Shown: piece after piece, positions 1 through 64,000 of the stretch
Layout of the letters: every line of letters starts with the position of its first letter
Numbering within the stretch: position 1 is the first letter of the stretch
NCBI GenBank assembly: GCA_965207375.1
Contig: OZ242274.1
Span: forward strand, 1,760,001-1,824,000
Source of the DNA: Nitrosopumilaceae archaeon
Lineage (GTDB): Archaea > Thermoproteota > Nitrososphaeria > Nitrososphaerales > Nitrosopumilaceae
Length of the DNA stretch: 64,000 nucleotides
Direction: 5' to 3'
Notes under the pieces: generated by a model
What the model saw: the letters and a program-made list of their open reading frames with translations, nothing else
Told to the model about the DNA's origin: nothing
Databases searched by the model: none
Made by a program: the position numbers and the translations under genes

Positions 1-712
1 ATTGTCTGGCATAGCCGTGCTCTGCAAGCCAGTCTCGCAGAATTTGCTTGTCGTATGATTCTTGGATTTTTCCAACCCGATACAGGTTCTTTGGCCATAA
101 CCTGTACTCGTCAGGCCCAATAGAATCACCCAATACGATTTGGTTTCCTTCAAAACCAAATTCAAGCTTAAGATCGGCTAAAATAAAACCTGCAGAGTCT
201 GCAATGCCTGCCATTTTGTTATAAATCTCGATGGATTTTGTAGACAGCCAGTCAAACTGTTGCTCAGATACAAGATTCATTTCAAGTGCGATTTTTTTGG
301 TTACAGGCATGTCATGTTCGGATTTAGTGGTAGGATCAAATATAGGAACGGGTAGTTTTGATGCAATTTCGGTTATAGTACCATCAGGTACAGAGATTTC
401 ACCTTTCTTCCAGCGATGTATCAAACTACCATAAAAATAACCGCGAACCACACACTCCATCGGAATCATTTTCATCTTTTTAACGATAATTTCTGTATCT
501 GATTCCCGTCTTATGAAATGATTTTTTACATCTAGTGTCTCAAACCAATATTGGGCAAACCGGCAGAGAACCTTGCCTTTTTTTGGAATGTCTTGTGTAA
601 ACTTTACGTCATATGCAGAGACTCGGTCACTGAATTTGAAAAGCAGGTAAGAATCATCAAATTCGTAAATATCCTTTACTTTGCCTGATGCAAGAAATTC
701 CAAGTAAAACAT
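1..712 (-). CDS. purC: SAICAR synthetase (3' end runs off the window start)
   Basis: Manual translation from ATG 712 (or TTG 703): [17 protein letters not shown]...[10 protein letters not shown], later IFDPTTK and ADLKLEFG, which are PurC motifs. Absent from the ORF track because it is truncated. Confidence 0.93.
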
Positions 713-743
713 GTCCGGTTTGGATGGAAATTAACTTTTTCAC

Positions 744-829
744 AAGTGTCAACGTCACACCAGAATTAATTCTATTTTTTGAAATTTCATGTCTAAATTA
801 TCATAAATTCAAAACATTAACAGATACAA
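744..829 (+). repeat. Degenerate repeat beginning with an IS66-like end (copy 1)
   Basis: AAGTGTCAACGTCAC...GAATTAATTCTATT...AATTTCATGTCTAAA...AACAGATA aligns with 55499-55592 and with the reverse complement of 45286-45388. Confidence 0.65.
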
Positions 830-924
830 TAAATTCAAGGTATTAATTAAACAATCTTACATTATTTTTATTGAATCATTTAATTATCTATATCGTTTCA
901 TGATATCTATGAAAGCATTATCTC

Positions 925-1013
925 TAGTTTTCATGGCATCTGCCGCTTGTAGATGCTACATTAGGAACCCCCCCCCATACATTACACGGTATAGTTTTCA
1001 TGGCATCTGCCGC
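925..1013 (+). repeat. 22-bp direct repeat flanking a C9 tract
   Basis: TAGTTTTCATGGCATCTGCCGC at 925-946 and 992-1013, with C9 at 968-976. Confidence 0.95.
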
Positions 1014-3330
1014 AGGATTGTTATTATTATTTACACCGACTTTAGCAGAGGCCCATTCTCCAACTGATGATGACTTTTTATGCAAAAGTGACAAATTGAT
1101 GACGCAGTTTGGAGCGGAAATAGTCCCAAGATCAATTTACAACCCAGACGGTACAGTACGTTTCACTTTCTTGGATATGGTAGGAGGACAACGTGGCCAA
1201 TTGGGTGTTTATACCGACTCTGATGGTATAACCTACACATGCATTAACTATTATGACAATCAATTACAGTTTGATACTGCTACACGCGTACAATATAGCA
1301 GAGCTACAGACACATACACTGTACCACCTGGCCAAAATTACCATGACGGAATAGAAAGAATTGACATTTTCCATCATAATGGCACTCTAAAAGAATCTAT
1401 TCTATATGAGGCAAAAAGCATTCTAGGTGTTTCAGATGAAGATGATCCGAATAGTAACCCAAATCAAGGCGTGTTTATGAAACTAGAACATCATGAAGAT
1501 GGCACACTAAAAGAAATAATCAATCTTGAGGATGGTGAATCTACAAGTGAAATAAAATTCAAAGAGGGCGGAAACATTGCAACAGAAGTTATCAAACGTG
1601 ACTTGAAGGCAGAAAACACTACAAGGACAGATGAAAACGGTAATTTCCTATTACCTCAAAATAAAACTACATGGCATGATAACGGAATCCAAAAGAGTTA
1701 TTATGAAATATTTCCAGACGGTAAAGATTTGACTATAGAGTGGAATGAATATGGAACTATGACCAAATATGGCAAAACATATTCCAATGATGTGCCGTAT
1801 GTTTTACTAGACTCGTCTGGTCAGAATTTCATAAGCGCTCAAAATATTGCAGATATTTCAAAACCTGCACTTGTGGCTATTGTACGTGATGCCTTAAGAG
1901 AGAATCATCTAGTAGATATAGAGATTAGGAAAGCCATCATACTACAAAACATTAAATCTTTTCTAAAAAATCAACTTCTAAATTTGGATAATGTAGAGAC
2001 TCACAATATAAACGAGGTAAGCACTGCAATTGCAAATGGCATATATGGTGCGATTGTTATTACAGAAGCGGACAATAATCGTGGCAAAAACTATGTTGCA
2101 AGACTTGCAGATGGTTTTGTAAGTGCAGGAATTGCAAATCTTGTCTCTACCGGACATGTTCAAGTCTCGACTCTGTATGACTACACAACCATTGACGGAT
2201 GGACTAGCACAGATCAGAGATTATATGGCATACATTTGCAGACCGGAATAACCCATGACGGCTCTGTAAATGAAGGTCTATGTTATTCTGAAGATAGAGT
2301 ACGTATAACATGCACTGATGATTCTAGGGCAGAATATTTTGAATTTCTAGAGCGTCAGATTCCAAGAACAGGCGGCAGCACTCATGATACTGCATCTGCA
2401 AAATATGACCGTGACTTGAGTAACGAGATAACACCAGAGTTGCTAATTGTTAGGCCAGGTTATGTAGATACGTCTTTACTCAAGGAAGTACAATATGCAA
2501 AATCTCTATTAGAACGCGGTAAATCAATACCAAATGGCCCTAATGATCATGAGACTTGGAATAAGGTACTAGCAGCATTTGGACATTTAGATCAAGGCAA
2601 GATGACAGCATCTGAAGCCCAAGTCAATGTTGATACATACGGAGGCCCATTATGGTCAAGAATTGCAGCAGCAATTAGCGAGTTAGAATCAGATACACCT
2701 GCAGGCATTAACGCAGAATCAATAGAACAGCAACCTATACCGGATTCAATACCTGATTCTATACAAGATACACAAGTTAAGCCTGAACCAGCAATAGACC
2801 CAGAACTAATTGAGGATGTAAAGTACCTTGCAAGTCAAACACATCACGGTGAACAGCATGTAGATAGATGGAATAGAGTTTTGGCAGCATTTGGGATTAT
2901 AGAGCATGATAATCCAATTACAGTTGCCGAGGCTGAAGCAAATACTCAAAAATACTCTAGTCCACTTTGGCCTAAAATTGCAGAAACTTTGAAGGTAATA
3001 GAAGATGCAAATGAACAGCAGCAACAGGAAATACACGTACCACAGGTTAACCAAACATCAAATATCGCACAAGATACACCACAAGTTGTACCTGAACCAA
3101 CACCTGCAATAGACCCAGAACTAATTGAGGATGTGAAGTACCTTGCAAGTCAAGTACATCACGGTACAGAACATGTTGACAGATGGAATAGAGTACTAGC
3201 AGCATTTGGGATTTTACAACATGATAATCCTATGACTGCAGCAGAAGCTGAAGCAAATTCAAAAAAATATTCTAGTCCATTATGGCCTAAAATTGCAGAG
3301 GCTTTGAAAGTAATAGAGAATGCCAGCTAA
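1000..3330 (+). CDS. Secreted/surface protein with MORN-variant-like segments and three C-terminal ~70-aa helical repeats
   Basis: Signal-peptide-like N-terminus ending AEA; (W/F/H)H.(N/D)G.(L/Q)K segments; repeats ELIEDVKYLASQ.HHG..HVDRWNRVLAAFG...AEAEAN..KYSSPLWPKIAE. Confidence 0.8.
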   Translation: MASAAGLLLLFTPTLAEAHSPTDDDFLCKSDKLMTQFGAEIVPRSIYNPDGTVRFTFLDMVGGQRGQLGVYTDSDGITYTCINYYDNQLQFDTATRVQYSRATDTYTVPPGQNYHDGIERIDIFHHNGTLKESILYEAKSILGVSDEDDPNSNPNQGVFMKLEHHEDGTLKEIINLEDGESTSEIKFKEGGNIATEVIKRDLKAENTTRTDENGNFLLPQNKTTWHDNGIQKSYYEIFPDGKDLTIEWNEYGTMTKYGKTYSNDVPYVLLDSSGQNFISAQNIADISKPALVAIVRDALRENHLVDIEIRKAIILQNIKSFLKNQLLNLDNVETHNINEVSTAIANGIYGAIVITEADNNRGKNYVARLADGFVSAGIANLVSTGHVQVSTLYDYTTIDGWTSTDQRLYGIHLQTGITHDGSVNEGLCYSEDRVRITCTDDSRAEYFEFLERQIPRTGGSTHDTASAKYDRDLSNEITPELLIVRPGYVDTSLLKEVQYAKSLLERGKSIPNGPNDHETWNKVLAAFGHLDQGKMTASEAQVNVDTYGGPLWSRIAAAISELESDTPAGINAESIEQQPIPDSIPDSIQDTQVKPEPAIDPELIEDVKYLASQTHHGEQHVDRWNRVLAAFGIIEHDNPITVAEAEANTQKYSSPLWPKIAETLKVIEDANEQQQQEIHVPQVNQTSNIAQDTPQVVPEPTPAIDPELIEDVKYLASQVHHGTEHVDRWNRVLAAFGILQHDNPMTAAEAEANSKKYSSPLWPKIAEALKVIENAS

Positions 3331-3426
3331 CAAGCAATCAATGAATTTTTAAAAATCAAGGTTTACGTAAAACACACTGTATCGTCAAACTCTAGACATG
3401 GCATTAACAATTACACTTTTTCTTGT

Positions 3427-3855
3427 TCAGGATCCCATCATTCCAACCATTTTTGGCGGAGTTCTATATGCCTTGCTTACAATAATGTCATTATCAGCAG
3501 TCACAATGACATAATCCATAGCGTTGTTCTCAGGAGGAGACACAATAATTCGCTTTCCTGGGCCCATCGTGCCAATATCAAGCGTGTCACCCTGGCCAAA
3601 ATTTACACGCACATTTGTCAGAGATTCACTGCCGGTATTTTGTATCGTTACTCTTCCCGTGATGAAGAGGTTTTGTTTGTCCAACAGTGGATCAACGTAA
3701 ATGTCATACTGCTGGGTTGCAATCCCTACATCAGAGATGTTGACTGCAATTACTAGCGCAATAATACCAATTGTGCAGATACCGGCAATCAGAAAACAGT
3801 TGTAGGTTGAAACCAAACGATAGCATTTTGGCAATCTAATAATTAAGAATTTCAT
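3427..3855 (-). CDS. Membrane-anchored hypothetical protein with an Ig-like beta domain (true start probably downstream)
   Basis: One hydrophobic helix followed by GRVTIQNTGSESLTNVRVNFG. Confidence 0.7.
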   Translation of the reverse strand: MKFLIIRLPKCYRLVSTYNCFLIAGICTIGIIALVIAVNISDVGIATQQYDIYVDPLLDKQNLFITGRVTIQNTGSESLTNVRVNFGQGDTLDIGTMGPGKRIIVSPPENNAMDYVIVTADNDIIVSKAYRTPPKMVGMMGS

Positions 3856-3888
3856 TATAATGATTCTTCAGCATTATCTGTTAGATAG

Positions 3889-4870
3889 GTGCAGTTACTG
3901 TGGGCCCGGTACAAGAACACCAACAGTGTACAGTATCCATATACTATAGGCAGGCCCACAATAGAACTGCCTAGAAAGAGGGAGCACTATACAGTACTTT
4001 CTGCAAGGACAACCAATCATCTTGCCGCAAAGAGAATAGAGGATATGATTGAGGACCAAATTGGCATACATATATCTCACAATACGATACATCAAATATT
4101 GCGAGAAGATGACATTGTAAAAGAGGAACAAAAAAAGAAGCAACGCCGCAGATGGATCAGATATGAGCGTGAGCACTCTAATTCCATGTGGCATACTGAC
4201 TACAAACAGCTCGATGACGGCAGATGGTTTGTGTCGTATCAGGACGATGCCTCACGATTTGTTGTAGGATATGGTGTCTTTGAGAATGCAACTAGTGAAA
4301 ATGCCATATCTGTACTGATGCAGGCCATCAAAGATCATGGCAAGCCAGCATCCATTCTGACTGACCGTGGCTCTCAATTCTATGCAAATGCAGATACAGT
4401 CAAAAAGAAAGGCGCGTCAGAATATGAAAAGAAACTAGTAGAACTTGACATAAAACACATACTTGCACGGGTGAATCACCCGCAGACAAACGGCAAGCTA
4501 GAACGACTCCATGGAGAACTGCAAAGAAAATTGCACGAATTTGTTGATGTGGTAGGCCCTCCTGGAACTGCAAATCCCATGAATGTACAACCAATAGAAT
4601 CTGATCCAGTAGTACGATTTGTAAGGTGGTACAATTATGAGCGCCCTCATGACTCACTTGATACCTCTAAATTGGAGACTCCTGCACAGGCATTTGCAAG
4701 AAAGATGCCTCCAAATGATATAGTCGAGGAGGTCACAAAATGACTACACATTACGGGAGTGGAAATGTTATTAGAAATCCAATTATACATGGCGGTGTAA
4801 AAGCCTAATGAAATTCAAATTAATCGATTATGGGAGTCTAACGGGGGTGAACTACTTTTGGGATCCCACA
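3889..4870 (+). mobile_element. IS481-family transposase, 5' truncated (CDS 3889-4743)
   Basis: Integrase core WHTDYK / DDASR / ILTDRGSQF / HPQTNGKLER / YNYERPH. In-frame TAG just before the GTG, N-terminal HTH missing, possible right end ...ATCCCACA at ~4870. Confidence 0.85.
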
Positions 4871-4899
4871 GATAAAAAATAACCTAGCAATACGCAAAA

Positions 4900-5256
4900 C
4901 TAAAGGGGTTTTGCTTGATCGATTCTCTTTTTTAATTTTTGGCTAGTGGGATAGATCCATACTATCGAGCCGTCAGGATTTAGCTGTATCATGTTTGTTT
5001 TTTGCAGATATTCCAGTATGAAGTTAAATGTTGGATACTGCATGGACTTTGGCAGTTTTTTGTTCAGCTGGCTTTTTGTCTCAAAATACTTGTATCTGGA
5101 GATTATCTTGGCCACAGTTGCCACATTTCGTAGTGTAGGGTTGACCTTTTTTGTCGCTTCTAGTAAAAAATCAAGATACTCTACAATCCCCAGATACGGC
5201 TTTGGTTTTTGTTTATTGTCTGTTAATGTTTTCAATGTACATTGTTTATAGTACAT
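4900..5256 (-). CDS. Small basic winged-helix-like protein
   Basis: PTL..V...I...KSQL.KKLPKSMQYPTF..ILEYL....I....G.IVWI pattern of small archaeal wHTH-like proteins. Confidence 0.6.
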   Translation of the reverse strand: MYYKQCTLKTLTDNKQKPKPYLGIVEYLDFLLEATKKVNPTLRNVATVAKIISRYKYFETKSQLNKKLPKSMQYPTFNFILEYLQKTNMIQLNPDGSIVWIYPTSQKLKKRIDQAKPL

Positions 5257-5280
5257 ATAAGTATATAAAATATATGTATG

Positions 5281-6362
5281 AGAGGTGATCCGTAATTATT
5301 TTTTATGCGTGTCTGCTGCCATCCGGATGCCCTCCCTCAGTCAGGCCATCTGATTCAACCGCCACCATATGCTGCGGTTTACCAAACCGCACACAATATC
5401 GTTGATCCGGTCGTATTTTATGAGTGGATTCCTGTATACGTTTCCCATAATACGCCAGGTTTTAATCCTGCGTATTGCATGTTATACACATACGCGAATC
5501 TTTGAGTGGATTTTGTTGTATTCCTTTTGCTCCTCTGTGAGCTTTGCACCCTTTTTCTTTTTGATTGGAGTGCACAGTATCCCTCCAGGAACCTCAGGTG
5601 CCCCTTGGTATCCTCTGTCTGCATATATGGTGACCTGTGCTTCATCAGGTATTTTCTCTGGAAATGTTGGAGGTTTTTTCTTGTATACTGTAACGTCATG
5701 TACTTTTCCGGGTGAATGACGTGTCTTGTGCACGATTAGTCCATGCGTGTTAGTCGTATATTGTATCTTAGAGGTGTGCGCTCCTGCTTTGCCCGAATAG
5801 TGAGACTTTTCCATGTCCTTGCGTCCTGGTCTTTGTATTTTCTGTTCTGAGGCATCAACAAGACATCTAAGACCTGGAAGAATCTCTTCTAATTCCTCTA
5901 TGGAGGAAATTCTTTGCATCTTGTCATGTATTTTGGAAGGTATAGGAATGCATAGTTTGAGGATGGGCTCTATATGGGTAATAGAGCGCGATACTGATGC
6001 TTGTCCTATTTCAAACATGACTGCTGCTACATCTTGTGTACAGTATGTGCGATAGTAAAACAAAAGCAGCATCACCTGGTCTCGTACATTTAATGCGAAT
6101 CTGCGGCCTGCACCTATTGCGCGCACTCTGTTTTCTCTAGAGAGCCTCTTTTTTTCTGCTCTTGGATACTTTTTTTCCACCTTAGATACCAACAAATCAA
6201 ATTCTTTGGCAGACATGCCTGTTACGGCACGAAATCTTCTGGTATTTTTTACCAGTTTTTCATAGGACATCATGAGTTGTGGTAGATTCGGGCGATATTT
6301 GGATCTTTTTGGTATTGCTAGGCGTGAAATTTAGGAAAATTGGCTAATTACGAATCATCTCT
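5281..6362 (-). mobile_element. IS5-family element, 18-bp imperfect TIRs, 3-bp TSD (ATG)
   Basis: AGAGGTGATCCGTAATTA at 5281 versus reverse-complement AGAGATGATTCGTAATTA ending at 6362; ATG at 5278-5280 and 6363-6365. Confidence 0.92.
5341..6273 (-). pseudogene. IS5-family (DDE_Tnp_4-like) transposase with an in-frame stop
   Basis: LVDASEQ and YADRGYQG motifs; reads IRVCV*HAIRRIKTWRIM...NQMA*, so TAA replaces the expected catalytic Glu codon. Confidence 0.88.
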
Positions 6363-6378
6363 ATGATACATATACGTA

Positions 6379-6690
6379 CTAGTATCTAAATAATCTGTCG
6401 TATTCCTTATGATTCATGATTTTGAGCATTAAGGCCATTTTCTGTCTAGTTTTTGTATCCACTGTAATGGTATAGAGCAATCTGTCTGAATCAGATAACC
6501 TGACACGATACAAACAGTCAAATTCATTACGAAACTTTTTGGGCCATCTATCAAAGGTAATGGCATCTCCCATAATTTGCTCGTGTTCTAGCAAATCCTT
6601 AACATCTCGAATTCGTGTTTTTCTAGGATCGTTATCTGATAGCGCTGCATACATTGGAGCAAAGTCTTTGCTGTCTCCTAACACCAGCAT
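6379..6690 (-). CDS. RelE/ParE-fold toxin-like protein
   Basis: 103 aa with LYRVRLSDSDRLLYTI...HKEYDRLFRY. Confidence 0.55.
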   Translation of the reverse strand: MLVLGDSKDFAPMYAALSDNDPRKTRIRDVKDLLEHEQIMGDAITFDRWPKKFRNEFDCLYRVRLSDSDRLLYTITVDTKTRQKMALMLKIMNHKEYDRLFRY

Positions 6691-6724
6691 GATTGTACTA
6701 GGACTATGTGTTAATAAACAAAAT

Positions 6725-6806
6725 GTACTTGTTCACATAATAGAATTAATTTGTACCCAGATGGTGATGTAATGATTGAAAAATTAGGAACGAGGTGAAC
6801 AAGTAC
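6725..6806. repeat. 82-bp MITE-like repeat with perfect 12-bp terminal inverted repeats (empty copy)
   Basis: GTACTTGTTCAC (6725-6736) and GTGAACAAGTAC (6795-6806); interior matches 9565-9628 and 59505-59584. Confidence 0.9.
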
Positions 6807-6976
6807 GATTTATCCAAGCAGTCATTTTTTATTCCCATAACACTTTTTCGTGCATTGTTAATACTTTCAAAGATTTTGAAACCCATAGAAGATTTAACCG
6901 ACAATATAAAAAAGGATCAGGGTAATAACATAATCCACTTAAAACTTAAAGTAGAATCTTTAGAAAATTATACACA

Positions 6977-7810
6977 ACGGCCACAAGATCTGCAATTGAG
7001 TGGACGGAAGCAACATGGAATCCATCTACAGGATGTACAAAAATATCGCCAGGATGTGCTAACTGCTATGCAGAAAAACTATCAAAACGCTTACAACAGA
7101 TGAGAGTAGGAAAATACTCTAAAGGATTTGATTTTGTTGAGCACGATAAGGATTTAGAATTGCCACTGACTTGGAAAAAGCAACGAAAAATATTTGTAAA
7201 CAGTATGTTAGATTTATTCCACGAACAGGCAAGTATGGAGTTTATCCAAAAATGCTTCTTTACAATGATAAAAGCACACTGGCACACATACCAGGTATTA
7301 ACAAAAAGACCAGAAAGACTGAAGGAATTTTCCTATCAATTTGAACATAAATTTGGTGAAAAAATACCCAGTCACATATGGGTCGGAACAAGTGTTGAGA
7401 ATCAAAAATATACATCACGAATAGAAGAATTACGCAAGGTTGCATGCACTATACGATTTATTAGTTTTGAGCCGATGTTAGATTCAATCACAGATGTAGA
7501 TTTGAAGAATATCGATTGGGCCATAATCGGAGGAGAAAGCGGTGCAGGATTCAGAGAGATAAAAAAGAAACGGATTACAGATTTGATTAAAGAGTGTAAA
7601 AGGCAAAAAGTTGCAGTATTTTTTAAACAATGGGGAGGATTTAGGCCAAAATCAAGAGGTAGAGAAATTAATGGAAAAACATATGATCAATATCCAATTA
7701 TTTCAAATGCACAAAGTGAAAAGATCAAAAGCAAGTTGTTACAGCAAGTTCTTTCACATGAATTAAAAGAATCAGGCAACATGATACAACTAGAACCAAG
7801 TTTGCAATAA
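6977..7810 (+). CDS. DUF5131 / phage Gp37-Gp68 family radical-SAM-like protein; start position reads ACG
   Basis: The frame of ORF 7100 extends upstream: (ACG)ATRSAIEWTEATWNPSTGCTKISPGCANCYAE; also TYQVLTKRPER, ISFEP, WAIIGGESG, FFKQWGG. Confidence 0.9.
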   Translation, partial: TATRSAIEWTEATWNPSTGCTKISPGCANCYAEKLSKRLQQMRVGKYSKGFDFVEHDKDLELPLTWKKQRKIFVNSMLDLFHEQASMEFIQKCFFTMIKAHWHTYQVLTKRPERLKEFSYQFEHKFGEKIPSHIWVGTSVENQKYTSRIEELRKVACTIRFISFEPMLDSITDVDLKNIDWAIIGGESGAGFREIKKKRITDLIKECKRQKVAVFFKQWGGFRPKSRGREINGKTYDQYPIISNAQSEKIKSKLLQQVLSHELKESGNMIQLEPSLQ

Positions 7811-7878
7811 GCTAGTCAAGATGAAAGAGTAAGGGATGGAGCGCAAAAATCTAATTAAAAAAATATTCTAGATTTACT

Positions 7879-8160
7879 TTATTCTGTAACTGTGACTCCA
7901 TTCCAAAACGCCACCATGCCCTTGATTTTTTTGGCAGCATCATTTGGCTCTGCATAGTACCAGGCACAATCCTTGTTTGTTTTACCATCGACAGTCACAG
8001 TATAATAATTTGCCATGCCCTTCCAACCGCAAAATGACGTAAAAGATGTCTTGTGAAAATACTCTTGATGTATAGAATCAAAGGGAAAATAGTGGTTGCC
8101 TTCTACTATTACGGTATCATCACTTTGAGCAATGATCTTATTGTTCCAAATTGCCTTCAT
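7879..8160 (-). CDS. DUF427 domain protein
   Basis: MKAIWN..IIAQSDDT..VEGNHYFP, CGWKG.ANYY, AWYY.EP, VAFW. Confidence 0.9.
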   Translation of the reverse strand: MKAIWNNKIIAQSDDTVIVEGNHYFPFDSIHQEYFHKTSFTSFCGWKGMANYYTVTVDGKTNKDCAWYYAEPNDAAKKIKGMVAFWNGVTVTE

Positions 8161-8310
8161 GTACGAAATGCACATACGGTACTTAAAAAAATTACCCGAG
8201 TTAGTTTGTGTTATAGCTCTAATTTCATGCGTAATTTTGTATGTTTGAAATAGAGTTTAGGCAGGGTTACAACACTAAGAATATATCCCATAAAATTAGA
8301 ATATTTTTTT

Positions 8311-8814
8311 GATTCTTCTGCATTAATTGTTGGTAAAAAGCCATTTGAATAAGTACATGTGGCATTCAATGCATTGCATGTATACTCACACATAGCAAAT
8401 GTAGGTATAGTTAAAAAGAACAACAACGTCTAGGAAAGATTCAACGAAACACTACGGGATATACAACGGCTTGGATGTTGCATTAAAAGTAAAAACTCGG
8501 TAATATTTCCAAGATGTGAGGCTTATTACAATTTTATGTGACCACACTCAAGTCTTGGAGGCAAGACACCTGCAGAGGCAGCAGGTATAACCATACACGG
8601 ACAAAAGTGGAGGATCGTAATATCAAACGCTGTATTATACGTGCAATAAACTCTAATGTCAAAGTTACATGTGTGATGAAATAATGGCAACTCAGAGACG
8701 ATTATGTTCTGTTAATGTGTGATTGATCTGCTTGTACAGGCAGTAATCTAGGCAGGGGCAATCTGGAGAAAATTTGTATATTGATGTTTTATCAACAATT
8801 AACGCTGAAGAATC
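8311..8814 (+). mobile_element. Internally deleted IS with 22-bp TIRs and a degenerate IS6-like DDE transposase C-terminus
   Basis: GATTCTTCTGCATTAATTGTTG (8311) and CAACAATTAACGCTGAAGAATC (8793-8814); 8401-8650 reads KNNNV*ERFNETLRD...YYNFM*PHSSLGGKTPAEAAGI. Confidence 0.75.
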
Positions 8815-8860
8815 TCAGAAAATATGAAATCTTATAATACTGTTTTGATGTAAATATATC

Positions 8861-8968
8861 ATGAACCACGATGAGAAGGAAGATCCTGAAATGAAAGAAC
8901 TTGAAAAGGAAGTAGAAAAAGGATTAAAACGCAACAGCATTGTACATAACCTGCTTCATGATCTTTAA
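8861..8968 (+). CDS. 35-aa charged peptide, putative antitoxin of the Doc toxin
   Basis: MNHDEKEDPEMKELEKEVEKGLKRNSIVHNLLHDL*; overlaps the Doc start; TATA-like CTTATAA ~25 nt upstream. Confidence 0.6.
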   Translation: MNHDEKEDPEMKELEKEVEKGLKRNSIVHNLLHDL

Positions 8969-9545
8969 TTCTATAACTCCAAAAGAAATTATCTACATCC
9001 ACAAACTTGTTGAAAAAAGATTCAATTTACCATCTGGTCACATTAAAAACGGCGAACTAGAAACCCTTGTTTCCAAATGCTACAAGATACCATTTGCCAA
9101 AGAACGAACCGATGTCCTTGAACAAGCGGCGATTTTATTTGAAGGAATCATTCGACTTCACATATTCATTGATGGTAACAAAAGAACGGCGTTGGAAACC
9201 ACTCGTGTGTTTTTAAACCGTAATGATTGCATACTAGTAGTACCATTAAGTGGCGCTAATTTCATCTATAAAATTGCACAAAATTGTACTTCAGATACAG
9301 AGCAAATATTGTCTAAAATCACCAATTGGTTGAAATCACATACTGCAAAAAGAAATCAACATTACAAGATAAAGGGATTGTTAATGGTTCACTTTTACCT
9401 GCCACTATTTACAATACGCTTTTTTACAAAAATTAAACTGCGGAGATGTGGCAGATGGATTATCAAAAAATATCTTACGAATAAAGATCCACAGATCACA
9501 GAGTTTATGCTGGAAATTTATGAAAAACAATTAGATTTATTTTAG
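8958..9545 (+). CDS. Fic/Doc (death-on-curing) family toxin
   Basis: HIFIDGNKRTA Doc-type motif. Confidence 0.88.
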   Translation: MIFNSITPKEIIYIHKLVEKRFNLPSGHIKNGELETLVSKCYKIPFAKERTDVLEQAAILFEGIIRLHIFIDGNKRTALETTRVFLNRNDCILVVPLSGANFIYKIAQNCTSDTEQILSKITNWLKSHTAKRNQHYKIKGLLMVHFYLPLFTIRFFTKIKLRRCGRWIIKKYLTNKDPQITEFMLEIYEKQLDLF

Positions 9546-9684
9546 ATTCGTGATTACATTAGATGTGCTTGTTCACTTCATGTCTAATTTTTTAATCATT
9601 ACATCACCCTTTGGGCATAAATTAACTCCCATATGAAAAATCCCTTGGCTACGTGCCGGATCCTATACAGCGTGCATTTGCAGA

Positions 9685-10815
9685 TCAGGACATCTTTGCT
9701 AGGTCATCTAATCTATTATGTTTTCTCTGGGTCAGCTCACAATTCTGTGTTCTGTATTCTTCGTTGTTAGTCAGCATGTACCAAATTATCTCCAGCATGT
9801 GTCGCGCTACTGCAACCTTTGCCTTTTGTGCACCGTGTCTCTTTTTTATTCTCTCGTAGATTCTTTGCATTCTGGGATCATGCTGTATGGTTATTGTAGC
9901 TGCCTCAACTATGGCGTTTCTCATCCATACTGAACCCTCCTTTGTTATTCCTCCTCCTTTGTATGTGGATGCACTGTTACGGTGTGATGGTATTACGCCA
10001 CCTCCTGCAGCAAACTTTTCTGCAGTAGAATATCTTGTAATATCTACAAGCTCAGAAATTATTGTAAATGCTGTAATGTGTCTGATTCCTGGTATCGTCA
10101 TGAGCAGTTTTACTCTATCATCATCTTGTGCTATTTGTGCCATCTTTTGTTCTAGTTTGTTTACCTGTGCAATTGAAGTGTTTATGCATTCTAGATGTAT
10201 GTCCATTGACATGCGGTCTATTTCTGATATTGGCATACTTTCTAACCATTTCATTCCTTTTTTTGTAAACGCCCCATTGGTTGGGCACGTATAGTCATAT
10301 CTGGCAAGTATTGCATGGATTTTGTTTCTATGTCGTGCACCGTCTCGTTTGCATCCGCTTCTGGTTCTGACTAGATTCCTTAGATCTCTATAGTACTTGT
10401 TAGGTACAAAAGACTCGTATATCATGTCTGATTTTAATAAATCAGTTAGTATCTCAGAATCAAGCTTGTCGTCTTTTAGCTTGGCCTGTGCTATTATCTT
10501 CGTCTTTGCAGGATGTGCAAGTATTGTATCTATTCCCTCGTCTTCTAGCTTGTCATGTAATCTTATCCAATAGTTTGCAGTGGATTCACAGACTGCTCTT
10601 GCAGTGTCATTGTATGTTTCCTTTATGTGTTTGATAAAACCTGTTATGCCTTTTGTGTCGTTTGAAAATGTAATCTGTTCTAATTTCTTTTTGCTTTTAT
10701 CATTTTTTATGGTTGCAACACATTGTTTCTTGTGAACGTCTATTCCGATGTTGATGATATCATCACCTCCTTTTTGATCAAAATTTGTGGACTTGACCTT
10801 GCGGAATACTCCCAT
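9685..10815 (-). CDS. IS110-family DEDD recombinase/transposase (true start may be ~50 nt downstream)
   Basis: GIDVHKK, VCESTA, KDDKLDS (DEDD residues); LMTIPGI; HRNSAS (Tnp serine region); ITKEGS; KAKVAVAR. Confidence 0.95.
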   Translation of the reverse strand: MGVFRKVKSTNFDQKGGDDIINIGIDVHKKQCVATIKNDKSKKKLEQITFSNDTKGITGFIKHIKETYNDTARAVCESTANYWIRLHDKLEDEGIDTILAHPAKTKIIAQAKLKDDKLDSEILTDLLKSDMIYESFVPNKYYRDLRNLVRTRSGCKRDGARHRNKIHAILARYDYTCPTNGAFTKKGMKWLESMPISEIDRMSMDIHLECINTSIAQVNKLEQKMAQIAQDDDRVKLLMTIPGIRHITAFTIISELVDITRYSTAEKFAAGGGVIPSHRNSASTYKGGGITKEGSVWMRNAIVEAATITIQHDPRMQRIYERIKKRHGAQKAKVAVARHMLEIIWYMLTNNEEYRTQNCELTQRKHNRLDDLAKMS

Positions 10816-10911
10816 TCACCATTCATCAAAAACGTGGTATTTTGTTGTCCGCTTACTGTGAGCTAGTCTATTACTCACCTTCATACGAGGTATTGTTAAT
10901 TCAGCCCTCAG
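10801..10911 (-). ncRNA. Putative bridge/seek RNA (target-binding loop 10856-10911, donor-binding loop 10801-10852)
   Basis: Manually folded stems enclose AAUUAAC and GUAAUAGA, which match the two insertion flanks, and AUGGGA, which matches the circle junction. The true RNA ends are unknown. Confidence 0.75.
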
Positions 10912-10984
10912 ATCCAATATAATCAGTACGTAGCCGTAGGAGAAAAATTTTTCATATAACGTCTATTACGTAAACAAGCACGAA

Positions 10985-11510
10985 CCCTTGAGACCTATGC
11001 TGCCATGCGTCGTGTTTCATAAGTTGGCCTAAATGAGCTGATGTCTAATATTGCATCTTGCACCTGCAGATCAGGTGGTATGTCTCTTGGACTTGCAGTA
11101 TAGTACCGTGGCCTTTTTTGATACTACACAAAACTGTAGTGATTTATCTAGTCCTATGATATCACACGTGATAGACACTGCACTCATTTTTTGTCTTCCT
11201 CCAACGTTTTTTTTAAAGCGTCATTTGCCACTGCATACTCTCCTATTATCCTCTTAAGGGAGGAGATCTCTTTTTTGTGACGTTTGGCAAGCGATGATAT
11301 ATCAGAGTCGCTAAATGAGCTTTTGCCTGCTTTTAGGAACTTTTCCTTCCAGGCATAGACTGTTCTTGGTTGCAGGTTGTGCTGTCTGCATAATTCTGCC
11401 ATACTGGTTTCAGAGTTAAAGGTCTGTAACACGATACGTACCTTCTCATCTGTGCTCCATTTTGATTTTTTGTTCATATTTTGTATGGCCTCCTAGCGTG
11501 GTCCGCACCA
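10985..11510 (-). mobile_element. IS3-family remnant: intact OrfA (11184-11477) and degenerate OrfB start
   Basis: OrfA KWSTDEKVRIVL...AELCRQHNL....YAWK HTH; OrfB fragment RPTY*TRRMAA; probable TG end at 11510. Confidence 0.85.
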
Positions 11511-12728
11511 CTTTATCTGTTCTATTGTAAGCTTGTCGATTTTAACATTTGATGATTTTAATGCCTTTTTGGCTATTGCAGTATCGATACAAGCAGGAAC
11601 TTCAAGAATCTGGTTGGGTAGTTTTTTGTAGTTTTTAAAAAGATGTAAAATGGACAAAAGTTGGTTCGAAAAGGACTGATCCATGACTTCTGGAGGATGG
11701 CCTTCTGTGACTGCAAGATTTGCCACTCTGCCTTTTGATACCAGAAATATCGTCTTGTTATTTATGATACATTTGTCAAGACCAGGACGCATATTTTTGA
11801 CATATTGTGACCTGTGTAAAAGAAATTTTGCATCAACCTCAACATCAAAGTGACCCACATTGCCCACAACTGCGCCGTCCTTCATGGATTCAAAATGTCT
11901 TTTGGAAATCACATTAACCATTGCAGTACATGTAATGAAAATATCACCAATCTGTACAGCACGGTCCATCTGCATGACACCATATCCGTCCATGTGTGCC
12001 TCCAAGGCCCTGATTGGATCGACTTCGGTAACTATCACCCTTGCACCCATTGCCTTGCATCTTGATGCAACACCCTTTCCGACCCAGCCATAACCTGCCA
12101 CAACTACTTGTTTTGCAGCAAACAAAAGATTCATGGCACGAAGATAGCCATCAATCGTGCTCTGCCCTGTACCGTATCTATTATCAAATAGATGCTTTGT
12201 GGCAGCATCATTTACTGAAATAACCGGATAGCGCAGTTTGCAGGAATTTTGCAGTGCCTTTATTCTGTTTATTCCGGTGGTAGTCTCTTCGGTGGCACCA
12301 ATTATGTCCAGATCAGAAAATTCAGGATTTTTATGTATCATAATGCTAAGCTCTGCGCCATCATCAGTTACAATGTCAGGCCTTTGTTTGAGTACATTAT
12401 ACACGCACCAAGCAAACTCTTTTTGTGTCTGATTTGACCATCCAAAAACTGTAATTCCTCTAGATACCAAAAATGCTGCAACGTCATCCTGAGTCGTCAA
12501 CGGATTACCAGCTGATGCAACTACCCTAGCACCAAGCTCTTTTGCTCCAATTAACAGTACTGCAGTCTCTTTTGTCAACTGGAGACAAAATCCAAGCGTA
12601 AGACCGTAGAGCGGTTTTGATTTTTTAAGCCTGTGTATTGTATCATCTAAAATTTTCATATGCGCGCGTGCCCACTCGTAGGATAATTTGCCCTGCCTTG
12701 CTAATTTTGGATCTTTGATTTTACTCAG
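11493..12728 (-). CDS. ahcY: Adenosylhomocysteinase
   Basis: NPLTTQDDVAA, TEETTTG, KHLFDNRYGTGQS, GYGWVGKG, GHFDVE, GHPPEVMD. The frame extends upstream to CTG 12728 (SKIKDPKLARQGKLSYEWA). Confidence 0.95.
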   Translation of the reverse strand: MSKIKDPKLARQGKLSYEWARAHMKILDDTIHRLKKSKPLYGLTLGFCLQLTKETAVLLIGAKELGARVVASAGNPLTTQDDVAAFLVSRGITVFGWSNQTQKEFAWCVYNVLKQRPDIVTDDGAELSIMIHKNPEFSDLDIIGATEETTTGINRIKALQNSCKLRYPVISVNDAATKHLFDNRYGTGQSTIDGYLRAMNLLFAAKQVVVAGYGWVGKGVASRCKAMGARVIVTEVDPIRALEAHMDGYGVMQMDRAVQIGDIFITCTAMVNVISKRHFESMKDGAVVGNVGHFDVEVDAKFLLHRSQYVKNMRPGLDKCIINNKTIFLVSKGRVANLAVTEGHPPEVMDQSFSNQLLSILHLFKNYKKLPNQILEVPACIDTAIAKKALKSSNVKIDKLTIEQIKWCGPR

Positions 12729-12729
12729 T

Positions 12730-14166
12730 CTATTCGCCTTTCATTTCCTTACGGGATCTAAATTCAGGTACAATTCCTAAAGAATCATAATTGCCAGAAG
12801 AGCATGTAAAACACATAGAGTCCTTTGAAATTCCAACCGCATTGGCTAGATTTTGGGCATCATTATATCCTAAAAAGTCAGCACCAATATTTTGTCTGAC
12901 CATTTCGGTTAGCTGTTTTTCAGACATTTCAGTATCAGAAAAAGTTGCCAATTCTTGTCTGGATGGAAAGTCAATGCCTGCATAACACGGAAATTTAATT
13001 GGAGGATACGTAATTATCATGCTTATTTTTTTTGCCCCGGCTCTGCGCAACGCCTTGATAATGGCCTTTGAGCTTGTACCCCGGACAAGGCTGTCATCTA
13101 CAACTACGACGTGTCTGTCTTTGATTATTTCTCGAATTGGAATTATCCACCGGTTTATTTCAACACGGTCGCTTTGATGGGGTTCGATAAAACTCCTCAA
13201 CGGACCCTTTTTGCTGTATCTGTCCTTAAGCAATCCCTCATCAAAGGATACACCTAGCTGCTGGGCGTATCCTAATGCGGCAGGCCTTGCAGAGTCAGGT
13301 ACAGGAATTACCAAATCAGCATCATGTATTGGAAACTTTTTGGCAAGATATCTTCCAATGTTTTTTCGTGCAACGTAGATGTTTGTGCCCTCCATGTTAC
13401 TTGAGGGGTGCGCAAAATAGGTAAACTCAAATGAGCAGTGTGCACGAGAATTATCGTCTGAAAACTTTTCTGTTTCCATGCCTTTTTTGCTAAAACGAAT
13501 TAATTCACCCGGAGTCACGTTGCGCAGTAGCTGTGCACCTACAGCAGAAATGGCAGAAGATTCAGATGCCACAATATAGGTGTCATCAGATTCCTTGTGT
13601 CCTAACACCATTGGCCTAAATCCCTTGGGATCACGTGCAGCATAAACAGAATTATCGTCTGAAATAAACGTAAAACAGTACGAGCCTGCCATTTCGTCTT
13701 TTAAAATAGACAATGCCTTTCCCATTTTACCATTCTCAGATATTAAAGATACCAGACGTTGTGCAGCAACTAGGGTATCACTTGCATTTTGAGGAGTAAA
13801 CGAACATCCTCCAACAAGGTTTGAGAGCTCTTTGGCATTTGCAATTGTTCCATTATGTGCTATACATAGATCTTTTACCTTTAGCGGTTGTGCATTGTCT
13901 AGGGAGCTTCGTCCCATGGTGGAGTATCGGACATGCCCAATCACGCAAGGTGATGCATATTCTTCTGTAATTTTTTTAAATTCAGAGGAGGCTGCAGAAA
14001 CTAGACCCAGTCTTTTGATGGGTTCTTTGTTTGGAATTGCCAGACCCCAGGCCTCCTGTCCTCTATGCTGCAATGCGCGAAGTGCATCAATTGCCATAGG
14101 AATTACATTAGTTTCACTAAGACTGTATATTCCCACTACACCACAGTTTTCCTTTACCTTAGGCAT
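12730..14166 (-). CDS. purF: Amidophosphoribosyltransferase
   Basis: ENCGVVG, LQHRGQE, GHVRYST, HNG, VPDS, VVDDSLVRGTS. Confidence 0.97.
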   Translation of the reverse strand: MPKVKENCGVVGIYSLSETNVIPMAIDALRALQHRGQEAWGLAIPNKEPIKRLGLVSAASSEFKKITEEYASPCVIGHVRYSTMGRSSLDNAQPLKVKDLCIAHNGTIANAKELSNLVGGCSFTPQNASDTLVAAQRLVSLISENGKMGKALSILKDEMAGSYCFTFISDDNSVYAARDPKGFRPMVLGHKESDDTYIVASESSAISAVGAQLLRNVTPGELIRFSKKGMETEKFSDDNSRAHCSFEFTYFAHPSSNMEGTNIYVARKNIGRYLAKKFPIHDADLVIPVPDSARPAALGYAQQLGVSFDEGLLKDRYSKKGPLRSFIEPHQSDRVEINRWIIPIREIIKDRHVVVVDDSLVRGTSSKAIIKALRRAGAKKISMIITYPPIKFPCYAGIDFPSRQELATFSDTEMSEKQLTEMVRQNIGADFLGYNDAQNLANAVGISKDSMCFTCSSGNYDSLGIVPEFRSRKEMKGE

Positions 14167-16318
14167 GTAAAATCAGCTCCTCCAGCGATTTTAACCAGTC
14201 CGTACGTGCTTTATCAACGCTTATTCCAAATGAGGTATCCTTTGAGTTAAATCTTATCTGATCACCTTCAAAGATGCCCAAAATTCCATAATCTATCTTC
14301 TTTTTTGCAAGCATTTGGCTTGCACGGGATTTGTTTTTTTGACTTACAACTAGGATGTATCTGGAATGACTCTCAGAGAATAGTGTCTTGTCTACAGGTA
14401 GATTCTGGCCGGGTGCCTTGTCCAAACTGACACAGCAGCCAATTTCAGAGGTCATACACAGCTCAGATATTGCAACTGCCAATCCGCCTTTTGAGCAGTC
14501 ATGTGCATTTTGAACCAGCCCCCGTTTAATCAATGACAAAACAGCACTCATGTTGTTTTTTGATTTTACAAGGTCAACTGTAGGGCTCTTGCCCCCAATG
14601 AAACTATGAATATATTCATAATATTCAGAGCCTCCAAGCTCATCACAGGTATTGCCTACAAGAAATATTGCATCACCTGGCTCTGCTTTTTGTAGATAAG
14701 GTTTTTTGTCAATTAACCCCAAGACTCCAATTATAGGAGTAGGCTTGATTGGACCCTTTGGAGTTTCATTGTATAAACTCACCTTGCCGCCAACACAGGG
14801 AATTTTGAAAAACTTTGCAAAATCTGCAATGCCTTTGAGTGACTCTAAAAAGGTCCAAAAAATTTCCGGGTCTTGTGGGTTTCCAAACTGTAGGTGATCT
14901 ACCATGCCTATGGGTTTTGCACCGGTACACACTACATTTCTGCACGCCTCTTCAAAACAGCCAATGGCTCCCTGACGAGGATTAAGGTAACAGTGTTTTG
15001 GATTGCCATCAATTTTAACTGAAAGAAATTTTCCATTGTCCAGTCTTAGAACAGATGCATCTTGTCCGGGCTTTAGAATTGTTCTAATTCCTACCTCATG
15101 ATCATACTGTCCATAAATCCAGATTTTGCTTGCAATATTTGGTGATTGTAAAAGTCTAAGCAGTGTGTCTGCCAGATTTTTTGGGATCTCAAATTTTGGA
15201 TTTTTGTCTATATCATCTAGGTATTTTGGCCTGACAGATGGCATGTCTAGTAATTTGGCATTGGCAACTATTTTGGCAGGAAGACAAGCTAGTACCTTTT
15301 TGCCCCGTGTTATTTTCATGATATCATCAGAGGTTACACGTCCTATGACAGATAATTCAATCCGGTACTTTGCGCAAATCTTTTCTAGTTTTTTTAATTT
15401 TGGCCCATCAGTAATTACAAGCATTCGCTCCTGAGATTCAGAGATCATGATTTCATCATGATGCATTCCAGATTCCCTTGTGTGTACTGCATCAACATCT
15501 AAGGTAATGCCGATATTCATTGCATCTGCAGTCTCAGATACTGCACAAGAAAGACCTCCTCCACCCAAGTCCTTCATTGCCTTGATAAGTTTTTGATTTC
15601 TTGCCTCCAAGATGACCTCTATAATTAATTTTTCAATAAAGGGATCGGGAATTTGTACAGCAGAGCGGTCCTGTTCCTCCAGAGAATCTGAGGCAAATTG
15701 AGAACCACCTATCCCATCACGTCCCGTATATCCACCCAACAAGACAACATAGTCGCCGGCATCTGCATGATTTTTTATCAGATTCTCTTTTTTGCCAAAT
15801 CCAACAGATGCAACATCCACTAGAGCATAATTTGTATAACAGTCATCAAATTCAGTCTCACCGCCGATTGTAGGTATACCAAGACAGTTTCCATAATCTG
15901 CAATTCCAGTAACTGCATTTTTAAACAGCCATCTTGCATGTAGATCTTTTTCTATATCGCCAAAACGCAGTCCGTCAAGGATTGCAATTGGTCTAGTACC
16001 TGCAGATAAAATATCCCGAATTACACCTCCAACACCTGTAGCTGCACCACCGTAGGGCTCAACTGCAGAAGGATGATTGTGGCTTTCTATGTGTACCGTT
16101 ACTACATAACCGTCACCTACATCTAATACGCCAGAGTCATATCCCCGCTCGTTGATTACCAGAGTCCCATCCATGGGTAACATTTTCAAGTGTTTTTTAG
16201 AGGATTTGTAAGAGCAGTGTTCTGACCATTCAGCAGATATAATTTGCAATTCGGTAGAATTTGGATTGCGCTTAATTTTTGATTTAAGATAATCTAATTC
16301 CTGCGGGGTAAGACTCAT
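14159..16318 (-). CDS. purL: FGAM synthase large subunit
   Basis: WSEHCSYKSS, ESHNHPSAVEPYGGAATGVGG, DLGGGG, SESQERM. Confidence 0.97.
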   Translation of the reverse strand: MSLTPQELDYLKSKIKRNPNSTELQIISAEWSEHCSYKSSKKHLKMLPMDGTLVINERGYDSGVLDVGDGYVVTVHIESHNHPSAVEPYGGAATGVGGVIRDILSAGTRPIAILDGLRFGDIEKDLHARWLFKNAVTGIADYGNCLGIPTIGGETEFDDCYTNYALVDVASVGFGKKENLIKNHADAGDYVVLLGGYTGRDGIGGSQFASDSLEEQDRSAVQIPDPFIEKLIIEVILEARNQKLIKAMKDLGGGGLSCAVSETADAMNIGITLDVDAVHTRESGMHHDEIMISESQERMLVITDGPKLKKLEKICAKYRIELSVIGRVTSDDIMKITRGKKVLACLPAKIVANAKLLDMPSVRPKYLDDIDKNPKFEIPKNLADTLLRLLQSPNIASKIWIYGQYDHEVGIRTILKPGQDASVLRLDNGKFLSVKIDGNPKHCYLNPRQGAIGCFEEACRNVVCTGAKPIGMVDHLQFGNPQDPEIFWTFLESLKGIADFAKFFKIPCVGGKVSLYNETPKGPIKPTPIIGVLGLIDKKPYLQKAEPGDAIFLVGNTCDELGGSEYYEYIHSFIGGKSPTVDLVKSKNNMSAVLSLIKRGLVQNAHDCSKGGLAVAISELCMTSEIGCCVSLDKAPGQNLPVDKTLFSESHSRYILVVSQKNKSRASQMLAKKKIDYGILGIFEGDQIRFNSKDTSFGISVDKARTDWLKSLEELILHA

Positions 16319-16995
16319 TTTTGCACACCTGTAGATTCTAAAATGGATTCAAATATCATCGAGGACGGCCTGTGATCAGTGGGATTGATTTGTGCCTCTG
16401 CTGCACGTTCCGGATGAGGCATCATGCCCACAACGTTGCCTTCTTTGTTACAAACACCTGCTATTTTATCAGAAGAGCCGTTTGTTGCAGTCTCGTAACT
16501 AAAGACAATCTGATTGTTCTTTTTTAGCTCAGAAAGAGTTTTGACATCAACATAGTACCTGCCCTCACCATTAGCAATAGGAATTGGTATCTTTTGTTTG
16601 TGTCCTAGTTTGTTGGTAAATGGAGTACTGTTGTTTTCAACTATAATATTGGTCCATTGGCACATAAAATTCAAAGATGTGTTTTTGAGCAAGGCACCAG
16701 GTAAAATGCCAGACTCTACTAGAATCTGAAATCCGTTACATACTCCTAAAACCGGCATACCTTTTTCTGCCATTTTTTTGACATCTGAAATTACCGGGCT
16801 GTGTGCTGCAATTACCCCAGAGCGCAGCCTGTCACCATATGAAAAGCCACCCGGTAAAACTAGGGCATCAAGATTTTTGGGTAAAGAGTCCTCGTGCCAG
16901 AAATATTTTGTGTTAAAATGAAATACATCAGAGAGAACATGAAACATGTCACGATCACAATTGCTACCTGGAAAAACTACAACACCTACCTTCAC
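16315..16995 (-). CDS. purQ: FGAM synthase glutaminase subunit
   Basis: FPGSNCD, PGGFSYGD, GVCNGFQIL, MMPHPER. Confidence 0.97.
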   Translation of the reverse strand: MKVGVVVFPGSNCDRDMFHVLSDVFHFNTKYFWHEDSLPKNLDALVLPGGFSYGDRLRSGVIAAHSPVISDVKKMAEKGMPVLGVCNGFQILVESGILPGALLKNTSLNFMCQWTNIIVENNSTPFTNKLGHKQKIPIPIANGEGRYYVDVKTLSELKKNNQIVFSYETATNGSSDKIAGVCNKEGNVVGMMPHPERAAEAQINPTDHRPSSMIFESILESTGVQK

Positions 16996-17055
16996 AAAAA
17001 TACTGTACAGTCGATCTATTTAATTGAAATCTAGAAAAATAATTTTCTGATCGCA

Positions 17056-17316
17056 TCAGGCAGCCCGGACTGTAACAATTATTTGACTGACTAGGGGGTT
17101 GTAAATTCTTAATTCATCGCAGAGTTCTCGGATGACCTTTTGTGCTTTGAGGTTATCATGTTCATTTATGGTAAATTTGAGCATCTTGGCTGCTTTAACT
17201 TGGGAAACAGAGGAAAAATTACCCTTTAAAACCAAATCATTTAGAATTGTTGCCCCTTCAGGATCTGCAATTCCTGGCTTGTTCTCAATGATAACATCGA
17301 CGTTATAATCAGGCAT
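17056..17316 (-). CDS. purS: FGAM synthase PurS subunit
   Basis: KPGIADPEGATI...LCDELRIYNPLV; directly upstream of purQ. Confidence 0.92.
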   Translation of the reverse strand: MPDYNVDVIIENKPGIADPEGATILNDLVLKGNFSSVSQVKAAKMLKFTINEHDNLKAQKVIRELCDELRIYNPLVSQIIVTVRAA

Positions 17317-17622
17317 ATGTTTTGTAGATATATTGTGATTATAATTCTTGTCAAATGTTACAAAATTGAGTGTCTTTTGGATCTGAAAAAAACACATACA
17401 TAAACGGTACAGCTTTTTTACATTTGTCAGGTTCGTAAATGTCAGAGACTGATGCTACAAATTTTCAGGCTTTTTTGGTCGTAATAATTGGATTTGAATA
17501 TGGTAAATCTGTTCGTAATCTTATGTGCCACATTCAAGGAAATTAGATGATGATAGTCCAAGTTCTACAAGACTTCAAGCACCAATGCAAACAAACACAA
17601 AACCGTAAAATTGAAGGCATCT

Positions 17623-17735
17623 ATGGAGCCTTGTTTTGTCGGTCTAGACGTTTCACAAAAAGACCATTCAAATATCTATCATGGATACAGACGGCAATGA
17701 ACTAGCCAACAAAAAGATACAAAACAATCGATTCT
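17623..17735 (+). pseudogene. N-terminal fragment of a second IS110-family transposase
   Basis: MEPCFVGLDV, frameshift, then HKKTIQISIMDTDGNELANKKIQN. Confidence 0.7.
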
Positions 17736-17751
17736 TTAGTGTTAACTATTG

Positions 17752-17848
17752 GTGACAAGCAGAATATAATCTTCTCCGAATTGCCATTATTTCATCACAT
17801 GTAACTTTGATATTTGGATTTATTGTAAACAGTTAATGCTGAAGAATC
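17752..17848 (-). repeat. Fragment related to the 8311-8814 element (TIR plus internal segment)
   Basis: The reverse complement starts GATTCTTCAGCATTAACTGTT and then matches 8644-8710 (CAAAGTTACATGTG..ATGAAA.TAATGGCAA). Confidence 0.7.
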
Positions 17849-18010
17849 TTTAGATACTGCATAAGATAGAAAATGATGTTAATTTCTTGTAATAGATCAG
17901 TTCTGAAGTAACTTTGGTTTTTAGATGATCTACTAAAGTTCATACAAAATCAATTTATGGAAAAACACAAGGTGTTTGTAATATTTTTTGATAGTGTAAC
18001 TCTAGATAGA

Positions 18011-21000
18011 TTACGTGCGGATAGATCTATTTCGACGCATCAACAAATATACCAAAGCAACCACAGCAAACACACCCAGTATAGAATATACTATCAGCAG
18101 TGATGTTTGTGATAGGATGGATGGAGAAGAGTTTGTCTGCTGAATATCTGTTGGCTCTACAGAGATAACCGGTTCCAGTGGTTCAACGGGATCTAATGGC
18201 TCTGTAGGTTTTACAGGTTCTGTTGGTTCCAGTGGTTCAACGGGATCTAATGGTTCTGTAGGTTTTACAGGTTCTGTTGGTTCCAGTGGTTCAACGGGAT
18301 CTAATGGTTCTGTAGGTTTTACAGGTTCTGTTGGTTCCAGTGGTTCAACGGGATCTAATGGCTCTGTAGGTTTTACAGGTTCTGTTGGTTCCAGTGGTTC
18401 AACGGGATCTAATGGCTCTGTAGGTTTTACAGGTTCTGTTGGTTCTACATCATCAGTATCTGCTCGTTCAGTCATGTCACCAGATAATTTGTCACCAGTA
18501 TCAGATACAAGATTGCCTAAAGAATCACTTACTGAAATGCCCTTAATTATATCAAAGCGATGCACGCTTGAGCATTCACCAGATAGGGATAACGGCAATG
18601 TGGCTTTTTTGCCACTTTTATCATACACATTTATCTTAAAGGAAGACACGTCCGTTGACATGTCTGCAAAGTCGAACATGTACAGTTTTATCGGAGTATA
18701 TTTTGACACATATTTTGAAATATCGATATTGTAATTTTGTCCTATAATCGTAGTTTCCCCATAAGATACAGATGCTGCAAGATTGTCTCCATATGTAGCT
18801 GCAACAAGGACAAAATTGTTATGGATACCGCATTGATTGTATGTAACAGCTACAGGACCCAAGGTAAATCCACCACCACCTGCTCGGGATTGTACTTTGC
18901 CGGAGCTAGGTGAACTGACTGTGGTATCTTTATTTTCAACTGTATCAACTATGCGTACTGTCCTAGTCTGAGGTTCGGCATGATTGCTAGTAGAATCTAC
19001 ACATCTGTATGCTATTGTATAATCACCTAGAGTATCGGTAGTAACGCTACTTGTGTCAGCTGTAAGAGTAGGGTTTGGATCCATATCATCGATACATGTA
19101 ACATCCTTTAGTGCATCCACATTAGAAAAAACAGAATTTTTGTTTATTGTGATTGTATCAGAACCTATTATTTTAATTACGGGAGGAATTATATCGGAAT
19201 CTACAGTAAATGTAGGAGTTGCACTGACAATGACAAATGCTGGGCCTATCCCTACAGCATTAGTTGTATTTACTCTGAAATCATATGGTACGCCGTTTGT
19301 TAGATTTGACACAGTATATGACGTTACATTTCCTATAACATATGCATGGCTGGGCCATGGATCTGATGATGCCTTGTACTGTATAACATATCCGGTAATA
19401 GTGGATCCTCCATTGTCAGTAGGTGCAGTCCAACTCAATACTATTTGTATATCACCAGATGTAGCAAATAAATCTGATATTGCTGTAAGACCTGTTGGTG
19501 CAGCAGGTGTTCCAATTACGGTTACATTTCTAGTTTGTTGTATAGCAGAGTTGTTTGCATCATCAGTACAGATGTATGTTACGGTGTAGCTGCCAACAAT
19601 TGCAGTGTTGACATTTGTAATATCAGCTGTAAGAGTGGGACTTGAATCTTCAGTGTCTGTACATGTAACACCTACAAGTGCATCTGTAGCAGTAAAGGCA
19701 GAGTGTTGATGTACTATTATGGCATCAACAGGTGTTGCAATTACAGGTGGAACAGTATCAGGTACAGTGGATGCTGCAGGTGTTGCCTGTGCGGTACCAG
19801 AGGATATACCTGTACCTGCAATATTTGTGGCGTTGATTCTGAAATCGTACTGTATGCCGTTTGTCAGACTCGTGATAATACCAGTTGTTACATTGTTTAC
19901 AGTGGTACTAGTGCCAGGCCATGGATCTGATGAGGCTTTATGTTGTATGACATATCCAGTGATTGCAGAACCACCGTTGTTTGTAGGCGCAGTCCAGGAT
20001 AGAGACGCCTGTGCGTTGCCTGAATTGGCTACAGGACTAGATGGTGCACTAGGAACCGTAATGACATTTACTGTACGGACTGCATCTACAGAATTGTTAG
20101 AGTCGTCAGTACAGGTGTATGTTACCGTGTATGAACCAGCCGCAGAGTCATCAACTGTACTTGTATCAGTGAGCGTAGGAGTGGTATCTACATTGTCAGT
20201 ACATGTGGCACCTGCGTCTACATATGTTGTACCTACAGATATCGTAACATGATTATCACCGTTGATTACAATTGTAGGTGCGATATTATCAGGTGCTACA
20301 GGTGTTGCCTGTGCAGTACTTGATGCAGGACCTGTTCCTGCAATATTTGTTGCATTTACTCGAAACTGGTATGGTGTATCGTTTGTGAGACCTGTGACAG
20401 TTGTAGATGTTATAACAGATACCGCATCAGTAAAGGTACTCCATGATGTTCCTGCATTTGCACTGTATTGTATTGTATAATCTGTAATTGCAGAGCCTCC
20501 GTTGTTAGACGGGGCAGTCCATGACAATTCAACCTGTGCGTTGCCAGGAGTTGCTATAAGACCTGTTGGTGCAGCAGGTATTCCAATCACATTCACTGTA
20601 CGAACATGTTGTATGGCAGAATTGTTTGCAGCATCAGTACAGATGTACGTTACTGTATATTGGCCAACAGTAGAGGTATCAACGGTTCCGGTTTGTGTAA
20701 GTGAAGGATTAGGATCAAGGTTGTCAGTGCATGTTGCACCTGCGTCAGTGTATGTGGTGCCCAGTGTTATCGTGATAGAGTTTGCTCCGTTTATTGTAAT
20801 TACAGGTGCAGTCGTATCAGTAACAGGTGCTACAGGTGTTGCAGAAGCAGTAACAGATGTAGATCCCGTTCCTACTGTATTTGTAGCAGATACTCTGAAC
20901 TGGTAAGTTTGTCCGTTTGTCAAACCGGTAACAGTTGCAGTGGTGCCGGTTCCGATACCATCAGTAAAGGTACTCCATGATGTTCCTGCATTTGCACTGT

Positions 21001-24000
21001 ATTGTATTGTATAATCTGTAATTGCAGAGCCTCCGTTGTTAGACGGGGCAGTCCATGACAATTCAACCTGTGCGTTGCCAGGAGTTGCTATAAGACCTGT
21101 TGGGGCAGCAGGTATTCCAATTACTGTTACATTTCTAGTTTGTGATATAGCAGAGTTGTTTGCATCATCAGTACAGCTGTACGTTACAGTGTAGCTGCCA
21201 ACAATTGCAGTATTGACATTTGTAATATCGGCTGTAAGAATGGGGCTTGAATCTTCAGTGTCTGTACATGTAACACCTACAAGTGCATCTGTAACAGTAA
21301 AGGCAATATTTTGGTGTACTATGATAGCATTGCTAGGGGTTGCAATTACAGGTGGAACAGTATCAGGTACAGTAGATGCTACAGGAGTTGCCTGTGCGGT
21401 ACCAGATGATAGACCTGTTCCTGCAATATTTGTAGCATTGATTCTAAAATCATACTGTATGCCGTTTGTTAAACTAGATATCGTATGAGAAGTAACATTT
21501 CCTATAGTAACAGTGGTGCCAGGCCATGCATCTGTTGATGGTTTATGTTGTATGACATATCCGGTAATTGCAGATCCTCCATTATTAGGGGCAGTCCAGG
21601 ATAGAACGATTTGCGCATCACCAGGAGTTGCTATAAGACCTGTTGGGGCAGCAGGTATGGTTCTAGGTGTTACACCTACACTATCAGATGCTATACCCGT
21701 ACCTGCTGTATTTGTAGCAAATACTTGGAACTGATATGTAACTCCGTTTGTTAGACCTGTGACAGTTGTAGTTGTATCTGTGTTAGTGCCGTCATTGACT
21801 GCAATCCAGTTTGTTCCTGCATCTACACTGTACTGTATGGTATAATCGGTAATTGCAGATCCTCCTGTATCAGTTGGTGCAGTCCAGGACAGAGACACCT
21901 GTGAATTTCCAGGTGTTGCTGCAAGACCGGTTGGTTGACCTGGAACACTTCGTGGTGTTGCCTGTACTATACCAGATGATACGCCTGTGCCTGCCTGATT
22001 CGTTGCGTTAATTCTGAAATCATACTGTATGCCGTTTGTTAAACCTGTAATGGTATTAGAGGTTACATTGCCTAGAGTAACAGAGGTGCCAGGCCACGGA
22101 TCTGTTGATAGTTTATGTTGTATGGTATATCCTGTAATTGGGCTACCTCCGTTGTTTGTAGGTGCAGTCCAGGATAGAGACACCTGTGCGTTTCCCGGAT
22201 TGGCTGCAGGATTGGTTGGTGCAGCAGGTATGGTTCTAGGTGTTGCATCAGCAGTAGCAGAGAGCGTACTTTGTCCTATGTTAGTTACAGCAAATACTTG
22301 GAACTGATATTCCTGTCCATTTGTTAGACCTGTAACAGTTGTAGAGGTATCGTGGTTAACGCCATCATCAAATGTACTCCATGAGGTTCCAGCATTTGCA
22401 CTATACTGTATGAGATAATCTGTAATTGCAAAGCCGCCTGTATCAGATGGTGCAGTCCAAGATAGGGACACCTGTGCGTTGCCAGGTGTTGCTCTGAGAT
22501 CTGTTGGTGCGTCTGGTGCATCTTGTGGAGTTGCAAATATTGGGATTGATGCCTCACCAGTTCCTACAACATTTGTGGCATTTACTCTAAAATCGTACTG
22601 TACACCGTTTATCAGATTCTCGATTCGCCATGAGGGTATGTTGGTGACGATAACAGACGTACCGGGCCACTCTGCAGATGATGGCTTGTATTGTAATGTA
22701 TATCCTATAATTGCAGAGCCGCCATTGTTAGTTGGTGCAGTCCAGAGCAGTACGACATTTCTGTCTCCAGGTACGGCAGATAAGCCAGTAGGTGCACCTG
22801 GAACTGTAATAACAATTACTGTACGAACTGCTTGTGCAGAATTATTAGAGTTATCTACACAGATGTATGTTACAGTGTATGAACCAGCTGTAGAGTCATC
22901 AACTGTACTGACGGCATTAAGGGTAGGAGTAGAATCTGTATCATCAGTACATGTGGCACCAGCGTCTACATATGTTGTACCTATAGATATCGTAACAGGA
23001 TTGGCACCGTTTATTGTAATTGTAGGCGGTGTACTATCAGGTACAGTAGATGCTACAGGGATAGCCTGTACGATACCAGACGATACACCTGTACCTGCTG
23101 TATTTGTAGCGTTAATTCTGAAATCATACTGTACACCGTTTGTCAGACCTGTGATGATATGTGAAGTGACATTACCTATAGTGGTACTAGTACCAGGCCA
23201 TGGATCTGTTGATTCCTTATGCTGTATTGTATATCCTGTAATTGGGCTACCGCCATTGTTTGTAGGCGGAATCCAGGTTAATGAGACCTGTGTGTTGCTA
23301 GGTGTTGCAGATAAGCCGGTTGGTGCTGTAGGTCTTCCAATTACATCCAGCGATACAACGTTTGATGCTACATTATCATTGCCTACGACATCCTGTGCAG
23401 AACCGGCAGGTATGCTTACGGTCAATAGTCCCCGTGAGGAGTTTATCACATCAAAGTGCATGTCGCGCTGTACGTAAATTCGGTTATTATTAGAATCAGA
23501 TATGTAAATTTCTCCCTTATCTCCAAGGATAATTCCTGAGGGGTATTGAAACCGATCGTTGCCTGAACCTAAACTATCAAACTGAGATAGGTAATTGCCA
23601 GAGCTATCAAATATTTGGATTCTATCATTACCTATTTCTGCAACATACATGTGATCTGTACCGTTGATTGCTATTCGGTAGGGAGAATCAAACTGACCGT
23701 CGCCTGCACCTTCACTACCAAATTCGGTTAGAAAGTTGCCTGCATTATCAAAGATTAGAATTACATCTCTATGTTGATCAGTCACAAAGATATGACCTGT
23801 AGAATTTATTGCAATGCCTATGGCGGTCTGAAATCCACCTTCGGTAAGACCAAAATTTCCAAATTCTGACAGATAGTTGCCAGAAATATCAAAGATTTTA
23901 ATATTATTATTGCCAGTATTTACCACATACACATGGCCTGTATCGGTGATTGTTATTCCTTGTGGACGAGTAAGTTGATTATCTCCAAGATCATTGCTAC

Positions 24001-27000
24001 CAAACTGGGACACATATTTGCCAGAGCTATCAAATATTTGGATTCGGTGATTGTCGGTATCTGGAACATAGACGTAACCCGTGCTGTTGATTGCAATTCC
24101 TATAGGGTCTGCAAACTGGCCGTCACCTGAGCCTGCACTACCAAACTGTGAAACATATACGCCCTCATTATCAAATATCTGGACGCGATTGTTGAATGAA
24201 TCTACTACAAATATGTGACCGGTGCCGTTGATTGCAATATCCTCGGGGGCATCAAACTGGCCATCACCTGAGCCTCCACTACCAAAAGAGCCGTAAAACG
24301 GCGTAATTAAATTCTGTATTGTCCCAGAAGATGTCAAAATATCAGAGGATGTAATACCGGTCACATGCTCGCTGAATCGTGCAATAAATGAAATGGTAGA
24401 AAGAGAGGTAGGATCAGGCGATGCTACAGGCGATGCTACAGACAGTACCACAGATGGAGGTGTGGCATCAAATACCAATGATGATACAGTTGATGCAGAA
24501 CCTGTTCCAACTATATTTGTAGCATTTACTCTGAAATCATATCGTAGGCCGTTTGTAAAACCAGTTAGATCATGAGAGGTAATATTTCCTAGAGTAACAG
24601 ATGTTCCGGGCCAAGCAGAAGAGGATACTTTGTATTGTATAACATATCCAGTTATTGGACTACCACCGTTATTAGGGGCAGTCCAAGATAGAGACATCTG
24701 TTGTCTTTCTTGTTGTATTGTAAAGTCAGTTGGTGCAGCAGGTGTTCCAATTACGGTTACATTTCTAGTTTGTGATATAGCAGAGTTGTTTGCATCATCA
24801 GTACAGCTGTACGTTACGGTGTAGCTGCCAACAATTGCAGTGTTGACATTTGTAATATCGGCTGTAAGAATGGGGCTTGAATCTTCAGTGTCTGTACAGG
24901 TAACACCTACAAGTGCATCTGTAACAGTAAAGACAGTATTTTGGCGTACTGTTATGGCATCGCTAGGTGTCGCAATTACAGGAGGGGTGGTATCAGGTGC
25001 AATGGATACCACAGGTGTTGCCTGTGCGGTACCAGATGATAGACCTGTTCCTGCAACATTTGTGGCATTGATTCTAAAATCGTACTGTATGCCGTTTGTT
25101 AAACTAGGTATCGTATGAGAGGTAACATTTCCTATAGTAACAGTGGTGCCAGGCCATGCATCTGTTGATGGTTTATGTTGTATGGCATATCCAGTGATTG
25201 GGCTACCTCCGTTATTAGGGGCAATCCAGGATAGAACTATTTGTGCATCACCAGGTGTTGCTGTAAGAGTAGTTGGTGCAGCAGGTATGGTTCTAGGAGT
25301 TGCATCAGCAGTACTAGATGATTCACCTGTTCCTGCAACATTTGTGGCATTTACTCTGAATCGATAAGTATCTCCGTTTGTGATACCTGTGACAGTTGCA
25401 GAGGTATCTGTGCTAGTGCCGTCATTGACTACAGTCCAAGATGCTCCTGCATTTGCACTGTATTGTATTGTATAATCAGTAATTGCAGAGCCACCGGTAT
25501 TAGAGGGGGCAGTCCAAGATAGAGACACCTGTGCGTTACCTGGAGTTGCTGTAAGACCAGTTGGTGCAGCAGGTATGGTTCTAGGAGTGGCACCAACAGG
25601 ATCAGATGCTCTACCTGTACCTGCTGTATTTGTAGCAAATACTTGGAACTGATATGTAACTCCGTTTGTTAGATCTGTAACAGTTGTAGAGGTGTCGGTT
25701 CCCATACCGTCTGCAAATGCGGTCCAGATGTTGCCATCGGTACTGTACTGTATTGTATAATCTGTAATTGCTGAACCTCCAGTATTAGAGGGAGCAGTCC
25801 AAGATAGAGACACCTGTGCGTTACCTGGAGCTGCTGTAAGACCAGTTGGTACACCCGGAACACCTATCGGAGTTGCAGATACAGTGTTTGAAGATATACC
25901 TGTGCCTGCAACATTTGTGGCATTGATTCTGAAATCATACTGTATGCCGTTTGTCAGGCTTGTTATGATACGTGATGTTACATTGTTTACAGTAACAGAT
26001 GTTCCAGGCCAAGTATTAGATGATTCTTTATACTGTATTGTATATCCGGTAATTGGAGAACCTCTGTTATTTGTAGGTGCAGTCCATGACAATGTAACTT
26101 GTGCATTGCTAGGTTCTGCTGTAAGAGTTGGTTCACTAGGGGTTCCAATTACTGTTACATTCCTACTCTTCTGTACGGCAGAGTTGTTTGCATCATCTGT
26201 ACAGCTGTACGTTACAGTGTAGCTGCCAACAATTGCAGTGTTGACATTTGTAATATCAGCTGTAAGAGAGGGGTTTGAATCTTCAGTATCTGTACAGGTA
26301 ACACCTACAAGTGCATCTGTAACAGTAAAGGCAGCATTTTGGTGTACTATTATGGCATTGCTAGGTGTTGCAATTACAGGCGGAGTAGTATCAGGTGAAG
26401 TAGATGCTGTAGGTGTTGCCTTTGCAGTGTCGGATACAGGACCTATTCCTGCTGTATTTGTGGCGTTGATTCTGAAATCATATGGCACATTGTTTACAAG
26501 ATCTCTGATTGTATATGATCCAATATTTCCTACAGTGACAGTGGCAGTGGTACTAGACCAAATGGATGTAGATACCTTGTGTTGTATGACATATCCAGTA
26601 ACAGGTGAACCGCCGTCATCATGTATAGTCCAAGACAGAACAACTTGTGCGTTACCAGGTGTAGCTGTAAGACTCGGTGCACCCGGTAGGGTTCTAGGAG
26701 TAGTAGTAGCAATAGCAGAAGGCATACTTGTTTCTACAGTATTTGTAGCAAATACCCTAAATTGGTAAGTAACTCCGTTTGTCAAACCTGTAACAGTTGT
26801 AGTGGTTGTAGTTCCAATACCGTCATTAAATGTGTGCCAAGAAGTACCAGAGTTTGAGCTGTACTGTATAATATAATCTACAATTGCAGAGCCGTCAGTA
26901 TCAGGTGGTGCAGTCCAGGACAGAGTAACTTGAGTGTTGCCAGGGGTAGCTGTAAGACCTGTTGGCATACCAGGCGTTCCAACTATATTCAAAGATACAA

Positions 27001-30000
27001 TATTTGAGACAGTATTATTATTTCCTGATGCATCCTGTGCAGAACCTGCAGGTATGCTTACTGTTAACTGTCCTTTTGCAGGATTTACCACACTAAAAAA
27101 ATATGCATCGCGTTGTACGTAGATTCGGTTGTGTTCATTATCGGTTATGTAAGTTCCCTGAGTCGGACCAAAGGCAATATCAACCAGACGGGAAAAATTT
27201 GGAGGGGCAAAATCTGAGAGATAATTGCCAGAAGGATCATATGTCTCAAAGCTGTGATAAAGATAGTACTTTACATAAATACGATCAGATGAGTCAATTG
27301 CCACATTAATTGGAGAAAAAGATCCGGGGGCCGTATTTCCAAGCTGCGATAGATACTTGCCGGTATCGTCAAAGATTTGTATGCGGTGGTTGTTAAAATC
27401 TGCCACAAATATGTGACCTGTACTGTTTATTGCTAGTCCGCGGGGGAGGCCAAATTGTCCATCTCCTGAGCCTGCACTGCCAAACTGTGATAGGTATTTG
27501 CCGGTATCGTCAAAGATTTGTATGCGGTGGTTTCCATGATCTGCCACAAATATGTGACCTGTAGAGTTTATTGCTATTCCTTGTGGGGAGTTAAACTGTC
27601 CATCTCCTGCGCCTGCACTGCCAAACTGTGAGATAAATTTACCAGAGGGGTCAAATATCGAAATGCGATTGTTACCCGAATCTGCCACATGTATATTACC
27701 CAAAGGACCCACTGCAATATCACCTACACCATTAAACCTGTCATTGCCTGAGCCGGTACCACCAAACTCTGAGATATAGGTACCCGTACCATCAAATATC
27801 GAAATGATGCTGTCAGTATCATCTGCCGCAAATATGTGACCTGTGGAGTTTATTGCAATTGAACCTGCACTGGCAAACTGGCCGTCGCCTGAGCCGATAC
27901 CTCCAAAGTGACCATTAACAGGGGAAAACATAATCTGCGCTGTTCCAGAAGATATTGAAATATCAGATGCATTAAATCCAGTTACAGGTTCACTGAATCG
28001 GACTATAAACGGAATTGTGGAAAGATTTGTTGGATCAGGAGACAGAGTAGTCAATATCACAGATGGAAATTCCGCATCAATTGTAAAGGATATGACATCA
28101 GATGCAGTACCATTTCCTACAGCATTTGTTGCATTCATTCTTAAATCGTACTGACCACTTTCAAGACCGTATATTGTATGCAAGGTAACTTGAGGCACTC
28201 GCACAGATGTTCCTGGCCACTCCTCTGTTGATAATTTGTACTGTACAATGTATCCAGTAATAGGTGAACCTCCGTTTCCGGGAGCAACCCAACCCAGTTC
28301 TATTTGTCCACCACTTGGCGTCGAAGATGTGATAACAGGTACGCCGGGGACTGTGCGAGGTGTGGCGCTGACAATATCAGATGTGTCACTTTCTCCTGCA
28401 ATGTTTATAGCAGATACTTGAAATTGGTATTCCTGTCCGTTTGTCAGACCGGTGATAATAGCAGATGTTGTATTTGAGATGCCATCATCAAATGCTTGCC
28501 AGGACGTACCTGAATCAGAACTATACTGTACTGTATAATCAGTGATTTCAGAGCCTCCATCATCAGATCTAGTCCAATTAAGTGTAACTTGTGCATTGCC
28601 ATATGTTGCAGTTAAACCAGTTGGCTTGTCAGGTATTTTAATTACGGTCAAAGTTATCTCATTTGAGGCAATGTTATCTATGCCTGCTTTATCCTGTACA
28701 GACCCTGCAGGTATGCTTACTGTAAGTTCTCCTTGTATCGGGTTTGTTACATCAAAAGAGTATACATCGCGTTGTGCATAGATTCTATTGTTTGAACTAT
28801 CTACTACATATAGGAATCTAGAATCGATGGTAATGCCTTTTGGGGAATTAAACTTGTCGTCGCCTGAGCCATGACTACCAAACTTTGAGACAAAGTTTCC
28901 TGAAGAATCAAAAATCTGGATACGATGATTGTTTGTATCTGCAACATAAACGTGGCCTGTACCGTTGATGGCTATTCCTTGTGGCGCGTTGAATTGACTA
29001 TCACCTGAGCCATGACTACCAAACTTTGAGACAAAGTTTCCTGAAGAATCAAAAATCTGGATACGATTCTGATTCAAATCCGTCACGTATATGTATCCTG
29101 TATCGTTGATTGCTATACCGTAAGGCTGGATAGTCTGACCATCATTTGTACCTCTGCTGCTAAAGAAGGAAATGCGCGTATTAGAACTATCAAATATCTG
29201 GATGCGATTTTGGTATGAACTTTCTGTCACATATATGTATCCAGTGCCGTTGATGGCTATGTCTTGAGGTTCATTAAATCCAGGGATTTGTGAAACATGT
29301 TTTCCTGTACTGTCAAATATCTGGACACGATTGTTTCCAAGATCTGCCACGTATACGTAACCTGTACCATTGATGGCTATTCCGGTTGGCTGATCAAGCT
29401 GATCATTGCCCGAACCACTTTCTCCAAAATCTGAAATATATTTTCCTGTACTGTCAAATATCTGAATAGTATCTGAACTTGCATCTGTCACATATACATA
29501 ACCCGTACCGTTAACTGCTATTCTATCTGGAGTCGAAAGAGGATCTGTACCAAAGTAGCTAATTGGTGGAATTAAATTCTGAATGGTTCCAGAGGAGATA
29601 GAAATATCTGATGCGTTAAAGCCAACAATAGGTTCGTTGAATCTAGCAACAAATGGAACTGAGGTAAGAGTAGTTGGGTTGGATGCAAATGTAGACAATG
29701 TCACATAAGGTTTGGCAATGATAAATTGAAGGGACACAGTAGTAGATGCTGTGCCTGCTCCTGCAGCATTTGTAGCATTTACTCTAAAATCATAAAACAC
29801 ATCTTCTGTCAGACCGGTTATTATATGAGAGGTAAAATTGCCTATGTTCACAGATGTACCAGGCCACTCTGCTGATTGTTCCTTGTACTGTATGATATAG
29901 CCGGTGATAGGTGAGCCTCCGTTACTAGGTGCGCTCCAGGACAGTGACATCAACAAGTCATCAGGTGTTGCAGTTAGACCTATAGGAGTGCTAGGTACTG

Positions 30001-33000
30001 TACGAGGTGTAGAATCAACGACATTAGATGCAATACTTGTTCCTGCATTATTTGTAGCGTTTACCCGGAATTGATACACCTGTCCATTTGTCAAACCGGT
30101 GACAATTACAGAGGTATCAGCAGATACATCATCAGAGAATGTAGTCCAAGATGTACCCGAATCAGAACTGTGCTGTATGGCATAATCAACAATTGGAGAT
30201 CCACCATCGTTTACAGGTGCAGTCCATTCAAGCGTAACTTGTGTGTTGCCCGGTGTTGCCTCAAGAGCAGTTGGTGCATCAGGTACTGTAATTACGGTCA
30301 GAGTTATCTCATTTGATGCAACATTATCGTTGTCTGTCTCATCTTGTACAGATCCTGCAAGTATGCTTACGGTTAACTGTCCTGCAGGAGGGTTCACCAC
30401 GTCAAAGGAATACACATCACGTTGTACAAATATACGGTTATTGCCAGTATCTACAACATAAAGATCGTTTGTGGAATCAAATACTAGTCCTACCGGGAAA
30501 CGAAATGAAACTGGATAAGAACTTCCAAATGTTGATAGATAGTTGCCTGAAGGATCAAATATTTGGACGCGGTTACCATTTGTATCTGCTACATATACAT
30601 GGCCTGTACCGTTGATGGCTATTCCGCTTGGAGTATGAAACTGACCATCACGTGAACCAGAACCGCCAAACTGTGAGATAGAATTGCCTGAAGGATCAAA
30701 TATTTGGACGATATGGGATAATTCAGATGTAACATAGACGTGACCTGTAGCGTTTATGGCTATTCCGTTTGGGGAAGAGCTGGGAAACTGTGAAATATAG
30801 TTGCCTGAAGGATCAAATATTTGGACGCGGTAGGAAGCGGAATCGACGATATGGACGTGACCCGTAGCGTTGATAGTTATTCTGTGTGGCCTATCAAACT
30901 GACCATCACCGAAACCACGGCTGCCAAACTGTGAGACAAAGTTGCCTGAAGGATCAAATATCTTAACTAGATTGGTTGTAGATGTAACATAGATATAATC
31001 TGTAGAGTTGATGGCTATTCCGCGCGGGTTAGTAAATCTGGAATCATCAAATGTATGGCCGCTAATCTGTGAAACATATTTTCCAAAGGTATCAAAAATC
31101 TGAATGCGGTGGTTGAAAGTATCTGCCACATATATGTAGCCCGTAGAGTTGATGGCTATTTCGGTAGGAGTCTGAAACTGCCCATCACCTGTACCTCTAG
31201 TGCCAGAATAAAAACCAAGCAAACCTTTCACATTCTGCACAGTTCCAGAAGATGCAGAAACATCTGATTCATCAAAGACAGTTACTGATTCGCTAAATAT
31301 TACGGTAAATGGAATGGCAGTAAGATATGTGATATCTTCTGCACTAGTCAAAAGTCTTACAGTTGGAGATACATCAATTGTAGAAAATAACACAATAGAG
31401 TCATCAATTGTATTTCCACTCAAATCGCTAAATGCTGTAGCATTTACCTTTAGATAGATTTTGCCAGCAAGTGACATTACGCTTGAGCTTTGTGATGCAG
31501 TAAGAGATATCATGATACGAATATCATTATCTGTATTGGTTATACTGGCACCTGTAAGACTCACATCGCCAGCATTGTTACTGAGACTGTTTGAAATTGA
31601 CAGTTTAGTTAGATCAATTTCTGTGGCATTTATTGTTTCATTAAAATCAATTAGTAAATTTTGATCAGGTGAATCTGGATCAAATGAAACTTTGAGTAGG
31701 GCTGGTTTTGTCGTGTCTGGACTTATACTTATTGCATTGTCGTAATCGTCTTCGTTTGCAACATTATTTATTGTCTTGACTGCACCTGAATCAATATCTA
31801 GCTCTAATTGCTGACCTAGTACAAGTATAGCAGTTCGCTGTACTTCATTTATCACAATTTCAAGAATACGTGCATCACCAGTATCAGATACCATGGCACC
31901 ACCCAATGTTACTCCTCCTGACGAATTCCCAAGTTGACGAATGTGGAACTTTGTTAGATCAACGTTTGATATAGGAGTGAGATCTATGGTTTTATCAAAT
32001 GTTACCTGCAAGGAACGTACAGTATCGTCAAGATCAAGTGTGGTACCAGTTACATCAGGCAAGGTAGATTCCTCCACTGTTATTGTTATAGTATCACTGC
32101 CGGTGTTGCCTGCCTTATCAGTAGCATATGCAGAGACAACATGATCTCCAGGTGATAGTGTTGCAGTTATTGCAGTACCTGTACCCAAAGTATTGTCACC
32201 AGAACTCCATTGTATTGATTCTATATTTCCATCCTTGTCGTCTATTGCAATTGCCTCAAAACTCGCGCTTCCCGATGGAAGACGAGCGTTGTTAGATGGT
32301 GAATTTATGGTCACAACAGGGACTATCATGTCAATTACAACCTCACTGTTTAGTGCAATAGGGCCCACCTTGGCACTAGGATTTATCTCAATCTCAAGAT
32401 CTGGTGGAGGCAGCATGACAATTACATCTTCATTTGGCGAGGCTTGTGCCTTTATTGTGCCGCCATTGAGCTGAAGTGACATTTTAGACTCATAGTTGAG
32501 ATCTTCAGTATCATCGCCGTCCTGTATGATATATGAGAATGTCAATTTGGATGTACCATTGCCTGAGGCATATGTTGCATATCTGTCAGTTGTTCCAAGA
32601 TCTAGCTTGATGCGGGGTGTACCCGTAACTATTACAGGTTCTGAAAAATGTACAGATATAGAAATTGTGCCATCCCTGTAATTGCCAGAGGGAGAAGAGA
32701 CACCGTATGGAAATACGGTCTTGTCAAGGGACAAGATATAAACACTACCATGACCTTCAAATACTGGACTGCCACCTCGAAAATCAGATCTATAATGTGG
32801 CACCCCTACTGCAAGGTCCACAATACCATCCCCGTTATAATCATCAATAGATTCAATAGATTGACCAAAAAACGACGATGGAACAAGTGAAGTTGGAATT
32901 GTTTTATGGTTTAACTCTACAAAATCCTTTATTCCTCCAGCATCATTTAAGAGTATTACAAATATGGCACCACGGTCTCCAGCTTCGCGTCCGCTTGCAC

Positions 33001-35392
33001 CTACTGCAATATCTGGTACACCATCACCGTCGATATCACCAATTGCAGTTACTGAGGTACCAAATCCATCCTTCGATTCTAAATCGGGTCCGGATTCTTC
33101 ATCTTTATCGATATCAAATGAGCCTTTAATTGCAAGAGATCCTTGTCGGTTTTCAAGTAGCAATATATGAACTGAGCCTTTAGAATCTGGAATAAAAAAA
33201 GTTTGCAATTCTGTGAATCGTGTTGCACCCACTGCAAGATCTACAATGCCATTACCATCAACATCACCAATAGCAGTCACAGAAGATCCAAACCAAGAAC
33301 CAATTGAACCAATTCCAGCAGTGTTACTATTGAGTTTCATTACTACATTAAGCATATTATCAGCAGTATAATCAATAGACATTATGTATAGTGTACCTCC
33401 GGAGTCTTTTGGAGCCCCCATTGCAATGTAATTGGTACCGTTATGAAAAATTTCACCCAAGTGTGTTATAGAAGCTCCGAAAAAGATGTTATTATCTTCA
33501 AGACCATCCACGTTACTAGATCCAAGTCTCATCACGTTTCTTTCTATTCCATTTGAATTGAAAAAGTGAACATAAAATACGAAATTTGTGCCGCTGCTTC
33601 TGTTGGGTCCAGCTGACATAATCTCATTTAATCCGTCACCGTCCAAATCTCCAATGTTTGCAACAGACCAACCGTATTGGGAATAGCTATTGCCATAACT
33701 GATTTTTTCTGATTTTAAAACAGTGTTATTAGAGTTCATAAGCAACACATAGACAGAACCTTTTGCTAAAGCTGGTGTACCTCCGGTAGGTTCGCCCACA
33801 ACTAGATCCTGCACGCCGTCACCATTCAAATCGCCTATGTTGGTTACAGAATAACCAAATCTCCCTGCAATTTCAGTGCTAATTCCAGTAATTTTATTAG
33901 CACTAGCTACAATACCTGTACTTGTACCCATTACTGCATCAAGTGAAATCAAATGAACTGTACCATGCTTGATGCCATCACTGGTATGATCTGGTGCACC
34001 AACAACAATGTCAGTTATACCATTACCATCAATGTCACCTATTGCAGTTACTGAGGTACCAAATCCGTCATTTGTTGCAATATTTGGACCGTTTCCTGTA
34101 TCGCCGTCAATTGTAATTGTTGCACGCAAAGAATTATCAGGGTTACGAAATACAAGATATAAAGCACCACTGCCTGTGCTTCCTTCAAGATTATTTGGCG
34201 CGCCAATTGCAAGGTCTGTGATACCATCACGGTCAATATCACCCAAGTTTGTCACAGAGGAGCCAAATAAACGCACATTGCTAGGGGGTCCGTTTCCCTG
34301 ATTAGCAGATATCGTGGATGATCCAACTATACTAATACTACCAGTATATTTCAAATGGAACACATAGACTACACCCTTCTGGCCTGCGTCTCTTGGCGAA
34401 CCCACTGCAATATCATCAAAACCATCACCGTTGTCATCCCCAATGTTTGCAATTGACGTACCAAACAAACGTGGAGGATCATTTGGTCCAGAGTGAAATG
34501 GGATACTGTTTGTACCATTTACAGATGTTGGATTATTCATAAGTATAAAGTATATTCTTCCTTGGTCATTTGCATTGCTGCCAGGATGAGTATTATCATC
34601 GCCGGGTGCACCTACAACAAGGTCTACCATACCGTTTTTATCCACATCACCTATTATTGCAACTGACGTACCGAATCCATCTCCTGCTGCAAGTATAGGG
34701 AGATGTGGAGTACCATTTGCAATTTCAAATGAGGATTTTACAGAGGTAGATTCCATCAATATTATATGAACTGCACCACGACTGTCATTATCACCTGGTG
34801 CACCTACAGCAAGGTCTACTATGCCGTTTCCATCCACATCGCCTATGGCTGTAATTGATGCACCGAATCTGTCACCTGCTGCAAGTGTAATGCCAAGATT
34901 ATGTCTAATTGTAAATGAATTTTTTACAGTATCGTTATCAGTCATAAGTATTATGTATATGCCGCCACAATCAATGCAACCAGCAAAATCACTTCCTGGA
35001 GCACCAACTGCAAAATCAACCACATCGTTTCCATCAATATCCCCTATGGCAGTTACGGAATAACCAAACTCTGCATCTGCACTAAAAAGGGTTATTCCGT
35101 TAACACTGTCATCTAGCTCAAGGGTGCTTAACGGATGAACAATAGGAATTGCCTCAAAATTGCTAGTCTGTCCGTATGCTGCAGGAAACGGGTCATAAAG
35201 AACCAAAAACCAATCAAGATACGTATCAAGTAAAATAGGCATATTTGACATCTCAACAGGGTTTGGGACAAGTACAATCATAGACAGAACAATAAACACC
35301 ATGATCAGATTTAGTTTAAAACTAGATTTTCTACGTATGTCTTTATCATGCAAGCATGCACAAAAACCAGATGTTAATTTATCTTCACACAT
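18011..35392 (-). CDS. Giant (5793 aa) membrane-anchored adhesin-like protein: FG-GAP repeats, four NHL propeller blocks, ~21 FN3, ~8 DUF5011-like Ig domains
   Basis: FG.SV..IGD.DG.G..DLAVGAP repeats; F..P.GIAIN.TG.IYVAD..N.RIQIFD repeats; P.APT.L.ATPGN.QV.LSWTAP..GGS.IT.Y repeats; C-terminal Pro/Glu stalk, TM helix and RRNR tail. Counts are manual. Confidence 0.93.
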   Translation of the reverse strand: MCEDKLTSGFCACLHDKDIRRKSSFKLNLIMVFIVLSMIVLVPNPVEMSNMPILLDTYLDWFLVLYDPFPAAYGQTSNFEAIPIVHPLSTLELDDSVNGITLFSADAEFGYSVTAIGDIDGNDVVDFAVGAPGSDFAGCIDCGGIYIILMTDNDTVKNSFTIRHNLGITLAAGDRFGASITAIGDVDGNGIVDLAVGAPGDNDSRGAVHIILMESTSVKSSFEIANGTPHLPILAAGDGFGTSVAIIGDVDKNGMVDLVVGAPGDDNTHPGSNANDQGRIYFILMNNPTSVNGTNSIPFHSGPNDPPRLFGTSIANIGDDNGDGFDDIAVGSPRDAGQKGVVYVFHLKYTGSISIVGSSTISANQGNGPPSNVRLFGSSVTNLGDIDRDGITDLAIGAPNNLEGSTGSGALYLVFRNPDNSLRATITIDGDTGNGPNIATNDGFGTSVTAIGDIDGNGITDIVVGAPDHTSDGIKHGTVHLISLDAVMGTSTGIVASANKITGISTEIAGRFGYSVTNIGDLNGDGVQDLVVGEPTGGTPALAKGSVYVLLMNSNNTVLKSEKISYGNSYSQYGWSVANIGDLDGDGLNEIMSAGPNRSSGTNFVFYVHFFNSNGIERNVMRLGSSNVDGLEDNNIFFGASITHLGEIFHNGTNYIAMGAPKDSGGTLYIMSIDYTADNMLNVVMKLNSNTAGIGSIGSWFGSSVTAIGDVDGNGIVDLAVGATRFTELQTFFIPDSKGSVHILLLENRQGSLAIKGSFDIDKDEESGPDLESKDGFGTSVTAIGDIDGDGVPDIAVGASGREAGDRGAIFVILLNDAGGIKDFVELNHKTIPTSLVPSSFFGQSIESIDDYNGDGIVDLAVGVPHYRSDFRGGSPVFEGHGSVYILSLDKTVFPYGVSSPSGNYRDGTISISVHFSEPVIVTGTPRIKLDLGTTDRYATYASGNGTSKLTFSYIIQDGDDTEDLNYESKMSLQLNGGTIKAQASPNEDVIVMLPPPDLEIEINPSAKVGPIALNSEVVIDMIVPVVTINSPSNNARLPSGSASFEAIAIDDKDGNIESIQWSSGDNTLGTGTAITATLSPGDHVVSAYATDKAGNTGSDTITITVEESTLPDVTGTTLDLDDTVRSLQVTFDKTIDLTPISNVDLTKFHIRQLGNSSGGVTLGGAMVSDTGDARILEIVINEVQRTAILVLGQQLELDIDSGAVKTINNVANEDDYDNAISISPDTTKPALLKVSFDPDSPDQNLLIDFNETINATEIDLTKLSISNSLSNNAGDVSLTGASITNTDNDIRIMISLTASQSSSVMSLAGKIYLKVNATAFSDLSGNTIDDSIVLFSTIDVSPTVRLLTSAEDITYLTAIPFTVIFSESVTVFDESDVSASSGTVQNVKGLLGFYSGTRGTGDGQFQTPTEIAINSTGYIYVADTFNHRIQIFDTFGKYVSQISGHTFDDSRFTNPRGIAINSTDYIYVTSTTNLVKIFDPSGNFVSQFGSRGFGDGQFDRPHRITINATGHVHIVDSASYRVQIFDPSGNYISQFPSSSPNGIAINATGHVYVTSELSHIVQIFDPSGNSISQFGGSGSRDGQFHTPSGIAINGTGHVYVADTNGNRVQIFDPSGNYLSTFGSSYPVSFRFPVGLVFDSTNDLYVVDTGNNRIFVQRDVYSFDVVNPPAGQLTVSILAGSVQDETDNDNVASNEITLTVITVPDAPTALEATPGNTQVTLEWTAPVNDGGSPIVDYAIQHSSDSGTSWTTFSDDVSADTSVIVTGLTNGQVYQFRVNATNNAGTSIASNVVDSTPRTVPSTPIGLTATPDDLLMSLSWSAPSNGGSPITGYIIQYKEQSAEWPGTSVNIGNFTSHIITGLTEDVFYDFRVNATNAAGAGTASTTVSLQFIIAKPYVTLSTFASNPTTLTSVPFVARFNEPIVGFNASDISISSGTIQNLIPPISYFGTDPLSTPDRIAVNGTGYVYVTDASSDTIQIFDSTGKYISDFGESGSGNDQLDQPTGIAINGTGYVYVADLGNNRVQIFDSTGKHVSQIPGFNEPQDIAINGTGYIYVTESSYQNRIQIFDSSNTRISFFSSRGTNDGQTIQPYGIAINDTGYIYVTDLNQNRIQIFDSSGNFVSKFGSHGSGDSQFNAPQGIAINGTGHVYVADTNNHRIQIFDSSGNFVSKFGSHGSGDDKFNSPKGITIDSRFLYVVDSSNNRIYAQRDVYSFDVTNPIQGELTVSIPAGSVQDKAGIDNIASNEITLTVIKIPDKPTGLTATYGNAQVTLNWTRSDDGGSEITDYTVQYSSDSGTSWQAFDDGISNTTSAIITGLTNGQEYQFQVSAINIAGESDTSDIVSATPRTVPGVPVITSSTPSGGQIELGWVAPGNGGSPITGYIVQYKLSTEEWPGTSVRVPQVTLHTIYGLESGQYDLRMNATNAVGNGTASDVISFTIDAEFPSVILTTLSPDPTNLSTIPFIVRFSEPVTGFNASDISISSGTAQIMFSPVNGHFGGIGSGDGQFASAGSIAINSTGHIFAADDTDSIISIFDGTGTYISEFGGTGSGNDRFNGVGDIAVGPLGNIHVADSGNNRISIFDPSGKFISQFGSAGAGDGQFNSPQGIAINSTGHIFVADHGNHRIQIFDDTGKYLSQFGSAGSGDGQFGLPRGLAINSTGHIFVADFNNHRIQIFDDTGKYLSQLGNTAPGSFSPINVAIDSSDRIYVKYYLYHSFETYDPSGNYLSDFAPPNFSRLVDIAFGPTQGTYITDNEHNRIYVQRDAYFFSVVNPAKGQLTVSIPAGSAQDASGNNNTVSNIVSLNIVGTPGMPTGLTATPGNTQVTLSWTAPPDTDGSAIVDYIIQYSSNSGTSWHTFNDGIGTTTTTTVTGLTNGVTYQFRVFATNTVETSMPSAIATTTPRTLPGAPSLTATPGNAQVVLSWTIHDDGGSPVTGYVIQHKVSTSIWSSTTATVTVGNIGSYTIRDLVNNVPYDFRINATNTAGIGPVSDTAKATPTASTSPDTTPPVIATPSNAIIVHQNAAFTVTDALVGVTCTDTEDSNPSLTADITNVNTAIVGSYTVTYSCTDDANNSAVQKSRNVTVIGTPSEPTLTAEPSNAQVTLSWTAPTNNRGSPITGYTIQYKESSNTWPGTSVTVNNVTSRIITSLTNGIQYDFRINATNVAGTGISSNTVSATPIGVPGVPTGLTAAPGNAQVSLSWTAPSNTGGSAITDYTIQYSTDGNIWTAFADGMGTDTSTTVTDLTNGVTYQFQVFATNTAGTGRASDPVGATPRTIPAAPTGLTATPGNAQVSLSWTAPSNTGGSAITDYTIQYSANAGASWTVVNDGTSTDTSATVTGITNGDTYRFRVNATNVAGTGESSSTADATPRTIPAAPTTLTATPGDAQIVLSWIAPNNGGSPITGYAIQHKPSTDAWPGTTVTIGNVTSHTIPSLTNGIQYDFRINATNVAGTGLSSGTAQATPVVSIAPDTTPPVIATPSDAITVRQNTVFTVTDALVGVTCTDTEDSSPILTADITNVNTAIVGSYTVTYSCTDDANNSAISQTRNVTVIGTPAAPTDFTIQQERQQMSLSWTAPNNGGSPITGYVIQYKVSSSAWPGTSVTLGNITSHDLTGFTNGLRYDFRVNATNIVGTGSASTVSSLVFDATPPSVVLSVASPVASPDPTSLSTISFIARFSEHVTGITSSDILTSSGTIQNLITPFYGSFGSGGSGDGQFDAPEDIAINGTGHIFVVDSFNNRVQIFDNEGVYVSQFGSAGSGDGQFADPIGIAINSTGYVYVPDTDNHRIQIFDSSGKYVSQFGSNDLGDNQLTRPQGITITDTGHVYVVNTGNNNIKIFDISGNYLSEFGNFGLTEGGFQTAIGIAINSTGHIFVTDQHRDVILIFDNAGNFLTEFGSEGAGDGQFDSPYRIAINGTDHMYVAEIGNDRIQIFDSSGNYLSQFDSLGSGNDRFQYPSGIILGDKGEIYISDSNNNRIYVQRDMHFDVINSSRGLLTVSIPAGSAQDVVGNDNVASNVVSLDVIGRPTAPTGLSATPSNTQVSLTWIPPTNNGGSPITGYTIQHKESTDPWPGTSTTIGNVTSHIITGLTNGVQYDFRINATNTAGTGVSSGIVQAIPVASTVPDSTPPTITINGANPVTISIGTTYVDAGATCTDDTDSTPTLNAVSTVDDSTAGSYTVTYICVDNSNNSAQAVRTVIVITVPGAPTGLSAVPGDRNVVLLWTAPTNNGGSAIIGYTLQYKPSSAEWPGTSVIVTNIPSWRIENLINGVQYDFRVNATNVVGTGEASIPIFATPQDAPDAPTDLRATPGNAQVSLSWTAPSDTGGFAITDYLIQYSANAGTSWSTFDDGVNHDTSTTVTGLTNGQEYQFQVFAVTNIGQSTLSATADATPRTIPAAPTNPAANPGNAQVSLSWTAPTNNGGSPITGYTIQHKLSTDPWPGTSVTLGNVTSNTITGLTNGIQYDFRINATNQAGTGVSSGIVQATPRSVPGQPTGLAATPGNSQVSLSWTAPTDTGGSAITDYTIQYSVDAGTNWIAVNDGTNTDTTTTVTGLTNGVTYQFQVFATNTAGTGIASDSVGVTPRTIPAAPTGLIATPGDAQIVLSWTAPNNGGSAITGYVIQHKPSTDAWPGTTVTIGNVTSHTISSLTNGIQYDFRINATNIAGTGLSSGTAQATPVASTVPDTVPPVIATPSNAIIVHQNIAFTVTDALVGVTCTDTEDSSPILTADITNVNTAIVGSYTVTYSCTDDANNSAISQTRNVTVIGIPAAPTGLIATPGNAQVELSWTAPSNNGGSAITDYTIQYSANAGTSWSTFTDGIGTGTTATVTGLTNGQTYQFRVSATNTVGTGSTSVTASATPVAPVTDTTAPVITINGANSITITLGTTYTDAGATCTDNLDPNPSLTQTGTVDTSTVGQYTVTYICTDAANNSAIQHVRTVNVIGIPAAPTGLIATPGNAQVELSWTAPSNNGGSAITDYTIQYSANAGTSWSTFTDAVSVITSTTVTGLTNDTPYQFRVNATNIAGTGPASSTAQATPVAPDNIAPTIVINGDNHVTISVGTTYVDAGATCTDNVDTTPTLTDTSTVDDSAAGSYTVTYTCTDDSNNSVDAVRTVNVITVPSAPSSPVANSGNAQASLSWTAPTNNGGSAITGYVIQHKASSDPWPGTSTTVNNVTTGIITSLTNGIQYDFRINATNIAGTGISSGTAQATPAASTVPDTVPPVIATPVDAIIVHQHSAFTATDALVGVTCTDTEDSSPTLTADITNVNTAIVGSYTVTYICTDDANNSAIQQTRNVTVIGTPAAPTGLTAISDLFATSGDIQIVLSWTAPTDNGGSTITGYVIQYKASSDPWPSHAYVIGNVTSYTVSNLTNGVPYDFRVNTTNAVGIGPAFVIVSATPTFTVDSDIIPPVIKIIGSDTITINKNSVFSNVDALKDVTCIDDMDPNPTLTADTSSVTTDTLGDYTIAYRCVDSTSNHAEPQTRTVRIVDTVENKDTTVSSPSSGKVQSRAGGGGFTLGPVAVTYNQCGIHNNFVLVAATYGDNLAASVSYGETTIIGQNYNIDISKYVSKYTPIKLYMFDFADMSTDVSSFKINVYDKSGKKATLPLSLSGECSSVHRFDIIKGISVSDSLGNLVSDTGDKLSGDMTERADTDDVEPTEPVKPTEPLDPVEPLEPTEPVKPTEPLDPVEPLEPTEPVKPTEPLDPVEPLEPTEPVKPTEPLDPVEPLEPTEPVKPTEPLDPVEPLEPVISVEPTDIQQTNSSPSILSQTSLLIVYSILGVFAVVALVYLLMRRNRSIRT
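18171..18445. repeat. 54-bp tandem repeat, 5 copies (EPTEPVKPTEPLDPVEPL stalk)
   Basis: Unit GGTTCCAGTGGTTCAACGGGATCTAATGGYTCTGTAGGTTTTACAGGTTCTGTT at 18171, 18225, 18279, 18333, 18387. Confidence 0.95.
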
Positions 35393-35393
35393 A

Positions 35394-35404
35394 CCCCCCC
35401 CCCC
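35394..35404 (-). repeat. G11 homopolymer one base upstream of the giant ORF's ATG
   Basis: C11 on the + strand at 35394-35404. Confidence 0.9.
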
Positions 35405-35832
35405 TGAAGATGGTTTTAGACACAGGTGCTAGAAAAAAACAGATCGTAACATACATAAATAATTTATTAATACCTATTAGGGTCATATGTTATCACATTT
35501 TTATTATTCTAAAAATATAACTGTAAAGCATGCAGATCCTCCAATCATGCCTGAAATACCATATAAAAACGAATTATTTCAAAAAAACACCTAGCCAAAG
35601 TTTTTTGAGGCATATCCCACATAATGACTGATAAAAATATGCACAGAACCAGAACGTAAATTATGTCCTATGACAGTCTAAAACTTGATATCGCTATATG
35701 GACCAGACACTTGTACATCATGACACGCAAGGCCTTACGTCCTAACCAAGTCTTAAGAAATTAGAAAGCAGGCATGAACGTGGCATGCAATGAGAGGGAT
35801 TTGAATTTATACAGGTATATTTTACAAACCAC

Positions 35833-36297
35833 ATGGCAAGGGCAAGATATTGGAAACTTGGCGCAGATGAGGTCACACAGTTCAAGTATGACGAAGGCAA
35901 ACTACTCAACTGGGACATCAAATGTGTAATAGAACCAGAAGAGGAGGCCATATTTGTCGGAGTTTTTATGTACAAAAATGGAACGCCACATGATTACGAA
36001 TCAATTAAAGGACTTGCCTATTATCATAATCACATTGCACTAGACAGATTGCCAAAAATTACAAAATTTCTAAAAAATAAATTCAACGGCGAGGAGATGA
36101 TCAAGAGTGACAGAATTCTTTTAAAAAATTCAAGGGAGATATATTCAGGACACGACATAGGCACACTTGCAAAGGAGTTAGAGAAACTACTTGATGCGAC
36201 TGCCACAATTACATTAGAATTTACAGATTTTAATGAAGAAGAGATGACTGCTGCAGGCCTACCTACGGCAAAATTATTGCCAATTCCTACAAAGTAG
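35833..36297 (+). CDS. Conserved-looking hypothetical protein
   Basis: 154-aa ORF with TATA-like TTTATACA ~25 nt upstream, co-oriented with tatC. Confidence 0.75.
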   Translation: MARARYWKLGADEVTQFKYDEGKLLNWDIKCVIEPEEEAIFVGVFMYKNGTPHDYESIKGLAYYHNHIALDRLPKITKFLKNKFNGEEMIKSDRILLKNSREIYSGHDIGTLAKELEKLLDATATITLEFTDFNEEEMTAAGLPTAKLLPIPTK

Positions 36298-36329
36298 ATA
36301 AATTACAGAAACGCCTACTCTGAATTTAG

Positions 36330-37121
36330 ATGTCAGAGTTAGAGTCATTCAGAGAGCACTTGGAAGAACTACGAAAACGTGTTCTTAGAATTGTAATTGT
36401 AATTATGGCAATTACGGCAGTCTTGCTAACAGTACATTTAGAGCCTGTAGAATTTGCAGGAATGAATTTAGTTTATCCAACAATGCAACCACTAGATAAC
36501 ATTGCAGCACAAATTACAGAATACATGAAGTACAATCTAGTGCCAGAAGATGTTCAACTCATACAAACGGCACCAGGTCAGGCGTTTTTTGCCCAACTAT
36601 ACATTGCAGTTTTAGTAGGTGTAGTGGCGGGCATGCCAGTAATTGTAAAAGAGCTAGTTGGATTTATCAGTCCGGCATTAAGAGAAAACGAAATTCACAT
36701 CAGCAAAAGTATAACTATACCTGCAGTGGGGCTTTTTGTTGCAGGTGTGTTGTTTTCCTATTTTGCAGTAATACCATACATCTTGGAATTTTTATACAGA
36801 TATGGGGAATCAGCAGGGTTAGTTACGTTTCTTAATGTAATTGACTTTGTGACATTTGTCTTGCAGTTTCTAATAGCATTTGGACTGTCATTTCAGTTGC
36901 CGTTAATCATGTATGCGGCAACTGCATCAGGAATGACTGATGCAAAATTTTGGAGGAGAAATTTTCGATACGCCATAGTAATTATTGTAGTATTTGGTGC
37001 AGCAATCACACCAGATGGAACAGGCATAACCATGGCAATGATTGCAGGTCCCATGGCAGGATTATACTTGATAGGTATGAGAATTATTGAAAAACAAGAA
37101 AAAACCAAATCTTCATTGTAA
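36330..37121 (+). CDS. tatC: Twin-arginine translocase TatC
   Basis: EHLEELRKR, FISPAL, FGLSFQLP, AAITPDG. Confidence 0.95.
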   Translation: MSELESFREHLEELRKRVLRIVIVIMAITAVLLTVHLEPVEFAGMNLVYPTMQPLDNIAAQITEYMKYNLVPEDVQLIQTAPGQAFFAQLYIAVLVGVVAGMPVIVKELVGFISPALRENEIHISKSITIPAVGLFVAGVLFSYFAVIPYILEFLYRYGESAGLVTFLNVIDFVTFVLQFLIAFGLSFQLPLIMYAATASGMTDAKFWRRNFRYAIVIIVVFGAAITPDGTGITMAMIAGPMAGLYLIGMRIIEKQEKTKSSL

Positions 37122-37465
37122 TTTAGAAAACATGTGTCGGTCATTACATTACCAATCATGACACATGGAGTGGAAATAATTTTGTGCATGTATATCACAT
37201 GTGATACTGCATGTTGCTTTCAAATACAACCCAAAATCCGTGCAAACAGTCACGATAATATAGTGAGATCTACTGTTCCAGTCTTTTTGTAACTACACAC
37301 AAGATAGATTCAGCATATAATAACAGTGGCCTAGTTTCTGTGACAGGTGGTAGTAATATAATCCAAATTTTAGGCATAAAAATTTATTACATTTTGCAGA
37401 GATTAGGCAGAGTTATGTCACTAAAATTTAGAACACTTAAATCTTGATTTAAAGAAAAGTCACTA

Positions 37466-37672
37466 ATGCTAGAAAATCTAGTCGGTTTCATTGCAGGACA
37501 AGAATGGATATTTATCATAATTATTGCAATAGTGTTCATATTTGGAGCAAAAAAGATTCCAGAGCTTGCAAGAACCTTTGGCAAGGCAAAGGGAGAATTT
37601 GAGCAAGGCAAAATAGAAGGCGACAAAAAATTAAAAGAATTCAAGGACGAAAAAAAGGCAAATACAGACTAG
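37466..37672 (+). CDS. tatA: Twin-arginine translocase TatA
   Basis: GQEW...FGAKKIPELARTFGKAKGEF. Confidence 0.93.
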   Translation: MLENLVGFIAGQEWIFIIIIAIVFIFGAKKIPELARTFGKAKGEFEQGKIEGDKKLKEFKDEKKANTD

Positions 37673-37716
37673 ATGTGTGACATTGCAAGTATAATGTAAA
37701 AACTAGATAGATTCAA

Positions 37717-38057
37717 TCAGTGGCAAAATTTTGCAATTTTTGAATAATAATTTTTAGCAGCGTGTAATTCTGCAACAGACATGTTTTTACCTACGGTGTA
37801 ACGTGCACTAGAACTTACCATAATTGGCAATAGGCATTATGAATTGAATAAAAATTATTTTTAACAACACTCAATCTTGCCTGATGATTGGTCCTTTTAG
37901 GTATTTTATTTTTGATGCAATAGTCATCAATTAGATGAAGTGCTGAATAAAATAATGTGGTAATTTCCCAATCTATAAAATTTGGGTTTTTTAGATTCAA
38001 AAAATCACTTGCATCTTTATTTTGTGCACTTTGTTGATTATGAAATGTAGATGGAAA
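37717..38057 (-). pseudogene. HEPN-like domain gene, frameshifted, no valid start
   Basis: DWEITTLFYSALHLID...NHQAR, then after a frameshift SSSARY...YSKIAKFCH*. Confidence 0.6.
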
Positions 38058-38059
38058 TT

Positions 38060-38677
38060 TTATGATCTTGAAAAAATTATTCTAGCTTCTTCTAGATGTG
38101 ACGGATCAACTTCGGTCGTATGGAAAATCCATGGCCTTGGGAAATATTCGGGTAATTTATCTTCTAACTCTATAACTATATTCACTATATCCTCTAAGGC
38201 TTTTACTGGATCCTGGTTTGTATGAACTACAAACAATTCTATATCTGAATTGTCTTTCGAATATGCAATAGTTTGAATATATGGAAGACGTAAGAGATTC
38301 TCTACAATCTCATCTGATTCGGATTGAATTAATTCTGATGTGATGTTATTTTTTGTAGGTATTAATCCTAAACCTGTTAATTTATGATCTATAATTGATG
38401 TGATCACTTTTTCAAACATGGACATATTGTATCGTAATCTATCATCTATGAATGATTCTATTTCACTTTTTTTAACTTGTGTTCCTTGAGTTACATTTCC
38501 AGGATAGCATCCAAATTGTTTAGCTGCAAGATTTGTTATAATTCCAATACTCTCCTTGTCAAACATTGTGGTCTCTGATGTATTTGATAAATTCAAATTT
38601 AGTAGGTGGTTTGTGTTTTCATTTAATTGTATGGGTCTGCCCCCGTTTGTTTTCTTCATATTGATATCTTTTAGCAT
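38060..38677 (-). CDS. Hypothetical protein; C-terminus resembles a minimal nucleotidyltransferase-like fold
   Basis: DIELFVVH...DIVNIVIELEDKLP..FPRPWIF directly upstream of the HEPN-like gene; weak. Confidence 0.45.
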   Translation of the reverse strand: MLKDINMKKTNGGRPIQLNENTNHLLNLNLSNTSETTMFDKESIGIITNLAAKQFGCYPGNVTQGTQVKKSEIESFIDDRLRYNMSMFEKVITSIIDHKLTGLGLIPTKNNITSELIQSESDEIVENLLRLPYIQTIAYSKDNSDIELFVVHTNQDPVKALEDIVNIVIELEDKLPEYFPRPWIFHTTEVDPSHLEEARIIFSRS

Positions 38678-38678
38678 T

Positions 38679-39435
38679 TTATTCTACCTTGTAATATGCA
38701 TACGTTGCTATTGCAAATGTAGTTAACACTTTCACAATATTTATTCTCATAGATAACGGTAATTCCATCATTTCATTAAACTTTTCATTATTCTGTTTAA
38801 AGAAATCTGTTTTAATAAATGTCAGATACAAGTTACTTGGATCGTCTAATACATCAAATAATTGATTTGTCAGTATTCCTATTAGAATGATAAATTGCCA
38901 TTGCTAATCTATAAATCATTGTACTTGCATCCATATTTTTGCCTCTTTTGGCCTCTTTTATTGTCATATCAATAATTTTTTTATTGTCCACTTTATCTTT
39001 GATCTTTATTGCATTCAATAACTCAATTGATCTATCTCTTGCAAATTCTAACGTAAATTTTGCCTCGTATTTTTTATTTTCCATCAAATCAGATATGCAT
39101 CTTCTTGACTTTTTTATCCATTCAGGAAATTTTTCAAATATCTCTAATTTTGCTAATATCTTCAGCCCAAGTATCATATCATATCCCCAAAAACCAAACT
39201 GTCCGTTGGTTTCTGCATATACAAACAATTCATTGGTGAAGGCAGATGTTTTAATTAATTCGTAAACTTTTGGGTTTACAGATAGTTCTAAATCCCCGGA
39301 TTCATTTGTTTCATCTTTTTTTAGTGTAATGTGCAAAAATGGAAATGTTGGTATTGTAGCAGTTTTCAAAAACATACCTGTTTTAGATTCTCTAGGTGAT
39401 GAGGACTCAAATTCAAAAGAAAACTCTTCAAACAT
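38679..39435 (-). pseudogene. Hypothetical gene, probably frameshifted near 38860
   Basis: The 193-aa ORF ends at 38854; another frame continues LFDVLDDPSNLYLTF...AYYKVE* to 38679, abutting the next start. Confidence 0.5.
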
Positions 39436-39642
39436 GTTGTTTTTTGACAGGTCTTACATTACCTGTTTATCTAAGATAAACATAAAATATGTGTAACATA
39501 ACAGATCTTCTAAAGCAATATACGTAAAAACTTCAAACTCTGATGTTTACATCTAATTTAGACGTAACACTTTAGAAAACATACAGGTTACAAATACGTT
39601 TGATAAATTAAGTGACCTCAAAATAAAAGAGTTTGCGCAAAA

Positions 39643-40110
39643 TTATGATTGATTCTCTACTAGTTTTGCAAATTCATCAGTAATTTCTGCTAGTCCATTT
39701 TGTATTTTTGACCTTTTAAAAAATCCAGCAATTCTCAAGACTCCTGCAAGGCAAATGTCAGCAGATATGACAATCTTTGTCCCCTCTGAGACAGTGTCGT
39801 ATCTTTCAACAATGTGACTTCCCTTTGCATCACCGCCAATCACAAAGACTTCATGAAACACAGGATACCTCACCACGTGCTTTGTCATCATGACTAGATT
39901 TCTGCTAAAAAGACGTACGTGCTGCTCTACTATAGTTACACTATCTCTGCTTGAACGTATACGAACCGAGGGAAAGTATTGCGGCATGTGCCTTTGAAAT
40001 GACACATAGTCTGTTGCCATCTCAAAAACCCGATTTCTGTCTGCATTTATGATTTTTTCATAGTTTACCTTTGGCAAACTAGTCAGTTCCCCATCTTTTG
40101 TACAGGTCAT
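39643..40110 (-). CDS. SRPBCC/polyketide cyclase-dehydrase family protein
   Basis: INADRNRVFEMATDY....MPQYFPSVRI START-like pattern. Confidence 0.75.
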   Translation of the reverse strand: MTCTKDGELTSLPKVNYEKIINADRNRVFEMATDYVSFQRHMPQYFPSVRIRSSRDSVTIVEQHVRLFSRNLVMMTKHVVRYPVFHEVFVIGGDAKGSHIVERYDTVSEGTKIVISADICLAGVLRIAGFFKRSKIQNGLAEITDEFAKLVENQS

Positions 40111-40642
40111 GTTTCAAATCAAACTGATCCAAGCATTTGCCTACACCGTGATTTACAATGTCATCAATGCTTTGTGGCTTTGTATAAAACTCAGTTACGG
40201 GCGGAAGTATTACGACTCCTAGTCTAGACAGTTTCAACATGTTTTCTAGATGAATCGCAGACAGTGGCGTTTCACGGGCCATCAAAACCAGCCTTCTTGA
40301 TTCTTTGATTGTAACGCCTGCTGCACGAGAAACCAAATTCTCATCATAACCGTTTGCAATACTAGACAGCGTTTTCATGCTGCAAGGCATTACCAACATA
40401 CCATCTACTTTGAAGGTGCCGCTAGAAACACCTGCTGCCATGTTTTTATCATCATAATATCTAGTTGCAAGCGACTGGACATAATCAATGTCGTGTGCAG
40501 TCTCCATCAAGATACACTTTTGGGCCCATTTACTGATTATCAGATACGTTTCAACTCCTAGTTTTGCAAGAATCTCCAATGCCCGGATTCCATAAATTAC
40601 ACCTGTACTACCAGTCATGCCAAGAATCAGTTTCATATACAA
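40079..40642 (-). CDS. ubiX: Flavin prenyltransferase
   Basis: GMTGSTG, SSGTF, PCSMKTL, RAAGVTIKE.R, RETPL..IHLENM. Confidence 0.95.
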   Translation of the reverse strand: MYMKLILGMTGSTGVIYGIRALEILAKLGVETYLIISKWAQKCILMETAHDIDYVQSLATRYYDDKNMAAGVSSGTFKVDGMLVMPCSMKTLSSIANGYDENLVSRAAGVTIKESRRLVLMARETPLSAIHLENMLKLSRLGVVILPPVTEFYTKPQSIDDIVNHGVGKCLDQFDLKHDLYKRWGTD

Positions 40643-40665
40643 AGTACGATTGTACCGTATTTTAT

Positions 40666-40821
40666 CTATTGGCAGGATTGGCTTTCATTGTCACTAGTTT
40701 GAGAATCAATGTCCTCAGATGCAGCCTCGCGTCTGCGTTTAATTCTCAAGGTTATACCGCCTACAACCATTGCAGAAAGCAGAATCATTCCCACAAGTAC
40801 CATCTCAAAGCTGTACACCAT
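40666..40821 (-). CDS. 51-aa single-pass membrane peptide
   Basis: Manual translation MVYSFEMVLVGMILLSAMVVGGITLRIKRRREAASEDIDSQTSDNESQSCQ*. Confidence 0.6.
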   Translation of the reverse strand: MVYSFEMVLVGMILLSAMVVGGITLRIKRRREAASEDIDSQTSDNESQSCQ

Positions 40822-40907
40822 AGTATAACACAACACCCTGCTAGAATAAATCTCATGTGCCAGACAAAATTACAAGCTATATTTAGCTCCCTGTACATAA
40901 TGAAATA

Positions 40908-41999
40908 ATGATTAAAAGAAAAGAGATCAAAGATATAGTTAAGAATTATTCAGATTTCAGAGTCGGCGTACTAGGAAGCCACTCTGCACTAGAGGTAATG
41001 GATGGCGCAAAAGATGAGGGTCTACAGACTGTAGTCATGTGCCAAAAGGGCAGGCAAACCCCGTATCAAAGATTTGGGCGAATTGCAGACGAGATTGTAA
41101 TTTTGCCAAAATTCAAAGACATGGCAGCTGCTAAAACCCAAAAGATGCTGCGAGATACAAATACGATTATAGTTGCACATCGCTCACTTACAGCATATTT
41201 AGGATACAAGACAATTGAGGACACATTTAAGGTTCCAATTTTTGGAAACAGGGCACTATTCCAGGCAGAAGAACGCCATCACAAAAAAAACCAGTATTAT
41301 CTTTTGCAAAAGGCGGCAATAAAGTATCCAAAAATATTCAAAAACCCAAAAGACATCAACGGACCTGCAATTGTCAAAGTACAAGAAAAAAACAGAAAAT
41401 TAGAAAGAGCGTTTTTTACAGTATCATCTTATTCAGATTACAAGGAAAAATCCGAAGAGCGAATAAAAAAAGGACTGATTTCAAGAAAAGGTCTAGAGCA
41501 GGCAAGCATAGAGGAGCTAGCAATTGGAACATATCTGAATTTTAATTTCTTTCACACGCCGATTTCAGATTACTGTGATTTTATAGGTATAGAGCGACGC
41601 CTCCAAACAAACACGATGGATTTTAACGCATTACCTGCAAAGCAACAGTTGGAAATGGATATTGACTTGCAAAATATCGAGGTCGGACACACCCCTGCAA
41701 GTATCAGAGAGTCGCTGCTTGAAAAGGTGATTTCAATGGGGGATAAATTCGTAAAGGCCGTAAAAAAAGAGTATGCACCAGGAATTATCGGCCCGTTCTC
41801 CCTGCAAAGTGTAATTACAAAGGATCTTGAAATGATTGTATACGATGTGTCACTCAGGGTGCCAGGCAACCCAATTCTTGCAACGACTAGTCCTTATACA
41901 AAATATCAATACGGTACCACATTTGGAATAGGCAGAAGAATTGCAATGGAGCTCAAGCGTGCACAAGAGCAGGGCAGACTAGACGAAATAGTAACCTAA
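40908..41999 (+). CDS. purP: Archaeal formate-AICAR ligase (PurP family)
   Basis: LGSHSAL, GAKDEG, IFGNR, GHTPASIRESLL, GIIGPFSLQ, GRRIAME. Confidence 0.92.
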   Translation: MIKRKEIKDIVKNYSDFRVGVLGSHSALEVMDGAKDEGLQTVVMCQKGRQTPYQRFGRIADEIVILPKFKDMAAAKTQKMLRDTNTIIVAHRSLTAYLGYKTIEDTFKVPIFGNRALFQAEERHHKKNQYYLLQKAAIKYPKIFKNPKDINGPAIVKVQEKNRKLERAFFTVSSYSDYKEKSEERIKKGLISRKGLEQASIEELAIGTYLNFNFFHTPISDYCDFIGIERRLQTNTMDFNALPAKQQLEMDIDLQNIEVGHTPASIRESLLEKVISMGDKFVKAVKKEYAPGIIGPFSLQSVITKDLEMIVYDVSLRVPGNPILATTSPYTKYQYGTTFGIGRRIAMELKRAQEQGRLDEIVT

Positions 42000-42421
42000 A
42001 TCTCCATGCTTTCTTTGAGAAGATTCCTTCTAATCAGTATCGGAATATTATAGTATACTGCAAGGGCTAGTGCATCAGATGCCCTATAGTTTCGCAAGAC
42101 AAGCTCGTTTTTGCCTGCAAAGTATAGATTTGCCCTAAGAACTTGGCCGCTTTCATAAATTTTTATCTTGACTAGAAACATCTCATTGTGTTCACAAATA
42201 TCCTCAATCATTTTGTAAATGGTCGGAAGCGATTCAGAGTTACCATCAAGAAAGCTTGTGATGTGTTTTGCTACCTCGCCTGAAAATGCACGTATGTGAA
42301 ATTCCTTTTTATCATCAGAACGCAAAATTACCAGTCCCTCAACTGCATACGGGTCGATAAAACCTACATGCTCTACTGCAACGCATTCATAATCTGGCTC
42401 TTGTCCTTGATCAATTTTCAT
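41996..42421 (-). CDS. Bifunctional nuclease (DUF151) family protein
   Basis: PTIY....I, RASDALALAV. Confidence 0.8.
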   Translation of the reverse strand: MKIDQGQEPDYECVAVEHVGFIDPYAVEGLVILRSDDKKEFHIRAFSGEVAKHITSFLDGNSESLPTIYKMIEDICEHNEMFLVKIKIYESGQVLRANLYFAGKNELVLRNYRASDALALAVYYNIPILIRRNLLKESMEI

Positions 42422-42560
42422 GATATATCAGAAAAAGTTTAGTCTATTGTCCTTATAAGGATAAAATTATACATCGATCAGTACACAGGGTAAAACTAAA
42501 CGATCCATCATGCCTAAAGCAAACTAAAATTATTTAAAATGAGGTGCAAGTGATAGCTTT

Positions 42561-44378
42561 ATGTCTAGTCCAGAAAGATCAGTGGAATACGTCCTTTCAA
42601 AGCCCGTATCTAATTACATGGACAAGGAGGTACTACTTCTAGACAAGAGGACATCTACTCGCTCTGCAACAAGAATATTGCAAAATTATGAGCGCGACGA
42701 TATTATTGTAACTGACAAAAAATCCCCGATTGGGATTGTAACTGATGAGGACATTTTGACAAAGGTGGGGGACGCAAGTGTGACAGCAGAGCAGACAAAG
42801 CTAAAAGATATCATGTCAACGCCACTAATTACGGTTGAAGAAAAGACCACCCTACAAGAGGCATTGCACATAATGCGGGATCATAATATAAGAAAACTAC
42901 CCGTACTCTCAAAGAAAAAACAGGTTGTAGGAATGATTCTGCAGGCAAGAATTGCAAGCATAATCAGAAATGCAAGCGTGGTCCCGCCAAGACTTCTGAG
43001 TCCTCCAGTCAAGGCAATACTTGGGAATTTAGGATTTGTGTTACAGTTTGCAGGAGTTTTGTTGCTAGTTCCTGCAATTGTTGCCACAATCATACTAAAT
43101 GATCCGCAGACTGCCACCGGAATATACTCTACAACGGTCCTGTTGTTAGTTACAGGCTTTTTTTTGAACTCGTATGGTGAAAAAGCTAGTCTGAACATGC
43201 GACAGGCCTCAATTCTGGTATTTGCAAGTCTGTTTATTTTGACGCTGTTTGGGACCATACCGTACATGTATACTGCACATATTGCAGGAGAAACTAGTGC
43301 AGAGTCGTTTGCAAGCAGCTTTTTTTCAAGTGCGGCAGGATTTACAACAGGAGGCATCTCGCTGTACGATACACCAGAGGACCTGCCACAAAGCTTTACG
43401 TTTTATCGCAGTTTCACGCAGCTTGTAGGCGGAATGAGTTTTATCTATCTTGTAATGACTGCATTTTATCCAGAAGGAAAGCTACAATCGATGAGGGGCT
43501 TTATTTCAGGCAAGACACTCCACATGAGGGAGCTTTTTGGAACAATTACCGTTATTTTTACTCTGTATATTGCAATTGTGGCAGTGCTGTTGTGGATATT
43601 TGGTGAAGAAGACATTATAGATAATTTGTCGCTTGCAATGAGTACGCTTGCAACGGGTGGATTTTTGCCGCATTCTGAGATTTTACAGGGCCTAGTCTGG
43701 CAGGAGCACCTGATTCTGATGGCTGCAATGATTCTAGGGGCGCTGCCATTTACCTTCCACTATGGGTTTGTAAGGAAAAAGTTTCTCTCACCAAAGCTTG
43801 GGAAGGAGGTGTTAGTGTACTTTGGAGTTTTGGGAGGTGGCATAATGCTGTTTAGTGCACTGACAGAGTTTGAGCCTGTACTGTCTGCGTTTTATCCTGT
43901 ATCAGCTAGCACTACTGCAGGACTACAGCTAAGTAGTCTAAGCGGGTTAAACGGTGCAGCACACACGGTACTGATAATACTGATGATTATTGGAGGATGT
44001 GGATTCTCCACTGCAGGCGGAATCAAGATTTACAGATTCTTTTACTTGAGAAACTTTAGACAGATGCTTTATGCCAAGACAAGAAACAATCTAGTCTCTA
44101 GCAACAAAAAGGAGATAATGTCTACTGTTATCATTTTGGCCTCATTTCCGTTTATTGCGCTAGTTACGGCAGGACATTTATCTGCCACCCACGATGCAAG
44201 CTTTCAGGATTCGTTTTTTGAGGCAGTAGGTGTAATTACTACAGGCGGGTTGTCTGCAGGAATAATCACGCCTGATACGGATCCGGCAACAAAGCTTGCA
44301 CTGAGCTTTCTCATGATTATAGGACGGCTAGAGATAATTGCAATTATTTACATATTTGTGCCCAAGCTTAGCACATAG
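42561..44378 (+). CDS. CBS-domain-fused TrkH-family cation transporter
   Basis: N-terminal CBS pair; pore loops GFTTGG, LATGG, STTAG, ITTGG; GCGFSTAGGIK, IGRLE. Confidence 0.9.
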   Translation: MSSPERSVEYVLSKPVSNYMDKEVLLLDKRTSTRSATRILQNYERDDIIVTDKKSPIGIVTDEDILTKVGDASVTAEQTKLKDIMSTPLITVEEKTTLQEALHIMRDHNIRKLPVLSKKKQVVGMILQARIASIIRNASVVPPRLLSPPVKAILGNLGFVLQFAGVLLLVPAIVATIILNDPQTATGIYSTTVLLLVTGFFLNSYGEKASLNMRQASILVFASLFILTLFGTIPYMYTAHIAGETSAESFASSFFSSAAGFTTGGISLYDTPEDLPQSFTFYRSFTQLVGGMSFIYLVMTAFYPEGKLQSMRGFISGKTLHMRELFGTITVIFTLYIAIVAVLLWIFGEEDIIDNLSLAMSTLATGGFLPHSEILQGLVWQEHLILMAAMILGALPFTFHYGFVRKKFLSPKLGKEVLVYFGVLGGGIMLFSALTEFEPVLSAFYPVSASTTAGLQLSSLSGLNGAAHTVLIILMIIGGCGFSTAGGIKIYRFFYLRNFRQMLYAKTRNNLVSSNKKEIMSTVIILASFPFIALVTAGHLSATHDASFQDSFFEAVGVITTGGLSAGIITPDTDPATKLALSFLMIIGRLEIIAIIYIFVPKLST

Positions 44379-44414
44379 GATACAATTTAATTCAGTGTGA
44401 GGTTTTTCTGATAG

Positions 44415-45230
44415 ATGGCAGGTATAGAATCTAGGGGACGGTCACTAATCATTACAGGATTTGTCAGCATTTTGGCACTTTTTGTGATTTATTCAAGGTT
44501 TCAGGATTCGGAGCTGCTCACACCTGAGGCAATAGATACACTGCTACGGCTTGCAAATATGTTTTATGTTCTGTTGTTGTTAGCATTTGGTGCAATAGCT
44601 TATGGCATGTACATATATCACAGACAAAAGGTCATACAAAACAAGGCAGATCTATCAAGCATAATTGCAATTGCAACATGGAATCGCAAAAGCAAAAAGA
44701 TTTTTATCATTACATGTATCACATATGGAATATTTTTTTCAATGTCATCTGGAACGCTTGTATATCAGCCAGAGGTCTCGTTTTCTTATCATTACGGGGC
44801 ACAGATTCCGTCAGGATTTATTGCGCCATGTTGTGACAATCCAGGATACATGCCTGCAATCTTTGTGTATCTCACAGATCATGTGGGGCTACAGATAATT
44901 CCAATAAATTTGGTACTACAAATTGTCGTATCATATCTGGTGGGATTAAACATGGCACTTGCAGTAACAGTTATTTCAATTTCTAAAAAGGGCAGAAGTC
45001 TAGGTACGGCAGGGGCAGTAACGGGTCTGTTTATTGCATGTCCCACCTGTGCAGGCACATTTTTGTCCCTGTTTATTGGAACCGCTAGCAGCATTGCAGC
45101 AGTTACAGTCATTTCACAGCTACAGACGGTATTTATCGCAATTACAATTCCCATACTTTTAACGACACCGTTTATCATAGCAAAAAAGCTGCGCAATGCA
45201 GACGGCAACTGCAAAATAGGTCCAGGCTAA
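44415..45230 (+). CDS. Polytopic membrane protein with CPTC motif
   Basis: Several hydrophobic segments and ACPTCAG. Confidence 0.75.
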   Translation: MAGIESRGRSLIITGFVSILALFVIYSRFQDSELLTPEAIDTLLRLANMFYVLLLLAFGAIAYGMYIYHRQKVIQNKADLSSIIAIATWNRKSKKIFIITCITYGIFFSMSSGTLVYQPEVSFSYHYGAQIPSGFIAPCCDNPGYMPAIFVYLTDHVGLQIIPINLVLQIVVSYLVGLNMALAVTVISISKKGRSLGTAGAVTGLFIACPTCAGTFLSLFIGTASSIAAVTVISQLQTVFIAITIPILLTTPFIIAKKLRNADGNCKIGPG

Positions 45231-45285
45231 GGCGTGACTGTGAAAATATCATTAAAACAAAGCTGGCCATAACACTTTGACTTTT

Positions 45286-45388
45286 TTGTATCTGTTAACA
45301 TTGTTTTGAAATTATGATAATTTTAGCTACGAAATTACTTTGCCGTCAAAAAATAGAATAAAAATTCAAACGTGACGTTAACACTTAC
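45286..45388 (-). repeat. Degenerate repeat beginning with an IS66 end (copy 2)
   Basis: Reverse complement begins GTAAGTGTTAACGT, identical to the IS66 right TIR. Confidence 0.75.
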
Positions 45389-45711
45389 ACTTTTTTTAAA
45401 GTTGTGTGCGTAAAAAACGCCAAACTCTTGATTTTTACATTTGATTCAGGAATGGCACCTTATAAAATCGATCAGTTGCGATTTGTGGTGTTTTAGAATC
45501 ATTTTTTGTGATTTTGAGGTTAAAACAATCTTTGAGGTCTCTGAAGTGTAGTAAATGATGTAATTTTCATCAAAGAAATATCTACGATTTTGTCAAAATT
45601 CTATAAAAGTGGACAGTGTTGTTCTAATATGAGAGCGATAATTCCCCAAATGGCACATCTGACACGTTTTGCTTAGTTGCAAGTCGACATGTCACAAAAA
45701 ATGTCATACTA

Positions 45712-46020
45712 TCATGGTGTTTTAGAATATACCTTGTAATCAGAAGGCGGTAATTCTTTTAGTAATTTTATTGCCTCAGACACATCTCCATCAGCTTGCA
45801 GATAGCCGTACATTGCCTTATCGATTGTAACATTAGCTGACTTGCTAATAATTTCCAGAGTATCTTGTGATGGGTTTAATGATGGCAGCTTGATGATGTA
45901 GGATTCCTGTCCACCATACCACGATGTCCATTTACCATTACCCTGTTGTTGAAATATCATTATTGCAAATAATGCTAACAATGTAATCGATATCATGGAG
46001 AAAATTATGATTTTTTTCAT
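45712..46020 (-). CDS. Small membrane-anchored protein with UBA-like C-terminus
   Basis: N-terminal hydrophobic helix; ANVTIDKA......DGDVSEAIKLL. Confidence 0.5.
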   Translation of the reverse strand: MKKIIIFSMISITLLALFAIMIFQQQGNGKWTSWYGGQESYIIKLPSLNPSQDTLEIISKSANVTIDKAMYGYLQADGDVSEAIKLLKELPPSDYKVYSKTP

Positions 46021-46735
46021 TGCAAGTCATAAAAAAATAGGAATGTTAGGTAGCTACCCTTAATGTATGGTATATCGTGTTTCCCGCGCCAGATTCTGCA
46101 GAAGAAATACATGGACTCCAATGATACGTCTTGCCGGAATAGAAATTGAAAGTATTTGGATCATAACAACTCCAAAGCCAAGAGTTGCAAATATTTTTTG
46201 TCATCATGAATTAAAATGAATTTTGATTATATCAGTTTATGTTATAACCCTGCCTAGAATTTTTCAAAATTTACAATTTTCAGGTCAGATTCCATCTGGG
46301 AGAAATCAATTTGATGATATAATAGACAAAGTTTGACCTTTCAGATCCAAATAGTAGGATTGCCTACTCATCTCAGATTGCACATAAGAGATGAGCAAAC
46401 AATCCTGATACAATACCAAACAAGGAGGTATAAAATCTTCGGCAACTCCTTGTACATGATTTACAGGAGGTCAAAATATTGACAGAGCAAGTTTTGAGTA
46501 AACCAAAGCAAAAATCCCACCTAAAGATGACCAATGCACAAAATGATGCAAGATATTTAGTTGGACGCTCTATATTTTCCAAAAAAAGCCCATGTTATGA
46601 CGATGAATTCAAAAGCAACAAAAAGAAAAATGATCACACCTACAAATATGAAGACAATAATACCGGCACTTGCAGCAATGATTGAATTTTGTGGATTGTC
46701 ATACTGCGTCTAGTGCCAAGCATTACAACAAACAG

Positions 46736-47038
46736 TCAGGATTTGAATTTTTCTAATTGGGGCAAAATGATTCTATCAAACACCAAATCATCACTTAACC
46801 AGATGCATTTTATTCCATTAGCTTGACAGGCTTTGCCTGGTTCCTTGTCTTTTGTAATGAAAACCATATCGTTTTGTTTAGCATACAGCAAAATGTTAAA
46901 GTCATTGGCAAATTTTTCATTTGTGGTCCGTAATTTTTTAACACTTTGGGCATCATAGCCCAAATTTTGCAGTTTAAGATCTAAACCATCACTTGTTTCA
47001 TCTACTAGAATCTTAATTTCAGCGCCCAATGCAATCAC
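46736..47038 (-). CDS. DUF5615 / Mut7-C PIN-like protein
   Basis: KILVDE...L..LGYDA, ND..IL.YA...DMVFITKD. Confidence 0.75.
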   Translation of the reverse strand: MIALGAEIKILVDETSDGLDLKLQNLGYDAQSVKKLRTTNEKFANDFNILLYAKQNDMVFITKDKEPGKACQANGIKCIWLSDDLVFDRIILPQLEKFKS

Positions 47039-47391
47039 AGCTGCAATGTAAGCTTTTTAACTTTTGTAATTATGGAGAGTTTGTCCTCTACAAGCATTTC
47101 AGGCTCCATTGTAAAGTATACAGTGTACTTTTTTGGATAAATGACAATCTGAGTAAGTTTTTCGCGTTCCACATGGACATATCTTACCTGTCCCAAACTG
47201 TTGTCAAATATTTTTCTCATCTTTCTTCGTTTTGCAACCTGCTTGCAAAAGTGCTCCTCCTCCTTTTGGGATTTCAAAGAATGTTTTTCTGCCTTCATTA
47301 TGGCCTCTGCAACATTTCCTTTAGAGTCTATAATTGCTGCAAATCTCATTTGTGAGTCTAATCCTATTATGTCTTCAACAATTTTTATCAT
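47035..47391 (-). CDS. Thaumarchaeal roadblock/profilin-like protein
   Basis: MRFAAIIDSKG...FDNSLG.VRY.HVEREK; paralogous to the ORFs at 56770 and 57449. Confidence 0.75.
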   Translation of the reverse strand: MIKIVEDIIGLDSQMRFAAIIDSKGNVAEAIMKAEKHSLKSQKEEEHFCKQVAKRRKMRKIFDNSLGQVRYVHVEREKLTQIVIYPKKYTVYFTMEPEMLVEDKLSIITKVKKLTLQL

Positions 47392-47492
47392 GTTAATTTC
47401 AGAATTACTCAATCTAATGAAAATAGGTAAAAGGTAAATATAATTGAAGGACATGTGCTGTGCATGTATAATTGTGATGTAGAATCTAGGTT

Positions 47493-48107
47493 TTGAGGAC
47501 ATTGAATGTGCAAATCAACAAAGTTTTAGAAAGGCTGGAAAAACAGTCAGAGCTGGAAAAATCCCGAAAGGTTGACGTAGAACCAAAAGACAGGATGTTG
47601 GCTATAACAAAGGATACTGGGCAGTTTTATAATATCTGGCTTGGTGCCTCACAGGCAAAACATGTTTTAGAGATAGGAACATCTACAGGATATTCGACGT
47701 TGTGGTTTGCAGATGCTATACTAGAGAATATGGGAGAAATTATCACCATAGAAAAAAACCCCTCAAAGATCAAAAGAGCAAAACAAAATTTTGAAGATGC
47801 AAAAGTTTCAGAGATAATCACGACAATACATGGAACTGCCACAGAGGTTTTAAAGGAACTAAATCAGACAGGTGCAAAATTTGACTTTGTATTCATAGAC
47901 GCAGATAAAGAAAACTGTAAAAAATATTTTGATCTGGCATTTCCAATGTTAAATGACAGGGGAGCAATTTGCACAGATAACATGAACTATCCAGAAAAAT
48001 ATCAAGATATGATGAGAGAATTTAGCAGTCACATCAAAAAATATCCAAATGCCAAAACCGTGACGTTAAATATCGGAAACGGTCAAGAGTTGACCCTAAA
48101 AACTTGA
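47493..48107 (+). CDS. SAM-dependent O-methyltransferase (CCoAOMT-like)
   Basis: VLEIGTSTGYS, FDFVFIDADK, TDN. Confidence 0.9.
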   Translation: MRTLNVQINKVLERLEKQSELEKSRKVDVEPKDRMLAITKDTGQFYNIWLGASQAKHVLEIGTSTGYSTLWFADAILENMGEIITIEKNPSKIKRAKQNFEDAKVSEIITTIHGTATEVLKELNQTGAKFDFVFIDADKENCKKYFDLAFPMLNDRGAICTDNMNYPEKYQDMMREFSSHIKKYPNAKTVTLNIGNGQELTLKT

Positions 48108-48311
48108 TTTGTTTTTAGGGGTCTTTGTAGCATCTAGTTTTTTTAGCATTGCACAAGTTCTTGCAGAAAAAGACCATATGCACAATTTACCAGTCTCATA
48201 AAATCACATAATTTAAGGCAGGTCATAAAATTGCCAAAGCAAAACCTACAAAACCATGACAGAGACTTTGTAAATCTACATCTCACAGATTGCAAAAAAA
48301 ATCATATCATA

Positions 48312-48503
48312 TCACTCTGCAATAAAAAAATCACATCCAGAGGTACACGGCTTGTTCATGACTCCAGTACAGGCACCATACTCATCGTGCATGATCCTGT
48401 GATGTCCGCATTCTTTGCACTTTGTCTTAAAGTATACAATCAAATCAGAGATTGAAACATCAAGTGATTTTACCTTGGAATCTAACTGCTCAAAGGAATC
48501 CAT
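48312..48503 (-). CDS. Small Cys/His-rich putative zinc-binding protein
   Basis: CKECGHH...H...C......C...C. Confidence 0.65.
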   Translation of the reverse strand: MDSFEQLDSKVKSLDVSISDLIVYFKTKCKECGHHRIMHDEYGACTGVMNKPCTSGCDFFIAE

Positions 48504-48529
48504 AAAAATATCGACACGATATACGTTAT

Positions 48530-50722
48530 TTACTCTTTGTCGATAAACTCGCCTGCATTTGGCGGATTAGGTGCTAGTCCCTTTCGTTTTCTAATATCTG
48601 CCACGGCTGACTCTAGCATTGACTTTGGAACCTCGGTCCATTCCTTAAATGAGGTATTCCAGGTGGCACGACCAGCAGTCTGGCCCCTCATCTCTTCGGA
48701 CAAGGTAAAGGTCTCAGATGCAGGAATCTCCCCCGTAACGATGCTTGATGCGCCCTTTTGTGACATGTCAAGTACCTTGCCCCGCTTTCCAGAAAGAACC
48801 GTTGCAACATTTCCCACCAAATCAGTTGGAACCCTGACCTCAATTGCTAATGTCGGCTCTAGAACCGCAGTTCCTGCAGTAAGCAATGCACCCATACAGG
48901 CACGACGGGAGGCGGGACCTAGTTGTGAAAGACCCCGGTGTGCAGTATCCTCATGTGGAACAAAGTGGGTAAAGATGAATTTGCAGTCTCGCATCTGTTC
49001 CTTGCACAATGGACCCTCCTTCATCACATCATCAAAGCCGGAATTAATAGAATCTGTAGACTCTTGAACAAACTGTACACCCTTTGTGCCGTTAATCAAG
49101 ACATTTCCGCGTGAATCAAATCTCATAGCCCTCTTTATAGTATCAGTATCCCATCCAGCATTTTTGAGCATATCAGATACGACCTTTTTGTCCTTCATGT
49201 CACTGATTTCACCGGTTCTAAGCATGTGGGCAATTTCAGGCTCCAAGGGTTCTACCTTCATGAATATCTTGTTGTGCCTGTTTGGCGACTTTGACATTAT
49301 CGGCTCACACGATGCCTTTACGGTTTCTCTATAATTTATCAAGGGCTCAGATGTTACAATTTCGACCTTGGCATCTTGAATGCGGTGGGTTGCAACATCT
49401 AGGTGCAGCACTCCCATGCCTGCAACTATAGTCTCACCTGATTCTTCATCGATTTTTACTATTAAATTAGGATCCTCAATGGTTAGCTGCTTTAAGACCT
49501 CAACTAGTTTGGGCAAATCCTTTGGATGTTTTGGCTCTACTGCAATTTGAACAACAGGCTCTGAGACATACTTTACACCCTCAAACATCGGAATGCCCTT
49601 TACAGTAGACAGTGTGTTTCCAGCCCTAGCTTCGGTCAATCCTAGCAGTGCGGGAATGTTTCCTGCTCCTAGTTCTCCTACCTGCTCCCTCTGATTTCCC
49701 ATGAAAAAGTTTACAGACTGGATTCTTCCCTCCCGCTTGGCATCGATAATGTTGATGGTTTGCCCATCTTTTATGGAGCCAGAAAACAGTCTTCCTATTG
49801 CAACGGGACCTGCAGCCTTGTCTAGTACCATGTTTACAATCATCATTATTGTAGGTCCCTCATCGCTACATGCAAGTAGAGCTTTTCCAATGTCTGAATC
49901 TAAATCACCCTTCCAAATTTGCGGAATTCTGTACTTTACTGCCTCGTGCGGTGCAGGATGATGTTTTACTACCATACCAAGTACGGCATCAGCCAAGGGT
50001 GCCTTTTCTACCAAATCAGCAACGGTTTCGTTCTGATAGGCATCAATTACATCCTTGAAGGTGATTCCTCGCTCCTTCATCAAATCGAGGTTGATTGCCC
50101 ATCTGTCCTTAGCAGAGCCAAATGTTACGCTTGCATCCTGAATGGATACCTTCCATTTTTCCCGGTATTCAGATTCTGCATAAGTGTCAATTAATTGATT
50201 AAAGTTAGAAACCACATCTGCTAGCTGCTGCTGCATTTTTTCAGGAGTCAGTCTAAGTTCCTTTATCAGTCTGTCTACCTTGTTGATAAACAGTACAGGT
50301 TTTACCCTCTCCTCTAGTGCCATTCTAGTTACAGTTTCGGTTTGCGTCATGATTCCCTCAACTGCATCGCAGACAACTACTGCACCATCAATTGCCCGAA
50401 GGCTTCGAATTACCCGTCCGCTAAAGTCTACGTGTCCCGGAGTGTCAATCATGTTGATGACGTATTCCTTGTCAGCCTTTGTAAAGTGTAAAGTAACATT
50501 TGCCTGATAAATTGTAATTCCTCTTTCCTGCTCCTCCTTGTCAAAGTCCATTGCTAGTGCGCTACCTGCAGCAGAGGGGGCAATGATACCAGAATATGCT
50601 AAAAGACTGTCACTCATAGTAGTCTTTCCATGGTCAACGTGCGCAATAACGCCAAAGTTGCGGATTTGTTCCTTGTTCTTTATAATCTTTAAAACCTCAG
50701 TGGTTGACTTGTACTTTACCAT
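48530..50722 (-). CDS. fusA: Archaeal translation elongation factor EF-2
   Basis: AHVDHGKTT, RGITI, DTPGHVDF, NKVD; diphthamide loop HEDTAHRG. Confidence 0.98.
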   Translation of the reverse strand: MVKYKSTTEVLKIIKNKEQIRNFGVIAHVDHGKTTMSDSLLAYSGIIAPSAAGSALAMDFDKEEQERGITIYQANVTLHFTKADKEYVINMIDTPGHVDFSGRVIRSLRAIDGAVVVCDAVEGIMTQTETVTRMALEERVKPVLFINKVDRLIKELRLTPEKMQQQLADVVSNFNQLIDTYAESEYREKWKVSIQDASVTFGSAKDRWAINLDLMKERGITFKDVIDAYQNETVADLVEKAPLADAVLGMVVKHHPAPHEAVKYRIPQIWKGDLDSDIGKALLACSDEGPTIMMIVNMVLDKAAGPVAIGRLFSGSIKDGQTINIIDAKREGRIQSVNFFMGNQREQVGELGAGNIPALLGLTEARAGNTLSTVKGIPMFEGVKYVSEPVVQIAVEPKHPKDLPKLVEVLKQLTIEDPNLIVKIDEESGETIVAGMGVLHLDVATHRIQDAKVEIVTSEPLINYRETVKASCEPIMSKSPNRHNKIFMKVEPLEPEIAHMLRTGEISDMKDKKVVSDMLKNAGWDTDTIKRAMRFDSRGNVLINGTKGVQFVQESTDSINSGFDDVMKEGPLCKEQMRDCKFIFTHFVPHEDTAHRGLSQLGPASRRACMGALLTAGTAVLEPTLAIEVRVPTDLVGNVATVLSGKRGKVLDMSQKGASSIVTGEIPASETFTLSEEMRGQTAGRATWNTSFKEWTEVPKSMLESAVADIRKRKGLAPNPPNAGEFIDKE

Positions 50723-51018
50723 ATTCGCAAGCCTAAGCGTTCATCTATTAAACCTTATGAAAAAAAAGGATCAAAAACACTAGACTTTACAGTCTTGTAC
50801 TGTACCCGATTAAAAAGACATCAATAGATCATCTCTGAGCTTGCACCCCTGATTTTTGTAGTAGTTACAAAATAACAGTCCTCAAGTTTCCTAAATTTTG
50901 CCTGATGTAAAGTTAGAAATTGAGAAAAAAATACAAGGTAAAGAAGTTGAGAGATTTTATCAGAGTATAGATTTGGCGGGATTACGTTTAGACCTAATTT
51001 TTTGAGGGTTTGTATCAG

Positions 51019-51215
51019 AGAGTTGATTCGTAATTAGTCAAATTTTCCAAAATTTACGCCCAATAATATCAAAAAGAGCCAAACATCATCAGAATTTTAC
51101 TACAACTCAGGATATCCTATGAAAAACGGGTAAAAAACAGGATCAGAGAGCATGACTGATGCGAGGTATTCGGATAGCAGCAGACGCGCATGAAAAATTA
51201 TTACGGATTACCTCT
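51019..51215 (+). mobile_element. 197-bp MITE derived from the IS5 element at 5281-6362
   Basis: Both TIRs (AGAGTTGATTCGTAATTA ... TATTACGGATTACCTCT), the first transposase codons (TCCTATGAAAAA) and right-end sequence (GCAGCAGAC.CGCAT) are retained. Confidence 0.88.
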
Positions 51216-51257
51216 AAATATTATTTATTTGTGAGACATTAAATGATTAGGTTTTCT

Positions 51258-51446
51258 TTAAATGTTTGATGTGATTGTGTTCTGTTCAGTTTTCTGTTTG
51301 TCAAGGTGTGCCTTTATGTCTTTCTTTATCTCATCTCGAAGATCCTCATACTTGAATATGCCTAATGTGAGTCCTTGTAATATGTTGTCAAGTGTAAGCC
51401 ACTCATTTTTCAAATGTGGTGGGCCAAATGTATTGTGGTACTTCAT
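51258..51446 (-). CDS. Small hypothetical protein, ATGA-coupled to the upstream interrupted gene
   Basis: 62-aa ORF whose start overlaps the stop at 51443-51445. Confidence 0.5.
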   Translation of the reverse strand: MKYHNTFGPPHLKNEWLTLDNILQGLTLGIFKYEDLRDEIKKDIKAHLDKQKTEQNTITSNI

Positions 51447-51523
51447 ATGTATTCTATATTTCCATCACTATTTATCTTTAATACGGATTTCTGTGTGTAA
51501 TGTTGTTTCAGTTCGATTATTTT

Positions 51524-53051
51524 GTAAGTGTTTACGTCATGCCTAGATTTTGACCATTTACGATCAAATTTTTGGCAACATGATCTAAATGAGGTCAAAT
51601 AGCCAAACCATACATTGACAGATTTCAAAAAACTCTACAAAGCCGAACGAACTAAGAATCTAAAACTCGAACAGATGATGGAGTTGAAAGATGCTATTAT
51701 ACAAAAAAAAGATGACAACGAAAAAAAACTAAAAGATCTAGTAAAGGAGCTAGAAAACGACATACACAATTTGAAAACTATTGCCAAGGATCTTAATAAA
51801 AAACTCCAATTTTATGATAACGCACATACTCCACCATCACGCAAGATGCCAGAAAAAAAGAAAACTGAGAATAAAAACAAGGATAAAAACAAGAAAACAA
51901 CAGGTGAGCGAGGAGCACCAAAGGGACACAAAGGTGCAACAAGCAAGCCAAAACCTACAAAATTCAAACAACACACGCCAGCAAAATGTCCAGAGTGTGG
52001 CTCAAAAGATCTTAAAATTATCAAAACACAGATACGTGACATTACAGAGGTACCACCACAGGTACAACCTGAAACAACACGTCATCATGTAGATTTGTGT
52101 TCATGTAAAAGCTGTGGCAAAAAAGACATAATCCCAGAGACTGATTTTCCTACCAAAGGCAATTATGGTAACAATATAGTAACACAGGCAGTAGCAAATT
52201 ATATCGACAGATTACCCCACCGCAGAAACGCAGAAGCATTGACCTTGAGGGGAATCAAAATATCTCCAGCTTCTGCACACAACATAATAACTATGGTTGG
52301 TGCGTGCCTAACGGCACCCACAAAACAACTCCTAAAGGCAATCAGGGCTGCAGTCCTGTTACACATAGATGAGACATCAATACACCTAAACGGCAAAAAC
52401 GTATGGGCGTGGGTATTTTACATTCCAGGTACAAATACTGCACTGTATGTGGTACGACCTAGCAGGGGAAGAGACGTACTCGAAGAGATACTGGGAGATG
52501 ACTGGAAGGGAACAATCATCTGTGACGGACACAAACCGTACATGGTATATGATATCCAGAGATGCTGGGCTCACATCATGCGTGAGATGCACCACGAGAC
52601 ACAAAAATGTGGATGTAAAAAATGTCTGGGTGCACTAGAGGCTCTCAAAAAAATCTATGAGGATGCAAAAGATACCATAACTGCACGTATCTCGTATAAA
52701 CGGCGCAAAAAAATACGGCGCAATCTGTATCGTCGTGTAAAGAGGATTATTGATACATACACTCCATTGCACAATCTCAAAAGATTCATGGGAAAGCTGG
52801 GACGAGCCCTGCCAAACCTGTTCAGGTTTGTACTGGATCCTACCATACCTCCTACCAACAATGCAGCAGAACGTGCACTGCGTGAGATTGTCGTACACAG
52901 AAAAATACGAGGTGGAATCAGATCTGAGAAAAGCATGGAGACATTGGGCAATCTGTTTTCATGTGTGATGACGTGGAGAAATGCTGGATTAAATTATCTA
53001 GAAGAGATGGTAAAATACCTCTAGAGACGTAAAAACCACGTTAACACTTAC
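51524..53051 (+). mobile_element. IS66-family (single-ORF, ISBst12-like) element with 8-bp TSD
   Basis: Ends GTAAGTGTTTACGT and ACGTTAACACTTAC; ATTATTTT at 51516-51523 and 53052-53059. Confidence 0.95.
51615..53024 (+). CDS. IS66-family transposase
   Basis: Coiled coil, TPPS, CPECG/CKSCG, HIDETS, ICDG, QRCWAH, PTNNAAERALR. Confidence 0.95.
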   Translation: MTDFKKLYKAERTKNLKLEQMMELKDAIIQKKDDNEKKLKDLVKELENDIHNLKTIAKDLNKKLQFYDNAHTPPSRKMPEKKKTENKNKDKNKKTTGERGAPKGHKGATSKPKPTKFKQHTPAKCPECGSKDLKIIKTQIRDITEVPPQVQPETTRHHVDLCSCKSCGKKDIIPETDFPTKGNYGNNIVTQAVANYIDRLPHRRNAEALTLRGIKISPASAHNIITMVGACLTAPTKQLLKAIRAAVLLHIDETSIHLNGKNVWAWVFYIPGTNTALYVVRPSRGRDVLEEILGDDWKGTIICDGHKPYMVYDIQRCWAHIMREMHHETQKCGCKKCLGALEALKKIYEDAKDTITARISYKRRKKIRRNLYRRVKRIIDTYTPLHNLKRFMGKLGRALPNLFRFVLDPTIPPTNNAAERALREIVVHRKIRGGIRSEKSMETLGNLFSCVMTWRNAGLNYLEEMVKYL

Positions 53052-53712
53052 ATTATTTTAGATTCTTTTATACCATGATTTATCGGATATGATACATCAA
53101 CAAATTCCAAATTTTCCACATCAAACCATCTGCCAAAAAATGACAGGATATTCATGCCGAGAATTTTGTTGTACGCATACTCTGTTTCATCATCGGGTAA
53201 ACCAACATGATTAGTAATTGCTACAACATACAGCGGATCTATTCCGTTCGAGTATCGTGTGTGCATATCCATAGCATGATCTTTGGTGCTCGCATTGAAC
53301 CCTTCGCATACAACAGGATCAAACGTATATGATTTCATGTTTGTAGTGTGCATGAACTTGATGTATCTGTTTACAGCTTCATAATATGGGATATTTTTTG
53401 CGTCTTTGTATGATTTTGACAAATTTATCACGTCCTTATTTTCCTTAACCGTTCCAAATCAATGCAGATTCTATCCACGACCATCTTAATTTCCTCATCA
53501 GTGTTAAATTGGTTACATAGTATTCGTATGGGTGAGTGAGTCTGTTCCTCTGAGATGTCAAGTGCCAAAAACACATGTGACGGGCTCATCGATCGAGTAG
53601 TGTATGCAGAACCTGCAAAATTCTGTCAGAAACAGAATTTATCATGGATTTACCTCCTATTCCATCAAATCACATATTGAGATTATGTACAAGTCTCTTG
53701 GTTGGATGGCCG

Positions 53713-54307
53713 TTAAGCTTTTGCTTCCATATTAGATAACGCATCAAACATGTATCTTGTCCATCTTTTGAATTTAGAGTTTTTACTATTAATTTCATTA
53801 AACGCAATCTTCACCGCTTTTGTAAAAGTATAGATTCGTTTTGCATTTGGTATTTTTATCTTGCAGACAAGTGATATGCAGGTCAGCGCACTTGCCAGAA
53901 AACTTGTGCTTCTGGCAGTAAATACACCAGAACAGGGATAATCAAGCAGAATCACCTCAGAGCAGGCCCTGCCTAGTTTGCTGTCTCGTACAGTAGTAAT
54001 TGTAACGGATTTTGATGAAATAGCTGCAGCAGCTATGTTGGATGCAGTATTGCCAGAAATCGATATCAAGTATAGTCGCTTGTTTTTAGAGGTCTTGTTT
54101 TTTTATCAGGTCTAGAGGATCTGAGCTTCTCACGGTAAAATTAGAAAAAGATTCTGCAAGTATTGCAGCAGACAGTGAATCCCCGCTTCCACAAAAGACG
54201 GATTTTTTTTGAGAGTATATAGATAAAGGGGTTTGTGCAATAAAGGACTCTAGAAAATCCAATTGCAGTTCTATATCGCACTCGTAGGCAGCAATGGTAT
54301 TCAACAT
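53713..54307 (-). pseudogene. SIS-domain sugar isomerase-like gene, frameshifted and 3' truncated
   Basis: FCGSGDS in one frame and ISISGNT in the next; shift near the A7 run at ~54100. Confidence 0.75.
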
Positions 54308-54428
54308 GTGTTTTTTGTACCATACACTACTTGAATTCTTTGATAAGCATATAATGACACATCAGAATCATATTATTTTGAATCGACACCCTTGGGTTCT
54401 TTGATATTTATATCGAGTTAAAACAGAT

Positions 54429-55262
54429 TTGACATTGAGGATTTCAGTAGGGCACACACCTGATTCAGATGATGCATTCATGTTTTATGGTATGTTTACA
54501 GGCAAGATAGAATCAAAAGATTTTGAGGTAAATCACGTAATAGAGGATATTGAAAAATTAAACAGACGTGCAGTGAATCCGGATTTAGATGTGACTGCAG
54601 TTTCTGTTCATGCATGTGCATACATTCCCAGATACACCATACTAAGAGGCGGTGGAAGTTTTGGTATCAATTATGGACCCATTGTCACTGCAAAAAAAGA
54701 GATAGACATTGACAAACTCAAAAAATGTAGAATTGCAATTCCTGGGAAAATGACGTCTGCATTTTTGCTATTACAGTTAATGATAGGCAAATTTGATTAT
54801 ACAGAAATGAATTTCAGCGACATACCAAAGGCAGTAAAAGATGGTAGCGTAGATGCGGGCCTTGTAATTCACGAAACACAGTTATCATATTTGCAAGAAG
54901 ACAATGTCAAAATTTTAGATGTTGGAAAATGGTGGGATAAACAAACCGGAGGACTTCCCGTACCCTTGGGAATCAATGTAATGAGGACAGATTTAGGCAA
55001 AGAAACCATTGTAAAGTTTGACAGATACCTGCAAGAATCAATAAAGTACGGTCGTGCCAACTTTGAAGATGCACTAGAATACTCTATGAAATACAGTAGA
55101 GGAAAGCAAAGGGATTTGATTTCAAAATTTGTAAAGATGTATGTAAATGATGTCACTGTAAATATGGGTTCAGATGGCGAAAAATCAATTAGAAAAATCT
55201 TTGAGATGGCAAAAAAGATGGACCTAGTTCCAGACTTTGATTTGAAAATAGCGCCACAATAA
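54429..55262 (+). CDS. mqnD: MqnD-type menaquinone (futalosine pathway) protein
   Basis: GHTPDSDDAFMFY, DIEKLN, SFG..YGP, AIPGKMTSA, GLVIHE, LPVPLG. Confidence 0.85.
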   Translation: MTLRISVGHTPDSDDAFMFYGMFTGKIESKDFEVNHVIEDIEKLNRRAVNPDLDVTAVSVHACAYIPRYTILRGGGSFGINYGPIVTAKKEIDIDKLKKCRIAIPGKMTSAFLLLQLMIGKFDYTEMNFSDIPKAVKDGSVDAGLVIHETQLSYLQEDNVKILDVGKWWDKQTGGLPVPLGINVMRTDLGKETIVKFDRYLQESIKYGRANFEDALEYSMKYSRGKQRDLISKFVKMYVNDVTVNMGSDGEKSIRKIFEMAKKMDLVPDFDLKIAPQ

Positions 55263-55498
55263 GCAAATGTTTAAAATCGTCAGACAGATAAAGCAAAAAC
55301 ATCAATTGCAGGTAAACATTTGTTTGATCTTTGATGGATCAGTTCTAAATACAATCAGGTTCTAATATAAGTACCAAAGGTATCGTAAGACCATCGGAGT
55401 CTTGTCATCTCCTAGGTCATTGCTTCCCAGTGTACAGGAACAATCCTTGGGACACACTGCCTTTGGTTGATTTTTCATATTTGGTCTATGAATTAATG

Positions 55499-55592
55499 GT
55501 AAGTGTTAGCTTCACGCCTGAATTAATTCTATCTTTTGACGGCAAGTAATTTCATGTCTAAAATTACTGTATCTTCAAAACTCTAACAGATA
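55499..55592 (+). repeat. Degenerate repeat beginning with an IS66-like end (copy 3)
   Basis: GTAAGTGTTAGCTTCACG..GAATTAATTCTAT..TTTGACGGCAAGTAATTTC aligns with copies 1 and 2. Confidence 0.72.
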
Positions 55593-55685
55593 TGTGATTT
55601 GTTATACTGTTATGAATGTAAAATTTAAAGAACAATCAGTGACAATTAGTTTATTGCAGGATGCATATCTTGCGAGTTTACCATC

Positions 55686-56066
55686 TCAGATAACACAATT
55701 GCGATCCCAAGAAACGTCTCGCGGAAACCAAATACCAGTGTGAGACGGATAATCATCTTCTTGTAGGTCTTCAATCTCAAGTTCTATACCATATTCGGAA
55801 TTGACGGTTTTTTTGGCATCTCCAACATTGAGAACTGCAAAGCGCCCGTTTGATGTTATGCTGTGGTGTCTACCAAATTCATCTCTTACTTTCTTCATGC
55901 CGCTTTCCAAATCTACCATGTCAAAATATTCAATCCAATTAGACGATAAAAATTTTTCACCGTCTCGAAACTCAAAGGCCCCAGGTATTGGAAGATTATT
56001 TTTCCCAAGTCTAGAAGCTAAACAATATCTTGCTACAGGATTATCACTAGAAAGAGGTTCAGTCAT
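55686..56066 (-). CDS. Hypothetical protein with R...S...H pattern, possible ART-like toxin fold
   Basis: VARY...GAFEFR.GEKFLSSNW...PSHTGI; may be 3' shortened. Confidence 0.45.
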   Translation of the reverse strand: MTEPLSSDNPVARYCLASRLGKNNLPIPGAFEFRDGEKFLSSNWIEYFDMVDLESGMKKVRDEFGRHHSITSNGRFAVLNVGDAKKTVNSEYGIELEIEDLQEDDYPSHTGIWFPRDVSWDRNCVI

Positions 56067-56600
56067 CGCACAATCAATTTGCTCAAAAATTCTTTGATAT
56101 GATACATCATTTTATGCGGGGGCAATGTTCCGCTGATTTTTCTCTTTGGGATATAGAATCATGCGGACTAAACACAACTGCAAACATAATGTCACCAGAT
56201 GGTAGAAAATTCATTGTCAAGGTACCATAGTCTGGCACCTTCCAAACTGCCTGCAATAATCCATTTGGGTTTGTTCCAATATCAGGATTTGGAAGTTTAT
56301 ATTCTGATATTATGAATCAAGCAAAATTTTGTAGTGAGTTGAGTAGAATGGGTTTTTCTTTTTCATCTTTCTCAATCGCATCATGCAAAAATGCCAATCT
56401 ATTTGCAATGATATCATATCCGAATATTCTAATTTCGTCAATAATGTCTTCTTTTGTTGCATGTTATAGAGGTTCGTACAAAAAATCAGGCCTTCCCATA
56501 TGGGCTTTAGAATTAGGCAAGATACACACATCAGATAGTGAAGTATAAGACGGATTTAATTCTGTCGAGTTTGCAACAATCTCCTCTAGTTTATCATTTA
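56063..56600 (-). pseudogene. Degenerate upstream partner gene
   Basis: Read-through with stops: ...PL*HATKEDII...NSLQNFA*FIISEYKLPNPDIGTNPNGLLQAVWK...TMNFLPSG. Confidence 0.5.
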
Positions 56601-56769
56601 TTTTTTTTTATTTCTTTTATTTCATCAAAGATATCAGAAAATGTCACATGCAGTAGTTAGATAAGACATCCAAATTATCAAATGTTAAAACAGAGATCTG
56701 TGTTTAAACGATTAAAATCATATTCTAAAGAACAGAGCAAAAATTAAGATAAAAAAGTAAAAAAAGTGA

Positions 56770-57117
56770 TCATTTGAAAGAACGAGCTTTGCTTACGATC
56801 TTTTTATGATCAAAGTTTGGATTAGTGGTAACGTATAGTAAGTGACTTTTGCCTGCTGGTAATGTGATACGTTTTACTTTATCATATTCAGCAACTGCAT
56901 ATTTGCACTTTCCTAATTTACGTGCCAGTTGTTTTCGTTTTTTCCATTGGCTTGCGGCCATCTTCAAAGAAGCCTTACTTTCTCCAGGAGAAAGACGATT
57001 TTGTGTTGTTTTTCGTCTTGCGTGATAAACTAGATTACCATTCATGTCACAAATGGTAACTACTCTAACGCCAGTACCTACTTTGAGTAATTTTTCAGCT
57101 GCGGTTGCAACATCCAT
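56770..57117 (-). CDS. Thaumarchaeal roadblock/profilin-like protein
   Basis: VRVVTICDMNG...LGKCKYAVAEYDKVKRITLP. Confidence 0.75.
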   Translation of the reverse strand: MDVATAAEKLLKVGTGVRVVTICDMNGNLVYHARRKTTQNRLSPGESKASLKMAASQWKKRKQLARKLGKCKYAVAEYDKVKRITLPAGKSHLLYVTTNPNFDHKKIVSKARSFK

Positions 57118-57448
57118 GCGTTTTTGAGTAAAATAATAGGTGATAAAGTTTTCCAAAATAGGTGCAGAGTAATTTTTTCTAGAAAAATTGTCAAATACTG
57201 AACATATATGATCGGGCCATATATTAGAAAACTTCAAACACAATACAATTTGAGGTTTACAAAAATAGCAGTATGTCTTGCTAAATTAACAAACGATCAA
57301 AAAATACAAACTAGAATACAAGATAATTGTTATTTTCTGAAATTGTCAAAATTTACGCACCTAATACGTATCTTACATATGCAATAAACTAGATTGATTC
57401 TGTTTACTTTAACTAGGTTTTTATTTTGAATTTAAGGTATCTTAACTA

Positions 57449-57829
57449 GTGACGGACGATTCAAAATACAAAATGTATGAAGAAAAATGCAATTACATCC
57501 TAACTGAGGATAACATTAGATTTGCAGGAATTGTAAATGATGAGGGACAATTAGTTGCAGGTGGCCAGCGCAAAGGTGTTCCACCCTTAGAGGACAGCGA
57601 ATCAAAACTACAATCATTTATTGAATTTGTATCCAAAGTATCAATAAGAAAAGATTATGACAAAAGTCTTGGACCCATTAATTATCTTGCGGCAAGACGC
57701 GACAAAGTAGTTCTGATAAGCTTTCCATTTCCCGTATCTCAGATCCTGCTTTTGGTTACTGCAGAGCCTACTGTCAATATTGAAAATCTTGCAAAAAAAA
57801 TAGTAGATATTTTTACAGGTGTACAATAA
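57449..57829 (+). CDS. Thaumarchaeal roadblock/profilin-like protein
   Basis: IRFAGIVNDEG.LVAGG.R.G..PLE...YDKSLGPINY.A.RR.KV.LISFP. Confidence 0.8.
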   Translation: MTDDSKYKMYEEKCNYILTEDNIRFAGIVNDEGQLVAGGQRKGVPPLEDSESKLQSFIEFVSKVSIRKDYDKSLGPINYLAARRDKVVLISFPFPVSQILLLVTAEPTVNIENLAKKIVDIFTGVQ

Positions 57830-58200
57830 TGGCAGAGTTTGCAACATCAATTAATTGCATTGACGGAAGAGTTCAGGGCCCAATTTCAAAATGGATTAAA
57901 GAAAACCATAGTGTGAAATTCGTAGATGTAATATCAGAACCCGGATGCGATTTGACATTATCTGGGACATCAGATGTAGAATCTAGCTTGAAGGCAAAAG
58001 CCGAAATCTCAATTAATGCTCATAAATCAAAATTGATTTTTGTTTCTGGACATCATCAATGTGCTGCAAATCCAGTTTCAAAAGAAGAACATATTATACA
58101 TATCAAAAAAGCAGTCAAGCAAGTTAACTCTTGGAATTTGCCTGCAGACGTAATTGGATTATGGGTAAATGATTCTTGGAATGTAGAGTTGGTAAAATAA
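57829..58200 (+). CDS. Small beta-class carbonic-anhydrase-like protein
   Basis: CIDGR and GHHQC zinc-ligand motifs. Confidence 0.8.
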   Translation: MAEFATSINCIDGRVQGPISKWIKENHSVKFVDVISEPGCDLTLSGTSDVESSLKAKAEISINAHKSKLIFVSGHHQCAANPVSKEEHIIHIKKAVKQVNSWNLPADVIGLWVNDSWNVELVK

Positions 58201-59423
58201 ATTCAATGAATCTTTGCTTAATGATACCTGGTGGATTTGCTGTGAGGTTGATTTTATTTTCATCTGTTCTGATACTGATGCTTAGCACAGGTATTGCGTT
58301 TAGTGAAATTAACTCTGTAAATCTAGACAAGTCGTCGTATAAAGAAGGCGATACAGTAAATGTTTCAGGCAAGGTTACATATAATTCAACGAATCCAGAT
58401 GTTATAATTCAGGTAATTACTCCTGATGGTGCTCAAGGAGCATATTTTAATCAGATTCGTGCAAATGCAAACGGTGATTTTTCTACAAGTTTTGTGACAG
58501 GTGGAAAAACGTGGAGCATGTCAGGCACATACACTCTCAAGGTTTCTTATTTTGGTTCTGTTGAAAAGGATTTGAATTTTTCACTTGCTTCAGAGTCCTC
58601 TTCTGATTCATCTAGTTCAAGCACAAAACAATCAGGTTCAGATACAAAACAATCAGGTTCAGATACAAAACAGTCAGGTTCAGACACTGCACAATCTAGT
58701 TCATCATCAGGTTCAGAATCCTCAGCGCAGGCAAGTTCATCTAGTTCAGATACAAAACAGTCAGGATCAGGATCCAATTTAGGAACACAGCCTGCACAGG
58801 AATCAGTCAAGACCTCTGAACCGGTATCTTCAGAATATGCCATTGATAAAATCGCCCTAAAATCCAAAGTCGACAATTTTCCCGAATTAGACAAGGCACC
58901 TCAATATTATATTGACAGATACAACAACGAACCTGACTACAAAGCATGGTTTGATTCGGTTTTTCCCAGATATTCCATTGAGGATGTAGTGGCTTATTCA
59001 AAAACCCGGGTTTTGGATTATCCAGATAATAAAAAGCCGCCCCAATATTATATTGACAGATACAACAACGAGGTAGATTACAAAGCATGGTTTGATTCTG
59101 CATTTCCAGACAAAACACTGTACGAGGTATTAGGATTTGCAGAACCCACAAATATTCCAGCATGGATAAAAAACAATGTACAATTATGGAGTACAGAAAA
59201 AATTGACGAGTCCGTGTTTTTGGCAGGGATAAAATTCATGTTAGAAAACAACATCATTCAAATCCCCAACCTACCTGATTCTACAGGTTCCCTCACAAAT
59301 ACGCCTGATTGGGTAAAAGATACCGCAATAGGATGGGCATCTGATTTGACTTCTGAATCTGAATTTGCAGACGCAATCAGATATTTAGTTAAACAGGGAG
59401 TTATTATAGTCGAGTTCAGATGA
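58176..59423 (+). CDS. Secreted protein: Ig-like domain, Ser-rich linker, duplicated YYIDRYNNE module, thaumarchaeal IP.WIKN C-terminal repeats
   Basis: Signal peptide; DKSSY..GD.V.VSG; 21-bp tandem repeat at 58623-58685; IPAWIKNN and TPDWVKD. Confidence 0.8.
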   Translation: MECRVGKINSMNLCLMIPGGFAVRLILFSSVLILMLSTGIAFSEINSVNLDKSSYKEGDTVNVSGKVTYNSTNPDVIIQVITPDGAQGAYFNQIRANANGDFSTSFVTGGKTWSMSGTYTLKVSYFGSVEKDLNFSLASESSSDSSSSSTKQSGSDTKQSGSDTKQSGSDTAQSSSSSGSESSAQASSSSSDTKQSGSGSNLGTQPAQESVKTSEPVSSEYAIDKIALKSKVDNFPELDKAPQYYIDRYNNEPDYKAWFDSVFPRYSIEDVVAYSKTRVLDYPDNKKPPQYYIDRYNNEVDYKAWFDSAFPDKTLYEVLGFAEPTNIPAWIKNNVQLWSTEKIDESVFLAGIKFMLENNIIQIPNLPDSTGSLTNTPDWVKDTAIGWASDLTSESEFADAIRYLVKQGVIIVEFR

Positions 59424-59504
59424 GATACTAGTATAGCGGTGCACAATTTGAAACAATGCGTGTTTCAAACCATATCGGTACACAATGTAGGTATTTGAAA
59501 AAAA

Positions 59505-59584
59505 GTACTTGTTCATCTAGTGCTTAATTTTTTAATCATGACATCACCATCTGGGTACAGATTAACTCTTACGTGAACAAATAC
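59505..59584. repeat. MITE-like repeat, empty copy with a degenerate 8-bp TSD
   Basis: GTACTTGTTCAT ... GTGAACAAATAC; flanks GAAAAAAA and GAAAAAAT. Confidence 0.85.
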
Positions 59585-59629
59585 GAAAAAATATACAAGA
59601 TATTTTAATGGTAAATTTCTAAGATACAC

Positions 59630-60085
59630 ATGAAAGCTACATTTGCAGCAGGGTGTTTTTGGCATGTTGAGGCGTTGTTTCAAAAAATTGACGGTGTAAC
59701 TGATACCAAGGTTGGCTATACTGATGGAACAATTGAAAACCCCACATATGAGCAGGTATGCACTGATTTGACAGACCATGCAGAGGCAGTACAGGTGCAA
59801 TATGATCCGCAAAAAGTTTCCTTTGAACAGCTATTAGAGATATTTTGGAAAAATCATGATCCTACCACAATAAATAGACAGGGACCAGACATTGGAAAAC
59901 AATATCGCTCTGCAGTTTTTGTCCACTCTGAGGAACATCTCAGAAAAGCAGTCACATCTAAAACCAAATTGGAAAATTCCGGACAGTTTCAAAAGCCCAT
60001 AGTTACAGAAGTAAAGCCTGCCAGAACATTTTATCCTGCAGAAGAATACCACCAAAAGTATTTTGAAAAAAACAAAATAGACTAG
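59630..60085 (+). CDS. msrA: Peptide methionine sulfoxide reductase A
   Basis: AGCFW, PTYEQVC, HAEAV, RQGPD.G.QYRS, AEEYHQKY. Confidence 0.96.
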   Translation: MKATFAAGCFWHVEALFQKIDGVTDTKVGYTDGTIENPTYEQVCTDLTDHAEAVQVQYDPQKVSFEQLLEIFWKNHDPTTINRQGPDIGKQYRSAVFVHSEEHLRKAVTSKTKLENSGQFQKPIVTEVKPARTFYPAEEYHQKYFEKNKID

Positions 60086-60088
60086 AGG

Positions 60089-60514
60089 TTACTTTACAAC
60101 AAGAATCGGAATCTTTGAAGAATGAATAACAAAGTTTGATGTGCTTCCAAAAAACATCTCCTTTAATGATCCTCTTCCTCTAGAACCAATTACTATCATG
60201 TCAAACTTTGCAGATTTAGAGTGTGCTAGTTTGAGAATGTTATATCCTATATTTCCAGAGACTAGTTTGGAGTCATGTGCAACGTTGTTTTTATCTAATA
60301 GATGTTCTGCTTTTTCCATGAACTTTTTAATTTCTGCCTTGTTTTTGTCACTGATTGTACCAGTGCCTTTGAATTCAGAGTTTGTAGGCACATACATAGA
60401 ATGAACAAGAGTAATTGCGGCCCCAGATGTTTGTGCCACAGTTACTGCCATATTCAACCCTCGAAACGAATTAGTTGATCCATCTATTGGAACTAAAATT
60501 CTTCTAATAGCCAT
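60089..60514 (-). CDS. Universal stress protein
   Basis: ILVPIDGS, DMIVIGSRG, FGSTS, PILVVK. Confidence 0.93.
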   Translation of the reverse strand: MAIRRILVPIDGSTNSFRGLNMAVTVAQTSGAAITLVHSMYVPTNSEFKGTGTISDKNKAEIKKFMEKAEHLLDKNNVAHDSKLVSGNIGYNILKLAHSKSAKFDMIVIGSRGRGSLKEMFFGSTSNFVIHSSKIPILVVK

Positions 60515-60597
60515 AACATGTCACCGATTGTCTTATTAAAAAAGATTTTAATCAAAAAGATACACTGATCGCAGATATTGATAAAATTTATCTACCG

Positions 60598-61410
60598 ATG
60601 CCATATGATGCAAGGTTGTTGGATGAAAAATTCATCCTTGTAGATGGAAATAAAATTCGATATCTAGATTCGTCCTCAGATCGTCCCGTTCTTATTCTAC
60701 TGCATGGTCTAGGTGCCTCAGCAGAACGCTGGGAATACGTTGTTCCGATCCTACAGAAATACTTTAGAGTCATAGTGCCGGATTTGATCGGATTTGGTTT
60801 AAGCGACAAGCCCCTAGTAGATTATACCCCCCAATTGTTTACAAAATTTTTAGAACACTTTATTACAATCTTAAAGATCCCAAAAACGCACATTATCGGA
60901 TCCTCGTTAGGCGGCCAGATTGCAGCAGAATATGCGTCTCAAAATGACAACCATATAGACAAACTCATTTTAGTATCACCTGCAGGAGTCATGAAATCTT
61001 CGACTCCGGCGTTAGACACATACATCATGGCTGCCCTATATCCCAATTTTGAAGGTGTAAAAAATGCATTCAAAATCATGGCAGGATCTCCAAAAAATAT
61101 AGAAGTAAAAATCATCAAAGGATTTGTAAAACGAATGCAAACACCCAATGCAAAAATGGCATTCATGTCTACGTTACTAGGATTAAAAAATTCCAAGCCC
61201 ATTACACAAAAACTCCGGTCCATAGTTGTTCCCACCATGATCATTTGGGGGGTAAGGGATCCCGTAATTCCAATAAAATATGCAGACAAATTTGTATCTG
61301 CCATACATGACTGCAGATTCGTTAGACTAGACTATTGTGGTCATTCCCCATATGCAGAAGATCCGGATAGATTTTGCAGTATAGTGCTTGATTTTTTTAA
61401 GAATTCATAA
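60598..61410 (+). CDS. Alpha/beta hydrolase
   Basis: LHGLG, PDLIGFG.S, GSSLGG nucleophile elbow, WG..D, GH. Confidence 0.92.
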   Translation: MPYDARLLDEKFILVDGNKIRYLDSSSDRPVLILLHGLGASAERWEYVVPILQKYFRVIVPDLIGFGLSDKPLVDYTPQLFTKFLEHFITILKIPKTHIIGSSLGGQIAAEYASQNDNHIDKLILVSPAGVMKSSTPALDTYIMAALYPNFEGVKNAFKIMAGSPKNIEVKIIKGFVKRMQTPNAKMAFMSTLLGLKNSKPITQKLRSIVVPTMIIWGVRDPVIPIKYADKFVSAIHDCRFVRLDYCGHSPYAEDPDRFCSIVLDFFKNS

Positions 61411-61448
61411 TACATGATTTATATACCCCTGTAATCCAATGGTTACCA

Positions 61449-61868
61449 ATGAGCGGTAATCAAAACCAATATGATCCTTCAGTAATGTTCCAAGAATGGA
61501 TCAAAAAAAGCGGCAATGCACAAACAGAATTCATGCGTAATTTCGCCTCATTGATGGGAGATAATCAAACCTTCAATCCACTAGTTACGCTAAAAGAGAT
61601 TAGTGAAAAAACTGCTCGAGTCCAAAATGATGTCATCAATGAAATTACATCATTGCAAAATCAGGCAGTAGACAAGATGCTAAATGTTGGTCAAATATTT
61701 CCAAATTTAGCAAACTGGGGAGCCTATAAAACTACCATTGGAAGCAACGGTAGAATCTCGATTCCGGAAGCTGAGCGTGACGCTCTCGGATTAAGTGAAG
61801 GCGATCTTGTACAAGTAATTGTCCTCCCTGTTTCAAAAAAATCAAAAAATAAGGAGGTGAAACAATGA
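61449..61868 (+). CDS. AbrB/SpoVT-domain protein with helical N-terminus (PhaR-like)
   Basis: NGRISIPEAERDALGLSEGDLVQVIV. Confidence 0.75.
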   Translation: MSGNQNQYDPSVMFQEWIKKSGNAQTEFMRNFASLMGDNQTFNPLVTLKEISEKTARVQNDVINEITSLQNQAVDKMLNVGQIFPNLANWGAYKTTIGSNGRISIPEAERDALGLSEGDLVQVIVLPVSKKSKNKEVKQ

Positions 61869-62293
61869 GTAAAAACGAGCAACCCCATTCAAATCCAAAA
61901 GACGTGTTTTCAGTATATCAACACAGCTTTGATAAATTCTTCAACACCGTAAAGCAATCAGTACCACAGTATCATCAATCAGTAACTAACGTGCAACAAG
62001 AGTACTTGCGATCATGTGAGAACTTTGTAAATTCAGCAGTTAGCTTGCAAAAAGAATTTGCAAGAAAAACCGGAATCAGCACAGCAGTACCAGAAGCAAC
62101 AACAAAACTAGTACGTGAATCATCAGAGGAGATAATAAAATCCTCAAACATCAACAATCAGATAGTGCTAGCAGCAATTGATGCAACACAACAAAACATC
62201 AAAACGTTTAACGACAATACAAAGTCCTTTGCAGAGGTAAACAAAAACATACTACAGTCTTGGATTGCAGCACTTATACCAAGAAATAACTAG
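61865..62293 (+). CDS. Amphipathic helical, phasin-like protein
   Basis: Q/N/S-rich helical pattern, ATGA overlap with the upstream gene, SD GGAGGTGA at ~61852. Confidence 0.5.
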   Translation: MSKNEQPHSNPKDVFSVYQHSFDKFFNTVKQSVPQYHQSVTNVQQEYLRSCENFVNSAVSLQKEFARKTGISTAVPEATTKLVRESSEEIIKSSNINNQIVLAAIDATQQNIKTFNDNTKSFAEVNKNILQSWIAALIPRNN

Positions 62294-62295
62294 AA

Positions 62296-62320
62296 ATTTT
62301 TTATTTCTTTTTTTATTTTT
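62296..62320 (+). terminator. T-rich archaeal-type terminator
   Basis: Successive oligo-T runs right after the stop codon. Confidence 0.45.
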
Positions 62321-62520
62321 GAGCATTTTTAATTTTAGACATATCGTACAATCTAATCATGGCATATATTTTACAGATATGAAAAGATATTTTTTGCAAT
62401 AACTGATTATGATATTAGATTTTTGCTGGCATGATATATTGCAGACTGCAAGGATGAACACATGCTGAAAACCTACTCAAAGCTACAGCGGTTCGTGTCA
62501 GAAAAATACCTACAGAATTG

Positions 62521-64000
62521 GTAAGTGTTAACGTGGTTTTTACGTCTCTAGAGGTATTTTGCCATCTCTTCTAGATAATTTAATCCAGCATTTCTCCAAG
62601 TCATCACACATGAAAACAAATTGCCCAATGTCTCCATGCTTTTCTCAGATCTGATTCCACCACGTATTTTTCTGTGTACGACAATCTCACGCAGTGCACG
62701 TTCTGCTGCATTGTTGGTAGGAGGTATGGTAGGATCCAGTACAAACCTGAACAGGTTTGGCAGGGCTCGTCCCAGCTTTCCCATGAATCTTTTGAGATTG
62801 TGCAATGGAGTGTATGTGTTAATAATTCTCTTTACACGACGATACAGATTGCGCCGTATTTTTTTGCGCCGTTTATACGAGATACGTGCAGTTATGGTAT
62901 CTTTTGCATCTTCATATATTTTCTTGAGAGCCTCTTGTGCACCCAGACATTTTTTACATCCACATTTTTGTGTCTCGTGGTGCATCTCACGCATGATGTG
63001 AGCCCAACATCTCTGGATATCATATACCATGTACGGTTTGTGTCCGTCACAGATGATTGTTCCCTTCCAGTCATCTCCTAGTATCTCTTCGAGTACGTCT
63101 CTTCCCCTGCTAGGCCGTACCACATACAGTGCAGTATTTGTACCTGGAATGTAAAATACCCACGCCCATACGTTTTTGCCGTTTAGATGTATTGATGTCT
63201 CATCTATGTGTAACAGGACTGCAGCCCTGATTGCCTTTAGGAGTTGTTTTGTGGGTGCCGTTAGGCACGCACCAACCATGGTTATTATGTTGTGTGCAGA
63301 AGCTGGAGATATTTTGATTCCCCTCAAGGTCAGTGCTTCTGCGTTTCTGCGATGAGGTAGTCTGTCGATATAATTTGCTACTGCCTGTGTTACTATATTG
63401 TTGCCATAATTGCCTTTTGTAGGAAAATCAGTCTCTGGGATTATGTCTTTTTTGCCACAGTTTTTGCATGAGCACAAATCTACATGATGACGTGTTGTTT
63501 CAGGTTGTACCTGTGGCGGTACTTCTGTAATGTCACGTATCTGTGTTTTGATAATTTTAAGATCTTTTGAGCCACACTCTGGACATTTTGCTGGCGTGTG
63601 TTGTTTGAATTTTGTAGGTTTTGGCTTGCTTGTTGCACCTTTGTGTCCCTTTGGTGCTCCTCGCTCACCTGTTGTTTTCTTGTTTTTATCCTTGTTTTTA
63701 TTATCAGTTTTCTTCTTTTCTGGCATCTTGCGTGATGGTGGAGTGTGTGCGTTATCATAAAATTGGAGTTTTTTATTAAGATCCTTGGCAATAGTTTTCA
63801 AATTGTGTATGTTGTTTTCTAACTCCTTTACTAGATCTTTTAGTTTTTTTTCGTTGTCATCTTTTTTTTGTATAATAGCATCTTTCAACTCCATCATCTG
63901 TTCGAGTTTTAGATTCTTAGTTCGTTCGGCTTTGTAGAGTTTTTTGAAATCTGTCAATGTATGGTTTGGCTATTTGACCTCATTTAGATCATGTTGCCAA
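62521..64000 (-). mobile_element. Second IS66 copy, inverted (transposase 62548-63957); left end beyond the window
   Basis: Starts GTAAGTGTTAACGTGG; the 469-aa protein differs from the first copy at only a few residues. Confidence 0.95.

Follow-up and report, generated by a model that had tools for sequence, protein, structure and literature searches.

Among the IS110-family elements, IS621 of Escherichia coli and ISPpu9 and ISPpu10 of Pseudomonas putida are those to which the locus described here may be most closely compared. IS4321 and IS5075, for their part, reportedly insert at a fixed position in the terminal repeats of Tn21-family transposons, and the IS1111-attC group is said to insert at a fixed position in attC sites. 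REP elements are short extragenic palindromes without target duplications that are spread by a RAYT-type enzyme. According to the portions of the sources available to us, IS621, ISPpu9, and ISPpu10 insert into REP sequences (PMC11208160; bioRxiv 10.64898/2026.03.19.712850; PMC12288879), 97.1% of the ISPpu10 targets being non-coding (bioRxiv 10.64898/2026.03.19.712850); the IS621 bridge RNA is made up of stem, guide, stem-loop, and guide, for the target and the donor loop (PMC11208158); and members of the IS1111 group have a short left end and sub-terminal repeats that measure 7-17 bp, their RNA being located in the right end, which is long (PMC11208160). As to the archaea, 662 homologues of the IS110 recombinase have been counted in 2,835 genomes (bioRxiv 10.1101/2024.06.21.599552) and IS110-family transposases have been tabulated in Sulfolobus islandicus (PMC3718332), with no bridge RNA, guides, or targets being given in the available parts of those two papers. 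Our search of the literature—including PMC13343696, PMC3189936, and PMC3718332, in the portions at hand—found neither an archaeal bridge RNA with its target nor an IS110 element aimed at a MITE, although the supplementary tables may hold cases of either. Insertion of IS110-family elements into repeats is, then, known already; what is new here, as judged from the sequence, is an archaeal example that appears to be aimed at a MITE.

The window—that is, the whole stretch of 64,000 nucleotides analysed—belongs to a 2.16-Mb contig (C1) with 46 tRNA genes, whose rRNA operon gave its best full-length score with the archaeal SSU model (1444.9 bits); C1 is archaeal. The other three contigs of the assembly (2.14 Mb) contain 14 tRNAs, have no megablast similarity to C1, and present an ORF density of 0.14-0.22 versus 0.84 on C1. 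Since those three contigs do not look like archaeal DNA, the absence of repeats and IS copies from them is uninformative, and the proper denominator for the searches reported below is C1. The nearest relatives of the recombinase are found in records titled Thaumarchaeota, Nitrosopumilus, or Nitrosotenuis MAGs.

An earlier note on the window had claimed that removal of positions 9629-10963 rebuilds an 82-bp unit with 12-bp ends, and a direct reading of the sequence bears this out: upon joining 9565-9628 to 10964-10981, we obtained an 82-nt unit that is covered by the MITE profile over positions 1-82 (E 8.5e-22) and whose 12-nt ends, GTGCTTGTTCAC and GTAAACAAGCAC, match as inverted repeats at 11 of the 12 positions. 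The + strand reads ..GTGCTTGTTCAC..GGGCATAAATTAAC-TC/CCATATGAAAAATCCC.. over 9565-9644 and ..TTTTTCATATAACG-TC/TATTAC-GTAAACAAGCAC over 10945-10981, the left MITE part terminating in the guide-matched AATTAAC followed by the TC core at 9627-9628. The two empty copies that the note had placed within the window are likewise correct in both coordinates and sequence (Table 1): in the first, the target has 2 mismatches with respect to the guide-defined 15-mer, whereas in the second, which bears the 2-nt deletion, the flanking target duplication agrees at 7 of 8 positions (gaaaaaaa/gaaaaaat).

Table 1. Features of the locus, in positions of the window
Feature	Position	Strand	Remarks
Empty full-length MITE copy, uninterrupted 82 nt	6725..6806 (C1:1766737)	-	Target ATAATAGAATTAATT
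Interrupted MITE, left part	9565..9628	+	Profile positions 1-64; end = ...AAATTAAC-TC
IS110-family element	9629..10963	-	1335 bp including one TC core copy (10962-10963)
Right end, 56 nt, downstream of recombinase	9629..9684	-	Ends ..ATTTTTCATATGG adjoining core
Recombinase ORF, 376 aa from longest ATG	9685..10815	-	DEDD_Tnp_IS110 + Transposase_20
Left end encoding putative bridge-RNA-like ncRNA	10792..10961	-	Two internal-loop modules, long-range closing stem
Putative donor loop, 3' side	10809..10816	-	AAUGGGAG = right-end terminus ATGG + GA core
Putative donor loop, 5' side	10840..10847	-	CAACAAAA, read by eye
Putative target loop, 3' side	about 10866..10874	-	Guide GUAAUAGA = left-end-side flank sense + GA core
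Putative target loop, 5' side	10895..10901	-	Guide AAUUAAC, antisense to right-end-side flank (GTTAATT in element sense)
Interrupted MITE, right part	10964..10981	+	TATTAC + 12-nt terminal repeat GTAAACAAGCAC
Empty MITE copy	59505..59584	+	AACTCTTACG, 2-nt deletion adjoining core

Three rounds of nhmmer over the whole assembly returned 38, 41, and 41 matches to the repeat, and all 41 lie on C1, of which they occupy together about 3 kb. Full-length, uninterrupted copies account for 26 of the matches; seven of those copies are flanked by perfect 8-bp target duplications, and 2 more by duplications agreeing at 7 of 8 positions. No midpoint (0/41) falls within an ATG-initiated ORF of at least 120 aa, though such ORFs make up 74% of C1. 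The 12-nt end of the repeat, GTACTTGTTCAC, recurs as 10 inverted pairs some 1,495 bp apart, each pair enclosing a 456-aa ORF with an IS66-family DDE domain (PF03050, 1.4e-33), and the one pair checked for the purpose (C1:107350/108833) is flanked by an 8-bp duplication. Because its 12-bp ends are common to this IS66-family element of about 1.5 kb, the repeat is a non-autonomous element; being short, non-coding, and present in many copies, with terminal repeats, target duplications, and ends that it shares with an autonomous IS, the 82-bp repeat is a genuine MITE. Its 8-bp duplications and its DDE-type, IS66-family parent rule out a REP element. We also rejected a C/D-box sRNA, the snoRNA- and U6-like Rfam matches standing at chance level only (E 2.6-5.5). 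As single-stranded DNA, the MITE folds through its 12-bp ends into a terminal stem (z -3.05), the IS110 insertion point being located 6 nt from that stem. When the 82-nt unit was searched in 25 related genomes, matches appeared in only two and none exceeded 31 nt, so that the MITE as such was not found outside the host genome among the genomes covered.

The inserted element belongs to the IS110 family, as attested by both domains of the recombinase (PF01548, 2.6e-21, residues 23-173; PF02371, 1.2e-19, residues 236-321), a short core, and the lack of a longer duplication. The recombinase matches the solved transposases of IS621 (8wt6, E 2.6e-13) and ISCro4 (E 9e-11); when it is aligned with 8wt6 by phmmer, three candidate catalytic residues find counterparts in IS621, namely Asp of GID, Glu of CES, and a serine located in hrnSas (opposite yeSgs), that serine being equated with S241 of IS621 only by our own count of the chain numbering. 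The non-coding end upstream of the gene measures some 150-170 nt and the downstream end 56 nt; since the first 8 or so codons overlap the RNA, the true start of the recombinase may be further downstream. An 11-nt sub-terminal inverted repeat (ATTTTTCATAT/ATATGAAAAAT) is present at both ends, about 2-3 nt inside the core. The two junctions (..AAC TC/CCATATG.. versus ..AACG TC/TATTAC) have only the bases TC in common, and the empty sites contain one copy of TC each; the core therefore comprises 2 nt without any longer duplication, just as the earlier note had deduced from its comparison of empty with filled sites. Joining the right end to the left gives ..CATATGG-GA-CGTTATATG.. as the predicted circle junction.

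The left end was analysed in an alignment of upstream ends that comprised 15 homologous loci, taken from the host and from further genomes of the thaumarchaeal type, with protein identities of 38-100%. Strongly conserved blocks were found there to be split by two short hypervariable blocks. From the 11 distinct sequences, RNAalifold derived two modules—in each of which an internal loop separates a basal stem from a distal hairpin—that are closed by a long-range stem, and the hypervariable blocks proved to be both sides of the first internal loop. Standard pairs make up 96.3% of the 297 cells of this consensus structure, and a compensatory change is seen at 11 of its 27 pairs; the covariation score was reached by none of 500 shuffles, and upon sliding the partners by 1-3 columns as a control, pairing fell to 34-48%. 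The single-sequence fold of the left end was no better than that of shuffles (z 0.20), and an Rfam scan of 9300-11300 with E values up to 10 gave no match to a bridge-RNA family. On the strength of the alignment, the left end would encode a conserved two-loop RNA, and the predicted architecture is that described for the bridge RNA of IS621. The TTATAT with which the left end begins may be an archaeal TATA box.

If the recombinase strand is taken as the element sense, the first loop has a 3' side that terminates in ..NNNNNN-GA-C, and the six bases of that 3' guide before the core agree with those of the left-end-side flank, as counted over 11 guide classes from several genomes, at 58 of 66 positions; non-cognate pairs of 3' guide and flank agree at a mean of 2.5 out of 6 positions, and a total of 58 was reached in 0 of 100,000 permutations. 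In most loci the left end opens with C, the base that stands after the GA, and so it does in the window, where C follows GUAAUAGA; this handshake-like match resembles the 'handshake' bases of IS621, which come after the second guide. Complementarity to the right-end-side flank is found on the 5' side of the loop, with longest cognate runs of 2-7 nt versus a non-cognate mean of 2.9, the observed sum being reached by 30 of 100,000 permutations; after its 5' guide, the window element has AA rather than bases able to pair with the core. The guide arrangement is the same in both of the IS110 lineages considered here. The target-loop guides thus covary with both flanks across the homologues. That it is the guide that determines the site would follow from the experiments with IS621, as described in the accessible part of that report (PMC11208160), the covariation alone not being decisive with respect to direction. 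In the donor loop, AAUGGGAG is unchanged in 15 of the 15 aligned loci, its match to the ends having been judged by eye, while a tetramer of the AACA/AACG type within CAACAAAA changes from homologue to homologue along with the initial 4 nt of the left end, the correspondences between left end and donor loop—again by eye—being CGTT/AACG, CACC/GGTG, CACT/AGTG, and CCCT/GGGG.

Together, the window guides specify AATTAAC-TC-TATTAC on the + strand (AATTAACTCTATTAC), a 15-mer identical to the consensus of the MITE profile at that position; this identity and the IS66-family ends of the MITE support the proposal in the earlier note that the IS110 element targets a non-autonomous one. In the 4.3-Mb assembly, the 15-mer occurs twice without mismatch and 7 times with up to one mismatch, in all instances inside MITE matches (2/2 and 7/7, respectively); with up to two mismatches, 13 of the 33 sites lie inside MITE matches, and with up to three, 18 of 335. 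As the note had expected, the repeats do offer intergenic sites, but its description of them as many was generous, in that the unoccupied MITE targets are 2 perfect ones plus 5 with one mismatch. The note had also anticipated insertion at AATTAAY-TC-TATTA, and all three insertions of the window guide type are in fact found at AATTAAC-TC-TATTAC in MITE copies of differing sequence. The window insertion retains both MITE halves. In a 515-nt remnant (C1:1557219-1557732), the left flank corresponds to MITE positions 1-64 (E 6.4e-14) and differs at many positions from the MITE in the window; whereas for a copy that is split (C1:999348/1007066) the rebuilt site covers MITE positions 37-73 and contains the perfect 15-mer (E 5.7e-7). 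The three insertions are independent events, each in a MITE copy of its own, and with 41 copies of the repeat and three such events at one MITE position the association between the repeat and the IS is not due to chance. The checks suggested in the earlier note all turned out in favour of its interpretation, which is supported. Related filled sites exist in another sample as well, in that both of the IS-MITE junctions are spanned, with differing letters, by contigs of a run that belongs to a different study.

The reading that we favour, to which we would assign a probability of roughly 85%, is that the IS110-family element at 9629-10963 picks its insertion site by means of a left-end bridge RNA aimed at the MITE. 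Of this RNA, the first loop would pair by its two sides with the two halves of the 15-nt target, and the second loop with the joined ends of the element itself; the 15-mer being the consensus at one position of an IS66-derived intergenic MITE, the element would then land in MITE copies, with the exchange occurring at the TC dinucleotide and no longer duplication being made. By analogy with IS621 and ISPpu10, the RNA would presumably be made and bound by the recombinase, the donor would be a circular intermediate, and the benefit would consist in safe, multi-copy landing sites. Were the recombinase to recognise the MITE through protein-DNA contacts instead, or through the hairpin formed by the MITE ends, the matches in the left-end loop would be incidental. 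A terminal stem of 12 bp at 6 nt from the insertion point would be in keeping with such a recognition, as would the finding—in the available part of the ISPpu10 report—that efficiency is higher when the target contains a stem-loop (bioRxiv 10.64898/2026.03.19.712850); but a covariation of guides with flanks over 11 classes with unrelated targets is unexpected if protein contacts or structure were responsible, and the sister copies, which have the same type of protein but other guides, sit in other sequences. We accordingly consider this explanation to be quite improbable, though the MITE hairpin may make a structural contribution alongside the pairing.

An even smaller likelihood is to be attached to coincidence, that is, to an element preferring AT-rich intergenic DNA in which MITEs happen to be located: the target is indeed AT-rich and the MITEs strictly intergenic, yet the three insertions hit exactly the same nucleotide in three distinct MITE copies and the near-perfect guide matches all lie in MITEs, which are so small a part of C1. 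The notion that the repeat halves are the element's own ends, travelling with it as a composite unit, has nothing in its favour beyond the window copy, and we would discount it almost entirely; most of the MITE matches are uninterrupted and full-length, seven having perfect duplications, the IS66-family parent bears the same 12-bp ends, and the sister IS copies are without the halves, all of which shows that the halves do not travel with the IS. A different question is whether the lineage, RNA-guided when its copies were inserted, is no longer mobile in this genome. Such a loss of mobility we deem possible, if rather unlikely: out of some 10 copies and fragments, only a single one retains a full-length frame without interruption, two further insertions of the window guide type have been truncated or split by an inversion, the perfect and one-mismatch MITE targets have stayed empty, and no joints appeared in the assembled contigs of the four sequencing runs covered; against it, the window copy has its 376-aa frame, RNA region, and both ends all intact, and the junction-crossing contigs from the other sample, with their differing letters, point to related filled sites there.

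With respect to the sister copies, no copy of this lineage in the genome other than that in the window has kept a full-length recombinase frame free of interruptions. By blastn we found a full-length copy with 95% identity and one in-frame TGA (copy B, C1:2084645-2085969), the copy that an inversion of some 7 kb has split (999348-1000409 and 1007066-1007355), the 515-nt remnant, and six shorter fragments. Copy B and the fragments B2 (C1:1575048) and B3 (C1:561237) have other bases in the guide blocks, and none of the three (0/3) is inserted in the 82-bp MITE. The earlier note had named copies in unrelated sequence as a finding that would tell against its reading, and copy B does literally lie in such sequence; nevertheless, that copy has a 3' guide different from that of the window, as well as the stop codon. 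In copy B, the guide and the adjoining flank coincide at no more than 3 of 6 positions, so that guide and site can disagree. The right-end-side flanks of copy B, of a fragment at 1969390, and of a diverged end at 702573 terminate in an 18-nt motif (GATTCTTCAGCGTTATCT and variants), and these three constitute 3 of the 45 occurrences of the motif, all on C1, most of which are the outer end of an element of about 1.7 kb containing a 454-aa ORF with an IS240/IS6-type DDE domain and a SWIM finger. By eye, the flank at 369135 resembles the same motif. Unless 2 nt are skipped, the guides of copy B do not fit the terminal repeat of the IS6-like element, and a genomic search for an empty site of copy B gave 0 matches with up to 2 mismatches and 2 with up to 4, none of them convincing. 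The sister copies thus likely target the end of the IS6-like element, and the comparison shows a changed guide going along with a changed site.

A second IS110 lineage consists of four 1,402-bp copies whose protein is 31-32% identical to the window recombinase. Removal of the copy at C1:12525 rebuilds MITE profile positions 4-77 (E 3.9e-19), and that of the copy at C1:875850 positions 7-82 (E 2e-17); with the fourth copy there was no MITE match, and with the third only a weak one (E 0.0034 from a very small search). The two clear insertions occupy mirror-image sites (..GTG/CCTAA..) near MITE positions 18 and 52. At the left end, copy 12525 reads ..TTTTGTGA.. and the other three ..GGTCGTGA.., the corresponding flanks ending in ..GATTTGTG/ and ..ACGTCGTG/, respectively. 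Since the guide 12-mers of this lineage are not MITE-specific genome-wide—1 of 7 and 3 of 43 sites with up to one mismatch lie in MITEs—the case for its targeting of the MITE is made by the rebuilt sites only, and these are no more than suggestive of a second lineage also being aimed there. In a third IS110 lineage, the left flanks of two copies are also repeated sequence.

A broader interpretation, for and against which we see about even odds, is that the IS110 elements of C1 constitute a layer of mobile elements with other transposons as their habitat, their guides being re-aimed in situ. One lineage would then comprise at least 4 guide variants, one being aimed at the MITE and others lying at the IS6-like terminal repeat; a second lineage, only 32% identical, would strike the same MITE at two mirror-image positions, and two of its sister copies, otherwise near-identical, would be different in just those guide bases by which each matches its own flank; and a third lineage would likewise sit in repeated DNA. 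If that were so, the genome would constitute a natural record of bridge-RNA reprogramming between close copies, in a domain without a characterised bridge RNA.

As for the significance of the locus, no new mechanism is revealed. The target selection of the bridge-RNA type, worked out in bacteria, would be extended to an archaeal IS110 clade on evidence from sequence—namely, the RNA structure, the covariation of guide and target, and the empty versus filled sites—and the known strategy of landing in a harmless repeat would be applied to a true MITE and to IS ends rather than to REP. Sister copies with different guides and targets would be a natural counterpart of the reprogramming done in the laboratory, and the finding of several IS110 lineages and guide variants that seem to be aimed at other transposable elements within a single archaeal genome is of added interest. 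In practical terms, an annotation rule for the clade may be proposed, in which the two variable left-end blocks predict the insertion site, and these compact, AT-rich pairs of recombinase and RNA could be considered candidate tools.

In comparison with the known systems, the analogy that the earlier note had drawn to IS621 in REP sequences, with an archaeon as the host, holds good. Like IS621 and ISPpu10, the element has the same two Pfam domains, a predicted RNA upstream of the recombinase with a target and a donor loop, a 2-nt core without a longer duplication, and as its apparent target a short, multi-copy intergenic repeat; the absence of MITE matches from long ORFs (0/41) may be set beside the 97.1% of non-coding targets in ISPpu10. 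Unlike in those systems, the host is archaeal and the target is a MITE mobilised by a transposase, with 8-bp duplications and an IS66-family parent, and not a REP. The core here is TC/GA versus the CT reported for IS621 in the available text of PMC11208158; the sub-terminal inverted repeat has about 11 nt versus the 2-3 nt stated for the IS110 group in that of PMC11208160; and the first guide of the window element, unlike that of IS621, has no core-pairing bases after it. As far as can be seen from sequence, the element conforms to the IS110 family and to the bridge-RNA scheme. The layout of the IS1111 group is not present, in that the right end has only 56 nt and the RNA, along with the long non-coding end, is located upstream of the gene, in the left end, the sub-terminal repeat of about 11 nt being the sole feature of that group to be found. 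The element does resemble IS4321/IS5075 and the IS1111-attC group in its long sub-terminal inverted repeats and in the insertion of an IS110-family member at one fixed position of another mobile element; and to IS4321/IS5075 a close analogy is offered by those sister copies outside of the MITE that end at the terminal repeat of the IS6-like element.

The dinucleotide TC at which the IS110 element of the window crosses into the 82-bp MITE is not uniformly preserved in that family: a 2-nt deletion directly next to the core (AACTCTTACG) is common to about 8 of the 41 MITE matches, and the core dinucleotide itself is absent (AACTATTACG) in 2 of the 41; variants of both kinds may represent either MITE subfamilies or scars.

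Outside the MITE, several of the sister copies, which belong to the same IS110 lineage and carry other guides, terminate exactly at the 18-nt motif GATTCTTCAGCGTTATCT. With its variants this motif has 45 matches on the archaeal chromosome (C1), where elements of an IS6-like family, about 1.7 kb long, and shorter elements derived from them end in it. At C1:1682801-1682835 a 17-nt MITE end (GTACTTGTTCAC plus ATAAT) adjoins the 18-nt IS6-like end motif, with the join falling at about the IS110 crossover position; the arrangement could be the product of recombination between two IS110 target types or, alternatively, an unrelated nested insertion. One IS110 copy, at C1:999348-1007355, consists of two inverted pieces some 7 kb apart that overlap by 18 nt (query positions 1045-1062); the break adjoins another repeated element, and immediately upstream there is an IS110 fragment of diverged sequence.

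Two further IS110 lineages reside on C1. The second lineage, 1,402 bp long and with a protein identity of 31-32%, is hosted by the same MITE family in two of its four copies, a third copy being a weak case, and those insertions in the MITE occupy two mirror-image sites; the guide block of its left end varies among the copies in step with the flanks. For the third lineage, the left flanks of both copies recur two to three times elsewhere on C1.

Coordinates of IS110 lineages, motif sites, MITE variants and neighbouring ORFs
Feature	Location	Strand	Remark
Second IS110 lineage	C1:12525-13592, 875850-876914, 610195-611259, 1246084-1247148		4 copies; homologous loci L044, L045
Third IS110 lineage	C1:625624-626613, 1528609-1529598		2 copies; 404-aa frame
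GATTCTTCAGCGTTATCT motif sites	C1:2085971, 1969370, 702573, 369171		
GATTCTTCAGCGTTATCT motif sites	window 3862, 8797, 17730, 17831		inside window
MITE copies changed at or beside core	window 59505-59584; C1:520013, 579640		examples
201-aa ORF	window 8940-9545	+	read by eye
97-aa ORF	window 11184-11477	-	read by eye

A search of the whole assembly returned no MITE or IS110 copy on the other three contigs (C2, C3 and C4), nor did megablast find similarity of these contigs to C1; they look like non-archaeal DNA, possibly that of a eukaryotic host, binned together with the archaeal chromosome. These contigs, outside the window, total 2.14 Mb, with an ORF density of 0.14-0.22 versus 0.84 for C1 and 14 tRNAs versus 46.

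Among the relatives in other assemblies, the homologous loci L032 and L036 represent an element that is 54-56% identical to the window IS110 and shares its RNA layout; its two copies are both on one 96-kb GC-rich contig labelled as a Candidatus Poribacteria MAG, a bacterium; the remaining relatives are all labelled thaumarchaeal MAGs. Either inter-organism transfer or a binning error would account for that location.

In the window recombinase, the ATG of the longest ORF (10813-10815) sits within the invariant donor-loop AAUGGGAG (10809-10816), and the Pfam domain begins only at residue 23; judged from the sequence, the true start codon probably lies further downstream, past the GGAGGTGA stretch. 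As to the neighbouring ORFs, the 97-aa frame looks, by eye, like an IS3-type transposase in its helix-turn-helix portion, and the 201-aa frame contains, by eye, the stretch HIFIDGNKRTA, which we take to be reminiscent of Fic/Doc proteins.

Follow-up and report, generated by a model that had tools for sequence, protein, structure and literature searches.

Does the non-coding end of an archaeal insertion element encode an RNA that directs its own recombinase to a target? The question arises from the window, a stretch of 64,000 nucleotides of a Nitrosopumilaceae genome (contig OZ242274.1, positions 1,760,001 to 1,824,000), in which every feature described below lies on the minus strand. A reading made from the letters alone, hereafter the sequence-only reading, had proposed an IS110-family guide RNA in an archaeon with loops that match the element's own target and donor, and this proposal is supported by the protein family, the archaeal SSU and covariation. 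The host genome is archaeal, with the archaeal SSU model scoring best within its clan.

The recombinase gene occupies positions 9685-10758 and encodes a DEDD RuvC-like and a Tnp domain according to Pfam, NCBIfam and an alignment with IS621. The protein matches PF01548 (E 2.6e-21) and PF02371 (E 1.2e-19), scores 224.5 bits against the NCBIfam model NF033542 "IS110 family RNA-guided transposase" (cut-off 140), and aligns with IS621 (8wt6; E 2.3e-13, 53 bits) at GID, E, D..D and the serine of the SG position (G--P----S motif). The two features that define an IS110-family recombinase, the DEDD RuvC-like domain and a C-terminal Tnp domain with the catalytic serine, were both found, and the protein, judged by its sequence, is a bona fide member of the family. 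ISAzs32 is 21% identical to it, and both ISAzs32 and IS621 are remote relatives. The start codon is probably ATC at 10758-10756, which follows GGAGGTGA at 10770-10763. A start-codon comparison showed ATG or TTG at this point in relatives, while ATC is present in the window copy and in every G000 copy holding that part. The reading frame itself extends upstream as far as an ATG at 10815.

The gene belongs to an IS110-family insertion element of 1335 bp (9627-10961, one copy of the GA core counted). At its left junction, GTAATA (10969-10964) and GA (10963-10962) are followed by CGTTATATG (10961-10953), and at its right junction CATATGG (9635-9629) and GA (9628-9627) are followed by GTTAATT (9626-9620). 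These boundaries were confirmed in three ways: the sequence of the genome's other copies departs from the window element at both points, loose contig ends from public runs fall at 9621/9622/9630 and 10958/10978, and the 15-mer formed by joining the flanks is found uninterrupted elsewhere. The insertion site GTAATA-GA-GTTAATT given by the sequence-only reading is correct. Upstream of the gene, the non-coding left end spans 10759-10961 (about 200 bp); the right end, at 9627-9684, is 58 bp long. Subterminal inverted repeats of 11 bp, ATATGAAAAAT on the left (10947-10957) and ATTTTTCATAT on the right (9631-9641), are present in the window element; such repeats reach at least 7 bp in 31 of 34 loci (range 7-12 bp) and vary among subclades, yet the two ends of each element stay matched. 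The left end also holds a TATA-like TTATAT (10958-10953), which we speculatively take to be an archaeal promoter motif, and which is missing in the Cenarchaeum-like subclade. Many fragments of the element are scattered in the genome. The contigs of four public runs of DNA or unknown type contained no circle junction, excision joint or empty allele. Among the public runs listed as containing this stretch, none was of RNA.

The element splits a palindromic repeat of about 82 bp exactly between GTAATA-GA and GTTAATT. The left part of this repeat (10962-10981) comprises the left target half GTAATA with the core GA (10962-10969) and GTGCTTGTTTAC (10970-10981), and the right part (9565-9626) comprises the right target half GTTAATT (9620-9626) and ends in GTGAACAAGCAC, the inverse of GTGCTTGTTTAC. 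GTAATA-GA is contiguous with GTTAATT at uninterrupted sites of the genome, where two exact copies of the joined 15-mer were found against 0.05 expected; with at most one mismatch, seven uninterrupted sites were counted. These sites lie in a repeat family, and the perfect unoccupied targets are at C1:203093 and C1:484309. A genome BLAST with one uninterrupted member of this family (260 nt) returned 45 rows, itself included. The element's natural target is thereby a short repeat of palindromic form, present at many dispersed places in the genome.

On the coding strand of the recombinase gene, the left end encodes a predicted structured RNA that is at least about 127 nt long (10789-10915). A left-end profile gave 64 nhmmer rows with 50 distinct sequences adjoining homologous genes, and the RNA accompanies homologous recombinase genes almost all of which come from ammonia-oxidising archaea. 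The covariance model built for it (R1) matched the window at 10783-10921 with 119.7 bits (E 1.7e-27). All 56 R1 matches are located upstream of a homologous gene or in a fragment of such an end. Among 52 distinct sequences, 88.9% of the cells at paired positions were paired, compared with 28-53% when the partners were slid, and compensatory changes were observed in 18 of 27 pairs, a score reached by 0 of 500 shuffles. Searches of more distant material were negative. Rfam 15 contained no bridge-RNA match, giving only chance-level matches with E of at least 3.9, and R1 with filters off made no credible match in the closest bacterial locus (an Allorhizobium plasmid, 34.5% protein identity), the haloarchaeal locus, ISAzs32, the genome's other IS110 paralogues or the spirochaete loci; the highest-scoring hit, which precedes the gene of a relative with 38% identity, reached 17.3 bits (E 0.013). 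Two loci sit on a contig filed under a Poribacteria MAG and are flanked by other transposase genes.

The core of this RNA, defined by R1 and by covariation, consists of helix P1, a target arm and a donor arm, and each of its five helices (P1-P5) is backed by compensatory changes. P1 is a long-range closing helix formed by GGAUCUGA (10908-10915) and UCAAGUCC (10789-10796). Its six inner pairs are retained in relatives (for example GC:39/AU:10 and UA:36/CG:7/UG:6), its two outermost pairs are mostly unpaired in them, and the window copy has one C.A mismatch at a pair that is C-G in the second full genomic copy, L002. The target arm is enclosed by P2, GGGCUG (10902-10907) with UAGCUC (10860-10865), which is 98.4% paired with compensatory changes in four of six pairs; the G.U pair closing it is present in all but one of the 52 sequences and thereby shows which strand the RNA is read from. 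P3, the hairpin of the target loop, is ACCU-CGUAUGA-AGGU (10877-10891), in which pair 31-84 is GC:35/AU:16. The donor arm is enclosed by P4, GCGGA (10848-10852) with UCCGC (10801-10805), recovered by the covariation analysis and 91.2% paired. P5 is the hairpin of the donor loop (10818-10838), whose stem ACCA/UGGU (10838-10835/10821-10818) is conserved in the 52 distinct homologous sequences, pair 132-161 being GC:22/AU:19/CG:3.

RNAalifold recovered P2, P3 and P5 unaided. Run on the MAFFT alignment, it did not recover P1 or P4, where subclades had been shifted by one column, and a CCU/GGG helix that it drew through the invariant guide was set aside. By eye, no consistent covariation was seen between the AAAU linker and the three nucleotides before P4. 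The sequence-only reading had called for folding of the region. Folded as a single sequence, the minimum free energy structure was no better than shuffles (z = +0.71) and was not informative. In place of the CUG/CAG pairing first drawn as the lower part of the outer stem, these letters are better explained as belonging to one strand of P1.

The target loop carries two guides. On its 5' strand (10892-10901), the right target guide AAUUAAC (10895-10901), followed by an AAU linker, is the reverse complement of the right flank at 7 of 7 positions. On its 3' strand (10866-10874), the left target guide GUAAUAGA (10874-10867, six nucleotides plus the core GA), followed by C, is identical to the left flank plus core at 8 of 8. 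From genome-wide frequencies, 0.004 occurrences of the 8-mer and 0.019 of the 7-mer are expected by chance in 160 nt. Homologous loci allowed these matches to be followed across independent insertions. The left guide agreed with its own left flank at a mean of 5.61 of 7 positions in 49 loci, compared with 2.85 for mismatched pairs, and at least five identities were found in 42 of the 49 loci but in only 10% of the mismatched pairs; with 28 distinct guides, such agreement was reached by 0 of 100,000 permutations. For the right guide, the mean was 5.09 of 7 in 34 loci against 3.19, with at least five agreements in 21 of 34 loci against 11% of mismatched pairs, and again 0 of 100,000 permutations (20 distinct guides). 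The register of the right guide shifts by 1-2 nt among subclades; the best of three registers was scored, for the null likewise; in 13 of the 34 loci it agrees with its own flank at no more than four of seven positions. In 42 of 49 loci, the nucleotide after the left target guide is the same as the base with which the element's left end begins. The target loop had been read correctly from the start, in both its 7/7 complement and its 8/8 identity, and the loop-flank covariation on which the proposal was to be judged is found for both target guides.

In the donor loop, the right guide lies within CAACA on the 5' strand (10843-10847), of which the three central nucleotides are complementary to GTT, bases 2-4 of the element's left end. 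Watson-Crick pairing at these three positions was found in 0.88-0.98 of 49 loci, against 0.50-0.66 of mismatched pairs, and with 12 distinct guides this was reached by 1 of 100,000 permutations. The 3' strand (10809-10815) carries the left donor guide, AUGG plus the core GA, then G. AUGGGA (10815-10810) equals the last four nucleotides of the right end plus the core, as had been noticed before, and 31 of 34 loci have ATGGGA as the element's right end. AUGGGA is invariant across loci, so that the support for it is identity to the right end and not covariation. In 33 of 34 loci the G after it is also the base with which the right target half begins. The donor hairpin of the sequence-only reading thus stands in its AUGGGA guide and falls in the rest: its AAUAC/GUAUU stem and its ACG guide conflict with the covarying P5, which uses an A and a C that had been paired elsewhere, and ACCA/UGGU and CAACA take their places. 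Three of the four guides covary with flanks or ends. For recognition of the donor, no more than 6 + 3 nt would be available.

Taken together, we consider, with a probability of about 0.87, that a bispecific guide RNA (a bridge or seek RNA) is encoded in the left end of this archaeal element, in the sense of the IS110-family gene. Such an RNA would form two arms closed by the common helix P1. In the target arm (P2, internal loop, P3), GUAAUA-GA on the 3' strand would pair to the bottom DNA strand beneath the left target half and the GA core. In the donor arm, composed of P4, an internal loop and P5, AUGG-GA on the 3' strand would pair under the element's right end and the core, and three nucleotides of the 5' strand would pair with bases 2-4 of the left end. 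The circle junction (…CATATGG-GA-CGTTATATG…) would then be brought by the DEDD/Ser recombinase into contact with the target GTAATA-GA-GTTAATT, and strand exchange at GA would yield the two junctions of the window element. By analogy with IS621 and ISEc11 we presume that the RNA is transcribed and bound by the recombinase, that a circular intermediate forms and catalysis takes place, and that the single nucleotide following each left guide acts in a handshake. We likewise infer, as first proposed, a complete and programmable recombinase. Counting against the guide-RNA reading are the single-sequence fold, the missing Rfam match, the invariant left donor guide and short donor guides, the 13 right flanks with weak agreement, the ATC and the C.A mismatch of the window copy, and the contigs devoid of joints; L002, too, shows poor agreement of its guides with its own flanks (5/9 and 4/7).

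Whether the window copy is still at work is a separate matter. The RNA may be real and the copy a relic, whose guides record a past insertion of an element that is no longer mobile, and we regard this as possible although on balance unlikely. The ATC in place of ATG or TTG in all G000 copies with that part and the C.A mismatch in P1 would fit a relic, as would the many genomic fragments and the state of the two other long copies, one of which has a TGA inside while the other lacks the N-terminus and the left end. Against decay, the frame of the window copy is open over its full length with all catalytic positions present, the strong GGAGGTGA precedes the ATC, and an ATG at 10815 is in frame. 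Guides and flanks agree without a mismatch (8/8 and 7/7), which suggests a recent insertion, and perfect unoccupied targets exist in the genome.

Two other explanations concern the RNA itself. The left-end structure could serve the recombinase mRNA as its leader or as a regulatory element, or it could be a DNA site to which the protein binds; the protein would then choose the target, and the matches between loops and flanks would be incidental or copied from the target. The region does lie directly upstream of the ribosome-binding site, and the AUG of the donor loop is in frame with the gene in the window copy and in L018; however, a stop closes this upstream frame in the L060 subclade, and the compensatory changes are of RNA type, G.U pairs included. 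A leader would also leave unaccounted for the 28 left and 20 right distinct guides that change together with their flanks in independent insertions across many genomes, and the arrangement in which the two loop strands complement opposite DNA strands (top and bottom) and overlap a shared core, which is the pattern of proven bridge and seek RNAs. We judge this explanation very improbable. An ordinary IS621-type bridge RNA of the IS110 subgroup, with standard geometry, would agree with the RNA region lying upstream of the gene (PMC11208160) and with the two internal loops, but the guide order is opposite to that of IS621 in all subclades and the subterminal inverted repeats measure 7-12 bp instead of the 2-3 bp of that subgroup, so that we give it hardly any credence. 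A bispecific guide RNA of another layout remains our preferred reading.

This layout was compared with those of published systems. Like the IS621 bridge RNA (Durrant et al. 2024, Hiraizumi et al. 2024), the archaeal RNA is encoded in the left end upstream of a gene for a DEDD plus serine recombinase, has a target and a probable donor internal loop, each with a left and a right guide and a shared core dinucleotide, and has guide-adjacent nucleotides that fit the non-cognate partner (a putative handshake). Unlike it, the archaeal RNA has the guide order reversed in each loop: in IS621, the guide with the sequence of the left flank plus core is A50-U58 on the 5' strand of the loop, and G77-G80 on the 3' strand form the right guide (PMC11208158). 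This reversal, suspected in the sequence-only reading, proved correct and equals the order published for IS1111-type seekRNAs. Further differences are a GA core instead of CT, subterminal inverted repeats of about 10 bp instead of 2-3 bp, a closing helix that joins the two arms, shorter donor guides (6 + 3 nt), only remote protein similarity (53 bits) and an archaeal host.

The IS1111-type seekRNAs of ISEc11, ISPa11 and ISKpn4 (Siddiquee et al. 2024), as described in PMC11187229, likewise place the top-strand match 5' of the bottom-strand match, have subterminal inverted repeats within a 7-17 bp range that includes the archaeal ones, and use a repeated short sequence as target, ISPa11 targeting REP sequences. 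The long non-coding region of the IS1111 subgroup lies downstream of the gene with a few exceptions noted in that paper, whereas the archaeal RNA is upstream and only 58 bp follow the gene. The ISEc21 seekRNA (IS110 type) is a short RNA from an upstream non-coding region that matches both target strands, as here, but with the bottom-strand match first where the archaeal RNA has the top-strand match first. For ISEc11 and ISEc21, the RNA has been shown to co-purify with the recombinase. ISMtsp17, named in section 6 of PMC11187229, is an IS1111 relative that combines IS1111-like features with an upstream non-coding region. Of the IS110-subgroup characters, the archaeal element has the upstream non-coding region but neither the guide order nor the absent or 2-3 bp repeats; of the IS1111-subgroup characters, it has the 7-17 bp repeats and the guide order but not the downstream non-coding region. 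The layout is thus a mixture of published types, with IS1111-type guide order and subterminal inverted repeats and an IS110-type upstream RNA.

That an archaeal IS110-family recombinase should be guided by RNA is not a surprise to the field. The NCBI family already bears the name "RNA-guided transposase", 662 archaeal IS110 recombinases have been catalogued (10.1101/2024.06.21.599552), and a 2026 preprint reports 86 bridge-RNA models with 32,190 loci of bacteria and archaea (10.64898/2026.10.21.760802). We put forward only tentatively, as less likely than not, that these elements form a bridge-recombinase lineage confined, in the genomes sampled, to one ammonia-oxidising archaeal family, with an undescribed RNA layout (IS1111 polarity and repeats, upstream RNA, common helix, crossed handshake nucleotides) and many natural reprogrammings (28 left guides). 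What the analysis contributes is evidence at the sequence level that an archaeal IS110-family element carries a bridge or seek RNA of working type; its guides have been changed naturally on many occasions, and its target is a defined repeat. The published split, in which IS110 elements have an upstream RNA with the left guide first and IS1111 elements a downstream RNA with the right guide first, fails for this archaeal clade. The covariance model and the guide map are provided and are directly testable. This group of ammonia-oxidising archaea is not known to have genetic tools. If the reading is true, archaeal IS110 recombinases use guide RNAs as bacterial ones do, a point of relevance to the connection with Nop5 and C/D-box RNAs that has been proposed, and the element would represent a native programmable insertion tool for ammonia-oxidising archaea.

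The open frame at 9685–10815 on the minus strand had been read from the sequence alone as an IS110-family recombinase in an archaeon, and database searches support both assignments. Its product carries both Pfam domains of IS110-family transposases (PF01548, E 2.6e-21; PF02371, E 1.2e-19), scores 224.5 bits on NCBIfam NF033542 ("IS110 family RNA-guided transposase"; cut-off 140), and aligns with the solved IS621 recombinase (8wt6) at E 2.3e-13; in this alignment the aspartate of GID, the glutamate, the D..D pair and the G--P----S serine coincide. The SSU rRNA of the genome gave 1444.9 bits on the archaeal model, and since this model wins the clan competition, the genome is archaeal. The best bacterial match to the recombinase has 34.5% identity. 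The same genome carries several copies of at least three further IS110-family recombinase lineages, 28–34% identical to the window recombinase (C1:12525, 610198, 875850 and 1246087; 625624 and 1528609; 355919).

A search of the genome with 1401 bases matched 15 places: the window copy, a near-full second copy (L002, 95%), a split copy (left part L005, right part L003), and fragments. Homology to the other copies ends between GA and CGTTATATG on the left and between CATATGGGA and G on the right, and contigs from public runs depart from the window sequence at 9621/9622/9630 and 10958/10978. When the 8 bases on the left side of the element were fused with the 7 on its right and the genome was scanned for this 15-mer, it was found uninterrupted in 2 exact copies (0.05 expected), 7 with at most one mismatch and 33 with at most two. 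The best of these sites lie inside a short repeat whose termini are 12-bp inverted repeats (GTACTTGTTCAC...GTGAACAAGTAC), and one such palindromic repeat is interrupted by the window element, its parts being 10962–10981 and 9565–9626. Taken together, these observations place the element at 9627–10961, with core GA and with the target GTAATA-GA-GTTAATT in a scattered palindromic repeat; the minus-strand sequences quoted in the sequence-only reading agree with the window. Further right ends of the window subfamily in the genome are flanked by GTTAATT, GTTAATT, GTTAATG, GTTAATG and GTTAAGC.

The repeat family that forms the element's natural target is roughly 80–100 bp long and genome-wide (45 rows when one member was searched by blast against the genome, self included), and besides the interrupted member the window holds members at 6725–6820 and about 59494–59569. 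Weak Rfam matches to C/D-box snoRNA models inside the repeat (9529–9604, E 3.9) look like chance. Six solo right-end fragments of 29–110 bp in the window's own genome (L008, L009, L011, L012, L013 and L015) adjoin target-like right flanks (GTTAAT...) with no other element part beside them, and could be deletion remnants or half-site events. At L017, a locus in a related genome (G003:C3, about 1200–1310 and 1302–1508), a full element has in front of it a second copy of roughly the first 100 bp of its left end, and this duplicate stops precisely at the stretch that encodes the left target guide plus core; it seems that the guide's own DNA acted either as a half-target or, for the duplication, as a direct repeat. 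Elsewhere in the window, a 97-aa open frame with the transposase helix-turn-helix HTH_Tnp_1 (PF01527; 11184–11477, minus strand) lies just left of the interrupted repeat, and a Fic/DOC-family open frame (8940–9545, plus strand) just right of the element. Very long nested direct repeats at 18100–31200, with units of 9, 141, about 285 and about 570 bp that are 60–100% alike, are probably a giant repetitive protein gene, and a 1480-bp inverted repeat (51572–53051 and 62521–64000; 98% complementary, arms 9.5 kb apart) probably represents two copies of another mobile element.

Folding the window RNA, which had been proposed as a check, did not help: as a single sequence it folds no better than shuffles, and an Rfam search with it gave no match. 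The decisive evidence for the predicted structure came from the alignment of relatives. From 43 sequences aligned with MAFFT, RNAalifold recovered three helices with many double changes. We defined five helices, P1 closing the structure, P2 and P3 forming the first arm and P4 and P5 the second, and built from them a covariance model (R1), which matched 56 places, including window 10783–10921 at 119.7 bits. In the R1 alignment (52 distinct rows), which is fitted to the model and hence leans towards structure, standard pairs occupy 88.9% of cells, as against 28–53% when partners are slid by 1–3 columns; both-sided changes occur in 18 of 27 pairs, and the covariation score was reached by 0 of 500 shuffles. 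P1 effectively has six pairs, since its outermost two are mostly left unpaired; at one position within P1 the window copy has a C.A mismatch and L002 a C-G pair. P2 is closed by a G.U pair in 51 of 52 sequences; on the opposite strand this would be C.A, so the predicted RNA has the same sense as the recombinase gene, the strand on which the G-U pairs had been said to work. The AAUAC/GUAUU stem of the sequence-only reading is contradicted by P5 (ACCA/UGGU in the window).

For each locus, loop strands were taken from the alignment and flanks from the sequence, excluding L096, whose left end is cut. Right flanks were used only where a right end was found; 16 of 50 loci had none, among them L083, L089, L006 and L078, whose motif hits were dropped as not credible. 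Right ends were set by hand for L019, L062, L056, L069, L071, L072 and L033, and L005 was assigned that of L003 on the assumption that both are halves of one copy. The left target guide, on the 3' strand of the first loop, matched the left flank with a mean identity of 5.61/7 (49 loci; 2.85 for mismatched pairs) and at least 5/7 in 42 of 49, covering positions -8 to -3 plus the core and leaving -9 unmatched. When each of the 28 distinct guides was represented by a single locus, the mean was 5.46 against 2.93 ± 0.23 (0 of 100,000 permutations). The right target guide, on the 5' strand of the same loop, is complementary to the right flank from the flank's first base, with a register that shifts by 1–2 nt between subclades. 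In the best of three registers its mean was 5.09/7 (34 loci; 3.19 mismatched), reaching at least 5/7 in 21 loci and at most 4/7 in 13, and over 20 distinct guides it was 4.80 against 3.30 ± 0.22 (0 of 100,000 permutations). The covariation of loops with flanks, suggested as a check in homologues, is seen for both target guides.

In the second loop, nucleotides 2–4 of the 5' strand, the right donor guide, pair with left-end bases 4–2 (Watson-Crick in 0.88–0.98 of 49 loci, against 0.50–0.66), a value reached by 1 of 100,000 permutations over 12 distinct guides. The left donor guide AUGGGA, on the 3' strand, equals the element's right end plus core, as had been noted; since guide and right end are both near-invariant (ATGGGA in 31 of 34 loci), identity alone can be stated. 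In 42 of 49 loci the left target guide is followed by the same base that opens the element's left end, and in 3 of 34 by the one that opens the right target half; the left donor guide is followed by the latter base in 33 of 34 and by the former in 0 of 49. Such crossing is the pattern expected from handshake guides, described for IS621 (PMC11208158), but the two junctions of the integrated element read the same, and most of the pattern is invariant, so we regard it as a lead.

In the window copy the frame is open, the catalytic positions are all there, and, as first read, the guides match its own flanks at 8/8 and 7/7 (0.004 and 0.019 occurrences expected by chance in 160 nt at genome frequencies). 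For the second full copy, L002, the fit to its own flanks is poor (5/9 and 4/7), and its gene contains TGA; it may be a recombinant, as its left end belongs to the type of the other subfamily. At the start position after GGAGGTGA (10756–10770, minus strand), relatives have ATG or TTG, and every copy in this genome that holds that part has ATC. The only in-frame upstream ATG (10813–10815) is the AUG of the left donor guide AUGGGA, and because a stop closes the extension to 10815 in another subclade, this extension is not conserved as coding sequence.

A six-frame protein search of 61 related genomes gave matches at E ≤1e-30 in 10, the window's own genome counted, and the closest recombinases outside that genome were 49–57% identical. 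A scan with one genome per species yielded 51 loci, of which 43 have record titles naming Thaumarchaeota, Nitrosopumilus, Nitrosotenuis, Cenarchaeum, Nitrosotalea or Nitrososphaera, 6 are from spirochaetes (22–24% identity), and 2 (L048 and L063), separated by 9 kb, share a contig of 96 kb that is filed under a bacterial Poribacteria MAG (CBDAOT010000007.1). As the flanks of these two are other transposase genes, mis-binning and inter-domain transfer cannot be told apart. The left-end nhmmer profile gave 64 rows over all loci examined, and the left-end alignment comprised 52 full-length segments, 50 of them distinct. Among 151 genomes sampled from the class, R1 found the RNA in 8, all in the window's own family (7 of 150 without the unpublished G173); by family, this is 7 of 80 in the window's family without its own genome and 0 of 70 in other families. 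R1 gave no credible match at the nearest bacterial locus, at a haloarchaeal one or at that of ISAzs32.

In the published descriptions of IS621, the left target guide (A50–U58; top-strand sequence plus core) lies on the 5' strand of the loop and the right guide (G77–G80) on the 3' strand (PMC11208158, PMC11208160). The guide order of the window clade is reversed in both loops, bearing out a suspicion voiced from the sequence alone. Siddiquee et al. report that IS1111-type seekRNAs have the top-strand match 5' of the bottom-strand match, with the order reversed in the IS110 type (ISEc21), and that, a few exceptions such as ISMtsp17 aside, IS1111-type elements carry subterminal inverted repeats and have their non-coding region downstream (PMC11187229). 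In the window element the subterminal repeat is 11 bp long (ATATGAAAAAT / ATTTTTCATAT), and repeats of at least 7 bp occur in 31 of 34 loci; they vary among subclades, yet both ends stay matched.

As for earlier surveys, Vaysset et al. counted 662 archaeal IS110 recombinases (10.1101/2024.06.21.599552), Durrant et al. predicted a bridge RNA for 85.7% of the ISfinder entries in the IS110 group and for 93.0% of those in the IS1111 group (PMC11208160), and a 2026 preprint built 86 models for 32,190 bacterial and archaeal loci, stating that many deviate from the IS621 structure (10.64898/2026.10.21.760802). Our literature search found no thaumarchaeal bridge RNA or mixed layout, and published supplementary lists of loci or models may well include it; we thus think it rather doubtful that the layout is so far undescribed. 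Judged by guide order, subterminal repeats and RNA position, the clade mixes features of both types: its predicted guide polarity and its subterminal inverted repeats are those of the IS1111 type, whereas the position of its RNA, upstream of the gene, is that of the IS110 type.
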